Assembly: GCA_041577335.1 (NCBI GenBank)
Contig: JBFGJH010000010.1
Span: forward strand, 1-64,000
DNA: 64,000 bases
Direction of reading: 5' to 3'
Source: Acidimicrobiia bacterium
Lineage (GTDB): Bacteria > Actinomycetota > Acidimicrobiia > Spongiisociales > JAENVV01
This document shows positions 1-64,000 of the stretch, one piece after another. A program made the position numbers and the translations under genes. The notes under the pieces are model-generated. The model saw only the letters and a list, made by a program, of their open reading frames with translations, did not search any database and had not been told where the DNA came from. Position 1 is the stretch's first letter. Each line of letters begins with the position of its first letter.

Positions 1-136
1 CCGTTAGGCGGAAGCGGAGGGGGCGGAGGGGTCACCGGAGGTGGCGCCGACGTTCGTTCTCAGCAAGTGACTCCTGGGTCTCAAGCTGGGTGCGTCTTGA
101 GACGTATGCCTCGCCATTGCGAGGCATACTTACCTC

Positions 137-1147
137 ATGCCTACCAATCCGGGGCCGGAGTTCAAGAAGGCGCAGGCGGCGTTTCGGCGTGCGAAGGATC
201 CGCAGGAACGACTGGATCTGTTGCGCGAGATGCTGAAGGTGCTGCCCAAGCACAAGGGCACCGAGCACCTGCAGGCAGATATCAAATCGAAGATCAAGGA
301 ACTCACCGACGAGCTATCGGGACCCAAGAAGGGTGGTGCCCGCGGCGGGCCACCGACGTCGTTTCGCTCGGAAGGTGCGGGTCAGATCGCGATTGTGGGC
401 CCGCCGAACAGCGGCAAATCGGCGCTGCATGCACGGCTGACCGGGTCGCATACGGCCTCCGAGCCGTATCCCTTCGCGACCCAGTTTCCCCAGCCGGGCA
501 TGTACCCGATCGACGACTCGTCAATCCAGCTCATCGACGTGCCATCGATCTCACCTGAGCACCCCATTCCCTGGCTCGCCAACACACTGCAGCCGGCCGA
601 CGCGTGCCTTTTCGTGGTCGATCTGAGCGCTCCCGGGTGCGTAGAAGAGGCGGCCAGCGTGATCGACATTCTTCGTGAACGGCGGGTCTTTCTCACGCCG
701 ACGTGGCCCCAAGGTGCAGACGTCATCGATGACGACTCGGACCCGTTCGCCAAGGTCCTGCCGACGCTGCTCGTCGCGAACAAGTCCGACCTGCTCGACG
801 ACCCGCTCGGTGAGCTGGCCGTATTGGAAGAACTGGGCGGCTGGACATTCCCCACCGCAGCTGTATCGGTGATATCTGGCGACGGTCTCGAGGATCTTGG
901 CCGCTGGCTCTTTGCATCGTTGGGCGTGGTTCGGATCTACACCAAGCTGCCTGGCGAAGAGCCCGACGGATCTCCTCCCTTCACCATCCGGCGGGGCCAG
1001 ACGATCCACGATCTGGCGTTCCAGATCCACAAAGACGTTGCCCGCGATTTCAAATATGCCCGAGTGTGGGGGTCTCACGCATTCGACGGTCAACAAGTCG
1101 GTCGCGACTACGAGCCGCGAGACGAAGACGTGGTCGAGCTGCATTGA
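137..1147 (+). CDS. DRG/Obg-superfamily GTPase with C-terminal TGS domain
   Basis: G1 GPPNSGKS, G2 YPFAT, G3-like DVPS, G4 NKSD; N-terminal PKHKGTEHL motif typical of DRG; TGS-like tail (IYTK...IHKD..F.YARVWG...GQQVG..DEDVVELH). Confidence 0.85.
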   Translation: MPTNPGPEFKKAQAAFRRAKDPQERLDLLREMLKVLPKHKGTEHLQADIKSKIKELTDELSGPKKGGARGGPPTSFRSEGAGQIAIVGPPNSGKSALHARLTGSHTASEPYPFATQFPQPGMYPIDDSSIQLIDVPSISPEHPIPWLANTLQPADACLFVVDLSAPGCVEEAASVIDILRERRVFLTPTWPQGADVIDDDSDPFAKVLPTLLVANKSDLLDDPLGELAVLEELGGWTFPTAAVSVISGDGLEDLGRWLFASLGVVRIYTKLPGEEPDGSPPFTIRRGQTIHDLAFQIHKDVARDFKYARVWGSHAFDGQQVGRDYEPRDEDVVELH

Positions 1148-1206
1148 TCCTTGGTGCCCGCCGAGTCCTGGGCGCCACGAAGGCCCCCGACGTGTAGCGT
1201 CGGAGG

Positions 1207-3792
1207 ATGGCCCGCAAACCCCGCATCCGCCTCGCTCCCAACGGACCGGTTGTCGTAGAGGATCTCGAAACCTTTGCGGACGGCGACGGCTCACCGCTGG
1301 AGATTCGGGAACGGATGCGGCTGTGCCGGTGCGGCGGATCTTCTTCCAAACCGTTCTGCGATGGCACACACGCCCGGATCGGGTTCTCCGACGCCAAGGG
1401 CGATGACCGGCTCCCCGATGACCGGGAGAACTACCACGGCGACGCGGTCACCATCCACGACAACCGGGCCATCTGCTCACACGCCGGGTATTGCACCGAG
1501 GGACTACCAGCCGTCTGGAAGACGGGCGTAGAACCATGGATCGACCCCGATGGCGCTGAACAGGAGGCCATCGTCGAAGTGATCAAGCTGTGCCCGTCTG
1601 GAGCACTGAGCTTTTCCATCGACGGTGTCGAATCGCGGGACCGGGATCGGCCGCCGGCGATTCAGCTGTCTCCCGACGGGCCCTATCTGGTCACCGGCGG
1701 CGTCGAGATCGAGGGCATCGAATGGCTGGAAGGGGCGTCCCACGAGCACTACACCTTGTGCCGGTGCGGGGCGTCATCCAACAAGCCGTTCTGCGATGGC
1801 AGCCACTGGGCAGTCGGTTTCAAACACGGCGCAGGGGAGAAGCTCTTCCCCGACGAAACCACCAACTGGTACAGAGTCATCGACCCGGCCGACGTCGCCG
1901 AGGGCGAGGTGGCCACGGCACAGGCGGGCACGACTCCGGTGGCCGTGACTCGTGTCGGCGATGCCTACACCGTGCTCGACAATCGGTGTCCCCACCAAGG
2001 TGGCCCGCTCGGCGAAGGCCTCATCGAAGAGGGCTGCCTGCGCTGCCCGTGGCATGGCTGGACGTTCGATCCCACCACCGGCGAATCGATGGACGATCAT
2101 GCTGATCGGGTGCGGACGTATCCGAGCAAGGTCACCGACGAGGGCCTCTTCGCAGCAATCGTTGAACCAACGTCGCACCAGCGGACCGTGTCTGATGTGA
2201 TGGTGGAGACCATGGTCAACTGGGGCGTCACTCATGTGTTTGGCATGGTCGGGCATTCCAACCTCGGGCTGGCCGACGCCTTCCGCCTCTTCGAGGAGTC
2301 AGGCGACCTGACGTACATCGGCATTCGCCACGAGGGGGCTGCTTCCTTCGCGGCGTCGGGATTCGCCAAGCTGACCGGGCGTCCTGCTGCCTGTTTCGGC
2401 ATTGCCGGGCCGGGCTCAACCAACATGCTCACCGGTCTGTGGGACGCCAAGATGGACCGTGCTCCCGTTTTGGCGCTGTGCGGGCAGGTCAACACTCAAG
2501 TCTTCGGCCCGGGAGCATTCCAAGAGGTCGACTTGGCATCCGCCTTTGCACCGGTGTCGGCCTTCTCGCAACTGGTACTACCCAATTCCGACCATGCCGA
2601 GCTGATGGCGCTCGCCCTGAAGACCGCCATTGTCGAGCGTGACGTGGGCAACCTGATCTTCCCAGACGAGGTGCAGAGCATTCCGGCCGATGATCATGTC
2701 CGTGCCTCTTCTCCCGCGGGGCGGATCAGCTCGACGAAGATCCTGCCGCCGAGCGACTCCATCGAGGGCGCCGCGGCCAAGATCGCTGCGGCCGAACACC
2801 CGATCATCATCGTCGGGTATGGGGCAAGGGAGTCGATGCGGGAGATCATCGAACTGGCGGAGCAGCTCGGAGCGCCTGTGGTGACCACGTTCAAAGCCAA
2901 GGGCCAGATCTCCGACGCCCACCCCCTCGCTGGCGGAGTCCTCGGCCGAAGTGGCACCCCCATCGCCAGTTACCTCATGGAGAAAGGCGATCTCCTGGTG
3001 GTGTTCGGCGCGTCGTTCTCCAACCACACCGGAATCGACGAACTGAAAGACATCATCCAGATCGATTTCGATCGAATGGCGCTCGGCAAGTTCCATCCCG
3101 TCACGGTGCCAGTATGGGGCGATGCCGCCGAGGCGGCCCGAATGATCGCCGAGTCGATCCCGGCAGAGAACCACTGTCGTGATCAAACCGACGAAATCGC
3201 CCGCCGTTGGGCGATGTGGCGTGAGGAGAAGCTCAAACGAGCAGGCAAGACGTCGCAGAAGGGTCTGAATTCGGCATCCCTGTTCGCTGTGCTCGCGGAC
3301 GCCATTGACGACGACGCCGTCATTGCTGTCGATGTCGGCAACAACACGTACTCGTTCGGCAGGTATTTCGAGGTGATCGACCAAACGGTCCTGATGTCCG
3401 GCTACTTGGGGTCGATTGGCTTCTCATTCCCCGCAGCAATGGGTGCCTGGGCAGGCGCCGCCGGACGGCAAGTCGTGTCGATCAGCGGCGATGGCGGCTT
3501 CGGGCAATACCTCGCCGAATTCACCACCGCCGTCAAGTACGAAATGAACATCACGCATGTGCTGCTCAACAACAGCGAGTTGGGCAAGATCTCCAAAGAA
3601 CAAAGGGCCGGGGAGTGGCCGGTCTGGCAGACCAGCCTGGTGAACCCCGACTTCGCCGAGTACGCCCAGCTCTGCGGCGGCTACGGAGTCAGAGTCACCG
3701 AAATCTCCGAGCTACCAGGTGCCCTCCGGTCCGCCCTCGATCACGAAGGCCCCGCAATCGTCGAGATCATCACGGCCGCGCTGCTGATCTAG
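1207..3792 (+). CDS. Multi-Fe-S fusion: CDGSH + divergent 4Fe-4S + CDGSH + Rieske + ThDP-dependent pyruvate oxidase/ALS-like enzyme
   Basis: CRCGGSSSKPFCDGTH and CRCGASSNKPFCDGSH; CSHAGYC..CPSGAL; Rieske CPHQGGPL..CPWHGW; RHEGAA and GDGG..N ThDP motifs. Confidence 0.85.
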   Translation: MARKPRIRLAPNGPVVVEDLETFADGDGSPLEIRERMRLCRCGGSSSKPFCDGTHARIGFSDAKGDDRLPDDRENYHGDAVTIHDNRAICSHAGYCTEGLPAVWKTGVEPWIDPDGAEQEAIVEVIKLCPSGALSFSIDGVESRDRDRPPAIQLSPDGPYLVTGGVEIEGIEWLEGASHEHYTLCRCGASSNKPFCDGSHWAVGFKHGAGEKLFPDETTNWYRVIDPADVAEGEVATAQAGTTPVAVTRVGDAYTVLDNRCPHQGGPLGEGLIEEGCLRCPWHGWTFDPTTGESMDDHADRVRTYPSKVTDEGLFAAIVEPTSHQRTVSDVMVETMVNWGVTHVFGMVGHSNLGLADAFRLFEESGDLTYIGIRHEGAASFAASGFAKLTGRPAACFGIAGPGSTNMLTGLWDAKMDRAPVLALCGQVNTQVFGPGAFQEVDLASAFAPVSAFSQLVLPNSDHAELMALALKTAIVERDVGNLIFPDEVQSIPADDHVRASSPAGRISSTKILPPSDSIEGAAAKIAAAEHPIIIVGYGARESMREIIELAEQLGAPVVTTFKAKGQISDAHPLAGGVLGRSGTPIASYLMEKGDLLVVFGASFSNHTGIDELKDIIQIDFDRMALGKFHPVTVPVWGDAAEAARMIAESIPAENHCRDQTDEIARRWAMWREEKLKRAGKTSQKGLNSASLFAVLADAIDDDAVIAVDVGNNTYSFGRYFEVIDQTVLMSGYLGSIGFSFPAAMGAWAGAAGRQVVSISGDGGFGQYLAEFTTAVKYEMNITHVLLNNSELGKISKEQRAGEWPVWQTSLVNPDFAEYAQLCGGYGVRVTEISELPGALRSALDHEGPAIVEIITAALLI

Positions 3793-3904
3793 CAGTCCGC
3801 GTCTCGCGGCTCGCAGTTCGTCGTGTCCAGGTCAATCCCGAATCGCGGATGGCGAGCGACCGGAGAGCTGCCCCAGGCCTGGCCGGTGCGAAACCTCCTC
3901 CGTT

Positions 3905-3933
3905 TTGCGTGCCGACAGCGCTTTCTCTACACT
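3905..3933 (+). promoter_or_regulatory. Sigma70-type promoter of S10 operon
   Basis: TTGCGT-17 bp-TACACT about 200 nt upstream of rpsJ. Confidence 0.6.
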
Positions 3934-4137
3934 TCCGCAGCCGGCTCTTCGCCGGTAGTCCTTACAAGTTGTTACTGGGGCACCCATGTGCGCGTGCCCC
4001 AAAACATCGCGACCAAACCCGTGATGTACTCCGCTCGGAATGGAAAGCGGGGGACCGCTCGCCAGGTGGTGGATCTGACTCCTCGGAGTCGCGTTCCTCT
4101 GCCTGTGCGTGCACTTCCAACCAGATGGGAAGGCACC

Positions 4138-4449
4138 GTGGCAGACGAACAATCCATCAGAATCCGCCTGAAGGCGTATGACCACGAAGTGGTCGACGAG
4201 TCGGCGCGCAAGATCGCCGAGACGGTGATCCGCACCCAGGCCAAGATCAAGGGTCCCATCCCGCTACCGACCAAGATTCACCGGTATTGCGTGATCCGCG
4301 GGCCGCACGTCGACAAGGACTCCCGTGAGCATTTCGAGATGCGCATTCACAAACGCCTCATCGACATCCTCGAGCCCACGCCCAAGACGGTCGAGTCGTT
4401 GATGCGCCTCGACCTTCCTGCTGGTGTCGAAGTGGAGATCAAGACGTGA
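4138..4449 (+). CDS. rpsJ: 30S ribosomal protein S10
   Basis: [33 protein letters not shown] start at 4138 (ORF-track start 3823 is too early). Confidence 0.97.
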
Positions 4450-5084
4450 AAACCATCCTCGGAGAGAAGCTTGGCATGACGCAGGTCTTCACCGAAGAAG
4501 CGCGCGCGGTGCCCGTCACCGTCATCAAAGCCGGTCCTTGCACTGTTACGCAGATCAAGACGCCCGAGGTCGACGGCTATTCGGCCATCCAGATCGCTTA
4601 CAAGGAAGTCAAGGCCGGCAAGCTCAACAAGCCGGCGCAGGGCCACTTCGCCAGCGCGGGTGTGTCACCTGCCCGACATCTCCTCGAGTTCCGCATCGAC
4701 GATGTCGGCCCCTTCGAGATCGGGCAGGAAATCACGATTGCGGATGTGCTCGAGAAGGGCCAGAAGGCCGATGTTTCCGGCATTTCCAAGGGCAAGGGCT
4801 TCCAAGGCGTCATGAAGCGCCACAACTTCAAAGGGCAACCGGCCAGCCACGGCGCCCATCGTGTGCATCGTGCTCCTGGATCTATCGGAGCTTGTGCCAC
4901 TCCGGCTCGTGTTTTCAAGGGCAAACGAATGGCCGGCCAGATGGGCGGCGAGCGGGTAACCGTTCTCAATCTCGAAGTTGTCGACGTCGACGTGGAGCGC
5001 GGGCTGCTTCTCCTCGGCGGTGCCGTACCCGGCCCCAAGGGGTCGCTGGTTGCGGTACGAGGGGCGGTGAAGGTCAATGGCTGA
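4446..5084 (+). CDS. rplC: 50S ribosomal protein L3
   Basis: [28 protein letters not shown]; synteny. Confidence 0.98.
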
Positions 5085-5760
5085 ACTCAGCGCAGCTCTG
5101 TTTGGGCCCGACGGCAGCGAAAAAGGGGAGATTGCCCTCGATGCCTCGGTCTTTGGAATCGAGCCCAATCTGTCCGTCCTCCATCAGGTCATCACTGCTC
5201 AGCTCGCCGGAGCACGAGCGGGCTCCGCGTCGACCAAAACCCGCGCCGAAGTCCGTGGCGGTGGACGCAAGCCGTGGCGCCAGAAAGGCCTCGGCCGTGC
5301 GCGTCACGGCTCCATCCGCTCCCCGCAATGGGCAGGCGGTGGAGTTGCCCACGGTCCCAAGCCGCGCAGCTACAAGCAGCGAACCCCCAAGAAGATGAAG
5401 CGTCTGGCCCTCTATAGCGCCTTGTCGGCCCGTGCCTCGGAGTCGGCCGTGAAGGTCGTCGAGACGATCGACTGGTCCCAGCCGAAGACGAAATCGGCCA
5501 TCCAGCTGCTCGACGCCATCGGTGCACCTCGCAAGACCCTGGTGGTTTTGGGCGCCGGCGACTCGGTGGCCGAGCTTTCATTCCGCAACATCCCGGGCGT
5601 CCTCATGACACGGCCCGGCCATGTCACGCCGTACGACGTGCTCTGGGCGGAAACCGTGCTGTTCACCACCGATACCCTCGGGGGCGCCGGCGGCACAGGC
5701 ACGTATGCCGTGGCCGGAGATGACTTCGTTCGCGACGACGCCGGAGAGGAGCGATCGTGA
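5077..5760 (+). CDS. rplD: 50S ribosomal protein L4
   Basis: [29 protein letters not shown]. Confidence 0.98.
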
Positions 5761-6044
5761 AGAACCCACGCGACATCATCTTTGCGCCGGTCGTCTCAGA
5801 GAAGACCTACGACCTCATTGAACACAACAACACCTACACGTTTGAGGTCGACCGCCGAGCCAACAAGACGGAGATCAAGGAAGCGATCAGAGAGATCTTC
5901 GATGTCTCTGTCGACTCGGTGAACACGATCAACCGTAAGGGCAAGGCCAAAGGTGTGTACTTCAGCCGCGGCAAGCGGAAAGACACCAAAAAGGCCTACG
6001 TGACCCTCGCCGACGGCGAGTCAATAGACATTTTCGGAGTGTGA
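5757..6044 (+). CDS. rplW: 50S ribosomal protein L23
   Basis: [22 protein letters not shown]; synteny. Confidence 0.97.
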
Positions 6045-6048
6045 CGCT

Positions 6049-6882
6049 GTGGCGGTAAAGAAACTCAAACCAACTTCGCCAGGGCGTCGCTTCCAGACGG
6101 TGTCGGACTTCTCCGAGATCACCAAGAGCACGCCTGAGAAGTCGCTCGTTGCCAAGAAGGCCAAGACGGCCGGTCGCAACAACAACGGCCGTATCACCTC
6201 GCGCCACCGCGGAGGCGGCCACAAGCGGCGGTACCGGATCATCGACTTTCGTCGTACGAAAGACGGGGTGCCCGCCAAAGTCGCCGCGATCGAGTACGAC
6301 CCCAACCGCAACGCCCGGATCGCTCTTTTGCATTACGTGGATGGTGAGAAGCGCTACATTCTCGCTCCGTTGGGTATCTCGGTGGGCGACATGCTCGAAT
6401 CCGGATCGGGCGCCGATATCCGACCCGGCAACGCTCTTCCGTTGCGAAACATCCCTGCCGGTAGCACGGTGCACGCCATCGAGATGCGGCCAGGGGGCGG
6501 AGCCAAGATCGCACGCGCGGCCGGCACTGCGGTGCAGCTCATGTCGAAGGAGGGCAACAAGGCCCTGCTGCGACTGCCTTCGGGTGAGATGCGGACGGTG
6601 TCGCTCGACTGCCGGGCCACCGTCGGCCAGGTCGGCAATACCGAAGCCGAGCTCATCAAGATCGGCAAGGCCGGTCGGAATCGATGGAAAGGCGTTCGCC
6701 CGCAGACACGTGGTGTGGCCATGAACCCAGTCGATCATCCATTGGGCGGTGGCGAAGGCCGCAGCTCGGGTGGCCGGCATCCGGTCAGCCCGTGGGGCAA
6801 GCCCGAAGGGCGCACTCGCAAGAAGAACAAAGCATCCGATCGGGACATCGTGCGTCGCAGGTCAAAGAAGGGGAAGCGCTGA
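6049..6882 (+). CDS. rplB: 50S ribosomal protein L2
   Basis: [40 protein letters not shown]. Confidence 0.99.
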
Positions 6883-6996
6883 TGCTTCACCGTCCTCGGC
6901 AATCCCGCACTGCGACGGTTTGCAGAACCTACGGTTCTGCCGTCCGTCCCGCCAGTCGACATTCAGCCAGCACACCAAAGGGCCGGAGGTAGCCAC

Positions 6997-7275
6997 ATGG
7001 CACGCAGTTTGAAGAAAGGGCCCTTCGTTGACGACCACCTCATGGAAAAGGTGGAGGCACTCAACGAGTCGGGCGAAAAGAGAGTCGTGCGCACCTGGAG
7101 TCGACGGTCCACGGTATTCCCGGAGATGGTCGGACACACCATCGCCGTTCACGACGGACGCAAGCACGTCCCCGTGTACATCACAGAATCGATGGTGGGC
7201 CACAAGCTCGGTGAGTTCGCGCCAACGCGAACCTTCCGTGGGCACGCCGGCGATCGGTCAGCGAGGCGGGGATGA
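6997..7275 (+). CDS. rpsS: 30S ribosomal protein S19
   Basis: [25 protein letters not shown]. Confidence 0.99.
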
Positions 7276-7613
7276 AAGTACGCGCTCAAGCGAAATTCGT
7301 GCGCCAGTCGCCGCAAAAGGTTCGGGCGGTCCTGGACGTCGTTCGCGGTCTGCCCGCCAACGAGGCACTCCAGGTCCTGCAGTTCTCGGAACGACGGGCC
7401 GCAACGCCCGTGCGCAAGGTCGTGCAATCCGCGCTGGCCAACGCCGACAACAACTTTGGTTTTGACGCCGACGAGCTTTTCCTATCGGAGTGCTACGCCG
7501 ACGAGGGCCCGACGCTCAAGCGCTGGCGCCCGCGGGCTCGTGGTCGAGCCACGCCGATCCACAAGCGCACCAGCCACATAACGGTGGTCGTCTCCGACGG
7601 GAACGAGGAGTAG
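7272..7613 (+). CDS. rplV: 50S ribosomal protein L22
   Basis: [31 protein letters not shown]. Confidence 0.98.
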
Positions 7614-7616
7614 CCG

Positions 7617-8819
7617 ATGGGACAGAAAACACATCCATACGCATTCCGCCTGGGCGTTGTCACTGACTGGAAGTCGCGTTGGTACAGCGATAAGGAATAC
7701 ACCGACCTCGTCAACGAGGACTGGAAGATCCGCGACTACCTATACGGCGAGCTGCAGCGAGGCGCTGTCTCGCGCATCGAGCTCGAGCGCAGCCGCGGTC
7801 GTGTCGACGTAGAGCTCTACACAGCTCGGCCGGGGGTGGTCATCGGCCGCAAGGGTGCCGAAGCCGACCGACTCAGGGCTGGGCTGGAGAAGCTCACAGG
7901 ACGCCAGGTCAAGCTCAATGTGAACGAGATCAAGGATGCTGAGACCGACGCCAAACTGCTGGCGCGTGGCATCGCCGATCAGATCGTCAACCGGGTCGCG
8001 TTCCGGAGGGCCATGAAGCGTGCCGTGCAAACGGCCATGAAAGCCGGCGCCGAGGGTGTCCGGGTCGAATGCAAAGGCCGCCTCGGCGGAGCTGACATGG
8101 GTCGCCGCGAGTGGTACCGCGAGGGTCGTGTGCCACTTCACACGCTGCGCGCCGACATCGACTACGGCACTGCTACTGCGGCTACGACTGTGGGCGCGAT
8201 CGGTGTCAAGGTCTGGGTCTACAAGGGCGATGTTGTTGGCTCGCACCGGGCAACCCGCCAGAAGATCGAAGCCGAAGCCGCATTGGCGACCGGCGGCCGG
8301 CGAGGTCGGGTTGCTCCAGCCAAATCGCGCGCCGAGCAAGCGGCCGGCGAGGAACGAGTTCCGCGTCTCATCGAGGCCGGTGGTGGCAAGCGCATCATCG
8401 AAGCCGGTGGTGGAAAACGCAAAGAAGACGTTGCCGCGACGCCCGCAGAAGCCAAGTCACAATACGCCGACGCGATCTCTGAGTCGGGAGCAGAGCCTTC
8501 GGAGGAAGCAGTCGAGGTCCCTACGGCGCCCGAGAGCGCGGAGACGCCAACTGAGGCTCCTGTCGCAGCAGGGTCCACGGAGACGGAACCCTCCGCCGCG
8601 GATGCCGTCGGCACCGGTGCCGGTGAAATAAGCCCTGATGGCGAAGACGCCGACACCGAACCGGCCGAGACCGCGAGCGAGGACACTTCAACAGACCCTG
8701 CCAAGGCCGAGGCACCTGACGCAGCTGGCGCGGCAGTCATCACAGCCGCCGACGACGACTCCGACGCGGGAGCCGCCGACGCAAGCGAGGATGCCGACGC
8801 GTCCGAGGAGAGCGAGTGA
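7617..8819 (+). CDS. rpsC: 30S ribosomal protein S3 with long acidic C-terminal extension
   Basis: [34 protein letters not shown]; about 195 extra Ala/Glu/Asp-rich residues. Confidence 0.97.
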
Positions 8820-8823
8820 TCAG

Positions 8824-9237
8824 ATGTTGATGCCAAAGCGGACCAAGTACCGGAAGGTACACCGCGGCCGCCGCCGCGGAACCGCCAAGGGTGGAACCCG
8901 GGTGACCTTCGGCGACTACGGGATCCAGGCCCTGAGCGAGGGGTGGATCACGTCGCGGCAGATCGAATCTGCTCGTGTTGCCATCACGAGGACCATCAAG
9001 CGTGGTGGAAAGGTGTGGATCAACATTTTCCCCGACAAGCCGGTGACGGCGAAGCCTGCCGAGACCCGAATGGGCTCCGGCAAAGGTTCTCCTGAGTTCT
9101 GGGTGGCTGTAGTGAAGCCGGGTCGTGTGATGTTCGAGCTTTCGGGCGTGGACGAGGAAATGGCCAGAGAGGCCATGCGCAAGGCCGGGCACAAGCTGCC
9201 CGTCAAGACCAGATTCGTCGTGCGGGAGGAAGGATGA
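8824..9237 (+). CDS. rplP: 50S ribosomal protein L16
   Basis: [21 protein letters not shown] at 8824. Confidence 0.98.
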
Positions 9238-9464
9238 ACGCCGAACAGCTTCGCGAATTCACCGCCGAGGAGTTGGCGGAGAAGCTTGAAGAGTCCAAAG
9301 AGGAGCTCTTCAACCTCCGCTTCCAGTTGGCCACGAACCAACTGGACAACACTGCCCGAATCAGCCAGGTCAAAAAAGAAATCGCTCGCATTCTCACGGT
9401 GGTGCGCGAGCAGGAATTGGAAGCGTGGGCTGCGTTGCAGGCCGGGCAAGAGGACGGTGCGTAA
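9234..9464 (+). CDS. rpmC: 50S ribosomal protein L29
   Basis: [25 protein letters not shown]. Confidence 0.97.
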
Positions 9465-9721
9465 TGACAGAACGCCTGAGCCGGAAGGTTCGACAGGGCG
9501 TCGTTGTGTCCGAGGCAAGGGACAAAACGATCACGGTGGAGGTGGCCGGCCAGGCCATGCACCGGAAGTACAAAAAGGTCGTCCGGACATCGAAGAAATT
9601 CCATGCTCACGACGAGAACAACGACGCCCACATCGGCGACACCGTTCGCATCGTCGAGACGCGCCCGCTTTCGAAGTCCAAGACGTGGCGCCTCGAAGAG
9701 GTCGTGGAGCGTGCCCGATGA
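9464..9721 (+). CDS. rpsQ: 30S ribosomal protein S17
   Basis: GVVVS..DKTITV, HAHDENN, ETRPLSK.K.WRL; ATG 9464. Confidence 0.97.
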
Positions 9722-10086
9722 TTCAACAAGAAAGCCGGCTGCGCGTCGCCGACAACAGCGGCGCCCGAGAGGTGTTGTGCATCCGGGTCCTGGGTGGCTC
9801 AAAACGTCGATACGCCGGGGTTGGTGACATCATCGTCGCCACCGTCAAGGACGCCATTCCGAACGCCAATGTCAAGAAGGGCGAGGTCGTAAAGGCTGTG
9901 GTTGTCCGCACGGCCAAGGAAAGCCGGCGTCCGGACGGAACCTATATCCGGTTCGACGACAACGCCTGCGTCATCATCGACAACAACCGCCAGCCGCGCG
10001 GCACCCGGATTTTTGGGCCGGTGGCTCGCGAGCTTCGCGATGCCAAGTTCATGCGAATCGTTTCGCTCGCCCCGGAGGTGATCTAG
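9718..10086 (+). CDS. rplN: 50S ribosomal protein L14
   Basis: [34 protein letters not shown]. Confidence 0.99.
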
Positions 10087-10138
10087 TGCTTCGTCACAGA
10101 ACATTCACCGCGCGCCAAGGCACTACGAAGGAGCACAA

Positions 10139-10441
10139 GTGAAACTGCGTGTTGGGGACACTGTGAAAGTCGTGACCGGTGCTGACATCGGCAAAGAGTC
10201 GAAGATCGCCCGGATCTTCCCCAAAACGGGGAAGATCATCGTGGAGAACGTCGCAACGGCCAAGCGGCATACCCGCCCCTCTCAATCGACGATGCAGGGT
10301 GGAATCATCGACAAGGACATGCCCATCGCGGCGTCCAACGTGATGATCGTGTGCAAGAAATGCGGGCCGACCCGTATCGGATATCGGGTCGAAGGCAACA
10401 AGAAGGTCCGGGTATGCAGGAAGTGCGGGGCGGAGCTATGA
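10139..10441 (+). CDS. rplX: 50S ribosomal protein L24
   Basis: [33 protein letters not shown]. Confidence 0.96.
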
Positions 10442-10998
10442 CGCCGCGACTGAAGACCAAATACACGGAGGAAGTGGCGCCGAAGCTCAAAGAGGATCTC
10501 GGACTCGAGAACGCCATGCAGGTACCGCGCTTGAGCAAGATCGTCGTCAACGTCGGTTGTGGCGAAGCTGTCGCGGACAAGAAGGTGATCGACGCAGTCG
10601 TGCAAGATCTCGCAACGATCACCGGTCAGCAGCCCAAGGTCAACAAAGCTCGCAAGTCCATTGCCAACTTCAAGCTGCGCGAAGGCATGCCGATCGGCGC
10701 CTCCGCAACGCTCCGAGGCGATCGGATGTGGGAGTTCTTCGACCGGCTGGTGGCTGTCGCCATTCCCCGTATCCGGGACTTCCGCGGCCTCAACCCCAAG
10801 TCGTTCGACGGAAGCGGCAACTACACGTTTGGCGTCACCGAACAGCTCATTTTTCCAGAGATCGATTACGACAAGATCGACGCAGTCCGCGGCATGGACA
10901 TAACCATCGTCACGACTGCCGAAACCGACGAACAGGCGAGGGCGCTGCTCGATGCGTTCGGGTTTCCCTTCCGCAAGCAACCCGCCGCTCAGGCCTGA
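10438..10998 (+). CDS. rplE: 50S ribosomal protein L5
   Basis: [34 protein letters not shown]. Confidence 0.99.
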
Positions 10999-11010
10999 TC
11001 GGAGGATTCC

Positions 11011-11196
11011 ATGGCCAAGAAATCAATGATTGCAAAACAGCAGAGGAAGCCGAAGTTCTCGTCTCGTGCCTACAACAGGTGCAAGCGATGCGGCCGCCCG
11101 CGTGCATACCTCCGCAAGTTTGGAATGTGCCGAATTTGTGTTCGTGAGCTCGCCCGGCGTGGGGAGCTTCCCGGTGTCAGAAAGGCGTCGTGGTAG
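11011..11196 (+). CDS. rpsN: 30S ribosomal protein S14, Zn-binding type Z
   Basis: 61 aa, [23 protein letters not shown]. Confidence 0.98.
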
Positions 11197-11198
11197 TC

Positions 11199-11594
11199 AT
11201 GATGACCGACCCGATTTCAGACATGCTGACTCGACTCCGCAACGCCAACATGGTGCTGAAGGAGTCGGCGTCGATGCCGTCTTCGAAGATGAAAGAGCGA
11301 ATCGCCCAGATCCTCGTGACAGAGGGCTACATCAACGGATACGACGTGGAGCCGGCCGGGCCGGGGCGCGAGCTGACGGTGCAACTCCGCTACGGGAGCA
11401 ACCGGGAGCGGGCGATTCACGGCATTCGTCGAGTCTCCAAGCCAGGGCGTCGCGTCTACGCCAAGTCAACAGACTTGCCAAGAGCGCAAGGCGGCCTCGG
11501 CGTTGTGGTGGTTTCCACCAGCCAGGGCCTCCTCCCCGACCGCGAGGCTCGGCGCCGCAAGCTCGGCGGCGAGATCATCTGCGAGGTGTGGTGA
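11199..11594 (+). CDS. rpsH: 30S ribosomal protein S8
   Basis: [34 protein letters not shown]. Confidence 0.98.
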
Positions 11595-12136
11595 TGTCGC
11601 GAATTGGCAAACAACCCATCGAGATCCCCTCGGGTGTTGACGTATCCGTGAGCGGCTCGACGGTGACCGTGAAAGGTCCGAAGGGCACCCTCGAGCGGAA
11701 CGTGACCGATCGCGTGAGCGTCAAGGTCGAGGACGGAGCGGTGCTGGTTGAGCGGTTCGACGACGAGCGCGCTTCCCGGTCGCAACATGGGCTGTTCCGT
11801 GCCCTCATCGCCAACATGGTCGTCGGTGTCTCGAATGGCTACAGCAAGGAGTTGGCGATTCAGGGCGTTGGATACCGTGCCGCCATGAAGGGATCCAGCC
11901 TGGAGCTGCAGGTCGGCTACAGCCACTCGGTGCTGCTCGATACGCCCGACGGCGTCAGCATCGAAGTGCCCGAGCCGACCAAGATCACGGTGTCGGGCAT
12001 CGACAAAGAATTGGTTGGGCAGACCGCCGCCAACATCCGCAAGGTCAAGCCACCCGAGCCCTACAAAGGCAAGGGCATCCGCTATGTGGATGAGTACGTT
12101 CGCCGCAAAGCCGGCAAGGCAGGTGTTGCACGATGA
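11594..12136 (+). CDS. rplF: 50S ribosomal protein L6
   Basis: [26 protein letters not shown]. Confidence 0.98.
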
Positions 12137-12486
12137 GTCGTTCTCGCGAAGCTGCGCGTATCCGGCGTCATCGGCGTGTGCGCAAGAAGGTACGAGGCAC
12201 GGCTGCCCGTCCCCGTTTGGCCGTCTACCGGTCGAACAAGTACATCTATGCGCAAGTCATCGACGATATCGCCGGGTCGACCGTGGTCGCCGCATCGTCG
12301 CTCGAGAAGGATCTTCGCAAGAAGAATCTGAACATCGAGACGGCGACGACCGTCGGCAAGATGCTCGGTGACCGAGCGAAAGAAGCCGGCGTCACCGAAG
12401 TGGTATTCGACCGGGGCGGCTATCCGTTCCATGGCCGGGTGAAGGCGCTCGCAGACGGTGCCAGATCTGCCGGATTGGAGTTCTAA
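12133..12486 (+). CDS. rplR: 50S ribosomal protein L18
   Basis: [30 protein letters not shown]. Confidence 0.98.
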
Positions 12487-13052
12487 TGGCCCGTCAACAG
12501 AGACCCCAGAGGGAAGAGTCCCAGTACGACGAGAGAGTTGTCGACATCAATCGCGTCGCCAAAGTGGTCAAGGGTGGACGTCGGTTTTCGTTCACCGCTT
12601 TGTGCGTCGTAGGCGATGGCAACGGCCGAGTTGGCATCGGCTACGGCAAGGCGAAAGAGGTGCCTGCCGCCATCCAGAAGGGCCTCGACGAAGCGCGCAA
12701 GTCGATGAAGCTCGTGCCGATGGCTGGGCAGACGATCATTCACAAGATCGTTGGAGAACATGGTGCTTCCCGTGTGCTGCTGCAACCTGCCGCTCCCGGT
12801 ACCGGTGTTATCGCCGGAGGCTCCATACGCCAGATCCTCGAAGCAGCCGGCATCAAGGATGTGCTCGCCAAGTCGTTGGGTTCGCCGAGTCACCTGAACA
12901 CTGCCTTTGCCACGATGAAGGGCCTCGAAGGCCAACGCCGCCCGGACGAGGTGGCAAAACTTCGTGGCAAGTCTCCGGAGGAAGTTACGCCGCCCGGCCT
13001 CTTGGCCGCCTACCGCTCGACCGAAATGGTTCGGGCCCACACGAAGAAGTGA
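12486..13052 (+). CDS. rpsE: 30S ribosomal protein S5
   Basis: [32 protein letters not shown]. Confidence 0.98.
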
Positions 13053-13057
13053 CGGTC

Positions 13058-13243
13058 ATGGCAGACAAGAAACTGATGGTCACCTTGACCAAGAGCCTGA
13101 TCGGCGAGAAGCCGAAAACGCGCGCCAATGTCCACAGCCTTGGCCTCCGCAGGATGCAACAGACCGTCGAGCACCGCGATACCCCCCAGATTCGCGGCAT
13201 GCTCCATCGCGTGGCGCATCTGGTCACGGTCGAAGAGGAATAG
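13058..13243 (+). CDS. rpmD: 50S ribosomal protein L30
   Basis: [29 protein letters not shown] 13058. Confidence 0.96.
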
Positions 13244-13251
13244 AGTCAGAT

Positions 13252-13710
13252 ATGAGTGAAAAACGAAACCAGCTTCAGCTGCATCATCTGAAGCCCCCGG
13301 CCGGTTCGAAGCCACGGAAGATCCGGGTCGGGCGGGGAGAGGGTGGCCGACGTGGCAAGACGGCAGGTCGGGGAACCAAGGGAACCCACGCCCGCAATAC
13401 CGTCCCGCCATGGTTCGAGGGTGGCCGGATGCCGTTGCATCGGCGCTTGCCGCAGCTCAAAGGCTTCAAGAACCCGAACAAGCAGATCTTCGCAGTGGTC
13501 AATGTCGGCGACCTCGGGAGCTTCTCGGCCAATTCCACGGTCACACCTGAGCACCTCCGGTCATCCGGGCTGGCTCGCAAGAAGGGCCTGGTCAAGATCC
13601 TCGCCGAAGGGGAGATCGACAGGGCGCTGACGGTGCGCGCGCACGCCTTCAGCAAGGGAGCCATCGTTAAAATCGAAGCGGCCGGCGGCTCGGTCGAGAT
13701 CATCGAGTAA
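13252..13710 (+). CDS. rplO: 50S ribosomal protein L15
   Basis: RVGRG..GKTAGRG.KG, FEGG.MPL.RRLP, KIEAAGG. Confidence 0.97.
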   Translation: MSEKRNQLQLHHLKPPAGSKPRKIRVGRGEGGRRGKTAGRGTKGTHARNTVPPWFEGGRMPLHRRLPQLKGFKNPNKQIFAVVNVGDLGSFSANSTVTPEHLRSSGLARKKGLVKILAEGEIDRALTVRAHAFSKGAIVKIEAAGGSVEIIE

Positions 13711-13779
13711 CCCCGGCTACCGGAGTTAGCAACGAGGGCGCGGTAGCGTCCTTGCCAACAATCAGAGGAAACGCGATCC

Positions 13780-15093
13780 ATGCTTGCCGTCTATCGCCAC
13801 ATGTTCACAATCCCAGATCTTCGCAAGAAGATCCTGTTCACGCTGGGTGTGTTTGCCATCTACCGGCTCGGCGCCACCATCCCTGTGCCGTACGCCGACC
13901 TGGATGCGGTGGAGCTGGTGGCGAGCCAAGGCGGTGGAGCGGGCGTGCTGGGGTTGATCAACCTCTTCTCCGGGGGAGCGCTCGAAGCGTTCTCCGTGTT
14001 CTCGCTCGGCATCCTTCCCTACATCACCGCCTCGATCATCATGCAGCTTCTCGCGGTGGTGATCCCTCACCTCCAACGCCTCCAGGAAGAAGGGGCATCC
14101 GGCCAGAAACGCATCACCGAGCTGACCCGGATCGTGACTGTCGTGCTGGCAGTGCTGCAGGCGACCACGTTCAGTGTTCTGTTCGCCAACGGATCGTTGA
14201 CCGGGGGCATACCGCTCATCCAGGATTACACCCCTCTCAAGGGTTTCGTCATCGTGTCAACGATGACGGCGGGAACCGCCGTCATCATGTGGCTGGGTGA
14301 ACAGATCACCCAGAAGGGTGTCGGAAACGGAATGTCGCTCATCATCTTCGTGTCGATCGTCGCGCAACTCCCGAGCCAGATCGGACAGATCTACCTGCAA
14401 ACCGCCGCAGTGAGCGCGTGGGGCCAGTACATCACGATGATGGCCATCTTCCTCTTCATGGTCGTAGCGATCCTGTATGTCGAACAAGGGCAGCGTCGGA
14501 TTCCGATTCAGTTCGCCAAGCGGGTTCGCGGCCGCCGGGTCATGGGCGGAAACGCCACCTACATCCCGCTCAAGGTCAACACCGCCGGAGTGATCCCCGT
14601 GATCTTTGCCACCTCGGTGCTGACGTTTCCGGCACTCCTGGTAACGATCATCCCGGCCCAGAGCAACTCGGCCGTCATCGGCATACGCAACTGGGTCGAC
14701 CGCAACCTGGCCAATCAGCAGGGCGGCACCTGGACCTACATCATCGTGCTGTTTTCGCTGGTGGTGTTCTTCACCTACTTCTATACGGCTATCCAGTTCG
14801 ACCCGGTGAAACAGGCTGACACGATCCAACGCCAGGGCGGCTTCATCCCCGGCGTTCGACCCGGCACTGCCACCGAACGGCACCTTGCTCACATCCTCAA
14901 TCGGATCACGTTGCCAGGCGCCATCTTCTTGGGAGCGATCACGGTATTGCCGGCCATCTTCGGGGTGATCTGGAATATCCAGATCTTCTTCTCCGGTGTG
15001 TCGCTGCTCATCGTGGTGGGTGTGGCGCTCGAGACGATGAAACAGATCGAGAGCCAGCTGACGATGCGGAACTACGAAGGATTCCTGACTTGA
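13780..15093 (+). CDS. secY: Preprotein translocase subunit SecY
   Basis: LGILPYITASII, GVGNG.SLIIF, PLKVNTAGVIPVIFA, GGFIPGVRPG. Confidence 0.99.
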   Translation: MLAVYRHMFTIPDLRKKILFTLGVFAIYRLGATIPVPYADLDAVELVASQGGGAGVLGLINLFSGGALEAFSVFSLGILPYITASIIMQLLAVVIPHLQRLQEEGASGQKRITELTRIVTVVLAVLQATTFSVLFANGSLTGGIPLIQDYTPLKGFVIVSTMTAGTAVIMWLGEQITQKGVGNGMSLIIFVSIVAQLPSQIGQIYLQTAAVSAWGQYITMMAIFLFMVVAILYVEQGQRRIPIQFAKRVRGRRVMGGNATYIPLKVNTAGVIPVIFATSVLTFPALLVTIIPAQSNSAVIGIRNWVDRNLANQQGGTWTYIIVLFSLVVFFTYFYTAIQFDPVKQADTIQRQGGFIPGVRPGTATERHLAHILNRITLPGAIFLGAITVLPAIFGVIWNIQIFFSGVSLLIVVGVALETMKQIESQLTMRNYEGFLT

Positions 15094-15136
15094 ACGGCTG
15101 GGCCGTTCAAGTCACCTCGTCTACGGCGAGGTCATT

Positions 15137-15778
15137 GTGAAGTTGCTGTTTCTGGGGCCACCTGGGGCCGGCAAGGGGACGCAGGCGGTTCGGATTGCGG
15201 ATCGAGCCGGGATTCCCCATATCGCCACCGGCAACATGTTGCGAGAAGCCGTCGCTGCCGAGACAGAGCTCGGTCTCATTGCCAAGGACATCATGGCTGC
15301 GGGCGACCTCGTCTCCGACGACCTCGTCATCGGCCTGCTCAACGACAGGATCGCCCGGGAGGACGCAGCCGGAGGCTTCATTCTCGACGGGTTTCCCCGC
15401 AATGTCGCCCAGGCAGAGGCGCTCGTCCAGGAGCTCGGCGACGATGCCCTCGACGCGGCAGTCTTGATCGTCGTTGATGACGACGAGATCGTACGCCGAA
15501 TCTCGGGCCGGCGAACATGCCCTCAGCAACACGTGTACCACGTCGACGACAATCCCCCCCGAATCGCAGGCATCTGCGACCAAGACGGCGAAGCGCTCAT
15601 CCAGCGTGATGACGACCAAGCAGAGGTCGTTCGGAATCGACTCGACGTGTACCGGGAACAGACAGAGCCGCTCGTTGCGTTCTACGAGGGACGGGGGCTT
15701 GCCATCCATCGCATCGATGGGGTCGGTGACCTCGCCTCCATCGAGGCTGCGATAGCATCCGCGTTGGGACTGTCATGA
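15137..15778 (+). CDS. adk: Adenylate kinase
   Basis: GPPGAGKGTQA, LDGFPR, QRDDD. Confidence 0.98.
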   Translation: MKLLFLGPPGAGKGTQAVRIADRAGIPHIATGNMLREAVAAETELGLIAKDIMAAGDLVSDDLVIGLLNDRIAREDAAGGFILDGFPRNVAQAEALVQELGDDALDAAVLIVVDDDEIVRRISGRRTCPQQHVYHVDDNPPRIAGICDQDGEALIQRDDDQAEVVRNRLDVYREQTEPLVAFYEGRGLAIHRIDGVGDLASIEAAIASALGLS

Positions 15779-16563
15779 TCACGCTCAAAAAACCAGAGGA
15801 TTTCGCCAAGATGGCGACCGCCGGCGTCTGCGTCGCCGCAGTACATGCGGCGGTTCGCGAGGCAGCGCGACCTGGTGTCTCGATGCGACAGCTCGATGAG
15901 ACCGCCGCCTCGGTCACCGAGGCTCATGGCTGCCACCCTTCCTTTCTCAACTATCACGGCTTCCCGGCGCACATCTGCGCTTCGCCGAATTCGGTGATCG
16001 TCCATGGTATTCCCGACGATTATCGGCTGAGGGACGGGGATATTCTCTCGATCGACTCCGGGGCGATCTTTGAGGGGTATCACGCCGACGCCGCGTTCAC
16101 GATGGGCATCGGCGACATCGACGACGAAGCTCAACGACTGATTGACACCACCGAAAAGGCAATGTGGGCGGGGATCGCGGCGGTTGCGGATGGAGGCCGG
16201 GTCGGTGATGTCGGGGCGGCGGTGTTCGCAGTAGGCGATGGCGCCGGATTCGGCGTCGTGCGTGAGTACGTGGGGCACGGTATCGGGCGAAACATGCATG
16301 AAAAGCCCGAAGTTCCCAACCACGGGAAGCCAGGCACCGGTATGCGTCTCCGTACTGGTATGGCGATTTGCATCGAGCCGATGTTCAACGCCGGCACCCA
16401 TGAATCGTATGTCGAGGACGACGGGTGGACTGTCGTGACCGCCGACGGTGCTCTTTCTGCACACTTCGAGCACACGGTGGCGCTCACGCCTGACGGGGTC
16501 GAGGTACTCACCGATCCCGAGCGGCGCACGTCCGATTTGTGGCCGTTCGCCCGGAGCGGCTAA
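15775..16563 (+). CDS. map: Methionine aminopeptidase type I
   Basis: VHGIP, GHGIG..MHE.P, IEPM, SAHFEHTV. Confidence 0.97.
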   Translation: MITLKKPEDFAKMATAGVCVAAVHAAVREAARPGVSMRQLDETAASVTEAHGCHPSFLNYHGFPAHICASPNSVIVHGIPDDYRLRDGDILSIDSGAIFEGYHADAAFTMGIGDIDDEAQRLIDTTEKAMWAGIAAVADGGRVGDVGAAVFAVGDGAGFGVVREYVGHGIGRNMHEKPEVPNHGKPGTGMRLRTGMAICIEPMFNAGTHESYVEDDGWTVVTADGALSAHFEHTVALTPDGVEVLTDPERRTSDLWPFARSG

Positions 16564-16566
16564 CCT

Positions 16567-16734
16567 TACCGCCCGTTGTCACGGGCCGGTTTTCTCTGCC
16601 CGAATGGGCGAAAACCAGGTTGAGGAGCCTCCAAACGGGTCGGCGACGAACGAGTCACGACCCGGCGTTTCCGTTCCCTTCTGCCAAGAGCGAGGGTGGC
16701 GTGCGCGGTGGGCTCAACCACATGGAGAGTTGAA
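16567..16734 (+). promoter_or_regulatory. Structured 5' leader of alpha operon (putative r-protein leader)
   Basis: Candidate promoter TTGTGG-18-TAACCT (16537-16566); nested stems GGTTTTC..GAAAACC, GGTTGAG..CTCAACC, GGGTCG..CGACCC. Confidence 0.45.
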
Positions 16735-16848
16735 ATGAAGGTGCGGCCTTCTGCAAAGAAGATGTGTGAGAAATGTCGGATCATCCGGCGTCATGGGCGC
16801 GTTTGGGTGATCTGTTCAAACCCGCGGCACAAGCAGCGACAGGGGTAA
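16735..16848 (+). CDS. rpmJ: 50S ribosomal protein L36 (absent from ORF track)
   Basis: Manual translation [44 protein letters not shown]. Confidence 0.98.
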
Positions 16849-16856
16849 GTAGAAAT

Positions 16857-17234
16857 ATGGCTCGAATTGCAGGAGTTGATCTTCCACGAGAGAAGCGCAT
16901 CGAGATCGCTTTGACCTACATCTACGGGATCGGACGGACCCGTTCGGTTGAAATGATCACCGAACTCGACCTCGATCCTGACACCAAGACCCGTGATCTC
17001 ACCGAAGACGAGGTTCTCCGGATTCGTCGCCACATCGACCAGAACTATCGGGTCGAAGGCGACTTGCGTCGTGAAGTCGCCCAGAACATCAAACGCAAGG
17101 TCGAAATCGGTTCATACCAAGGTATCCGTCATCGCCGGGGACTCCCCGTGCGAGGACAACGCACGCATACCAATGCGCGCACCCGCAAGGGCAAGAGAGT
17201 GGCCATTGCCGGTAAGAAAAAAGTAACGAAGTAG
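16857..17234 (+). CDS. rpsM: 30S ribosomal protein S13
   Basis: [30 protein letters not shown]. Confidence 0.99.
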
Positions 17235-17249
17235 TCCTCGGAGGCTTGA

Positions 17250-17639
17250 GTGGCTGAGCAACAGAGGCGCGTTCGTCGCCGGGAACGAAAGAACATCGCC
17301 CACGGTGTCGCGCACATCAAGGCGAGTTTCAACAACACGATCATCACGATATCCGACGTCGGTGGCAACGCCGTCGTTTGGACATCAGGTGGGTCGGTCG
17401 GGTTCAAAGGGTCTCGCAAGTCGACTCCCTACGCTGCGCAGGTGGCGGCAGAGGAGGCAGCTCGCCGGGCCGGCGAACACGGGATCCGCAAGCTCGATGT
17501 GATTGTCAGCGGCACCGGCTCCGGTCGCGACACCGCCGTGCGCACGCTTCAAAACATGGGTATGGAAGTGTCGGGAATCCGCGACGTGACCCCGATTCCC
17601 CACAATGGGTGCCGGCCGAAGAAGCGGAGGAACCGCTGA
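17250..17639 (+). CDS. rpsK: 30S ribosomal protein S11
   Basis: [33 protein letters not shown]. Confidence 0.99.
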
Positions 17640-18244
17640 TGGCTCGCTACACCGGACCCAAGCACAAGGCGTGTCGTCGAGCGCAGACTCCTCTGTGCCA
17701 GACGAAGAAATGCCCGGTCGACAAGCGTCCCTACCCACCCGGTGAACACGGCCGCGGTCGCATCCGCGAGTCCGACTACCTCGTGCAGCTGCGCGAAAAG
17801 CAGAAGCTCCGGTACATGTATGGAGTGCTGGAGCGTCAGTTCCGGAACTATTACGATCGGGCTGCGCGGCAGAAGGGAATCACCGGCGACAATCTGCTGC
17901 GAATTCTCGAGAGTCGGCTCGACAATGTCGTCTACCGGAGCGGGTTTGCCGCAACGCGTCCGCAGGCGCGCCAGCTCGTCAATCATGGTCATTTCCTCGT
18001 CAACGGCAGGAAGGTCGATATCCCCTCGTATCAGGTGCGTGCCGGGGACGTTGTCACCGTGAAGGAAAAGAGCTCGGACCTCATCATCATTCAGCATGCC
18101 ATCGACACCTCGGATTCCGCCACACCGGAATGGCTGAGCGTCGACGCGGGCGAGCGCCGCATCTCGGTGACCGACCTGCCCAACCGTACCCAGATCGATA
18201 CACCCATCCAGGAACAGCTCATCGTCGAGCTCTACTCGAAGTAA
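17639..18244 (+). CDS. rpsD: 30S ribosomal protein S4
   Basis: MARYTGP, QLREKQK, LESRLDNVVYR, EQLIVELYSK. Confidence 0.99.
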   Translation: MARYTGPKHKACRRAQTPLCQTKKCPVDKRPYPPGEHGRGRIRESDYLVQLREKQKLRYMYGVLERQFRNYYDRAARQKGITGDNLLRILESRLDNVVYRSGFAATRPQARQLVNHGHFLVNGRKVDIPSYQVRAGDVVTVKEKSSDLIIIQHAIDTSDSATPEWLSVDAGERRISVTDLPNRTQIDTPIQEQLIVELYSK

Positions 18245-18254
18245 GGAACTGAAG

Positions 18255-19208
18255 TTGTTGATTGTTCAGCGCCCACAGATTGAAGAGCGGCCGCAGGCCG
18301 ACAACCGGTCCCAGTTCGTCGTAGAGCCGCTCGAGCCAGGCTTCGGATACACATTGGGCAACACACTTCGCAGGACCCTCCTGTCCCGGATTCCTGGGGC
18401 AGCCGTGACGACTCTCCAGATCGAGGGTGTCCAGCACGAGTTTGGGACGGTGAAAGGCGTCGTCGAAGACGTCGTCGACATCATTCTCAACGTCAAGCAG
18501 ATCGTCGTGAGGACCGAAGACAACGATCCCCAGACGCTCTACCTCTCCGCAAAAGGGGCAGGCGAGGTCACGGCAGCGGACCTCAAGGTGCCCAGTGGAG
18601 TTGAGATCGTCAACCCCGACCTGCACATCGCATCGCTTTCTGCGAGTGGCCGGCTCGAAATGGAGCTGACCGTCGAAGCCGGAGTCGGCTATCGGACGGC
18701 GGTGAAGTCACCGGGAACCGAAACCATCGGTGTGATCCCCATCGACTCGATCTTTTCCCCTGTCCGCAAGGTGGCCTATCGCGTCGAGAGCACTCAGGTT
18801 GGAATCATGACCAACTTCGATCGACTCGTGCTCGATGTGGAAACCGACGGCTCGCTCGAGCCTGGAGAAGCCGTCTCATCGGCTGGAAAGACACTCCGCG
18901 AGCTCTTGGGCCTCTTTGCCGACATCGGCGAGGGCGTCGGGCTCGAGCTCGGCGAGGTATCCACGCCCGACTCTGGCTCTCCCGACCTCGACCTTCCGAT
19001 TGAAGCGCTCGACCTCTCCGAGCGGCCCCGCAACTGCTTGCGGCGCGCCCAGGTGAAGACCGTTGGCGAGCTGGTGCAGAAGTCGGAGGATGACCTGCTC
19101 AACATCACCAACTTTGGTCAGAAGAGCCTCGAAGAGGTCATCGCCAAGCTCGACGAGTTGGGCCTGAGCCTCTCGACCGGCGCCGAGACCTCTGCTGGAG
19201 CCGTGTGA
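18255..19208 (+). CDS. rpoA: RNA polymerase alpha subunit
   Basis: [36 protein letters not shown]. Confidence 0.99.
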
Positions 19209-19558
19209 TGCCGCGCCCCACCAAAGGCAAAAGGTTGGGCGGCAGCCCGAGCCACCAGAAAGCCATGCTGGCCAACTTGTCGGCATCGCTTTTCTGGGAC
19301 GAGAAGATCACGACCACCGTCACCAGGGCCAAGGCCATGCGTCCGTACGCTGAGAAGCTGATCACCAAGGCGAAATCCGGGTCACTCCACGACCGTCGCC
19401 AGGTGCTCGCCCACATCACCGACAACGACGTGGTCACCAAGCTCTTCGACGACATCGGTCCACGATATGCCGATCGGAACGGCGGATACACACGGGTCGT
19501 GAAGATCGGCCCGCGTCGCGGCGACAACGCCGAGATGGCGGTCATCGAGTTGGTCTAG
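19208..19558 (+). CDS. rplQ: 50S ribosomal protein L17
   Basis: ITTT..RAK, R.GGYTR..K.GPR.GD.A.MA.IEL. Confidence 0.98.
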
Positions 19559-19710
19559 CCGAGCGAGGCAGGCCTTGCTCGGATTCCTTTCGGGTCCGAC
19601 CCTTCGGCCGCGCTCGTCCTGTCGCTGCGGCGTACACACCGCCGCACCTTCGAGCTTCCCCCCTCGAGCTCTCGTGGGTCGTGGAGGTTGGTCCGAGCCG
19701 CCGATTCCAC
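19559..19710 (+). repeat. Multi-hairpin intergenic element, copy A
   Basis: CCGAGCGAGG-CAGG-CCTTGCTCGG directly after rplQ TAG, then ATTC, a degenerate P2 (CC-CTTC-GGCCGCGCTC) and P3 TGCGGCG-TACACAC-CGCCGCA-CCTTC; same architecture as 38674 and 52474. Confidence 0.65.
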
Positions 19711-19827
19711 TCTTCGCGTCAGAGCCTGATGCTTAAGGTGTTTTTAACTGTTGCTTGAGGAAGCATCGACTTCGGGAGCGGTACCTTCGCCCGCAAGCTT
19801 GGGGGCGAACATCGAAAGTGAATATCT

Positions 19828-20823
19828 GTGCGCGCCTCCCAGCACCGTTCCATCCTATTCGCCGTCGTCCTAACCTTTCTCGCCGTGCTCGTCGCCGTCC
19901 CGGCGAGTGCCGGTTCTGACGCAGACTCGTTCGAAGACTGCCTGCTGACGAAGATCAATACCGATCGAGCTTCCGAAGGCCTCGGCTCGGTCACCATGGC
20001 TGTGGATCTCATCGACGGCGTTCGGGATCATTCGGAGTGGATGTCGGTCAACGTCTTCGAGCACATGGCGTCCTCCACCCGCGATGGGCTGCTTCCCGAC
20101 TCGACGATCACCTGGGGCGAAAACGTCGCTTACGCCAGCGTTATCTCCGACTGTGACTACATCCACGAGATGCTGATGGATTCGCCCGGCCATCGCGCCA
20201 ACATCCTCAACGGTTCGTTTCGGTTCGTGGCGCTCGGTGCCTACCTCGACGGCACGGCGGCGTGGGTCACCGAGTTGTTCTTCGATGCCTCCGACTATGC
20301 CCCCGAGGGCGACGGGCTCTTCTGGGACGACGACGGCAACATCATGGAAGCCGACATCGAGAAGCTGGCGCTGGCCGGGATCACCAGTGGGTGTGGGCCT
20401 GGGATGTTCTGTCCCTACGACTCGGTGACGCGAGGGCAGATGGCCGCCTTTCTGGTGCGGGCACTGGGGCTTCCCGCAGCGGGATCGTATGGGTTCTCTG
20501 ATACGTCGGGAAGCACTTTTGCCTCCGACATCGACAGCCTCGCCGGCGCGGGTGTCACCACCGGTTGCGGGAGTGGCCAGTACTGCCCCAACGACGACGT
20601 GACGCGTGGTCAGATGGCTGCCTTTTTGGTGCGAGCCCTCGATCTGCCCCCGGTGGAGTCGTACGGATTCTCCGACACCTCGGGCAACCCCTTCCAGGCC
20701 GACATCGACAGTCTTGCCGCCGCAGGCATCACAACCGGGTGTGGCAATGGCAAGTTCTGCCCAAACGAAAGCGTGACCCGTGCTCAGATGGCAGCGTTCC
20801 TCGTTCGGGCTCTCGGGCTGTAG
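19828..20823 (+). CDS. Secreted CAP/SCP-domain protein with three SLH-like repeats
   Basis: Signal peptide; GENVA..LMDSPGHRANIL (CAP); 3x GIT.GC....FCP...VTR.QMAAFLVRAL. Confidence 0.85.
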   Translation: MRASQHRSILFAVVLTFLAVLVAVPASAGSDADSFEDCLLTKINTDRASEGLGSVTMAVDLIDGVRDHSEWMSVNVFEHMASSTRDGLLPDSTITWGENVAYASVISDCDYIHEMLMDSPGHRANILNGSFRFVALGAYLDGTAAWVTELFFDASDYAPEGDGLFWDDDGNIMEADIEKLALAGITSGCGPGMFCPYDSVTRGQMAAFLVRALGLPAAGSYGFSDTSGSTFASDIDSLAGAGVTTGCGSGQYCPNDDVTRGQMAAFLVRALDLPPVESYGFSDTSGNPFQADIDSLAAAGITTGCGNGKFCPNESVTRAQMAAFLVRALGL

Positions 20824-20873
20824 TCCCGGAACGACGACCGCTCAGGGCAGCGCGCTCACGCCCCCGCCAACTT

Positions 20874-21332
20874 TCAGATGCTGAGTGAGGCGGCAACGTC
20901 CGCCTGGCCGGTGTGCAGCGTGTCGTGAAACAAGTAGAAGTGCATCTGATCGTGGCCGGTGGCGAAACGATCAGGTCGATCTGAGGGATCGGCGAGCACC
21001 GATTGCTCGATGCTTCCCAGTGCTTCGGCGACTGCCTCCGCAGAGGCCTTGAGCTCCTCGACCAGGGTCGAGAACGGGAGGACCCCGGGTCCGTCGCTCA
21101 AAATGGGATCGCTTTCACGGGCGTACCGCTCGAAACGCTCAATGCCTGACGGGTCGGCCTTCGCTGCGGCCAGCACGACATGCCGGTAGTTGATCATGTG
21201 GCCGACCAACCAATTCACGCAGTTGGCTGCCCCCCCGATCTGCGTGAGGCTCTGTTCGTGGGTGAGGTCTGCTATCCGTTGATCGAGATAACTCGAATTG
21301 CGGCGAAATCCGTCGACGAGGACTGAGCTCAT
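20874..21332 (-). CDS. DinB-family protein
   Basis: N.V.WLVGHM and FHDTLHTGQ metal-binding His pattern. Confidence 0.75.
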   Translation of the reverse strand: MSSVLVDGFRRNSSYLDQRIADLTHEQSLTQIGGAANCVNWLVGHMINYRHVVLAAAKADPSGIERFERYARESDPILSDGPGVLPFSTLVEELKASAEAVAEALGSIEQSVLADPSDRPDRFATGHDQMHFYLFHDTLHTGQADVAASLSI

Positions 21333-21384
21333 GACGGCAACGCTACTCGGCGACGTCGCCGGCGGAGGCGTCTACCCTCCTGAC

Positions 21385-22272
21385 ATGCAACCCGCCACTC
21401 GATTCATCGATCTCGCCGGCCGCACACATGTCGCCGACTACGGCGGGTCGGGCGAGCCGATCATCCTTGTGCACGGGCTGGGTGGCTACCATCAGAATTG
21501 GAATTCGCTCGCCGGCCCGCTCACGAATCTCGGTGCCGTCCATGCCCTCGACCTCGCCGGATTCGGGCTGTCGCCTCCAGAGGGCCGCAAGACGACGGTG
21601 ACCGCCAACGCCGACCTCGTCATGCGATTCGCTCGGCACGTCGCTGGAGACGCCCCCGTTACGCTGATCGGGAACTCGATGGGTGGGCTCATCTCCATCA
21701 TTGCCGCCTCGCGGCATCCTGCCGCAGTGGCGAGGCTGGTGCTCATAGACCCGGCACTGCCGGTCGACGTCACTCGATATGAGCCCATCGTGGCGATGAA
21801 CCTCGCCATCCCCACCTTGCCCGTGATTGGGCCGCAGTACCTCTCCCACCTCTGGAAAACCACCCCGGCCGAAGACCTCGTGCTCCGATCGCAGGAACTC
21901 ATCTATGCCGACACGTCGCGTTCCGATCCGCAGCGGACGGCCGAGGCGATCCAATTCGCCAAGGAACGCCGAAATCATGACTACGCCGCTCGGAGCTTTG
22001 CGCAAGCAGCTCGTTCCATCGCAGGGCTGAATCGAAGCCGGAAACGATTCACAGCGATTGCGTCCAGAGTCATGGCTCACACGCTCGTGATCCATGGCGA
22101 TCAAGACAGGCTGGTTCCGCTCGACTCAGCTCGATGGCTCACGGAGATTCGCCCGGACTGGCGGTTGGCGGAGCTGGTCGGGACCGGCCACGTTCCCATG
22201 CTCGAACAACCGAAGGAGACTTTCGAGGCCATCGCTGAATGGTGGGTCGAGCAGGCCTCGGAGGGGGCATGA
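21385..22272 (+). CDS. Alpha/beta-fold hydrolase
   Basis: VHGLGG, GNSMGG nucleophile elbow, [16 protein letters not shown]. Confidence 0.9.
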
Positions 22273-23186
22273 CCGATCGGTTTCTGGAGTTCGATCACGA
22301 CGAATGGTCAGCCTTGCGCGCCTCGACCCCGCTGACCCTCGGGGAGGACGACCTTCAGAAACTGCGCGGCATCAACGAGCGGGTGTCACTCGACGAGGTT
22401 GCCAAGATCTATCTGCCGCTCTCACGGCTGCTCAATCTCTACGTCGCCGCGTCGCAGGCGCTGTATCAGGTCACCGACACGTTCCTCGGTAAACCCACCG
22501 CCAAGGTCCCCTACGTCATCGGGGTTGCCGGAAGCGTCGCCGTCGGCAAGAGCACTACATCTCGGGTCCTGCAGGCCCTGCTATCCCGTTGGCCCAACCA
22601 CCCGCAGGTCGACCTGGTCACGACCGACGGGTTCCTCTTCCCCAACGCCGAGCTACGAAAGCGTGGCCTCCTCGACCGCAAGGGCTTTCCAGAGAGCTAT
22701 GACGTGCGGGCGCTCCTCGGTTTCCTGGGAGACGTGAAATCCGGGGAGTCGGTGGTTGAAGTACCGGTCTACTCCCACGAGGCCTACGACATCGTCCCCG
22801 GGGTCACCACCGCCGTGCAACAGCCCGACATCGTCATCGTCGAAGGACTCAATGTTCTCCAGGCGGACACCGGCGGCAGCGTCTTCGTGTCGGACTTCTT
22901 CGACTTCGGGATATACGTGGATGCCAAAGAAGACGACGTGCGTCAGTGGTACATCGATCGATTCCTCACTCTGCGGGCCACGCTTTTTCGGAATCCTGGC
23001 TCCTACTTCCACAAATACGCGGCTCTCGATCACGACGCCGCCATCACCGAGGCGGGGAATATCTGGGATGCCATCAATGGTCCCAATCTCCGGGACAACA
23101 TCCGTCCGACCCGCGAGCGCGCCGACCTCATCCTCGAGAAGGCACGCGATCATTCTGTACGCCGCGTGCGTCTGCGCCGGCTGTGA
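22269..23186 (+). CDS. coaA: Type I pantothenate kinase
   Basis: [38 protein letters not shown]. Confidence 0.97.
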
Positions 23187-23734
23187 AACCAGACGTGGTT
23201 GCCTGGCTCCGCGAAAGTCTGGCCGAGTATGCCTTTCGTCACCCCGGCGAGTCTCCCGTCATCGACGAATTCTGGGAGCTCCTCGAACACGCCGACGACA
23301 TCACCGATCCTGCTCACTATCTCCCCGGCCACCTCACCTCGTCGGCATTCACGCTCGACCCCGAGGTGGGCTCGCTCCTCTTGGTCCACCATGAGAAGCT
23401 CGACCGGTGGCTCCAGCCAGGAGGGCACCTCGACGAGGGCGACGAATCGTTGGAGCGCGCAGCCGTGCGTGAGCTAGCCGAAGAGACGGGCGTGGCGGAC
23501 GTGGAGTCGCTCGGGCTCCTCGATCTCGATGTGCATGCGATACCCGAGCGAGGCGACGTTCCTGAACATCTCCACTACGACGTTCGTTTCGCGTTTCGTT
23601 CTCGCTCCTCGGTCATTCTGGCGCTCGACGGTGTTCGCGAGGCAGTGTGGGCGCGGCTCGATGGTCTCGATGAATTCGACACCGACGACAGCGTGTTGAG
23701 GGCTGCGGCAAAACTCCGCCGCCAGATCGGATAA
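23183..23734 (+). CDS. NUDIX hydrolase
   Basis: [21 protein letters not shown], Nudix box [21 protein letters not shown] overlaps coaA stop. Confidence 0.88.
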
Positions 23735-23744
23735 CCTCCTCGGA

Positions 23745-24266
23745 ATGCGAGACGTACTCCGAACGGCCTGGCGATGTGCATTGCTGGACCGCAACGCCTA
23801 TTCCGGGCTGTATTTCGACCAATACGCAACCGCTAACGCGGTCATCCTGGTCGCCGCCATCGGCGTGCTCGAGGCTTTGGTCATCGCATTCCGTAGCGGT
23901 ATCGCCTCCATCGTCTTGGTGGTGCTGTCGACCGTCATTTCTTCGCTCGCTGGTTGGGCGATCTCCACAGGGATTCTGTGGCTGGCGGCGACCAAGCTGT
24001 TCAACGGCGAAGGCAGGTTCGAACAAGCGCTGCGCATGACGGGCTACGCATGGCTCCCATTCATCATCTTGTCCTTTGGAGCATTGGGCCTCCTCATCAT
24101 CTTCTCCGACAACTTCAGCGCGTTGATCCTGGTGGCGCTGGTCTGGTACGGCGCCGGCCTCTACACGGTTGGCCAGGTCCTCTTCGAGCTCGAGAGCCGC
24201 AACGCAGTTGCGGCCGCCATCCTGGCGGCGGCTGGATGGCTGTTGGTTCGGTTTCTTCTGGGCTGA
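23745..24266 (+). CDS. Yip1-like membrane protein
   Basis: About 5 hydrophobic segments; LF.G.G.F...LR..GYA.LP pattern. Confidence 0.6.
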   Translation: MRDVLRTAWRCALLDRNAYSGLYFDQYATANAVILVAAIGVLEALVIAFRSGIASIVLVVLSTVISSLAGWAISTGILWLAATKLFNGEGRFEQALRMTGYAWLPFIILSFGALGLLIIFSDNFSALILVALVWYGAGLYTVGQVLFELESRNAVAAAILAAAGWLLVRFLLG

Positions 24267-24997
24267 TGCCGACGGTTCGGCTCGACCTGAGCTACGACGG
24301 AACCGACTTCCGGGGCTACGCAAAGCAACCGGACGTCCGGACGGTGCAAAGCGAGCTCGAGCGAGCGCTCGACCACAGGTTTGGACCGGTCGAGACCACC
24401 GTTGCCGGGAGAACCGACGCGGGCGTGCACGCGCGCCATCAGGTGGTGAGTTTCGTGGTCGACACGCCCGTTGACCTTGATGCGGCCCAGAGGTCGCTGA
24501 ACCGATTGCTGCCCGACGACATCGTCGTGACGGCCATCGCAACCGCCCCCGACGGATTCTCGGCCAGGTTCTCGGCGACAAGACGCCAGTACCGCTACGT
24601 CATCCTCAACCAACGGCTGCCTGACCCCTTTCTCCGAAGGGTGTCGTGGCACGTCGCAGACGACCTCGACGCGTTTGCCATGAACCAGGCCGCCCGCCTC
24701 ATGGTGGGTGAGCACGACTTCGCGTCGTTTTGTCGCAAAGCCCAAGGCCGCTCCACCGTTCGCACGGTCACTTCGGCGAAATGGACCGAGCCACAGGCGG
24801 CCGAGCTACGTTTCGAGATCGATGGCTCCTCGTTCTGTCATCAAATGGTGCGATCGATCGTCGCCTTGTGTGTGGACGTCGGACGGGGCCTCGTCGATGT
24901 GGACGACGTTGGCGCCATACGGGACGCCCGTGACCGGAATGAAGCTCGGGGAGCGGCTCCGCCCCATGGCCTCACCTTGTGGCACATCGAGTATTGA
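24266..24997 (+). CDS. truA: tRNA pseudouridine(38-40) synthase
   Basis: YDGTDF.G, AGRTDAGVHA, F.ARFSA..R.Y.Y, HQMVR, APPHGL. Confidence 0.97.
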   Translation: MPTVRLDLSYDGTDFRGYAKQPDVRTVQSELERALDHRFGPVETTVAGRTDAGVHARHQVVSFVVDTPVDLDAAQRSLNRLLPDDIVVTAIATAPDGFSARFSATRRQYRYVILNQRLPDPFLRRVSWHVADDLDAFAMNQAARLMVGEHDFASFCRKAQGRSTVRTVTSAKWTEPQAAELRFEIDGSSFCHQMVRSIVALCVDVGRGLVDVDDVGAIRDARDRNEARGAAPPHGLTLWHIEY

Positions 24998-25108
24998 CCA
25001 GACGATCGGCAAGGCCTTTGGTCCCTTCTGGAGCTTCCGTGTTGCTCTCCCTGGCAAATCGCCGAGTCGCTAGGTTCAGAAGACGGACTCACACCAGGAG
25101 TATCACGC

Positions 25109-27052
25109 GTGTCAGAAGCAATTGAGAACCTACTGCAGGAATCCCGGACCTTCGCTCCGGCCCCCTCCTTCACCGCTCAAGCCAACGCTCAGCCGGGCAT
25201 TCATGAAGAGGCTGCCGACGATTATCTGGCCTTTTGGAAGCGACAGGCGCTCGAGCGGATCTCATGGTTCAAGGAGCCGACCATTGTTCTCGACGACTCG
25301 AATCCCCCTTTCTTCAAGTGGTTCTCCGATGGCGAGCTCAACATCTCCTACAACTGTCTCGATCGCCACCTCGCCACGAATGGCGACAAAGTGGCCTACC
25401 ACTGGGTCGGTGAGCCAGGGGACACGCGCACCCTCACCTATCGCGACCTCGCACATGAAGTGAACCGATTCGCCAACGGCCTGAAGAGCCTCGGCGTCGG
25501 GAAGGGCGATCGCGTCGCCATCTACATGGGAATGATTCCCGAGCTGCCAATCGCAATGCTGGCATGCGCACGGATTGGGGCGCCCCACTCCGTGGTGTTT
25601 GGTGGTTTCTCGTCCGATGCCCTTGCCGACCGCATCATCGACGCCGAAGCGAGTGTCGTCGTGACGCAAGACGGCTCATGGCGTGCCGGCAACGTGGTGC
25701 CCCTCAAGGCCAACACCGACATCGCTCTCGAGCGTTGTCCATCGATCCGGCATTCGATTGTGGTGAAACGAACTGAACAGGACGTCGTCATGGCAGACGG
25801 ACGTGACGTGTGGTGGCACGACCTGATCGAAGGCCAGCCCACTGCGCTGGAGCCCGAGGTCATGAACGCAGAAGACCTCCTGTACATCCTGTACACGTCA
25901 GGAACAACGGGAAAGCCCAAAGGCATCGTCCACACGCAAGGTGGCTACCTGACTGGAATCACCACGACTCACAGCTACGTGTTCGACATCAAGCCGGACG
26001 ATGTGTACTGGTGCGCCGCCGATATCGGGTGGGTGACCGGTCATTCCTACATCGTGTATGGCCCGCTCGCCAACGGAGCCACCGGTGTCATGTACGAAGG
26101 AGCACCCAACTTCCCCGAGCTCGACCGGTTGTGGTCGATCATCGACGAATACGGCGTGACCATCTTCTACACAGCGCCGACCGCAATTCGGGCTTTCATG
26201 AAATGGGGAGACCAGTATCCGGACGGCCACGACCTGTCGACGCTCCGGTTACTCGGCACCGTTGGGGAACCAATCAATCCAGAAGCCTGGATGTGGTACC
26301 ACCTGCACATCGGCCGAGAGAACTGTCCGATCGTCGACACGTGGTGGCAGACCGAGACGGGAGCGATCATGATCACCCCCCTCCCCGGCGTCACCACAAC
26401 CAAGCCCGGATCGGCGACGTTGCCCTTCCCAGGGATCGATGCAGACGTCGTGGACAAAGACGGCAATTCGGTACCGCTCGGTGGGGGAGGCTTCCTGGTC
26501 CTCAACCAGCCGTGGCCGTCGATGCTCCGCACCATCTATGGAGATGACCAGAGGTACATCGACACGTACTGGGGGAAGTTCCCCGGTCGATATCTGGCCG
26601 GCGACGGCTGCAAACGCGATGAAGAAGGGTACTTCTGGCTGTTGGGGCGGACCGACGACGTGATGCTTGTCTCGGGGCACAACATATCCACCACGGAGGT
26701 CGAGTCTGCTCTCGTCTCGCATCCATCCGTTGCAGAGGCAGCAGTGGTCGGCCGCAAGGATGAGCTCACGGGTCAGGCGATCGCTGCCTTCGTCACATTG
26801 CGCGGCGATGTCGAGGGCGATGCCGCACTCATCGAAGAGCTGCGGGACCATGTCGCGGCGTCGATCGGCCCCATAGCCAAGCCCAAGAGCATCGTCTTCA
26901 CGGCCGATCTCCCCAAGACTCGGTCAGGCAAGATCATGCGGCGCCTGCTGCGTGACATTTCGGAAAAACGCCAGCTCGGTGATGTGACGACGCTGGCCAA
27001 CGCCGACATCGTCCAAGAGATCACCGACAAGTCATCTGCCTCGAGCGACTGA
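25109..27052 (+). CDS. acs: Acetyl-CoA synthetase
   Basis: [31 protein letters not shown]. Confidence 0.97.
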
Positions 27053-27156
27053 TCCGCTGCGACCAACCGACATCTGGCGCGCCCGTGGCGTCAACCGACG
27101 CGGGCGTCGCAAGGACGCTCACAGGCGTTGGCGGCGTGCGGTCGTAGACTGCTCGC

Positions 27157-27855
27157 ATGCGTGCGGTGACCGGTTGTATCGTCCTTCTTGTAGCGCTCGT
27201 CGCGTGTGGGGATGATCCAACCGAGCCCGCTGCGATGCCCGCACAGGTCATGGATCAGGTCGCCGAAGCGATTGGCTCGACGGATTCGCTCCAGTTCCAG
27301 ATCTCTGTCGAGGGACCTGGCGTCGAGCTCGAAGAAGGTGTTGCGCTCGAGCAGCTCACCGGCGTCTACGCCGCGCCCGACTCGGCCAGCACAGAAGCCC
27401 GCGTCGGAGTCCTCGGGCTCAATGCCAGCATCGATATCGTGACAATCGGCGACCGAGCCTGGCAGAAGGCCCCACTGGAGACCGAGTACACCGAGCTCGG
27501 TCCAGGCCAGGCGCCCTTCTCGGCATCCGAGCTATTCGCTCCTGACGGAATACCGGCGATCTTGAGGGATGGCATCGGCGGCGTTGCCCGCGCAGCAGAA
27601 CCGGCCCCCGCTCTCGAGGCATTCCCCGGCGAGGCGTACGACGTGATCACGGGCACCATCGTCGGAACACGCATCGACGAGCTGACGAGCGGATTGGTGC
27701 GCTCCGAGGGTGCTGCCGTCACCGTGTTCGTCAACGACGGCGAGGCTCGACGGATTGTGATCGTAGAGGCAGGAGAAGGCCGCAACGTGTGGACGATTGA
27801 TGCGTGGGCTTACGGCGAACCGGTCTCGGTGACGCCGCCACCCGGCTTCGAATGA
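27157..27855 (+). CDS. LppX/LprAFG-like lipoprotein
   Basis: Lipobox LVAC; size and C-terminal YGEPVSVTPP resemble LppX/LprG fold; coupled to downstream MFS. Confidence 0.6.
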   Translation: MRAVTGCIVLLVALVACGDDPTEPAAMPAQVMDQVAEAIGSTDSLQFQISVEGPGVELEEGVALEQLTGVYAAPDSASTEARVGVLGLNASIDIVTIGDRAWQKAPLETEYTELGPGQAPFSASELFAPDGIPAILRDGIGGVARAAEPAPALEAFPGEAYDVITGTIVGTRIDELTSGLVRSEGAAVTVFVNDGEARRIVIVEAGEGRNVWTIDAWAYGEPVSVTPPPGFE

Positions 27856-29261
27856 CAGAACGGCATTGGCTGTACCTCGGCGTCGGGCTGCCCGTGCTGC
27901 TCGGTGCGTTGGATCTGACGGTGATTTCTGCAGTACTCCCGGTGATCATCGGTGACCTCGATTTGGTGGTGCCCGACGGGGTTAGACAGGCTTCGTGGCT
28001 GGTCATCGGATATCTCGTCGCGTATGCGATTGGAATCGTCGGCGGAGGAAGGCTGGGCGACCGCTACGGATCGCGGCGAGTCCTCGTTTGGGCTGTGACC
28101 CTTTTTGGAGTTGCTTCAGCCGGGTTGATCCTCCTGGATGCGGCCTCGGTGCGCGTTGTGCAGCAGATCGCGTATCGCGGATTTGAGGCGAGGCCGGATC
28201 CAGGCGTGACTGCCTTGGCTGTTTTGACCGGTTGGCGGGTCCTCCAGGCGCTTGGGGCGGGCGCAGTCGTCCCCGCCGGCATGGCGTTTGGTTGGAAGAG
28301 GTTGCGCAGCAGATCGTGGCTCGGTTTCGTCGCTGCCGTGGACCTGCTCGGATGGACGTTTGGCCACCTCTACGGTGGCATCGTCGTACGTTTCTTCGAT
28401 TGGCCGGTGGCCTTCTGGCTGAATGTCCCGGCAGCCGTCATCGCGATCGTCGTACTGACAAAGATCCCGGCCGATCCCGCCGGCACCAAGGCGTTTCCGT
28501 GGGGCTCCTTTGGGCTCGTGTCGGTCGGCCTCGCTGGGCTCATCGTCGGAATGGGCGGCGCCGAAGGTGCCAGCCTCCCGGTGCGGCCCGCCTACCTCTT
28601 GGGCGGCGCAGGCGTGTTGGCATGGGGGTTGCGAATCGGGCGGCATTCGCTCCTGCCATGGTCCGACATGAAGGCCAACCGGCCGGCCCTCGTCGCCAAC
28701 GTGGCAGTCGGCTACGTTGTGTTTCTGTTGCTTGCCGCAGTTCCGATATTCGTTTCCGTTCTCGTCGAATCCGACTCGGACATGGCTGCGTGGACGACCG
28801 GGTGGACCATGACCGCCTTTACCGTGCCACTGGCCGCCTCGGCGCTGATTGGTGGGAAATGGGCCACGAGATCGGTGCTCGCTGCCGGGCTGGTCGCTGC
28901 GACCGTGGGCCTGCTGTTGTTGGCGACGTGGCAGCCGAATGTGCCGGCGATGCTGCCGGCGCTGGTGCTTTCGGGCGTCGGCCTCGGATGGCTCTTCGCC
29001 CCACTCGCCGAAGCTCCGTTGCGAGACGCCCGGGATGAGACAGCGGGCGCGGTCTCTTCGATCATCATCCTGCTCCGTCTAATCGGGATGGCAGCGGGGT
29101 CGTCGATACTGACGAGTTTCGTGCTGGTTGGGATCGCCGACCTCGATGTGTCGTCGGGTGTCACTGATGCAGTTCTGGATGTGTTCCACAACGTGCCGTG
29201 GATCGCCCTGCCTGCCATGCTCCTCCTCCTGCCGGCGTTGACCCTCCGCACCCAGGACTGA
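27852..29261 (+). CDS. MFS transporter (DHA2-like)
   Basis: [19 protein letters not shown] motif A, R.LQALGAG, FWLNVP. Confidence 0.9.
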
Positions 29262-29262
29262 T

Positions 29263-29292
29263 TTGTCTGACGGCCTCGGTGTCGCCTACCAT
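29263..29292 (+). promoter_or_regulatory. Candidate rplM-rpsI promoter
   Basis: TTGTCT-18-TACCAT. Confidence 0.45.
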
Positions 29293-29373
29293 TACCCGGC
29301 TTCGCGACCGCGAGGCATACCCCGATCCAGGTTCTTTTTCGTCCGCTCAGCCATCGAGTCAAGAGGTTCACAA

Positions 29374-29832
29374 GTGCGATTGCAGAAGACGTTTTCGCCC
29401 AATCCAACTGCAGTCGAGCGCCGATGGCTCGTTGTCGACGCAGCGGGCCTTCCGCTTGGGCGGCTTGCCTCGGAGACCGCCAAGATCCTGAGGGGCAAGC
29501 ACAAGCCAACGTACGCGCCGCACGTCGACGTTGGCGACTACGTCATCATCGTGAATGCCGCCGATGTGCAGGTCACTTCGGGGAAATCGGCATCGAAGAT
29601 CTATTACCGCCATTCGGGCTTCCCGGGAGGCTTGAAAGAAGAATCGTTCGAAGATCTCCAGAAGCGGCATCCCGAGCAAATCGTCGAACGGGCCGTGAAG
29701 GGAATGCTCCCCAAGAACCGGCTCGGCCGCAAGATGGGCAGCAAGCTCAAGGTGTACGCAGGCCCAGATCATCCTCATGCCGCTCAGGGCCCTGTGCCGC
29801 TCGATCTCGATATTCGGAAAGTGGAGGCTTGA
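29374..29832 (+). CDS. rplM: 50S ribosomal protein L13
   Basis: [37 protein letters not shown]; start GTG 29374 or TTG 29380. Confidence 0.97.
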
Positions 29833-30230
29833 TGGCCAACGTGAAACCGCTGGTGCAGTCGACCGGCCGCCGGAAAGAATCGGTGGCTCGCGTTCGGCTC
29901 TACGACGGGACCGGGGCCATCGTCCTGAACGACCGGCCCTTCGAGGCGTATTTCCCGACCATGTCGCAGCGAGCCCGCGTGCTCGAGCCGCTTCGCGTTG
30001 CCGAGCGTGAAGGCCGCTACGACATCAAAGCGCAAGTCGACGGTGGTGGGACCACTGGCCAAGCCGACGCTATTCGCCTCGGCATTGCCCGAGCGCTGAT
30101 CGAGCTCGATCCTGAGTTGCGCCCGCTCCTGAAGAAGGAAGGGCTGCTCACGAGGGACTCGCGCAAGGTCGAGCGCAAGAAATACGGGCTTCGCAAGGCC
30201 CGTCGGGCACCGCAGTACACCAAGCGCTAG
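29832..30230 (+). CDS. rpsI: 30S ribosomal protein S9
   Basis: TGRRK.SVARV, GGG..GQA.AIR.GIARAL, ERKKYGL.KAR.APQY.KR. Confidence 0.99.
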   Translation: MANVKPLVQSTGRRKESVARVRLYDGTGAIVLNDRPFEAYFPTMSQRARVLEPLRVAEREGRYDIKAQVDGGGTTGQADAIRLGIARALIELDPELRPLLKKEGLLTRDSRKVERKKYGLRKARRAPQYTKR

Positions 30231-30241
30231 CCGGCCGATCG

Positions 30242-31573
30242 ATGGGCTCCTTCGGCTCGCGTCTCTTTGGCACCGACGGAGTGAGAGGCGAAGCCAACAG
30301 CCGTCTCACACCAGACCTCGCGCTGGCACTTGGCCGTGCCACCGGTGAGGGCATGAACCAGGGACCCGTGCTGGTCGGCCGGGATACCCGCCGTTCCGGT
30401 GAGATGCTCTCGCTGGCTTTTCAAGCCGGTCTCCATTCCGTGGGTATCGACACACTCGATGTGGGCGTGCTCCCGGCGGGCGGGATCGCCTGGTCTACCG
30501 AGCAGACCGGGGCCACCATGGGTGCCGTGATCAGTGCTTCCCATAATCCGGCTCCTGACAATGGAATAAAGCTCCTCGACCGTCGCGGGCAGAAACTCTC
30601 GGACCTGGCCGAGGGGGCGATCGAGAGACGCCTCGGAGAGGGGCCTCCATGGAGAACCCCGATCGGCCCTCTGGTTGGCACCCGGATGCCTCATGACACG
30701 GCAGCCGAGGGGTACGTCGAGTTTCTTCGCCAGCAATCCACGTACTCGCTGCGAGGAGTGGAGGTCGCTCTTGACTGCGCCAACGGTGCGGCGTTCGCAG
30801 TGGCGCCTGTGCTCTTCGAGCGCCTCAAGGCCGATGCGCGGGTGTTTGGGGCAACGCCTGACGGAACCAACATCAACGAAGGGGTGGGGGCGACCAACCC
30901 CGAATACCTCGCTCGACACGCCAAAGGTCGCATTGGGCTCTGTTTCGATGGCGATGCCGATCGGCTGATCGCCGTCGACGAAGACGGCCGCGTTGCCAAC
31001 GGCGATGTGATCATGGCCATCATCGCTCGACATCTCAAGACCCAGGACAAGCTCAGGCAGAACATCATCGTGGGCACCGTGATGGCCAACCTGGGCTTCC
31101 GGAAGGCCATGGAAGAACTGGACATCGAATTCGTCGCCACCCAGGTGGGCGATCGATATGTCCTCGAGACGATGAAGGAGATTGGAGCTGGGCTGGGTGG
31201 GGAGCAGTCAGGCCATGTCATCTTTCTGGACTCGGCTCCTGGCGGTGACGGTCTCCTGACCGCCGTGAAGCTCATGGATGTGGTCGCCTCGTCCGGAAAG
31301 CAACTGCGACAACTCCGACAGGAAGTCATCACCGAATACCCGCAGGTGCTCAAGAACGTCCGAGTTGGAGACACATCCGGACTCGACGATGCGCGCGCAC
31401 TGTGGGAGGCAGTCGCAGAAGCCGAACGCTCCATGGATGGAGACGGCAGAGTGCTCGTCCGGGCTTCAGGCACTGAGCCTCTTATCCGGGTGATGGTGGA
31501 AGCCGCCACCGTCGACACCGCCAACAGCATCGCCGATCAGCTCGTGGCAGTCACCGAGCGCACGTTTCGTTGA
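30242..31573 (+). CDS. glmM: Phosphoglucosamine mutase
   Basis: FGTDGVRG, ISASHNP, FDGDADR, GGEQSGH, RASGTEP. Confidence 0.97.
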   Translation: MGSFGSRLFGTDGVRGEANSRLTPDLALALGRATGEGMNQGPVLVGRDTRRSGEMLSLAFQAGLHSVGIDTLDVGVLPAGGIAWSTEQTGATMGAVISASHNPAPDNGIKLLDRRGQKLSDLAEGAIERRLGEGPPWRTPIGPLVGTRMPHDTAAEGYVEFLRQQSTYSLRGVEVALDCANGAAFAVAPVLFERLKADARVFGATPDGTNINEGVGATNPEYLARHAKGRIGLCFDGDADRLIAVDEDGRVANGDVIMAIIARHLKTQDKLRQNIIVGTVMANLGFRKAMEELDIEFVATQVGDRYVLETMKEIGAGLGGEQSGHVIFLDSAPGGDGLLTAVKLMDVVASSGKQLRQLRQEVITEYPQVLKNVRVGDTSGLDDARALWEAVAEAERSMDGDGRVLVRASGTEPLIRVMVEAATVDTANSIADQLVAVTERTFR

Positions 31574-31582
31574 CTCAGCCTC

Positions 31583-31966
31583 TCAGGCGGGATCGTCACC
31601 GGCGACTGCGATCGCAAACACCATGGCCTGAGTATCCGTGTGGGTGATCGAAACCTCGACATGGGTCACTCCAAGCATGCGGGCCCGGGTCGCAGCAGTG
31701 CCGGTCATCTTGACCGTCGGTTTGCCGCCTCCGGTGATCTCGACATCCTTCCAACGGACGCGCCGCCAACCTGTTCCCATTGATTTCATGACAGCTTCCT
31801 TGCCGGCGAATCGGGCAGCCAACCTGCGGGCCGGCTTCGCAAAGCGAAACGCGTATTCGCGCTCATGATCGGTGAAGCACCGATGTGCGAATTTCGGGTA
31901 CTTCTCCAAGACGCGCTCAACACGGTCGATATCCGCCAAATCAACGCCAACGCCAACGATGTCCAT
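31583..31966 (-). CDS. acpS: Holo-ACP synthase
   Basis: GVGVDL..IDR, LAARFAGKEA..K, VSITHT. Confidence 0.95.
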   Translation of the reverse strand: MDIVGVGVDLADIDRVERVLEKYPKFAHRCFTDHEREYAFRFAKPARRLAARFAGKEAVMKSMGTGWRRVRWKDVEITGGGKPTVKMTGTAATRARMLGVTHVEVSITHTDTQAMVFAIAVAGDDPA

Positions 31967-32074
31967 GCAGAGACTCTATTCATGGTCGACCGACTTTGGG
32001 CCTCCCTCTGTCACCTCCTCCAGCGAGCGAAGCGAGCGGCGGTTGCGGAGCAACCGCGACGCAATGCCATCCAA

Positions 32075-32116
32075 GTCATGGGTCTTGGGTCATGGGTCAT
32101 GCGTCATGAGTCATGA
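32075..32116. repeat. Six tandem heptamers (GTCATGG consensus)
   Basis: GTCATGG GTCTTGG GTCATGG GTCATGC GTCATGA GTCATGA. Confidence 0.85.
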
Positions 32117-32167
32117 GTTTCAACCAGGCCGAGCGCCGAAGGCGCGGGGCCTCTCTAGCATTGACAT

Positions 32168-33565
32168 ATGAAACCGGTGCTCACTGCCGAGGCGAGCGCG
32201 CAGCTCGACGCTGCCCACGCCGACCAACTCGGGACACTCATGGACCGCGCCGGGTACGCAGTCGCGATCAACGCGGTTGACTTGGGTTTCGGCTACGGAA
32301 GCCGTATTTCGATCCTGGCCGGGCCCGGCAACAACGGGGGAGATGGCTACGTTGCCGCCACCGAGTTGCGACGGCGAGGTGCCGCAGTAACCGTGTTCCA
32401 GCTCGAAGAGCCACGAACCGATATTGCCCGCGAAGCCGCTGAACGGGCCCACCTCGGGGGCGTGCCCGTTCGGGGATGGATCGACCATCCGATCGAGTCC
32501 GACTTGATCATTGATGCCCTTTTTGGTGGAGGTTTTCGCGGCGATATTCCGGTGGGGGTGGCGGCGTGGTCGGCGACCGATCGCCCGGTGTTGTCAGTGG
32601 ATGTTCCCAGCGGCGTCAACGCATCCACCGGCTCGGCCGCTGACGGCGCATTCGGGGCAACCAGGACCGTCACATTCCACGCTCTCAAGGTGGGACATTG
32701 CATCGGACCCGGCGCTGAGCTCTGCGGCGAGGTGGTGGTTGCCGAGATTGGGCTGAGGGGCGGAGATGCGGCATTCTGGATTGCCGAGGCCGCCGACGCA
32801 CCCCGCCCGGCTCGCGCCAGGCAAGCGCACAAGTGGTCGAGCGGCGCGGTGGCGGTGGCAGGGGGCAGCCCGGGCATGGGCGGGGCGGCATTGCTCTCGG
32901 CTCGGAGCGCGCTGGCGGCCGGAGCCGGTGCCGCACTGGTGAGCAGCACTGCGGACCTTGTCGACACCTACCGGGCCGCGCCCGAACTGCTCACCGCCGT
33001 GCGAGCAGACGGCGCGGCAGGCGCCGATGATTTCTTGGCGCAAGCGGAACGCTTCGACGCAGTCGTCGTCGGCCCCGGCCTGGCCGAAGGCAACGACGCG
33101 TTCATCGAGCGAGTCGTCGCCGAAGCCAGTCAGGTTCTGATCCTTGATGCAGGCGGCTTGGCGGCCACGACGATCGAGCAGTTGGCCGAGCGGACCGGTC
33201 CGACGGTGCTCACGCCGCATGGTGGTGAGTTTGAGCGATTGGCCGGTGTTGGGGCCTCGTACCAAGCTGCCGCGGATCTGGCGGGTCGGACAGGCGCAGT
33301 GGTCCTTCTGAAAGGGGGACCGACCTTCGTGGCGAGCGACGCCGGCATTGCCGCGGTAACGACTGGGGGACCGGAGCTGGCTACGATCGGCACCGGTGAC
33401 GTGCTCGCCGGCGCCCTGGCTGCCTTGGCGGCCAGGGGTCTCGACCCCAGAACGGCTGCGACCAGTGCTGCATATTGGCATGGACATGCCGGTGCCGCGC
33501 TCGCTGCTACAGGTACGGTTACAGCCGACCGACTCGTCGACGAGTTGAGGAAGTGGGTGTGGTGA
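32168..33565 (+). CDS. nnr: Bifunctional NAD(P)HX epimerase/dehydratase (YjeF)
   Basis: GPGNNGGDG, DALFG, DVPSG, GPGL, LTPH.GEF.RL, LATIGTGDVLAG. Confidence 0.93.
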   Translation: MKPVLTAEASAQLDAAHADQLGTLMDRAGYAVAINAVDLGFGYGSRISILAGPGNNGGDGYVAATELRRRGAAVTVFQLEEPRTDIAREAAERAHLGGVPVRGWIDHPIESDLIIDALFGGGFRGDIPVGVAAWSATDRPVLSVDVPSGVNASTGSAADGAFGATRTVTFHALKVGHCIGPGAELCGEVVVAEIGLRGGDAAFWIAEAADAPRPARARQAHKWSSGAVAVAGGSPGMGGAALLSARSALAAGAGAALVSSTADLVDTYRAAPELLTAVRADGAAGADDFLAQAERFDAVVVGPGLAEGNDAFIERVVAEASQVLILDAGGLAATTIEQLAERTGPTVLTPHGGEFERLAGVGASYQAAADLAGRTGAVVLLKGGPTFVASDAGIAAVTTGGPELATIGTGDVLAGALAALAARGLDPRTAATSAAYWHGHAGAALAATGTVTADRLVDELRKWVW

Positions 33566-34671
33566 GGCCGTCGTATGTCGACATAGATCTCGGGGCAATC
33601 ACCCACAACGTGAAGGCGTATCGGCGTCAGGTCGCTCCGGCTCAGATCTGCGCGGTCGTAAAGGCCGACGGATACGGCCACGGCGACGTGCCGGTCGCCG
33701 AAACCGCCCTCGAAGCCGGAGCATCGTCGCTGGCGGTTGCAACGGTTCAGGAGGGCATCCGGCTCCGCGAAGCGGGCCTGGATGCTCCCATCCTGCTCCT
33801 GTCGGAGCCTCCGACGGAAGCCATCTCGACCCTCCTTCAATGGCGGCTGACGCCGACGGTATATCACCGAGAATTCGTACAAGCGATGAGTGAGGCGGGT
33901 GCAGGGCTCGGGGCGTTCTCGATGAGGGTCCCGCTCCATCTCAAAGTGGACACAGGTATGCACCGAGTCGGAGTGGGCCCTGACGAGGCGCTCGACGTGG
34001 CAGTCATGATCCGGGACGCTCCCAAGCTGGACCTCGAAGGCGTGTGGACGCACTTTGCCGTTGCGGAGGAAGATCTCGAGTTCACGCGCCTCCAGATCGA
34101 CCGATTCGATCAATTTCTGGAGCGCCTGGCCGATCTCGACATACCGACACCCATGCGCCATGTCGCCAACACAGCCGGGATTCACCTCGGCCGGGAAGCG
34201 ACGTTTGACATGGTTCGCCTGGGCATCGGCCTCTATGGGTTGCAGCCGGATCCCCAACGGCCGGGACCCGTGGCGCTTCGGCCAGCAATGAGAGTCGTGT
34301 CGGAGGTGACCCACGTGCGACGCCTACCCGCCGGATCGCGTCCCTCGTACGGGCGTCGGCGCCCCCTCACCGCGGACTCCAACGTGGCAACCGTGCCGAT
34401 CGGATACGCCGACGGTGTTCCTCGACCGCTCTCCGATCAGGCCGAAGTGCTCATCCACGGCAACCGTTATCCACTCGCCGGCTCGGTGACGATGGACCAG
34501 CTAGTCGTGGACTGCGGTGACGAGCCGATCGAAGTAGGCGACGAGGTGGTCCTGATCGGGAAACAAGGGGGGTCGAAGGTCACTGCTGACGAATGGGCGA
34601 GGCATCTCGGGACCATCAACTATGAGATTGTCTGCCGTATTGGTCCCCGTCTTCCGAGGAGATATTCGTGA
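33562..34671 (+). CDS. alr: Alanine racemase
   Basis: AVVKADGYGHG (PLP Lys), HLKVDTGMHR.G, PIGYADG, TINYEI. Confidence 0.97.
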   Translation: MRPSYVDIDLGAITHNVKAYRRQVAPAQICAVVKADGYGHGDVPVAETALEAGASSLAVATVQEGIRLREAGLDAPILLLSEPPTEAISTLLQWRLTPTVYHREFVQAMSEAGAGLGAFSMRVPLHLKVDTGMHRVGVGPDEALDVAVMIRDAPKLDLEGVWTHFAVAEEDLEFTRLQIDRFDQFLERLADLDIPTPMRHVANTAGIHLGREATFDMVRLGIGLYGLQPDPQRPGPVALRPAMRVVSEVTHVRRLPAGSRPSYGRRRPLTADSNVATVPIGYADGVPRPLSDQAEVLIHGNRYPLAGSVTMDQLVVDCGDEPIEVGDEVVLIGKQGGSKVTADEWARHLGTINYEIVCRIGPRLPRRYS

Positions 34672-35513
34672 GCCTCACCGATGTTGCGGGGATCGAACTT
34701 GGTCATTGGACGGACGGCACGGCGCGCACAGGATGCACCGTGGTTGTGCTTCCTTCGCCGAATATCACGGCAATCGACATCCGCGGCGCTGCTCCGGGGA
34801 GTAGGGAAACCGCTCTCCTGGGCCACGGGATGAAGGTCCTGGAGGCCAATGCCATTGTCTTGTCGGGGGGCAGTGCCTACGGACTTGCCAGTGCAGATGG
34901 TGTGATGGCCGAGCTCGAGGCGATGGGACGGGGACATGACACGCCCTTCGGGGTAGTACCGATTGTTCCGACAGCGGTCATCTACGACCTCGGCGTTGGC
35001 GACCCGTCGGTGCGGCCGACGGCGGAAGCGGGCGCCCTTGCGTTCCGCGCCGCCACCTCCGGACCGGTTGAGATCGGGCAAGTAGGAGTTGGGTGCGGTG
35101 CCACAACGGGCAAATGGCGAGGATTCGAACACGCGGTACCTTCGGGCGTGTTCAGCGCCTCGGCGAGTCTGGAGGATGCGACCGTTGCTGCGCTCGTGGT
35201 CGTCAACGCCATTGGTGACGTGGATCCGAACTTCGACGCTGCTCCGCTTGCGTTTCCCGATAAGACCGATCTCACCAACACCACGCTGGCCGTGATTGCG
35301 ACGGACGCGTCCGTTGATCGATCCGACCTGGCCAGGCTTTGTATTCGCGCTCACGATGCATTCGCTGCCTCGATCTACCCGGTTCACACCCGCTACGACG
35401 GCGACGCGGTCTTTGCTGTGTCGTGCGGTGACAAGCAGGTCGATCTCGACCAACTCGGCGAAGTGGTCTTTTCTGTCACACGCAGTGCGATTCTTGCGGC
35501 GCGCCCGTCGTGA
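34668..35513 (+). CDS. P1/S58-family (DmpA-like) peptidase
   Basis: LTDVAGI..GH, TGCTV, RGAAPGSRET, LSGGSAYGL, NTTLAVIATDA, HT.YDGD. Confidence 0.88.
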   Translation: MSLTDVAGIELGHWTDGTARTGCTVVVLPSPNITAIDIRGAAPGSRETALLGHGMKVLEANAIVLSGGSAYGLASADGVMAELEAMGRGHDTPFGVVPIVPTAVIYDLGVGDPSVRPTAEAGALAFRAATSGPVEIGQVGVGCGATTGKWRGFEHAVPSGVFSASASLEDATVAALVVVNAIGDVDPNFDAAPLAFPDKTDLTNTTLAVIATDASVDRSDLARLCIRAHDAFAASIYPVHTRYDGDAVFAVSCGDKQVDLDQLGEVVFSVTRSAILAARPS

Positions 35514-36005
35514 TGCTCGCAGCCGCAGCCGCAGCCGCAGCCGCAGCCGCCGGCGGCACTTCGCCTCCAACGGTCGTCATCGAGCACCGCCTGGAGAGAA
35601 GGAGGATCCATTCGGTGAGCCATTCGTCGGTCGTCGTGGAACACCGCCCTGGCGGCCTTCCTTGGTATTGCCCGCTCGGGATGTCATGACAAGCATCGTC
35701 ACATGCCGGGCCCGAAGATCGCCATCCTCGCCAATGAGACCCACGCAATCGCTCCGAATCTGGACTTTCAGCTCCATTCCCTGGCGCCGGCCGTGGTGAT
35801 GACGCACGGGGGGCTTCGCTACCGGGCACACTGCGAAAAGTTCCGAAGGCATCACCCGGTTGCTGGGAACCGCGTATCCTGAGCTGGGCGGATGGTGGTG
35901 CCGATCTTCTATCCCGCTGCCGCCCTCTGCCAAGGCAGCAAAGTGCGTGAGGCCATGCGATCTCACTTGGCGCGCGCAGTCATGGTGATGCAGGAGAGCG
36001 TGTGA
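35513..36005 (+). pseudogene. Degraded family-4 uracil-DNA glycosylase
   Basis: Fragments in shifting frames: PPGEKEDPFGEPFVGRRG, TSIVTCR, PNLDFQLHSLAPAVVMTHG/GFAT, EGITRL.G, VVPIFYPAAAL; ATG overlaps upstream stop and TGA overlaps tsaE GTG. Confidence 0.8.
35519..35548. repeat. (GCAGCC)5 microsatellite
   Basis: Five perfect hexamers at the 5' end of the UDG pseudogene. Confidence 0.9.
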
Positions 36006-36460
36006 CGATCGAAGTGCGGACCACAGACGTTGCGGAGACGATGATGGTGGGCAGGCGGCTCGCCTCCTTGGCGCGGCCCGGAGACGTGATTGCGTTGACC
36101 GGCCCGCTCGGCGCGGGCAAGACGGCGTTTGTAGGTGGCCTCGCCGAAGGCCTCGGCATCAACGAGCCGGTCACGAGCCCCAGCTTCGTCCTGATGCGGC
36201 GCTATGACTCCGGGTTCACTCCACTCGTTCATGTGGATGTCTACCGACTCAGCAGCCTTGGGGAATTCGAGGATCTGGAGGCGTACGAGGAGGGTCGCGA
36301 GGGGGTTGTCGTGATCGAATGGGGCGACGCCATCGCCCCGGCGCTGCCCACCAATCATCTGACGGTCGAGCTGAAGCCACTGTCCGAATCGGAGCGCTCG
36401 ATAAGGCTCGTAGCCTGCGGGGACTGGGAGAGCAGGCCCCTGAAAGAGCTGACAGCGTGA
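36002..36460 (+). CDS. tsaE: tRNA t6A biosynthesis ATPase
   Basis: GPLGAGKT, VTSPSF, H.DVYRL, IEWG. Confidence 0.96.
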   Translation: MTIEVRTTDVAETMMVGRRLASLARPGDVIALTGPLGAGKTAFVGGLAEGLGINEPVTSPSFVLMRRYDSGFTPLVHVDVYRLSSLGEFEDLEAYEEGREGVVVIEWGDAIAPALPTNHLTVELKPLSESERSIRLVACGDWESRPLKELTA

Positions 36461-37170
36461 AGGTTCTCGCTATCGAAACGTCCACTCCAGCCTCGTCCGT
36501 GGCGCTGGCAGAAGATCGGTCGATAGTCGCGTCGGCCGGGAAGGTCGATCGGAAAGGCCATTCGGCCTTCCTCGTCAGCGCGCTCGACTTTTGCTTCGAC
36601 CAAGCCGATTGGAAGCCGCAAGACCTCAGCGCGGTGGTTGTCGACGTGGGTCCCGGCCTCTACACGGGCATCCGCGTCGGGCTGGCCACGGCACAGGGCC
36701 TGGCCGCCGCGCTCGGTGTGCCGTTGCTTCCGGGCAACGCCCTCGATTCTCTGGCTCTGCGGGCGACGACCGGCCGCCGACATATCTACGCGATCGTCGA
36801 TGTCCGTCGAGGAGAGTGGGCGGTGGCGTCGTACCGTCCCGTCCCCGGAGGTGTTGTGAAGGATGGGCGCGGGCAGCTCGTCACCGCCAATACCCTTCGA
36901 GGAATGCTGGAATCGGACCCTGAGGACGTCCTACTCGTTGGTGACTGGGAGTCGCTGCCCGGGTCGACGCTCACCGGGTTGCATCGAATGAAGACCGGCC
37001 GGCCCAGGTATCCAGTGGCCGACGCTCTCATCGAGTCTGTGGCCGCTCGTCTTCACTCCGAGGATTACCCGCACCCCGACGAGATACGGCCGCTCTATAT
37101 GCGGGAGCCCGACGTTCAAATCGGCTGGGAGCAGCTGAGATCGGAGGGGCCGTGGGAGGAGCTGGCGTGA
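36457..37170 (+). CDS. tsaB: tRNA t6A biosynthesis protein
   Basis: LAIETST, GPGLYTGIRVG, D.RRGE, PLYMR.PD. Confidence 0.95.
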   Translation: MKVLAIETSTPASSVALAEDRSIVASAGKVDRKGHSAFLVSALDFCFDQADWKPQDLSAVVVDVGPGLYTGIRVGLATAQGLAAALGVPLLPGNALDSLALRATTGRRHIYAIVDVRRGEWAVASYRPVPGGVVKDGRGQLVTANTLRGMLESDPEDVLLVGDWESLPGSTLTGLHRMKTGRPRYPVADALIESVAARLHSEDYPHPDEIRPLYMREPDVQIGWEQLRSEGPWEELA

Positions 37171-37655
37171 TCACATTACGTAGGATGACGCGACACGACA
37201 TCGACGCCGTGGTGGCCCTCGAACAGGAGATCTACCCGGCGCCATGGTCGGCGAATGTCTTCTTCGCCGAACTTCAGCAGCCGGGACGCACCTATGTGGT
37301 CGCCGAGGATGGCGACGAAATCGTCGGTTACGGCGGGATGATGATCGTGATCGACGAAGCGCACATCACAACCATCGCCGTCATTGAGTCTCGTCGCGGG
37401 CATCGCCTCGGCACACGACTGATGCACTGCCTTGCCGAAGTGGCGGTGAAGGCAGGGGCCAAACACCTCACCTTGGAGGTGCGAGCCTCGAATCGAAACG
37501 CACAAGCGCTCTACCGGCGTTTCGGGATGGGCCCTGTGGGTGTCCGGAAGGACTACTACATCGACGAAGATGCCCTCATCATGTGGGTCAACGACATCGA
37601 TGGCCCCGAATACGCTTCCCGGCTCACACTCATCGGGGCAGGTCTCCATGATTGA
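37167..37655 (+). CDS. rimI: Ribosomal-protein-alanine N-acetyltransferase
   Basis: [28 protein letters not shown]. Confidence 0.93.
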
Positions 37656-38673
37656 ACCAACGGTTCTGGCGTTCGAAACGAGCTGCGATGAGACCGCGGT
37701 GGCGGTGGTGCGCGGCACGACCGCCCTCTCGAACGTATTGTCCAGCCAAGTCGGAATCCATGCGCGATTTGGGGGGATTGTGCCCGAGGTTGCAGCTCGT
37801 GCCCACGTCGAGTCCATACGCTCTATGACGCACCGAGCGCTGGCTGAGGCAGGTGTTCATCCCGATGACCTCGACGGGGTCGCGGCAACTCAGGGCCCCG
37901 GCCTCATCGGGGCGTTGCTGGTCGGCTTCTCCTTCGCCAAGGCAACCGCCTGGGCGCGGCAGCTCCCCTTCATCGGAGTCGACCACATGGAGGGACATCT
38001 GTTCGCTCCCCGGCTCACCGCGCCCGACTTCACGCCCCCCGCAGTGGTGCTGCTGGCATCCGGTGGCCACAGCCAGATCGTTCATGTGCGCGATTGGGGC
38101 CAATACGAGGTCCTCGGCCAAACCATCGACGACGCCGCCGGTGAAGCGTTCGACAAGTTGTCCCGATTCATGGGCATGGGCTATCCAGGCGGCCCGGCAA
38201 TCGATCTCGCCTCTGATGGTGGAGATCCAGCCGCCGTCCAGTTCCCGCGTGCTCTCCCCGGGGATCGATACAACGTTTCCTTCAGCGGGCTGAAGACCTC
38301 CGTGACCACGTTTCTCGAGAAGGGCAAGAAGGCCGGTCATCTTCCCTCTCGTGCCGACGTTGCCGCGTCCCTTCAAGAGGCCATCGTCGATGTGCTCGTT
38401 GACAAGACATTCAACGCCGTCGAGGACACCGGTGTTCAAGTCGTCGGCGCCGGGGGAGGGGTCCTCGCCAATCGGCGTCTTCGGACGCGCCTTCAGGAAG
38501 AGGCCGACCGACGGGGGATAGCCCTGTTCGTGCCTCCGCCGGAGCTCTGTACCGACAACGGCGCAATGATCGGCGCCGCCGGCGCCCACTGGCTTGCCGA
38601 AGGTCACTACACCGCCTGGGATGCCGGAGCGGACGCGGGGATGTCGCTCGGGTCAGGCTCCGAGCGAGGCTGA
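37648..38673 (+). CDS. tsaD: tRNA N6-threonylcarbamoyltransferase
   Basis: [49 protein letters not shown]. Confidence 0.98.
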
Positions 38674-38804
38674 TCGACCCGGGCACGCCCAGGGTCGAAA
38701 TTCTGGACGAGCGGCCCTTCGGCCGCACTCATGGTCGTCACGGCGTACACGCTGCCGTGACTCCGGGACGAGCGGCCGGCTCAGCCTCCCCCTCGAGCTC
38801 CCCC
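38674..38804 (+). repeat. Multi-hairpin intergenic element, copy B
   Basis: Hairpin TCGACCC..GGGTCGA right after tsaD TGA; AATTCT; GAGCGGCC-CTTC-GGCCGCACTC; TCGTCACGGCG-TACACGC-TGCCGTGACTCC; CCGGCTCAGCC..CTCCCCC. Confidence 0.75.
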
Positions 38805-39017
38805 AAGAGGGCTTGAGCTTGTACTTGAGTCGTCTGTCGTGGTTCGTGGCGCTTGGTGGAGAACGCAATGGGCTCTCCATTACGGTTCCGGGGTAATGGA
38901 CGGGTTGGCAGCGAAGCGGCAACGGCCGAGCGTCCGGCCGGCGTCTGTTTGGACCGTGTGAGGTCTCGGTCATGCCCCTACTGCGTTGCTCGAAGTCTGG
39001 CGCCATTATCCTGCCGT

Positions 39018-39044
39018 TTAGCACTCGCGGTCGGAGAGTGCTAC
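39018..39044. promoter_or_regulatory. CIRCE element 1 (HrcA operator)
   Basis: TTAGCACTC-N9-GAGTGCTAC (one mismatch). Confidence 0.93.
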
Positions 39045-39049
39045 ATTTC

Positions 39050-39076
39050 TTAGCACTCTCGTTATGAGAGTGCTAA
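39050..39076. promoter_or_regulatory. CIRCE element 2 (HrcA operator)
   Basis: Perfect TTAGCACTC-N9-GAGTGCTAA. Confidence 0.97.
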
Positions 39077-39099
39077 CTGTCTCGCAAGGAGGAATAGGC

Positions 39100-39390
39100 A
39101 TGAAGCTTCAGCCTCTTGGGGATCGCGTGGTTGTCAAGGCCCTCGACGATCTGGAAGCCAAGACGGCCTCCGGAATCGTCATCCCTGACACTGCAAAAGA
39201 AAAGCCCCAGATTGGTGAAGTTCTGGCAGTCGGCCCAGGCGCGTTGAATGACGACGGCGAACGGCTTCCAGTAGATGTAGTGGTCGGACAAAGGGTCGTC
39301 TACGCAAAGTACGGCGGGACCGAGATCAAGATCGAGGGCCAAGAACTCCTCGTGCTCTCGTCTCGCGACCTACTCGCCGTAGTCGAGTAG
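39100..39390 (+). CDS. groES: Co-chaperonin GroES
   Basis: [43 protein letters not shown]. Confidence 0.99.
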
Positions 39391-41037
<1,647 letters not shown>

Positions 41038-41081
41038 CAAGTAGCAGTTGGCGTTTCACACCTAGCGATTCGCCGAAAAAG

Positions 41082-41117
41082 AAATGCGGCGGGCTTTCGA
41101 GCCCGCCGCATTTTGTT
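41082..41117 (+). terminator. Intrinsic terminator of groESL
   Basis: AAATGCGGCGGGC-TTTCGA-GCCCGCCGCATTTTGTT. Confidence 0.88.
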
Positions 41118-41167
41118 GCAGTCCGGCTTGAGCACTGCGCGGCGCTCGAACACCCGGCTCGACACAG

Positions 41168-41193
41168 GAAAGCGGGCCCGAAGGCCCGCTTTC
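41168..41193 (-). terminator. Intrinsic terminator downstream of the 52-aa minus-strand gene
   Basis: GAAAGCGGGCC-CGAA-GGCCCGCTTTC perfect 11-bp stem (UUCG loop on minus strand). Confidence 0.7.
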
Positions 41194-41214
41194 TGCTGAG
41201 GGAGGTTGTTTGCC

Positions 41215-41373
41215 TTATCGGCTCATGCGGAGGAGTGCTGCCTCAGATCGAAGGCCGTCGAGGCGGGCTCGAGATTCGTAGAGTGCTGCAGAATCAGCGC
41301 CGGATGCGCGAAGGTCCTGGTGTTCGTTCCATACAGCGAGGAGCTGCTTGAACGTGGTTTCGAATGTGCTCAT
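41215..41373 (-). CDS. 52-aa hypothetical small protein (not in ORF track)
   Basis: MSTFETTFKQLLAVWNEHQDLRASGADSAALYESRARLDGLRSEAALLRMSR*; RBS AAGAAAGGAG 5 nt before ATG; downstream terminator. Confidence 0.75.
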   Translation of the reverse strand: MSTFETTFKQLLAVWNEHQDLRASGADSAALYESRARLDGLRSEAALLRMSR

Positions 41374-41572
41374 GAGTGCTCCTTTCTTTGTGTGATAACA
41401 ATAACAAACCCGTCAAGCTATTTGAAGACGATAACCAATTGCAGACAGAGAGATCATGATAGAATTCAAAAGTCAATCGCCAATATCCTTAGGAAATCAT
41501 GGCTAGTCTACGCCTCGTCCTCGGTGCCGGTTGCGAAGATGTGGTTTACCGAAAACTCGAGAGGGACCGGAA

Positions 41573-42025
41573 ATGGATGACATCAGCTGGATGCTCTTGG
41601 AAGAGCTCCAACGGAACGGTCGTGCGTCGTACCGACAACTCGGGGAGGCCGTGGGGTTGACCGCGCCTGCCGTGGCCGAGCGTATGCGGAAGCTGGAGAA
41701 CAGCGGGGTCATCGAAGGCTATCGGGCCGTTGTCAACTACGAGCAGATCGGATTGCCGATCCTGGCGGTCATCCGGCTGCGCACGAGAGGAGAGTTCGAG
41801 GGAAAGGTCGGACACGTCGTCGCCGAAATCCCCGAGGTGATCGAATGCCACCGCGTCACAGGGTCGGAAAGCCACGTTCTCACCGCGGTGCTCCGCTCGA
41901 CCGCTCATCTCGAGGACCTGCTCGATCAGTTGCGGCCGTACAGTGAGACAATCACGAATATCGTCACCTCGTCTCAAGTCCGCAATCGCATTCTGACTCG
42001 GTCTGCGGTCGAACTCGCCGGCTAG
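41573..42025 (+). CDS. Lrp/AsnC-family transcriptional regulator
   Basis: LQRNGRASY.QLG..VGLT.PAV.ERM.KLE.SGVI.GY.A; VIECHRVTG. Confidence 0.95.
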   Translation: MDDISWMLLEELQRNGRASYRQLGEAVGLTAPAVAERMRKLENSGVIEGYRAVVNYEQIGLPILAVIRLRTRGEFEGKVGHVVAEIPEVIECHRVTGSESHVLTAVLRSTAHLEDLLDQLRPYSETITNIVTSSQVRNRILTRSAVELAG

Positions 42026-42045
42026 ACGCAGCAGTCGGGGCGCGG

Positions 42046-42642
42046 CTAGGTGCCTCCATGGACCGCCTGGATGGCTTCGCGCCGGCGCTCATATTCGTCT
42101 TCGAGCAGGCTGTATACCGTGTGATCCAGCCATGTGCCGGCCACTTTGATCTCCTCGCGAAGGACCCCTTCAACACTGAATCCGAGCTTCTCTGCGATCC
42201 TCTCCGAACCGCGGTTGCCCACCGCGATGCGGAGAACCACGCGGTGCATCTTGAGCTCATCGAACGCCACCGCCAGGACTCGTGCCGTCGCTTCCGTCCC
42301 GACGCCGCCTCTCGTTTCGTCAGATCGGATCCAATAGCCGATTTCGCCCACTCGAAAGGGGCGCGACACGTGCCAGACGCTGATATTGCCGATATGGCGA
42401 TCCAGGTCGGCGTGCGCCCTGATGGCAAAGTCGAATGCGCGACCCTCTTTCCACGCACGGGCCGTTTCCCGGATGAAACGGTTGGCGTCGATTCGGTTGT
42501 AGCCGAGGTGCGCCCAGGGCAGCCATTGGTGCAGCTCCGGGAGTGATTTGCCTACCGCCTCGAGGAGCGGCTCGGCGTCGCGTCGCTTGAACGGGCGGAG
42601 CTCGAAACGGCTGGTGTGTCTCGGTGCTGGGTCGAGATCCAT
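42046..42642 (-). CDS. RimJ/RimL-like GNAT acetyltransferase
   Basis: L..WLPW, GEIGYWI, N..S.RIAEKLGF..EG.LR. Confidence 0.88.
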   Translation of the reverse strand: MDLDPAPRHTSRFELRPFKRRDAEPLLEAVGKSLPELHQWLPWAHLGYNRIDANRFIRETARAWKEGRAFDFAIRAHADLDRHIGNISVWHVSRPFRVGEIGYWIRSDETRGGVGTEATARVLAVAFDELKMHRVVLRIAVGNRGSERIAEKLGFSVEGVLREEIKVAGTWLDHTVYSLLEDEYERRREAIQAVHGGT

Positions 42643-42729
42643 GAGCGGAGAGACTATCGCCTGTCCGAGCAACGGGCCACCATGGCCGCAAAATCGGCCT
42701 AGCCGAGGGTTCCGTCATAGGATGCCGCG

Positions 42730-43278
42730 GTGGCAGACACAGCGTGGTCGTTTCCCGGGCTCCGGCCATCTCTCGACGTAGTCCCAGACGTCAGCTACGC
42801 CGCGGTGCTCCTGGCGCTGTTTCAGGATGGTGCTCACACACGATTGGTGCTCACAAAGCGACCCCTGACAATGCCGACGCACGCCGGCCACCTGGCGTTC
42901 CCAGGTGGGCGCCCCGATCCCGGAGATCGTGGCCCGCTCGACACGGCACTGCGGGAAGCGCATGAAGAGATGGGCATCGAGCCGTCGACGGTCACAGTCC
43001 TCGGATATCTGGAACCTATCCACACCGTGGAATTCGAGCTGTATGTCGCTCCGGTCGTGGGTCGACTGCCGGATGAGCCCGATTTCGTGCCGAGCCCCCG
43101 CGAAGTCGATCGTGTTCTCCTTCCGGCACTCTCCGATCTGCGTGACGAACGCCAATGGCGGTCCGAGACCTGGCGGGAGCGTCGGGTGTGGTTCTTCGAC
43201 ATCGAGGGTGAGGTGCTGTGGGGGGCGACGGCAATGATGGTGCGGCGCTTGCTCGGGCTCGGAGGCGCCGAGATCTGA
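42730..43278 (+). CDS. CoA pyrophosphatase (NudL/Pcd1-like NUDIX)
   Basis: AAVL..L, LTKR....HAG..AFPGG, TALREAHEEMGI, LWGATA. Confidence 0.88.
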   Translation: MADTAWSFPGLRPSLDVVPDVSYAAVLLALFQDGAHTRLVLTKRPLTMPTHAGHLAFPGGRPDPGDRGPLDTALREAHEEMGIEPSTVTVLGYLEPIHTVEFELYVAPVVGRLPDEPDFVPSPREVDRVLLPALSDLRDERQWRSETWRERRVWFFDIEGEVLWGATAMMVRRLLGLGGAEI

Positions 43279-43326
43279 TGCTGTCGAGATGTCCGCTGCG
43301 CCGGCGGGTGACCGGCGCAGCGAAGA

Positions 43327-44889
43327 TCACGCACCGGCTCTGATCAGTCCAACGACCAAGCCTTCGGTCAATGCCTCCCACGATGCCTCGATGATGTTTT
43401 CGTGTACCCCGATGGTTCCCCAACTGTCGGCATGGTCGCTGGTCTCGAGGAGCACCCGAACTCTCGCTCCCGTTCCATCGGACGAATCGAGCACGCGCAC
43501 CCGATAGTCCGTGAGGCGAAGATCGTCGATTTGGGGGTAGGTGCCTTGCAGCGCCGCTCGCAAGGCCTCATCGAGAGCGTGAACGGGGCCGGTTCCTTCG
43601 CCAGTGGTGACAATGCGTTCGCCGCCCACCGTCGCCCGCACGGTGGCTTCGGCAGTTACGCCCTCGTCCGCCCTTCGCTCGATGAACACACGGAAGGACT
43701 CCAGCGCGAAGTATTCCTGGCGCCAGCCAGTCATTCGCCGAACGAGCAGTTCGAACGAGCCATCGGCGGCCTCGAAGTGGTAGCCCTGATGTTCCAGCAG
43801 TTTGATCTCCTCGATGACACTCCGAGCGAGGTCGTCGTCCATTTCCAAGCCGAGCTCGCCTGCCTTGAAAAGAATGCTCGCCTTGCCGGCCAACTCGGAC
43901 ACGACCATTCGCGTATGGTTCCCAACGGCGCTGGGATCGGTGTGCTCGTAGGCATCCGGCCTTCGAGCCAGCGCCGATGTATGGAGCCCAGCCTTGTGCG
44001 TGAACGCCGAACTACCGACATAGGGGTGATGAGGATCGAGAGCGATATTCACGATCTCGGCAATGTGATGGGCGATCGGTGAGAGAAGCTGGAGCCGCTC
44101 ATCGGGAATGACGGACAGGCCCATCTTGATTGCGAGATCCGGCAGCAACGTTGAGAAATCGGTGTTCCCGGTTCTTTCTCCGTAGCCGTTGATGCATCCT
44201 TGGATCTGACGAATACCCAGGTCGATCGAGGCGAGTGAGGACGCCACTGCAGTGCCGACATCGTTGTGGAAGTGGACGCCAATCTCCGCATCGGGCAGTG
44301 CGCTCCGCACGGCAGAGATCGTGCCTTGAATCTCCTGGGGAAGGCGTCCTCCGTTGGTGTCGCACAAGATCAGTCGTTCGGCGCCCTCTCCATGGGCGAC
44401 CCGCAAGACCTCGAGCGCAAAATCAGGGTTGGCCGCAAAGCCGTCGAAGAAGTGTTCGGCGTCGAAAAAAACTCGCCGATCCCTGCTCCTGAGGTGAGCG
44501 ATACTCTCGGCCACCATGGCAACGCCCTCGTCGAGATCGGCGCGAAGCGCTTCGAGGACGTGGTAGTCCCACGCCTTTCCCACGATGCAGATCGTCTCTG
44601 TCTCCGCAGCGAGCAATGCCTCGAGCTGCGGGTCATTGTTGACTGCGCCGCGCGGCCGCCGTGTTGATCCGAAAGCAACCAGCTGTCCGTTCGACAAGTC
44701 CAACTCGGATTGCGCCCTTGCGAAGAACTCGTCATCCTTTGGGTTGGCGCCCGGCCAGCCGCCTTCGATGTAGTGCATGCCGAGTTCGTCGAGGAGGCGA
44801 GCGATGCGGAGCTTGTCACCAACAGTAAGTGAGATCCCCTCTTGCTGGCTCCCATCTCGGAGCGTCGTGTCGTAGATCTCGAGCACCAT
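43327..44889 (-). CDS. cimA: Citramalate synthase
   Basis: YDTTLRDGSQQEG, YIEGGWPGANPKD, FFDAEHFFDG, GYHFEAADGSFELL; start at ATG 44889 with AAGGAG RBS. Confidence 0.93.
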   Translation of the reverse strand: MVLEIYDTTLRDGSQQEGISLTVGDKLRIARLLDELGMHYIEGGWPGANPKDDEFFARAQSELDLSNGQLVAFGSTRRPRGAVNNDPQLEALLAAETETICIVGKAWDYHVLEALRADLDEGVAMVAESIAHLRSRDRRVFFDAEHFFDGFAANPDFALEVLRVAHGEGAERLILCDTNGGRLPQEIQGTISAVRSALPDAEIGVHFHNDVGTAVASSLASIDLGIRQIQGCINGYGERTGNTDFSTLLPDLAIKMGLSVIPDERLQLLSPIAHHIAEIVNIALDPHHPYVGSSAFTHKAGLHTSALARRPDAYEHTDPSAVGNHTRMVVSELAGKASILFKAGELGLEMDDDLARSVIEEIKLLEHQGYHFEAADGSFELLVRRMTGWRQEYFALESFRVFIERRADEGVTAEATVRATVGGERIVTTGEGTGPVHALDEALRAALQGTYPQIDDLRLTDYRVRVLDSSDGTGARVRVLLETSDHADSWGTIGVHENIIEASWEALTEGLVVGLIRAGA

Positions 44890-44905
44890 GCTTCTCCTTG
44901 CCATC

Positions 44906-44931
44906 AAAAAACCTCTCGCAAGGCGAGAGGT
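44906..44931 (-). terminator. Attenuator terminator upstream of cimA
   Basis: Minus strand ACCTCTCGC-CTT-GCGAGAGGT followed by TTTTT, just before the cimA RBS. Confidence 0.85.
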
Positions 44932-44955
44932 CACTGCGCATACGCGGGTATGCGC

Positions 44956-44985
44956 TCAGCCGGTAATGATGGTCGTAGTGGTCAT
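44956..44985 (-). CDS. cimA leader peptide MTTTTIITG (Thr/Ile attenuator)
   Basis: ATG ACC ACT ACG ACC ATC ATT ACC GGC TGA, followed by a hairpin and a U-tract terminator. Confidence 0.8.
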   Translation of the reverse strand: MTTTTIITG

Positions 44986-45137
44986 CGCTCCGCCAGTATG
45001 GCGCAATTCTGCCCAAACGCGCAACAGAGGCGCCTCTCTCGTGAGGAACCTCCGTCGCTGACGAACCATAACCTTCCCGTGTGGAGGCGATAGTAGTGAG
45101 TATGATGAGGTGCGGCAAGCCGACATAGGGGGACAAC

Positions 45138-45851
45138 ATGGGCGATGGCGACAGCCGAATCGCGCTGCTGGAAGCTGCGTGGGAGCTGACCGTCGAATCC
45201 TTTGGGCTGAGCGCTACCGGACAGACGTCCCCGGCCGCCAAGGTGCTCGATCAGCTCAAGACGGCCGAGATCGCATCCCGAGCCGGTTTGACGACCGGAG
45301 CCTTTTTCAACCGGTGGCCCTCTCGAGACGAGTTTCTCGATGAGTTTCTCGACTTTGCGTTGTCGATTGACCGGTACCCGGGGCCGACGCAGTTGTTCGA
45401 GGTCTTCGCCGAATCGGCTGGTTTGCCGCTCGGGGATTTGGTTGAGCGCCTCGTTGCGGTCAACGTTGCCGAACTCGAGTCCAGCCCGACCCTCTATGTG
45501 CAGGTGCACCTATGGTCGTTGAGCGGGCAGCGGCCCGATGTGGCCGATCGGCTCCGGCGCCTCAATGTCGAGCTGCGCGATCGAATGGTGCCGTTCTACG
45601 ACGCCGTCTTGGCGTCGCTCGGGCGGGAGTACCGGCACCCCTTCGATGGCCCGTCGGTGTCGTCGCTCCTGAACGCACTGACCATGGGATTCGTGGAACA
45701 GCGCGTCGTGGGAGGCGAGGACGCTCCGTCGCTGACGGTCCTGACCAGCGCTATTTTGGGCTGGATACCGGTTGTTTCTCGCAGCGGCGACGATCTTCGC
45801 ACGGTCGAAGAAGTGGTGGACAGCGCACTCCTCGAAGGAGCCCCGTCGTGA
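45138..45851 (+). CDS. TetR-like transcriptional regulator (paralog 1)
   Basis: HTH LKTAEIASRAGLTTGAFFNRWPSRDEF. Confidence 0.8.
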   Translation: MGDGDSRIALLEAAWELTVESFGLSATGQTSPAAKVLDQLKTAEIASRAGLTTGAFFNRWPSRDEFLDEFLDFALSIDRYPGPTQLFEVFAESAGLPLGDLVERLVAVNVAELESSPTLYVQVHLWSLSGQRPDVADRLRRLNVELRDRMVPFYDAVLASLGREYRHPFDGPSVSSLLNALTMGFVEQRVVGGEDAPSLTVLTSAILGWIPVVSRSGDDLRTVEEVVDSALLEGAPS

Positions 45852-46013
45852 AGAAGAGATGCGGGTTACGCATGAAGGCGGCAAGCAGATTACTTGCCGC
45901 CCGCAAAATGCGACTCATGCACCCCCGTGGTGCGGAACCTCCCAGTAGGTCCCTTGGTAGGGGCATAGTAGCAACTATGATGGGCGCCGTCTAGTGCGTT
46001 TCTGGCGATATCC

Positions 46014-46676
46014 ATGACCATTCGAGATGAAGGCGGAGATAGCCGCGAGCTCATGCTCTCTGCGGCGTGGGACATGATCGTGGAGTCCTTTGGCTATGGC
46101 GGAGGTTCACCTCGCCCGGCCGAGGCCAAGATCCTCGAACAATTGAAGGCCTCGGACATTGCTCATCGAGCCGGATTGACGACCGGTGCTTTCTACAATC
46201 GATGGCCCAATCGTGAATCCTTCCTGTCGGAATTCATCGACTACGCCCTATCGGTCGACCGGTCTCCGACGTACAGCGCCCTCAAAGAGATCGTGAGTGA
46301 TTTTGATGGCGACGCCGAAGACCTCGTGCGCCTGGTCGCCCGCGAGGACATCAGAGTGATCGTCGCCAATCCGGCGTTTGCCATCCATACCCATCTCTGG
46401 TCGATGATGCGGTCGCGCGACGACATCGGCCGCCGGATGGAAACCATGTATGAGGATTACCGGGCCGAATCGGCGCCGATCTTCGAAGCGCTCATGGATG
46501 CGCTCGATCGTGACCCCCATCCCGATTTCACGATGGAGGAGCTCATCCAGTTCCTGATGGCGATGTCAGAGGGCCTGTCGCTTCAATACGCCGCCGGCGG
46601 TCCCGGCGCCCCACACGTGGACCTCTTCGGGAAGCTCATCCTGGCGATATTGCCAAGCCTCACCGTCCCGCGCTAG
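46014..46676 (+). CDS. TetR-like transcriptional regulator (paralog 2)
   Basis: HTH LKASDIAHRAGLTTGAFYNRWPNRESF; similar to paralog 1 along its length. Confidence 0.8.
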   Translation: MTIRDEGGDSRELMLSAAWDMIVESFGYGGGSPRPAEAKILEQLKASDIAHRAGLTTGAFYNRWPNRESFLSEFIDYALSVDRSPTYSALKEIVSDFDGDAEDLVRLVAREDIRVIVANPAFAIHTHLWSMMRSRDDIGRRMETMYEDYRAESAPIFEALMDALDRDPHPDFTMEELIQFLMAMSEGLSLQYAAGGPGAPHVDLFGKLILAILPSLTVPR

Positions 46677-46715
46677 GGGTTCGCCAACCCGAGGGTGGTT
46701 GGCGATACTTGTGGG

Positions 46716-47660
46716 ATGGTTCGCGTTTTCATCGGCGTCGCTGCTTGGGCGGTACTCGTTGTGGTGCTGGCAGCCTGCGGGCAGCCGTCTGTGGAGGTGC
46801 TCGCCGCCGAACAGCTCATCGAGGAACAACTAGCCGACGACCTCGGGCTGGTGCTCGACGCAACATGTCAGGAGCCGAATCCTCCTACCGAGATCAGCTG
46901 CGTCGCCGACGACTCGGCCGGCGCTCGAGTGCTCATCGTGGGAGTCGTCGGCGCCGATGAGCTATCGCTGCGGACCCTCAATGTCGTGGCAGCCGACCAG
47001 ATCGACCTCGTGATGAGTTCGTTCGCCGCGGCGAGCGCCGAATTGGCTCTGCCGAGCGGATCGCTCGACTGTGGCTCGGTCTCGATCGTCGTAGACGCCA
47101 ACGACATGTTCTCCTGCCAGTTCGTGGCCGAGTCCGAGCATGTCGCGCCGGTCACGGTGACGGTAGATGGGCTGGACGCCGCCGATCCGAAGTTCTCGTT
47201 CGAAGTGGCGCTGGGACCAGATGTCGCCGCCGAGGGGATCATCGAGCACGTCATTCTGCCGGAGCTCGGATTTGGCGACTCGCGAGCCATATGTGCAGAC
47301 GGTGACATCGGGGGCGAACCGTTCTCTTGTGGGGTGCTTCTCGACGACGGACGACTTCTCGAGTTCGTTGCCTTCGATACAGGAGGGGCGATCGAGGTTG
47401 CAGCCGCCAACGTGCTCCGACCGACCGAGTTGGCGAAGCTCGATGCAGCGTTCGCAGATACGGTTGGGGCAATAGGGGTCGTCATTCCGGGCGGGCGCCT
47501 CGACTGTGGCGCCGATGCCGTCATCCTCGACACGACGAACTCGTTCAAATGCGTCTACGGAGCTCCCAATCAGGTTCCGATCGATGTCACGGTGACGGTT
47601 ACGGGGTTGGGCACCGCCGACGAAGCTTTCGGTTTCGAGTTCGCCGAGCTCACTCCGTGA
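46716..47660 (+). CDS. Acidic Cys-containing lipoprotein with internal duplication
   Basis: Lipobox LAAC; two ~145-aa repeats each with C..SC..LDCG..F.C..VTVTV.GL..AD..F.FE. Confidence 0.7.
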   Translation: MVRVFIGVAAWAVLVVVLAACGQPSVEVLAAEQLIEEQLADDLGLVLDATCQEPNPPTEISCVADDSAGARVLIVGVVGADELSLRTLNVVAADQIDLVMSSFAAASAELALPSGSLDCGSVSIVVDANDMFSCQFVAESEHVAPVTVTVDGLDAADPKFSFEVALGPDVAAEGIIEHVILPELGFGDSRAICADGDIGGEPFSCGVLLDDGRLLEFVAFDTGGAIEVAAANVLRPTELAKLDAAFADTVGAIGVVIPGGRLDCGADAVILDTTNSFKCVYGAPNQVPIDVTVTVTGLGTADEAFGFEFAELTP

Positions 47661-47700
47661 GCGACAACCGAGCCGCGACCGTCGTCGTTTGTCGTGACGG

Positions 47701-50397
47701 TCAGAGCATCCAGGGAGGGAGACTGTCGGGATCGAGCTCGTAGCGCCTGATTGCGTCCGCGACACGTTCGGGCTTCACAACGCCTTGCTCGGCGAGCTTG
47801 GCCAGGACGGCCACAACGACGTGGCCTGCGTCTGTTTCGAAGAAGCGTCGGAGGTTCGACCGGGTATCGGATCGACCGAAACCATCGGTACCGAGCGATA
47901 CGTAGGGACGGGGCATCCAGCGGGCCACTTGGTCCGGTACGAGGCGCATGAAATCCGACACCGCAACGATCGGGCCGGCGCCATCGCGCAGGAGCTCGGT
48001 TACCAGCGGTTCGCGAGCGGGTTTGTCGGGGTGTAACCGGGTCCAGCGTTCCGCTTCGTAAGCCTCATCTCGGAGGCGCTTGTACGACGTTGCTGAAAAC
48101 AGCTCGGCTCCGACTCCATAATGCTCGGCGAGGTCGGCTTGTGCTTGGTGGGCGGCAAGATGGGCGGTTCCCGAGAAGAGGATGGTGGCCGGATGGTCGG
48201 TCCCGGCGGGAGCGTCGGCGAATCTGTACATGCCGGCCAAGATCCCGGTAGTCGCATCCTCGGGCATCGGCGGCATGACGTAGTTCTCGTTGTACAGGGT
48301 CAGGTAGTAGATGGCGTCCTGTGATTCGTCGCCATGCATCCGTTGCAAGCCATCTTCGATGATGACGCCCATTTCATAGGCAAAAGCCGGATCGAATGCC
48401 TCTAGATGCGGCACTGTCGAGGCGAGGATCAAGCTGTGCCCGTCTTGGTGTTGGAGCCCCTCGCCTTGCAGCGTGGTGCGTCCGGCGGTCGCGCCGAGCA
48501 GGAATCCACGGGCGCGTGCGTCGGTTGCGGCCCAGATGAGGTCGCCGACTCGCTGGAATCCGAACATCGAATAGAAGATGAAGAACGGAGCCATCGGCAC
48601 GCCACGGGTAGCGTACGACGTTGCCGCAGCGGTGAAGCTGGCCATCGAGCCGGCTTCGGTGATTCCCTCCTCGAGGATCTGCCCGTCTTTGCCCTCCGAG
48701 TAGGAGAGCAACATGTTGTGATCGACCGGCTCGTAGAGCTGGCCCTGACTCGCATAGATGCGGAACTCACGGAAAAGGGAGTCCATTCCGAACGTCCGTG
48801 CCTCGTCGGGAATGATGGGAACGACCCGGTTGCCAAAACTCTCGTCGCGCATCAGGGTCCGCAGCAGCCGCGTGAAGGCCATCGTCGTGGAGGCTTCGAC
48901 CTTTCCGGAGCCCGCTTTTACTTCCTGGTAGGTCGAGGCATCCGGCAGAGTGATTGGCTTGCGGATGGGAAGGTCTCTGCTGGGCACCGCTCCATCGAGG
49001 GCGCGTCGCTGGCGCATGAGGTATTGATGCTCTGGCGAGTCGGCCGGCGGTCGGTAGTAGGGCGGCTCGTTGTCGCCTTCCAGTGACTCTTCCGGGATTA
49101 CCTCCTGGAGATGCAGCCTCTCGCGCAGGCCCATCAGTTGGGCGTTGGTCAGTTCCTTGATCTGGTGGGTGGCGTTGCGGCCCTCGACGTCGGGACCGAG
49201 TGTCCATCCTTTGATGGTCTTGGCGAGGATCACCGTCGGAGCCCCGGTGAGTTGGGTGGCTGCCTTGTAGGCGGCGTATACCTTCCGGTAGTCGAGACCC
49301 CCTCGGCGCAGGTTCCAGATTTGATCATCGCTCATGTGCTCGACAAGCGCCCGGAGCCGAGGATCAGGGCCGAAGAAATGCTCCCGCACGAACGCGCCGG
49401 ACTCCGTCTTGTAGCGTTGATACTCTCCGTCGACAGTGGTGTTCATCTTCTGGACGAGGGCGCCATCGACGTCCTTGGCGAGCAGCGCATCCCATTCCGA
49501 CCCCCAGATCACCTTGATGACATTCCAGCCGGCACCACGGAATATCGCTTCCAGCTCCTGGATGATCTTTCCGTTGCCGCGTACCGGTCCATCGAGTCGC
49601 TGCAGGTTGCAATTCACTACCCACGTCAGATTGTCGAGCTGTTCCCTGGCGCCGAGGGAAATCGATCCCAGCGTCTCGGGCTCGTCGATTTCTCCGTCGC
49701 CGATGAAACACCACACTCGGCTGTTCTCGGTGTCATCGAGTTTGCGATTCTGGAGGTACTTGTTGAAGCGGGCCTGGTAGATCGAGTTGATGGGCCCGAG
49801 GCCCATGGAGACCGTCGGGTACTCCCAGAAATCGGGCATGAGCCGTGGGTGGGGATAGGACGAGAGGCCATCCCCACCGATCTCTTGGCGAAAGTTGTCG
49901 AGCTGAGTTTCGCTGAGCCGACCTTCGAGATATGCGCGGGCGTACACGCCAGGCGCGGCGTGGCCCTGGATGTAGACATGATCTCCCGGCAGCCCGTCTT
50001 CTTTGCCACGGAAGAAATGGTTGAAACCGACCTCGTACAGGATCGCCGACGAGGCGAACGACGATAGGTGCCCACCGATGCCGTGCTCTTCATGGTTCGC
50101 CTTGATGACCATGACGGCCGCATTCCAGCGGATGTAGCGCCGAATCAGCTTTTCGAGACGCACGTCGCCGGGGTAGAACGCCTCCTCTTCGGGAGGGATG
50201 GTGTTCACATACGGCGTGCTGACGGTGGCGGGAACACCGATGTTGAGTTGGCGCGCCCGTTCGAGCAGCTTGGCCATGAGGAATCGGGCGCGCACCGGGC
50301 CCCGGGCATTCGCAACCGAGTCGAGCGAATCGAGCCATTCTCTTGTCTCTTCCGGATCGTTGTCGGGTAGAGAGTGGACAAAGCCGTCGATGATCAT
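47701..50397 (-). CDS. aceE: Pyruvate dehydrogenase E1 component (homodimeric)
   Basis: DPEETREWLDSL, QGHAAPG, YPHPRLMP, NCNLQRLDGPV, GEGLQHQDG, LGTDGFGRSD. Confidence 0.97.
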   Translation of the reverse strand: MIIDGFVHSLPDNDPEETREWLDSLDSVANARGPVRARFLMAKLLERARQLNIGVPATVSTPYVNTIPPEEEAFYPGDVRLEKLIRRYIRWNAAVMVIKANHEEHGIGGHLSSFASSAILYEVGFNHFFRGKEDGLPGDHVYIQGHAAPGVYARAYLEGRLSETQLDNFRQEIGGDGLSSYPHPRLMPDFWEYPTVSMGLGPINSIYQARFNKYLQNRKLDDTENSRVWCFIGDGEIDEPETLGSISLGAREQLDNLTWVVNCNLQRLDGPVRGNGKIIQELEAIFRGAGWNVIKVIWGSEWDALLAKDVDGALVQKMNTTVDGEYQRYKTESGAFVREHFFGPDPRLRALVEHMSDDQIWNLRRGGLDYRKVYAAYKAATQLTGAPTVILAKTIKGWTLGPDVEGRNATHQIKELTNAQLMGLRERLHLQEVIPEESLEGDNEPPYYRPPADSPEHQYLMRQRRALDGAVPSRDLPIRKPITLPDASTYQEVKAGSGKVEASTTMAFTRLLRTLMRDESFGNRVVPIIPDEARTFGMDSLFREFRIYASQGQLYEPVDHNMLLSYSEGKDGQILEEGITEAGSMASFTAAATSYATRGVPMAPFFIFYSMFGFQRVGDLIWAATDARARGFLLGATAGRTTLQGEGLQHQDGHSLILASTVPHLEAFDPAFAYEMGVIIEDGLQRMHGDESQDAIYYLTLYNENYVMPPMPEDATTGILAGMYRFADAPAGTDHPATILFSGTAHLAAHQAQADLAEHYGVGAELFSATSYKRLRDEAYEAERWTRLHPDKPAREPLVTELLRDGAGPIVAVSDFMRLVPDQVARWMPRPYVSLGTDGFGRSDTRSNLRRFFETDAGHVVVAVLAKLAEQGVVKPERVADAIRRYELDPDSLPPWML

Positions 50398-50463
50398 GGA
50401 GCCTGAGCTTTCGGATGGCGTACGTAGAGAATAGACGCCGCACAGGCAACCGTTCATGCCCGG

Positions 50464-50492
50464 TTGCGCCGACCTGCCCGCCTTCATACAAT
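50464..50492 (+). promoter_or_regulatory. Sigma70-type promoter for trpS leader
   Basis: TTGCGC-17 bp-TACAAT, 8 nt before leader ATG. Confidence 0.7.
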
Positions 50493-50500
50493 CCCGCCGG

Positions 50501-50536
50501 ATGATCTGCACAACAAGCAACTGGTGGTACGGCTAA
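50501..50536 (+). CDS. trpS leader peptide MICTTSNWWYG (Trp attenuator)
   Basis: ATG ATC TGC ACA ACA AGC AAC TGG TGG TAC GGC TAA; tandem Trp codons. Confidence 0.8.
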   Translation: MICTTSNWWYG

Positions 50537-50564
50537 AGGTCCGGTACCCGCGCGTTGTGATGCA

Positions 50565-50595
50565 GGCCGGCTCAAACCGAGTCGGCTTTCTTGTT
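50565..50595 (+). terminator. Attenuator terminator upstream of trpS
   Basis: GGCCGGCTC-AAACC-GAGTCGGCT followed by TTCTTGTT, immediately before GAGGAG RBS. Confidence 0.75.
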
Positions 50596-50606
50596 GAGGA
50601 GCTGCA

Positions 50607-51590
50607 ATGACCGAGCGAAAACGTGTGTTCTCCGGAATCCAGAACACCGGCGAGATTCACATTGGCAACTACCTCGGCGCGCTCCGCAACTGGGTGAAGC
50701 TCCAGGACACCTACGACGCCGTCTACTGCGTGGTTGACCTCCACTCGATCACGATCCCGTTCGAGCCCGAGGCGCTCCAACAATCGCGCCTGGAAACAGC
50801 CAAAGCCCTGTTGGCCGCCGGCATCGATCCCGACCGTTCCCTGTTGTATTACCAATCTCAGGTGCCCCAACATCCCGAGCTCGCCTGGATCATCGGCGTT
50901 GACACCCCGATGGGCGCCCTGAATCGGATGACCCAATTCAAGGAGAAATCGGACCGAGCCGGGCAGCGATACGGCCTCTTCGCGTATCCGGTCCTCATGG
51001 CAGCTGACATCCTTCTCCACAAGGTCCATGCCGTTCCGGTCGGCGATGACCAAACCCAACACCTCGAGTTCACCCGCGATGTCGCCGTGCGATTCAACGG
51101 AAGGTACGGAGACACGTTTCCGGTTCCAGAGCAGATCACCCCCGAGGTGGGCGCTCGAATCATGTCGCTCCAAGATCCGGTGAACAAGATGTCGAAATCC
51201 GACCCGGATGCTTCGAGTCGCATTCTGGTTTTCGACGACCCCGACACGATTGTCAAGAAGTGCCGGCGAGCGGTGACCGACTCGGGCGCTGAGATCTACT
51301 ACGACACGGCCGAGAAGCCAGGTATATCGAACTTGCTCGAGATTCTCGCCATTTTCACGGAGCGTTCCATCGACGACTTGGTAAACGAGTACGGGTCGGT
51401 GCAATACGGCGTGTTCAAGCAGGTGGTGGCGGATGCCATCGTCGACGGCCTTGCTCCGATCCGATCGGCGTATCTGGCACTGGATGATGGAGAAGTGAAG
51501 AGAATCATGGCGAAGGGCATGCTGGATGCCCGGATGCGGGCGGAAGAGACCATGGTCGAAGTGCGCAGGCGCATCGGCCTGGCCGGTTAG
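50607..51590 (+). CDS. trpS: Tryptophan--tRNA ligase
   Basis: HIGNYLGA, YPVLMAADIL, VPVGDDQ.QHLE, KMSKS. Confidence 0.98.
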   Translation: MTERKRVFSGIQNTGEIHIGNYLGALRNWVKLQDTYDAVYCVVDLHSITIPFEPEALQQSRLETAKALLAAGIDPDRSLLYYQSQVPQHPELAWIIGVDTPMGALNRMTQFKEKSDRAGQRYGLFAYPVLMAADILLHKVHAVPVGDDQTQHLEFTRDVAVRFNGRYGDTFPVPEQITPEVGARIMSLQDPVNKMSKSDPDASSRILVFDDPDTIVKKCRRAVTDSGAEIYYDTAEKPGISNLLEILAIFTERSIDDLVNEYGSVQYGVFKQVVADAIVDGLAPIRSAYLALDDGEVKRIMAKGMLDARMRAEETMVEVRRRIGLAG

Positions 51591-51681
51591 GGGCGTAGAT
51601 GGCGAGGAGCCACGGTCCTGTCGGGGCTCGTAGTGGAGGCCGACACCGCTCGATAGCCGCTGCTCGAGTGGATGCGCACCG

Positions 51682-52473
51682 ATGATGGGAGCCCCTGAGC
51701 CTCTGCGCGAACCGCCGCCCCTGCCGGGTGCCGACCAACCGATGGTGTGGCGCCTCTGGCACTTCGCCGTGGCGTTTCTGGGCGGGTTGCTCACCGCCAA
51801 CGTGGCGTTTGGGTTGCTTGCAACCACGACGGCAGACGGTTTGATCGACCTCGATTCGGTGACTGCCAACCAGCTGTTTGGGATCGTGATTCCAGCTCAG
51901 CATGCCGGGACCCTCGCCGTCGTTGCGATGATCGTATTGGCCAAGCGGGAGTCCTTTGCGTCCGCTCTTGGCTTCGATCTCGACATCAGGCACATTTGGT
52001 GGGTAGGGGTCGGGGCAGGTGTCGCGATCGTGGTGAGTTTGCTGACGATCCCACTCGCTTCTTGGCTCGATGTCCAGGACAACCCGCAGCGTGTGGTCGA
52101 ACAATTTGGTGACGTTGCATCCGGCCTGCCGCTACTGGCTGCCGTGCTGAGCCTCGTGGTTCTCACGCCGATCACCGAGGAGATCCTCTATCGCGGCGTC
52201 CTCCAACGAGCAGTCGGCCGTTGGCTGGCAGCCGTTCCCATGGTTGCGGTGACGAGCATCATTTGGGGCCTCGCCCATCTCCTGGATCCAGCGGATACCG
52301 ACACGGTGTGGTGGTCGCAAGCCTTGATCACATTTGTTCCCATAACCATCTTCGGCGTGATCGCCGCAACGGCCACCGTCCTGGCGAAGGGTCGGCTCGG
52401 AAGAGCGGTGTTTCTCCACGGCGGTTGGAACCTCCTCGGCGTGATCGCCCTGATCGGGGCCCAAATGGCATAG
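51682..52473 (+). CDS. CPBP-family (CAAX/Abi) intramembrane metalloprotease
   Basis: PITEEILYRG, WGLAH, LH..WN motifs; multiple TM segments. Confidence 0.88.
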   Translation: MMGAPEPLREPPPLPGADQPMVWRLWHFAVAFLGGLLTANVAFGLLATTTADGLIDLDSVTANQLFGIVIPAQHAGTLAVVAMIVLAKRESFASALGFDLDIRHIWWVGVGAGVAIVVSLLTIPLASWLDVQDNPQRVVEQFGDVASGLPLLAAVLSLVVLTPITEEILYRGVLQRAVGRWLAAVPMVAVTSIIWGLAHLLDPADTDTVWWSQALITFVPITIFGVIAATATVLAKGRLGRAVFLHGGWNLLGVIALIGAQMA

Positions 52474-52610
52474 CCGACCCGAGCAGGCTCGGGTCGGATT
52501 TCTGTTCGAGCGGCTCTCCAGCCGCACTCTTCTTGGTCGGTGCCGGGCGCAGGTCCCGGCACCTCCATGTAAGGGGACGGCGGAGCCTTTTCCCCTTACC
52601 AACCCCCTAC
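52474..52610 (+). repeat. Multi-hairpin intergenic element, copy C
   Basis: P1 52474-52497 (CAGG loop), P2 52508-52529, P3 52537-52566 (CGCAGGT loop), P4 52569-52599 (CGGCGGAGCC loop). Confidence 0.8.
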
Positions 52611-52637
52611 GGCGGTGTTCAGGCGAGCGCGCTCGGA

Positions 52638-52804
52638 TGGGGAGTTTGAGGGACGGCTCCGCCGGCCCCTCAATGTGGGAGGTACGGCGACCTGCGCGCC
52701 GTACCGACAGGGTGAGTGCCGCCGCAGGGCGGCTCCTCCAGGCGCTCGGTCGAATCCTGATTCGACCGAAACCGAATCCGATCGAATCCTGATTCGATCG
52801 GCTG
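52638..52804 (-). repeat. Multi-hairpin intergenic element, copy D (inverted, with duplicated P1)
   Basis: Reverse complement has P1 twice (52778-52801, 52746-52769), P2 52714-52735, P3 52678-52707, P4 52646-52673, with P1, P3 and P4 loops identical to copy C. Confidence 0.8.
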
Positions 52805-52856
52805 CGGCAGCATGTCTGGTACCCTCGCGGCCCTCAGGAGCGGAGGAAGACTCAGG

Positions 52857-54014
52857 GTGGAAATCGATATCGGTATTGGTAAATCGGCTCGTCGAGCGTT
52901 TGGCTTTGACGACATTGCGATCGTTCCCAGCAGACGGACACGCGACCCAGATGACGTGGACATCAGCTGGCAGCTGGACGGTTTTCGATTCGAGTTGCCA
53001 ATGCTCGGTTCGGCCATGGACTCGGCTATCTCTCCGAGCACGGCGATCGAGATCAGCCGGCTTGGCGGGCTGGGCGTCCTCAACCTCGAGGGCCTCTGGT
53101 CCCGCTATGAGGATCCCGATCAGTTCCTCATCGAGATCGCCGAGCTTTCCGCCGAAAAGGCGACGCGCCGGATGCAGGAGATCTACCTCGAGCCAATCGA
53201 CCCGGACCTGATGACGCAACGGGTCCGTGAGATGAAGAAGGCCGGCATCGTCGCAGCTGGGAGCCTTACACCTCAGCACGTCGAGCGCTTTGGGTCGTCC
53301 GTTCGCGACGCGGGCCTCGACATCCTGGTGATCCAGGGAACGGTCGTATCCGCCGAACACGTATCGACCAGGACGGAGCCACTCGACCTCCGAGACTTCA
53401 TCGGTGGGTTCGAGTTGCCCGTGATCGTTGGCGGCTGCGCCTCGTATTCCACGGCTCTGCATCTCATGCGCACGGGAGCCGTCGGTGTTCTCGTCGGTGT
53501 CGGCCCCGGCGCGGCCTGCACCACTCGAGGTGTCCTCGGCGTGGGGGTCCCGCAAGCGACGGCGATTGCCGATGCTGCGGGAGCGCGAATCAGGCACCTC
53601 GACGAGACTGGGCGGTACGTCCACGTAATCGCCGACGGCGGAATGCGAACCGGCGGCGATGTCTCGAAAGCAATTGCGTGTGGTGCCGATGCCGTGATGA
53701 TCGGGTCGCCGTTGGCCTCCGCCACGGAGGCTCCCGGCCGGGGCTCACACTGGGGCATGGCGACGTTTCATCCAACGCTCCCCCGAGGAGCGCGGGTTCA
53801 GACAGGTGATCTGGGAACACTCCAAGAGATCCTCGTTGGCCCCGCCCACGAGAACGATGGCCGCCGAAACCTGTTTGGCGGTCTCCGAGCGTCAATGGCC
53901 ACGACGGGATACGCAGACCTGAAGGAATTTCAAAAGGCCGAGGTCATGATCGCCCCGTCGCTGCAGACGGAAGGCAAGTCGCTCCAGCGCAGCCAGCGCG
54001 TCGGTATGGGATGA
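52857..54014 (+). CDS. guaB3: GuaB3-family IMP dehydrogenase-related protein
   Basis: [41 protein letters not shown]; no CBS pair. Confidence 0.9.
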
Positions 54015-55555
54015 GTGTCCCGGGCGACTTTGATCGAATTCTCGTCGTCGACTTTGGCGCCCAATACGCGCAACTGATCGCCCGACGGGTACGAGAAGCT
54101 CATGTGTTCTCCGAGATCGTCCCGCGCGACATCTCGGCTTCGGAGGTCGCCGAAAGGCGGCCGGTGGGCATCATTCTGTCCGGGGGGCCGGCGTCGGTTT
54201 ATGCAGACGACGCATACGGGATCGACTCAGGGATCCTCGACCTCGGGATTCCCGTTCTGGGTATTTGTTATGGTCACCAGCTCCTTGCCCAGGCTGCGGG
54301 CGGCGTGGTCGAGCACTCCGAGGTCGCGGAATTCGGCAAGACGGCGTTCGAGGTCACGGGTACCTCCGTGTTGTTGAACGATCTTCCCTCGAGCCAGGAC
54401 GTCTGGATGAGCCACCGCGATGCGGTCATCGAGCCGCCGCCCGGGTTCGTTGCTGTTGGGTCGACGGAGGGAGCTCCGGTGGCGGCGATGGAGAATCAAG
54501 ATCGTCGGCTCTTCGGCGTGCAGTTCCACCCAGAAGTCGCCCATACTCCGCACGGTTTCACCGTGCTGAAACACTTCCTGTATCACGCATGCGATGCCCG
54601 CCCCACGTGGACGCACCATTCGATCATCGAGACAGCCATCGAATCCGTGAAGGCTCAGGTAGGTGACGGGCACGTCGTATGCGGCCTGTCGGGGGGCGTC
54701 GACTCGTCGGTCGCCGCAGCGCTCATGCACAACGCCATCGGTGACCAGCTCAACTGCATATTCGTCGATCACGGTCTGCTGCGGGAAGGAGAGGGGATCC
54801 AGGTTGAGGAGACTTTCAGAAGACATTTCGCCACCAACCTCATTCATGTGAAGGCCGAAGATCGGTTTCTCGAAAAGCTGGCAGGGGTTTCCGACCCTGA
54901 AGAGAAGCGGAACATCATCGGGGAGACCTTCATCAGGATCTTCGAGGAAGTTGCCGCGGAGCTTCCCGACGTCAAGTACCTCGTCCAGGGCACCTTGTAC
55001 CCCGATGTCATCGAATCCGGCACGAAAGATGCTGCCAAGATCAAGTCGCATCACAACGTTGGCGGGCTACCAGACGACATGGAGTTCGAGCTCGTCGAAC
55101 CCCTCAGAGACCTCTTCAAGGATGAGGTGCGAGCGATCGGCGAGGAACTCGGGCTTCCCGAGGAGATCGTCTGGCGACAGCCTTTCCCCGGCCCTGGCCT
55201 GGCCGTTCGCATCATCGGGGACGTCACCAAGGAGCGCCTGGATATTCTTCGATCGGCCGACACCATCGTGCTCGACGAGATCCGGCGAGCCGGCCTCTAC
55301 GGTGAGTTGTGGCAGTCATTCGGGGTCCTCCCAGCGGTCAAAACCGTTGGAGTGCAGGGAGACGGGCGCACATACGCCTATCCCCTCATCATCAGGGCCG
55401 TCACCAGCGAGGATGCGATGACCGCCGACTGGGCCCGCCTCCCGTACGAGGTGCTCGAAAGGATCTCTTCCAGGGTGATCAACGAGGTACCGGGGATCAA
55501 CCGCGTTGCCTACGACATCTCGTCGAAGCCGCCGGCCACCATCGAGTGGGAGTAG
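54011..55555 (+). CDS. guaA: GMP synthase (glutamine-hydrolysing)
   Basis: [49 protein letters not shown]. Confidence 0.99.
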
Positions 55556-55608
55556 TCGGCAGGCGGCCACATACAGGTTTTGGCGCTTTTCCGGCGAAAA
55601 CGTCTTCC

Positions 55609-55636
55609 TCAAGGGCGGGCTGTTGCGGGTCGATAA
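55609..55636 (+). promoter_or_regulatory. Possible sigma28 (FliA/WhiG)-type promoter
   Basis: TCAAG-N15-GTCGATAA vs consensus TAAA-N15-GCCGATAA. Confidence 0.4.
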
Positions 55637-55685
55637 CCGAGGTGCAGGGCAGGGGCACGAAACAACTCGAACTGATCGGTGAGAT

Positions 55686-57848
55686 GTGGACCTCTCGGAA
55701 AGCGCCGAACTCCAAGCCATATTTCGTGACGAAGTAGTCGCCCGTGCGGCCGCGCTCGGGGATGGCGGCAGATGCATGCTCATCAAGCCTCTCCACCCGC
55801 CTGCGATAGCGGATCGCCGGAGAGACGCCCATACGATCAAGGGCAACGCGTTGGTGATGGGATTCCCGCTCATGGCCGAAGCGGCCAAGCTCCTCGAACG
55901 GACTTTCCGTGACATCGAGGAGATCGGAAGGCCACAGACCGAGGCGCTCGGAGGCGCAATCGAGGCGGTCGCCGCCGCCCTTCCCGAAGCCATCGACATC
56001 GAGAAGAACGACACCCCCACCCAGCTCGTCGCAGCTGTCGAAGGTCTGCAACGAGTGCTCGATCGCCCGTCGAGCCCCCGGTCTTCGCCGCCGCCGCCAC
56101 CTCCACCGCGAGTGACTCTCCCACGGCCGGAAGCGAAACCACAGGGGCCTCCTGTTCCCGTCCGTGTTGACCGCAAGGACGCCGACGTCGGCCAAAAGGA
56201 CAGTGATTCGGCATTTGATGTAGTCGTATCAAACCAGAACCTCGGCGGCCTCGTTGCCGAGCTGGAGCTGGCACTCGATGGCGAGACCACCAGGGTTGAC
56301 TCGGCTCGGCTCTATGCCCTCATCAACGAGGTCGTCGAACTGCGGCTTGACGCCCAGGCGATGGTGTCGGCTGCGGCTTCCATTGCGACCGAGGTGAACC
56401 ACGCTTTGCCCACATCGGGGCTCAACTCGAAGACCCGCAATCTCGAGGCGGCAGCCGAGAGGTTCCACTCGGTGCTCCGCTCCCTGGAGGAGAAGGCCCT
56501 TGTCCTGCCCAGCGTTCCCTTTGGTGAAGTGACGTCGACATTCGAGCAGTTGGTCCGATTCCTTTCCCGGCGTCTGAATAAGGATGTTACGTTGCGAGTT
56601 GTTGGTGACGACCTGCTCGTCGATCGGCAACTCGTCGATCGCTTGCGAGAGCCGCTCCGGCATTTGGTCGTGAACGCGGTAGACCACGGGGTGGAGCCGG
56701 CCAAGGAGCGAATCGCAGCGGGCAAACCGCCGACGGGTTCCATCATCGTTGAGGTCTCGAAAGTCGATCATCACATTCAGGTGTCGGTGAGCGACGACGG
56801 GCGGGGCATCGATTGGGATGCCGTGGTCGCCGCGGCCCGTGATTGTGGGATGGTCGACTCGGAAAGCCCCTCCCCGGCGTCGATGCAGGGTTTCCTGTTT
56901 GCACCCGGCTTCACCACCGTTCAACAGACCGATGACGTGAGCGGAGATGGGTCAGGTCTTGCCATGGCTGCTGAGCTCGTCGAATCTCTGAATGGCGGCA
57001 TCGCCGTAGGCTCCACGCCGGGCCAGGGTACGACGGTCCGATTGACGCTCCCCTCATCTCTTGCGCTGCAGGGTGTGTTGATCGTCGAGGCGGGAGGGCA
57101 TCAGTGGGGGATACCGCTCGCAGCAGTCGACACCACGGTGGTGGTTGTGGGGGAGTCGCAAGACGGTGTCCGCTACCGGGACAGCGACCTACCGGTTGTT
57201 CCTCTCGCTCACGTACTCGGATTAGCCGTTTCTGGAGTTCCGGAAGAGGTCGTCGTCCTCACCGCTCGAGGCGGCCTCCACGCCTTCAGCGTGGCGAGCG
57301 TGCTCGGTCCGCGACAAGTGGCCATCAAAGACCTCGGCCCCGTGTTGGGAGGCACCAACATCCTCGGCGGAGCCGCCGTACTCGGCGGGGGCCAGGCCAT
57401 CGGCATCATTGATCCGTCGGCTCTGACCGCGCCGACCGCCTCGCAGAAGCCGGCAGACGGGCTGCCAAGGCTGCTCGTCGTCGACGATTCTCGAGGCGCC
57501 CGCCAGCTGGTCGCTGCGGCCCTCGGTTCCGCCGGCTTTGACGTCATCGCCGCTGGGGACGCAGCCGAGGCGATCGTCGCCCTCGACAAGGAGGACTTCG
57601 ATGCCGTCGTGTGCGATTTCAGCATGCCGGGCCACACGGGTGTTGAGCTCGTCGGGCTGCTCCGGCAACGCTTGCCATTGCTGCCGGTGGTGATGGTGTC
57701 AGCCGTCGCCACCCCCGAAGATCAGTCTGCGGCCTACGCCGCCGGCGTCAACGCATATCTCGACAAGTCTGATTTCCGCGAGGGCGTCCTGGCTTCCACG
57801 CTCCGATCGCTTCTTGGCCGCCCTGATGAGCAGAGGACCGGAACATGA
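55686..57848 (+). CDS. Hybrid CheA-like kinase (Hpt-dimerisation-HATPase-CheW-REC)
   Basis: DAHTIKGNA (Hpt His), HLVVNAVDHG, DDGRGID, FAPGFTT, SGDGSGL, TLP.SL, CheW-like segment, C-terminal LVVDDS..CDFSMP..YLDK. Confidence 0.9.
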   Translation: MDLSESAELQAIFRDEVVARAAALGDGGRCMLIKPLHPPAIADRRRDAHTIKGNALVMGFPLMAEAAKLLERTFRDIEEIGRPQTEALGGAIEAVAAALPEAIDIEKNDTPTQLVAAVEGLQRVLDRPSSPRSSPPPPPPPRVTLPRPEAKPQGPPVPVRVDRKDADVGQKDSDSAFDVVVSNQNLGGLVAELELALDGETTRVDSARLYALINEVVELRLDAQAMVSAAASIATEVNHALPTSGLNSKTRNLEAAAERFHSVLRSLEEKALVLPSVPFGEVTSTFEQLVRFLSRRLNKDVTLRVVGDDLLVDRQLVDRLREPLRHLVVNAVDHGVEPAKERIAAGKPPTGSIIVEVSKVDHHIQVSVSDDGRGIDWDAVVAAARDCGMVDSESPSPASMQGFLFAPGFTTVQQTDDVSGDGSGLAMAAELVESLNGGIAVGSTPGQGTTVRLTLPSSLALQGVLIVEAGGHQWGIPLAAVDTTVVVVGESQDGVRYRDSDLPVVPLAHVLGLAVSGVPEEVVVLTARGGLHAFSVASVLGPRQVAIKDLGPVLGGTNILGGAAVLGGGQAIGIIDPSALTAPTASQKPADGLPRLLVVDDSRGARQLVAAALGSAGFDVIAAGDAAEAIVALDKEDFDAVVCDFSMPGHTGVELVGLLRQRLPLLPVVMVSAVATPEDQSAAYAAGVNAYLDKSDFREGVLASTLRSLLGRPDEQRTGT

Positions 57849-58852
57849 AGATTCTCGTTGCCGACGACAGTCCGGTGATCCGTTCCGCGCTCACTGCCAT
57901 CCTCACCGAGCACGATTACGACGTCGTTACCGCAGAGGACGGGATCGAAACGATCCAGGCGTTCTACGCCGAACGGCCCGATCTGGTGGTTCTCGATCTC
58001 CAGATGCCCCGGATGACGGGATACATGGCCTGTCGAATGTTGAAAGACGACTGGTCGACTGCCACTGTCCCGATTCTCATCCTCACGGCGTACGAATCTG
58101 CAGAGGATCGTTATTGGGCAGACAAGTCAGGTGCCGATGGCTACCTCACGAAGGAATCGTTGGGCGAGGAACTCGTGGCCGCCATCAAGTCTGCCCTGGT
58201 GAGCAGGGCACTGAGCGACCTGAGTGACAACGGGGCGGATCCTCATGAGCTCGAAGAGGTCGACGTGCTGTCACGGCTGACCGAGATGCTGGATCGCAAG
58301 CTGTTCGAATCGACGATCGCGAATGACGTCATGACATTGACTGCCCGATCGTACGACTTGGAGGCCACGGTGGACGAGATTCTGTTCATCTTGCGGCGCT
58401 TCGTCGCATACGATGCTGCGGCAATCTCGGTAGCAAGCGATCCGACCGTGATCGTGAGGTTGGATCACCCGATTTCTCAAGTCGCGATCAAGCGGTTCAC
58501 CGATCGGGCGGTTGCCGATCTCGGCGAGCGAGTGACCTCCGGGTTGAGCCCATCGCAGGTTCATATCGTCATCGGCGAAGCCGACAGGGATTGCACCCCC
58601 ATCGAGATCGAGGAGAACTGGCCGTCCGTGTTCTCGATCACTTTGCGCCTGCGCAACGAAGTCATCGGAACTCTGACGCTGGCGTCCGCTCAAGATCAGG
58701 CCTACCCACCACAAGTGGCCCGTACGCTCAGAACGGTTGAATCACCCATTGCCACGGTCGTCGACTCGGCGATTCATCGCCGGCGACGGCTTCAGGATAC
58801 GGCCCGGCAGAGTCTTTCCAGCCTCTACGCTTTCGACGAAGAAGCTTCCTGA
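57845..58852 (+). CDS. Response regulator: REC plus GAF-like domain, no obvious output
   Basis: KILVADDS, LDLQMPRM.G, GADGYLTK; C-terminal L.LRNEVIGTL.LAS GAF-like pattern. Confidence 0.85.
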   Translation: MKILVADDSPVIRSALTAILTEHDYDVVTAEDGIETIQAFYAERPDLVVLDLQMPRMTGYMACRMLKDDWSTATVPILILTAYESAEDRYWADKSGADGYLTKESLGEELVAAIKSALVSRALSDLSDNGADPHELEEVDVLSRLTEMLDRKLFESTIANDVMTLTARSYDLEATVDEILFILRRFVAYDAAAISVASDPTVIVRLDHPISQVAIKRFTDRAVADLGERVTSGLSPSQVHIVIGEADRDCTPIEIEENWPSVFSITLRLRNEVIGTLTLASAQDQAYPPQVARTLRTVESPIATVVDSAIHRRRRLQDTARQSLSSLYAFDEEAS

Positions 58853-58884
58853 CCAAGACGCGCGGGAGCGGTTGAAGGGACGTG

Positions 58885-59730
58885 ATGAACGGGACCACCG
58901 TTGCGCTGATCGCAGGCCTCACCACCGTGGCCGCGATCGCGATCTTGTTGACCGTGATGGCGCGCCGCACCGCCGAAGAAGCGCGGAACGAGATGTTACG
59001 AGCCGCCGTGCTCAAGAATGACTTCGTGTCGATGGTCAGCCACGAACTGAGGACTCCGCTGACGTCGATTCAGGGGTTTGCGGTGACGCTGCAGGAAGCG
59101 TGGCGAGATCTGCCGCCGGAGGAGATCGAAGAGTTCTTGAAGATCATTGCGGTCCAGTCGCAGCACCTGCAAGATCTCGTGGAGGACATTCTCACCATCC
59201 CGCGCCTCGACGCTGGACGTTTGCGTCTCGAGCGGGACACATTTGATCTCTCCGAGCTGACGCACGAGGTTGCGGCGGTCACCTTCCCCGTGGGGTCCGA
59301 GCAGCAAATCGCCATCGAGATCCCCGGTGGCGTCGAGGTATTCTCCGATAGGAAGCGGGTTGGGCAGGTGCTCCGCAACCTTCTCGACAACGCACGGAAG
59401 TACGGGGGCGATCAGGTACTGGTCGAAGGCGCCATGGTTGGTGAGGAGTACATGGTCGTCGTCTCGGACAATGGGCCTGGGGTGCCTCCTGCTGAGCGCG
59501 ACGTTATCTTCCGTCACTTTGAACAGCTCTCCAAGGGCGATGCCCGTTCGAACCAGGGCATTGGGCTGGGATTGCCGATTGCCCGTCAGCTCGCAAAAGC
59601 GATGGGCGGCGACGTCTGGCACGAAACTCGTTTTCCGACGGGTAGCCGTTTCTGTTTTACGCTCGACATCAGGCCGGACCAGGCCACATCCGCCGAAGTG
59701 TCCTATACGGCTGAGCGGCGGACCAGGTAG
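58885..59730 (+). CDS. Small membrane-anchored histidine kinase
   Basis: One N-terminal TM; SHELRTPLTSI, NLLDNARKY, DNGPG, G.GLGL. Confidence 0.92.
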   Translation: MNGTTVALIAGLTTVAAIAILLTVMARRTAEEARNEMLRAAVLKNDFVSMVSHELRTPLTSIQGFAVTLQEAWRDLPPEEIEEFLKIIAVQSQHLQDLVEDILTIPRLDAGRLRLERDTFDLSELTHEVAAVTFPVGSEQQIAIEIPGGVEVFSDRKRVGQVLRNLLDNARKYGGDQVLVEGAMVGEEYMVVVSDNGPGVPPAERDVIFRHFEQLSKGDARSNQGIGLGLPIARQLAKAMGGDVWHETRFPTGSRFCFTLDIRPDQATSAEVSYTAERRTR

Positions 59731-59842
59731 TTGTAGCAAGCCTCTGCTCGGCGAAATCCGGCGCGTGGGGAGCCGACAATCACAGGCATGTGATTTCGGC
59801 ACCCAATCCGCGGTACCATCGGAGCAACGCGGAGGAGAATTG

Positions 59843-62086
59843 GTGTCCACGTTGTTCTCGGACCTGGCCGACCCAGCTGAGTCTGACCTGTTTGAAGATC
59901 TGAATCCCACCCAACGAGAAGCCGTCGCTGCCACCGAGGGCCCGGTGCTCGTCGTGGCCGGGGCGGGCTCCGGCAAGACGCGCGTGCTGACCTACCGGAT
60001 CGCCCACCTCGTTCGCGATCTGGGCATATCCCCGACATCGATTCTGGCGATCACCTTCACCAACAAGGCAGCAGATGAAATGAAGGAACGAGTTGGCTCG
60101 TTGGTCGGGGGAGCCATCCGAGCGATGTGGGTGTCGACCTTTCATAGCGCTTGCGTGCGCATCCTCCGTCGCGAAGCGCACCGCTTCGGCTACCGCTCGT
60201 CGTTCAGTATCTACGATGCCGCCGACTCGCTTCGGCTGATCACACAATGTGTCAAAGACCTCGACCTCGATCCCAAGCGCTTTCCGCCGCGCAACATTCG
60301 TGCCACGATTTCAAACGCCAAGAACGAGCTCATCGACTACGAGACGTTCCTTGGCCGCGACTCTGGCTTCTTCCACGAACAGGTCGCCGATGTGTACCGG
60401 CTCTACCAGCAGCGGTTGCTGGAGGCGTCGGCGATGGACTTCGACGACCTGCTCAAGGTCACGGTTGAGCTATTCGGGGCATTTCCCGACGCGCTCGAGC
60501 AATACCAGCAGCAGTTCCGGTACGTGATGGTGGACGAGTATCAGGACACCAACCACGCGCAGTACAAGCTCATCCAGCAACTCTCCAGCATTCATCGCAA
60601 CCTGTGCGTCGTCGGCGACGGCGACCAGTCTGTGTATGCCTTCCGCGGCGCCGATATCCGCAATATCAACGAGTTCGAGAAGGACTACCCCGACGCCAAG
60701 GTCATCGTTCTCGATCAGAACTATCGATCGACATCGACCGTGCTCGAAGCAGCCAACGGCGTCATCGTCAACAACCGCGCCAGGAAAGACAAACGGCTGT
60801 GGACCGACCGCGACCAGGGCGACCCGATCCGGGTCTACAACGCCCAGGATGAGCATGATGAGGCCGGGTTCGTCGCTGAGCGGATCGGGGAACTCGAAGC
60901 CGCCGGTCGCTCCCTGTCCGACATCGCGGTCTTCTATCGCACGAACGCACAGTCGCGGGTGATCGAAGACATGCTCGGCCGTCACCAGGTTCCGTACAAC
61001 GTTGTCGGGGGCCTGAAGTTCTACGAGCGTCGCGAGATCAAGGATGCGCTGGCCTACCTTCGCGTCCTGGTGAATCCCGACGACCAGGTCGCCCTCAAAC
61101 GCATCATCAATGTGCCGCGGCGCGCCATTGGAGACACCACGGTCGGTCACATCGACCGATTTGCCGAGTACCACAGCATCACGTTTCACGAGGCACTGCG
61201 GCGCGTCGACGAGATTGGGCCGTTGAATTCGCGCGCCAAGGGCAAGGTCAAGGAGTTCATGGTGCTCTATGACCTGCTGATCGAACGAGCTGAGCAGGGG
61301 GGCCCACAAAGTGCCCTGGAAGGTGTGCTGAGCGACACTGGCTATCTCAGCGAGATCGAAGCCGAAAAGACCATCGAAGCGCTTGGGCGTTATGAAAACC
61401 TGCGGGAGCTCCAGACGGGTGTCGATGAGTACGTGGCCGGCATGGAAGGGTCGCTGGTGGAAGGCGTCGAGTGGGCCGACTTGTCCGGAATGGAGCAGCT
61501 CGTCCAGTACATTGCCACGATTTCGCTGGTGGCGGACATCGACGAGTTCGACAAGAGCGCCGATGCGGTCACGATCATGACGCTCCATAACGCCAAAGGC
61601 CTCGAGTTCCCGGTTGTGTTCATCGTCGGCATGGAGGAGGGAGTGTTCCCGCACCAGCGCAGCTTGGGAAGCCCTGAGGAGCTCGAGGAAGAGCGGCGTC
61701 TCTGCTACGTCGGGATCACTCGGGCGATGGACAGCCTCTACCTGTCACACGCCGATTCCCGGATGATGTTTGGCATGTCCAACTCCAACTTCGCTTCACG
61801 ATTCCTTGCAGAGCTTCCCGACGGAACCGCCGAACCGGTCCAGCGGGAGCGAAAACCCGATCGGGAACGAGCAACAGGGCCACGAACGAGCGTCACCGGG
61901 AGCGACATCTCGATTGGTGATCTCGTTCGCCATGACATGTTCGGCACGGGGACGGTTGTCGAGATGGCAGGTGACGACGCGGCCGCCGAGGCCCAAATCT
62001 CCTTCCCGGGCCATGGCCTCAAACGTCTGCTGCTTGCCTGGGCGCCCCTCGTGAAGGTCGGCCCGGACGGGTCCGGGCCGAGTTAG
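59843..62086 (+). CDS. pcrA: ATP-dependent DNA helicase PcrA/UvrD
   Basis: LNPTQ.EAV, AGAGSGKT, DEYQDTN, VGDGDQS.Y.FRGA, TLHNAKGLEF, EERRL.YVGITRA; GGAGGA RBS before GTG 59843. Confidence 0.96.
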   Translation: MSTLFSDLADPAESDLFEDLNPTQREAVAATEGPVLVVAGAGSGKTRVLTYRIAHLVRDLGISPTSILAITFTNKAADEMKERVGSLVGGAIRAMWVSTFHSACVRILRREAHRFGYRSSFSIYDAADSLRLITQCVKDLDLDPKRFPPRNIRATISNAKNELIDYETFLGRDSGFFHEQVADVYRLYQQRLLEASAMDFDDLLKVTVELFGAFPDALEQYQQQFRYVMVDEYQDTNHAQYKLIQQLSSIHRNLCVVGDGDQSVYAFRGADIRNINEFEKDYPDAKVIVLDQNYRSTSTVLEAANGVIVNNRARKDKRLWTDRDQGDPIRVYNAQDEHDEAGFVAERIGELEAAGRSLSDIAVFYRTNAQSRVIEDMLGRHQVPYNVVGGLKFYERREIKDALAYLRVLVNPDDQVALKRIINVPRRAIGDTTVGHIDRFAEYHSITFHEALRRVDEIGPLNSRAKGKVKEFMVLYDLLIERAEQGGPQSALEGVLSDTGYLSEIEAEKTIEALGRYENLRELQTGVDEYVAGMEGSLVEGVEWADLSGMEQLVQYIATISLVADIDEFDKSADAVTIMTLHNAKGLEFPVVFIVGMEEGVFPHQRSLGSPEELEEERRLCYVGITRAMDSLYLSHADSRMMFGMSNSNFASRFLAELPDGTAEPVQRERKPDRERATGPRTSVTGSDISIGDLVRHDMFGTGTVVEMAGDDAAAEAQISFPGHGLKRLLLAWAPLVKVGPDGSGPS

Positions 62087-62113
62087 TCGTGCCGCCCTTC
62101 GTGCGGCCAGAAG

Positions 62114-62272
62114 TCGCACAATGTGCGAATCCTTTGCAGTTTGGGCAGCAAACTACGATCCCCGTCGGCTGGGCGTACACGCCGCTCACCTCAGGTTTGA
62201 CGGCCTCAACTCAGGCAGCGCCCAAGGCAGGTCTCCGGTCCAGGGTCGGCGACAAGCGGAGCCTCCGGTCCC
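62114..62272 (+). repeat. Multi-hairpin intergenic element, divergent copy E
   Basis: P3-like TCGG-C-TGGGCG-TACACGC-CGCTCA-CCTC (62165-62192) and later GCGGAGCC (62256-62263) within a stem. Confidence 0.5.
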
Positions 62273-62290
62273 ACTAGGCTCACGGACGTT

Positions 62291-62686
62291 ATGCCGCGCA
62301 GAATCCTCATCGCCAAGCCGGGCCTCGACGGCCACGACCGCGGGGCCAAGGTGATCGCCAGGGCGCTTCGTGACGCCGGCAACGAAGTCATCTACTCCGG
62401 TCTGCACCAGACGCCCGAGCAGATCGCGGAGACAGCCATTCAGGAAGACGTCGATGCGATCGGACTCTCGGTTCTCAGCGGCGCCCACATGACTCTGTTT
62501 CCTCGCGTCGTCGAGGCTCTCACCGCTCGCGGAGTCGATGACATCGTGGTCTTCGGCGGCGGCATCATTCCCGATGAGGACATCGAACCGCTCCACGAGG
62601 CGGGCCTGGCAGGCATCTTCACACCGGGAGCACCCCTGTCCGAGATAACGGAATGGGTCGACACCAATATTTCCGAGCGCTTTTAG
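62291..62686 (+). CDS. Cobalamin-binding domain protein (methylmalonyl-CoA mutase small subunit-like)
   Basis: [30 protein letters not shown]. Confidence 0.93.
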
Positions 62687-62752
62687 GCGGTCGCGTACGG
62701 CGCGACTGCTGATTCTTCGAACCCATCCGCCCATCAGTAGAGAAAGACCACG

Positions 62753-63976
62753 ATGAAGATCCACGAATATCAGGCAAAAGAACTCATGAAGGCGCGCGGC
62801 ATCCCGGTCCCGCTCGGCACGATGGTCACGACCGCCGAAGAGGCCGCCAACGCAGTGAGGCCGCTCGTGGAGGCGTCGGGTAATCCCGTTGTCGTTGTGA
62901 AATCCCAAATCCACGCCGGGGGGCGAGGCAAGGGTCGATTCAAGGAGCACCCAGATCTGGGAGGGGTGACCGTCGTCACCGACGGCATCTCTGGGGGTGT
63001 CGATGCTGCCGAGGCGGCCGTGCGGCAACTGGCAGGCCAGATGCTCGGCTCGACGCTGGTCACGATCCAAACCGGGCCGGAGGGCAAGCAGGTGAATCGC
63101 CTGTACGTCGAACAGGGCATCGATATCGACCGGGAGCTCTATCTCTCTGTCGTGCTGGATCGGGCGGTCTCACGAAACATCCTCATGGTCTCGACCGAAG
63201 GTGGCACCGAGATCGAAGAGGTGGCCGAGCACACCCCCGAGAAGATCCTCAAAGCTGAGATCGACCCGGCCATCGGGCTCGCCGACTTCCAAGCCAACTC
63301 GCTTGCCTACGGCCTCGGCCTCGAGGGCGACGCTTTCAAGAACGGCGTTCGCTTCATGAAGGCGCTTGCCCAACTCGCCACCGACCTGGACACCGATCTC
63401 GTCGAGATCAATCCTTTGGTTGTCACCACGAGTGGCGAGGTCATGGCACTTGACGGGAAGATGGGGTTCGACGCCAGCGCCCTCTTCCGGCATCCCGAGG
63501 TTGCGGAGATGCGCGACGAGTCCGAGGAGGACCCGGCTGAGCTCGAAGCATCGGAATACGATCTCTCGTTCATCAAGCTCGACGGCACGATCGGCTGCAT
63601 GGTCAATGGCGCAGGTTTGGCCATGTCGACCATGGACATCATCAAATACGTTGGTGGGGAACCGGCCAATTTCCTCGACGTCGGTGGTGGCGCGACTGCC
63701 GACAAGGTGACGGCGGCATTCAAGATCATCACCAAAGACCCCAACGTGAAGGGCATCTTTGTCAATATCTTCGGCGGGATCATGAAATGCGACACCATCG
63801 CTGAAGGTGTCGTGGAGGCGGTCAAGGAGGTCGGGCTGCAGGTCCCCCTGGTCGTGCGGCTCGAAGGCACCAACGTGGAGTTGGGAAAGCGAATCATCGA
63901 TGAGTCCGGTCTCAACGTGGTGAGCGCCGTCGATATGAAGGACGGAGCCCAGAAGATCGTGGAGTTGGCCAAATGA
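62753..63976 (+). CDS. sucC: Succinyl-CoA synthetase beta subunit
   Basis: [52 protein letters not shown]. Confidence 0.97.
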
Positions 63977-64000
63977 GTGTGCTCGTCAACATCCAAACCA
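63973..64000 (+). CDS. sucD: Succinyl-CoA synthetase alpha subunit, 5' end only
   Basis: ATG overlapping sucC stop, MSVLVNIQT..; synteny only, truncated by window edge. Confidence 0.7.

Follow-up and report, generated by a model that had tools for sequence, protein, structure and literature searches.

The described systems closest to the element reported here are the REP, BIME and REPIN repeats of Enterobacteria and Pseudomonas. In the accounts given in PMC3337134, PMC3116915 and PMC12306157, these are dispersed extragenic palindromes at gene ends, present in tens of copies, mosaic or modular in make-up, with inverted doublets and long vertical persistence, and their structure is kept while the sequence drifts; some lie <=15 nt from stop codons, and REPs at such distances cause ribosome stalling according to Liang et al. 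2015, whose work PMC12306157 summarises. The four-hairpin element of Acidimicrobiia is like them in these features of position, copy number, make-up and persistence. As those accounts describe it, a REP/BIME is one palindrome of 20-40 nt, whereas the Acidimicrobiia element consists of four different hairpins (~135 nt). It differs from REP/BIME also in being strictly oriented and abutting the stop codon, and, unlike the REPIN-RAYT system, it was accompanied by no RAYT gene in the 41 genomes searched. REP elements have a constant GTAG head, and the Acidimicrobiia element is without one.

An actinobacterial family with similar properties is TRIT ("Tuberculosis Rho-independent terminator") of Mycobacterium, which in the descriptions of PMC3152330 and PMC13714241 shares with the present element a conserved sequence and structure and a narrow distribution at stop codons, the latter being given in PMC3152330. 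Its function is presented there as unsettled, a shaping of 3' ends by RNase III having been proposed, and both TRIT and the Correia elements of Neisseria appear in the account of PMC13714241 as proposed RNase III substrates. The same descriptions give TRIT as one palindrome that is largely bidirectional, has its centre near -8 and is reported from Mycobacterium alone. The present element, in contrast, is an asymmetric unit of four hairpins found in Acidimicrobiia, and its start lies 0-3 nt behind the stop; TRIT is set apart here by its description and not by its sequence. Correia elements, as characterised in PMC13714241, and other MITEs are likewise non-autonomous insertions that are present or absent between close relatives and form long hairpins, and Correia elements are co-transcribed with neighbouring genes. 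Neither the terminal inverted repeats of MITEs nor their target-site duplications were seen in the Acidimicrobiia element. The palindrome-associated elements of the IS200/IS605 type go with TnpA (Y1) and/or TnpB in the genome and insert 3' of a fixed tetra- or pentanucleotide, a combination not found here. In Actinomycetota, MIRU of the mycobacteria is likewise found at gene junctions and leaves the flanking genes intact, but it is described as carrying an in-frame bridging mini-ORF at stop/start overlaps. Unlike in MIRU, the upstream frame ends before the Acidimicrobiia element, and the distance to the next gene ranges from 14 to >700 nt. The element forms a new family within the familiar REP/BIME/TRIT type of gene-end repeats in bacteria and is not a new kind of system; the features worth following are its tight, oriented association with stop codons and the absence of the usual transposases. 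Acidimicrobiia are abundant and mostly uncultured, and no paper on their non-coding genome was found.

The locus under study is the gap between a CAAX protease gene and an IMPDH-family gene (named "guaB3" in an earlier note on this DNA) in the genome G000, from which the window, i.e. the whole stretch of 64,000 nucleotides analysed, was taken. The gap measures about 330-338 nt and holds two inverted copies, C and D, of the four-hairpin element (Table 1). The earlier note had placed the two copies there tail to tail, C forward and D reverse, and these positions were confirmed, each copy scoring >130 bits with the covariance model R1 described below. The TAG stop of the CAAX protease gene abuts copy C, and the first three bases of the R1 match (52471 on) are this stop. 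The minimum free energy structure of copy C consisted of the four predicted hairpins (-72.8 kcal/mol, z -5.0 against shuffles), with the antisense strand folding nearly equally well (z -4.3), and copy D folded at -70.2 kcal/mol with a z of -3.9. When the stems of C and D were compared, P1 (CCGACCCGAG vs CCGATCGAAT) differed at four positions, P2 (GCGGCT vs GCCGCC) at two and P3 (GGTGCCGGG vs GGTACGGCG) at three, and the partners still paired in every case, just as the earlier note had reported, except that D has two hairpins of the P1 type and the note had used the outer of them, an extra duplicate, while it is the inner that forms part of the element proper. The same note had called the loops identical; this did not hold for P2 (CTCCAG vs CTGCGG), and CAGG is indeed the HP1 loop of the family.

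Table 1. Copies A to E of the four-hairpin element and features of the CAAX protease-IMPDH gap, in positions of the window.
Feature	Position	Strand	Basis
Copy A	19556..19664	+	R1 75.1 bits, E 4.1e-17
Copy B, full length, preceded by TGA	38671..38806	+	R1 112.4 bits, E 3.9e-27
Upstream gene, Rce1-like CAAX protease family protein	51682..52473	+	Pfam PF02517, E 2.4e-15; ORF list
Copy C, four-hairpin element	52471..52608	+	R1 134.4 bits, E 4.9e-33
Copy C, HP1 (loop CAGG)	52474-52497	+	
Copy C, HP2	52510-52525	+	
Copy C, HP3	52534-52567	+	
Copy C, HP4	52569-52599	+	
Copy C, C-rich tail	after HP4, up to 52608	+	
Central spacer between tails of C and D, with short GC palindrome	52609..52635	.	sequence, inverted-repeat list
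Copy D, tail to tail with C	52636..52772	-	R1 131.6 bits, E 2.7e-32
Copy D, inner P1-type hairpin, element proper	52747-52768	-	
Extra duplicated HP1-type hairpin (stem-loop 52779-52800), head of D	52773..52813	-	direct repeat family D1
Downstream gene, IMPDH-family protein	52812..54014	+	Pfam PF00478, E 1.3e-47
Copy E, degenerate, rearranged	62055..62166	+	R1 36.5 bits, E 1.0e-6

The extra HP1 of copy D is a strain-variable indel, as a contig of run X7 from a slightly divergent strain skips 52771-52813. A run X7 contig of a ~96% identical strain was also seen to diverge from the window inside HP1, from 52487, and to have, beyond this point, another 3' arm of HP1 and another linker, which could be explained either by the exchange of a hairpin variant at the same site or by a chimeric contig caused by the repeat. 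An RNA reading through both copies was predicted to form one long imperfect hairpin in which only the HP1s fold locally (-206.5 kcal/mol, z -8.5), and such a hairpin is, according to this folding model, a plausible substrate for double-strand RNases. Since most of C is predicted to pair with most of D, a kissing of the C and D loops, as suggested in the earlier note, is argued against as the main interaction. The count of five copies in 64 kb made there was reproduced insofar as the window holds five R1 matches, but copy A is incomplete and the copy near 62114 is degenerate (36.5 bits). The TAG stop of the ORF before it forms the first bases of copy A, whose HP4 is partly deleted, with the 5' half missing.

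The G000 assembly (3.38 Mb in 128 contigs, 63% GC) was searched using nhmmer with four window copies as the seed, and 32 copies were obtained at E <1e-8. The covariance model R1, built from 24 copies and comprising 138 positions and 35 pairs, gave 69 matches in the same assembly at E <=0.01, and 34 of them were full-length at E <1e-11. The unit of ~135 nt is non-coding, dispersed and modular and is made of four hairpins followed by a C-rich tail. HP1 consists of RTTTCG, a variable stem, a CAGG loop and then CGAGTT, and is duplicated in some copies; the loop of HP2 is usually C(UUCG)G, with CTTCGG found in 15/24 copies of G000 and in 42/79 copies overall; HP3 has a few alternative loop types; and HP4 has a G-run stem with a GGC-GGA-GCC tip. 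An optional extra hairpin or other modules are present in some copies. The CTTCGG of HP2, which is the UUCG tetraloop motif, was counted as a hint of RNA. The ACCTCC motif was equated in the earlier note with the anti-Shine-Dalgarno sequence, and this reading was abandoned, the motif not being kept in copies from other genera. A GTTTCCTCCTCCAGCGA-like motif follows the tail of several G000 copies (C3:2711, C32:33280, C18:16052, C9:70312) and occurs six times in the genome, which suggests a further optional module. With Rfam 15, the whole window gave no match at the gathering threshold, and lowering the bar to E 10 added nothing useful (highest score below the threshold in 52400-52900: 18.8 bits, E 0.42); together with a literature search in which no description of the element in Acidimicrobiia or Actinobacteria was found, this bears out its designation as undescribed.

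The context of the copies was assessed using a crude, GC3-filtered ORF set of G000 (3506 ORFs, with the stops TGA 2215, TAG 1065 and TAA 226) and the best 40 of the 69 matches, the partial match C85:1906-1983 being left out. Among these, the 5' end of the element faced the stop of a co-oriented upstream gene in 32 of the 38 copies having an upstream neighbour (p 1.2e-5). The start lay within -4 to +3 nt of the upstream stop in 22 copies and between +4 and +86 in none; where both neighbours were known, 18 of 26 copies were abutting, against 2.3 expected with uniform placement in the free spacer. The 22 abutted stops were 16 TAG, 4 TGA and 2 TAA, an enrichment of TAG over the 30% background (p 5e-5). 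Three upstream frames extended 27-36 nt into the element. In G142, a genome of another genus, abutting was observed at 9/20 loci, with 6 TGA and 3 TAG, and it was found at 3/3 loci of G001, a congener of G000, and at 2/6 loci of the genus g14. Both the fixed orientation and the exact abutment to stop codons were overlooked in the earlier note. The stop itself is not a fixed part of the element, since the distance from the stop to HP1 varies from 0 to 6 nt; copies away from genes or inside arrays are without TAG. Two other ideas about the stop were considered and rejected. An element carrying its own stop codon was discarded, as the consensus 5' end contains no stop in any frame and there is no TAG in arrays or away from genes, and a displaced original stop at the 3' end was discarded as well, a TGA following the tail in two cases but not in general.

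The genes that carry adjacent copies are unrelated to each other. Within the range of distances to the next gene given above, several copies are located only 14-38 nt before the next start, in apparent operons, and therefore the element cannot be an efficient terminator. The location at gene ends, the sense orientation and the make-up of stable, GC-rich hairpins with a C-rich and G-poor tail behind them would all suit a family of terminators, factor-independent or Rho-assisting, acting in place of U-tract terminators, and TRIT was first proposed as such a terminator in the description of PMC3152330. In addition to the copies inside apparent operons, however, no U-tract was found after any hairpin, the tandem arrays of up to four copies would be unexpected, and TRIT itself overlaps little with termination sites according to a later study as cited in PMC13714241. 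We regard a terminator family as very unlikely.

The congener G001 has 4 copies of the element versus 34 in G000. Its orthologous CAAX-IMPDH spacer (L043) is ~50-60 nt long and without the doublet, and the leader of the IMPDH-family gene, ~60 nt, is conserved there despite the absent doublet. Three more G000 copies (C4:18955, C4:11296 and C50:12618) are missing at the syntenic sites of G001. The four-hairpin element is an insertion, which orthologous sites may have or lack. One site is filled in both genomes (C18:16052 in G000, L040 in G001), and there the stems of HP1 and HP3 are entirely different, which points to replacement or conversion. Where G000 has TAG, the stops of G001 are TGA at three of the four empty sites and TAG at the remaining one, which are too few sites to distinguish a TAG that served as target from one gained on insertion. 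None of the run X7 DNA contigs joins across an empty site. The empty sites, the 4 vs 34 copies and the tandem arrays and inverted doublets of G142 fit best with the REP/REPIN-like, non-autonomous option among those offered in the earlier note.

Two side observations were made in the comparison of these genomes. At an empty G001 site (L053), a plain GC-rich hairpin stands directly behind the TGA of the orthologue of a G000 gene of 319 aa, at the place where G000 has the four-hairpin element, and the element may replace simpler stop-proximal hairpins. In G000, a 6.3-kb segment with an ORF of 1580 aa (C50:6510-12800; L047) is absent at the syntenic locus of G001, where the flanking genes are 72 nt apart, and the three minus-strand genes in and beside this segment each have their stop abutted by a four-hairpin copy.

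A dedicated cis-regulatory RNA, a small RNA gene or a self-cleaving ribozyme, fixed and not mobile, could account for the loops and the HP4 tip being conserved from one family of the order to another despite the changes in the stems. Yet orthologous sites are empty, the genes next to the copies have no relation to each other, there are arrays as well as truncated copies and no Rfam match appeared even at E 10, and we consider a fixed RNA extremely unlikely. The ribozyme option of the earlier note fares no better in particular, with no Rfam match and with the conservation of the junctions between genera being only moderate.

In a folding of 24 aligned copies by RNAalifold, HP1-HP3 were predicted, with changes on both sides in 21/24 pairs. 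The pairing was examined further with 79 copies from four genera, using column shuffles (500) and slid partners as controls. Paired cells amounted to 95.2%, against 72.2% in the shuffles and 34-53% with slid partners; all 35 pairs changed on both sides, and 0/500 shuffles reached the observed values, although the significance is overstated by the shuffle control, since the alignments were fitted to the structure of R1 and the copies are related. Much of the "covariation" consists of whole hairpin variants swapped between copies and not of stepwise compensatory mutation. G-U and A-C mismatches were equally common (44 vs 34, p 0.31), favouring neither strand, so that the folded strand, and RNA as opposed to DNA, cannot be read from the sequences; the folding could equally be needed in single-stranded DNA.

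Constraint in place was assessed in the genus g14, whose six genomes contain 40 loci, 32 of them belonging to eight orthologous sets. A tally of pair-by-set cells, made with L209 left out, gave 171 invariant cells and 65 in which both sides vary and are paired, against 19 one-sided breaks, 15 cells partly unpaired and 4 with G-U. Orthologous elements had a median identity of 0.89, compared with 0.90 and 0.885 for the 300-nt flanks (47 pairs; L207 and L209 were left out, as two further G057 loci fell in one cluster). A non-coding insert as conserved as its mostly coding flanks indicates constraint or concerted evolution. The statement of the earlier note that stems are kept by compensatory change while the sequence drifts agrees with all three analyses, i.e. 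RNAalifold, the 79-copy pairing and the orthologous sets of g14. The family as observed is oriented, stop-abutting and structured, it is gained and lost, and its hairpins are kept both between copies and at orthologous sites.

A search for a mobilising enzyme, proposed in the earlier note as an associated HUH/RAYT/TnpB gene, gave no candidate of this kind. The Y1_Tnp domain (PF01797, RAYT/HUH) was found in 0/41 genomes, including the carriers G000, G001, G028 and G039, and the TnpB domain (PF07282) in 2/41, neither of them among the four carriers and one being the unpublished G036. The IS110 transposase (DEDD, PF01548) was present in 8/16 carriers vs 70/151 genomes overall (including the unpublished G025 and G036) and showed no association; it was not reported in G000 or G142. 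As the genomes are 78-98% complete, none of these absences is conclusive. By eye, no terminal inverted repeats were seen, the 5' end (RTTTCG and hairpin) being unrelated to the 3' end (C-rich tail), and no target duplication was seen at the junctions inspected, including 3 doublets. The motif at the insertion junction is not fixed.

These ends could be those of a purely selfish element moving as single-stranded DNA, of the IS200/IS605 PATE or REPIN type, in which the hairpins would be transposase sites, the position at stops would result from a short target motif combined with purifying selection, and the host would gain no role from it. The lack of terminal inverted repeats and of target duplications at the 3 doublets inspected by eye, the asymmetric ends with subterminal hairpins, the fixed orientation relative to a TAG-containing junction and the strand symmetry of the wobble pairs are all consistent with such an element, as are the different copy numbers of congeners and the recurrence of inverted doublets in G142. 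Against it stand the absence of Y1 transposase from the 41 genomes and of TnpB from the carriers, the copies held at orthologous sites in up to 6 genomes of a genus and conserved like the flanking genes, and a target that differs between genomes (both TGA and TAG in G142, mostly TAG in G000). On balance a purely selfish element appears unlikely.

The reading which we favour, and which is probably correct, is a REP/BIME/TRIT-like, trans-mobilised gene-end repeat that is transcribed as a structured 3'-UTR RNA. The element would be non-autonomous and would be moved or copied in trans by a host or mobile enzyme recognising the folded hairpins, and it would land, or survive, only directly behind stop codons, mostly TAG in the genus of the window. 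It would then share the transcript of the upstream gene, opening its 3' UTR or the intercistronic spacer. On the analogy of REP/BIME, TRIT and Correia elements, the hairpin block would serve as a barrier to 3' exonucleases and as a substrate for double-strand RNases shaping the 3' end, and HP1 would also modulate the termination of the upstream gene because it lies within the footprint of the terminating ribosome. A more specific proposal, which we hold to be quite unlikely, is that a candidate enzyme other than Y1, TnpB or IS110 homes the element, by a novel mechanism, to 0-3 nt of stops with a lineage-specific target (TAG in this genus, TGA and TAG elsewhere), and that the host keeps the module as a 3'-UTR device recognised by a protein or an RNase, with loops conserved across the order.

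The distribution of the repeat was determined with R1, which detected the element in 16/151 genomes of the order, 10/69 genera and 7/12 families. In the genus g14 all six genomes (6/6) are carriers, and among the other genomes of the window's own family 1/18 is. G142 has 53 R1 matches, some of them lined up head to tail in arrays that reach four copies and others paired tail to tail in ten or more doublets of two subfamilies, whereas G000 has one clear doublet only (C/D). At the G142 loci L054-L063 the internal copies of arrays are truncated inside the HP4 loop. The alpha/beta tail-to-tail doublets of G142 recur with a conserved central spacer of ~60 nt, and such a doublet may constitute an independent unit.

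Named public genomes were scanned with a pattern, which gave at least 80 loci, and R1 was applied to the matches listed. Among these 80 listed loci 35 matched R1, and the other 45, from Streptomyces and others, did not. The 35 matching loci listed comprised 31 in MAGs titled Acidimicrobiia, Acidimicrobiales, Acidimicrobiaceae, Ilumatobacteraceae or Microthrixaceae, 1 titled "Actinomycetota" and 3 in one MAG titled Magnetococcales. Apart from the three matches with the Magnetococcales title, the element is confined to Acidimicrobiia, with a patchy distribution. The three (L087, L109 and L152, with R1 E values of 4e-6 to 2e-10) are separate contigs of that MAG and represent either mis-binned Acidimicrobiia DNA or the presence of the family outside the class.

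The family provides an unusually clean natural data set for studying the site choice of gene-end repeats and the reasons why they keep their structure, with four independent hairpins, dozens of copies, both empty and filled orthologous sites and orthologous copies in sister species. If the targeting of stop codons is mechanistic, it points to an unrecognised route of mobilisation and gives a handle on the formation of 3' ends in high-GC bacteria without U-tract terminators. The repeats also matter in practice: they break assemblies, as judged from the many copies at contig ends, and they can be mistaken for gene-specific regulatory RNAs.

G000 was also seen to contain another repeat, of ~70 nt and unrelated to the first, consisting of a hairpin with a C6/G6 stem (TAGTCCCCCC...GGGGGGAAGG). 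It gave 15 BLAST rows in this genome including the query, and its sites, all outside the window, include C4:18850-18930, C4:100649-100716, C4:104282-104349, C76:844-912, C62:19934-20003 and C67:8906-8968 besides others. This repeat often adjoins a four-hairpin copy, and it is present in G001 too.
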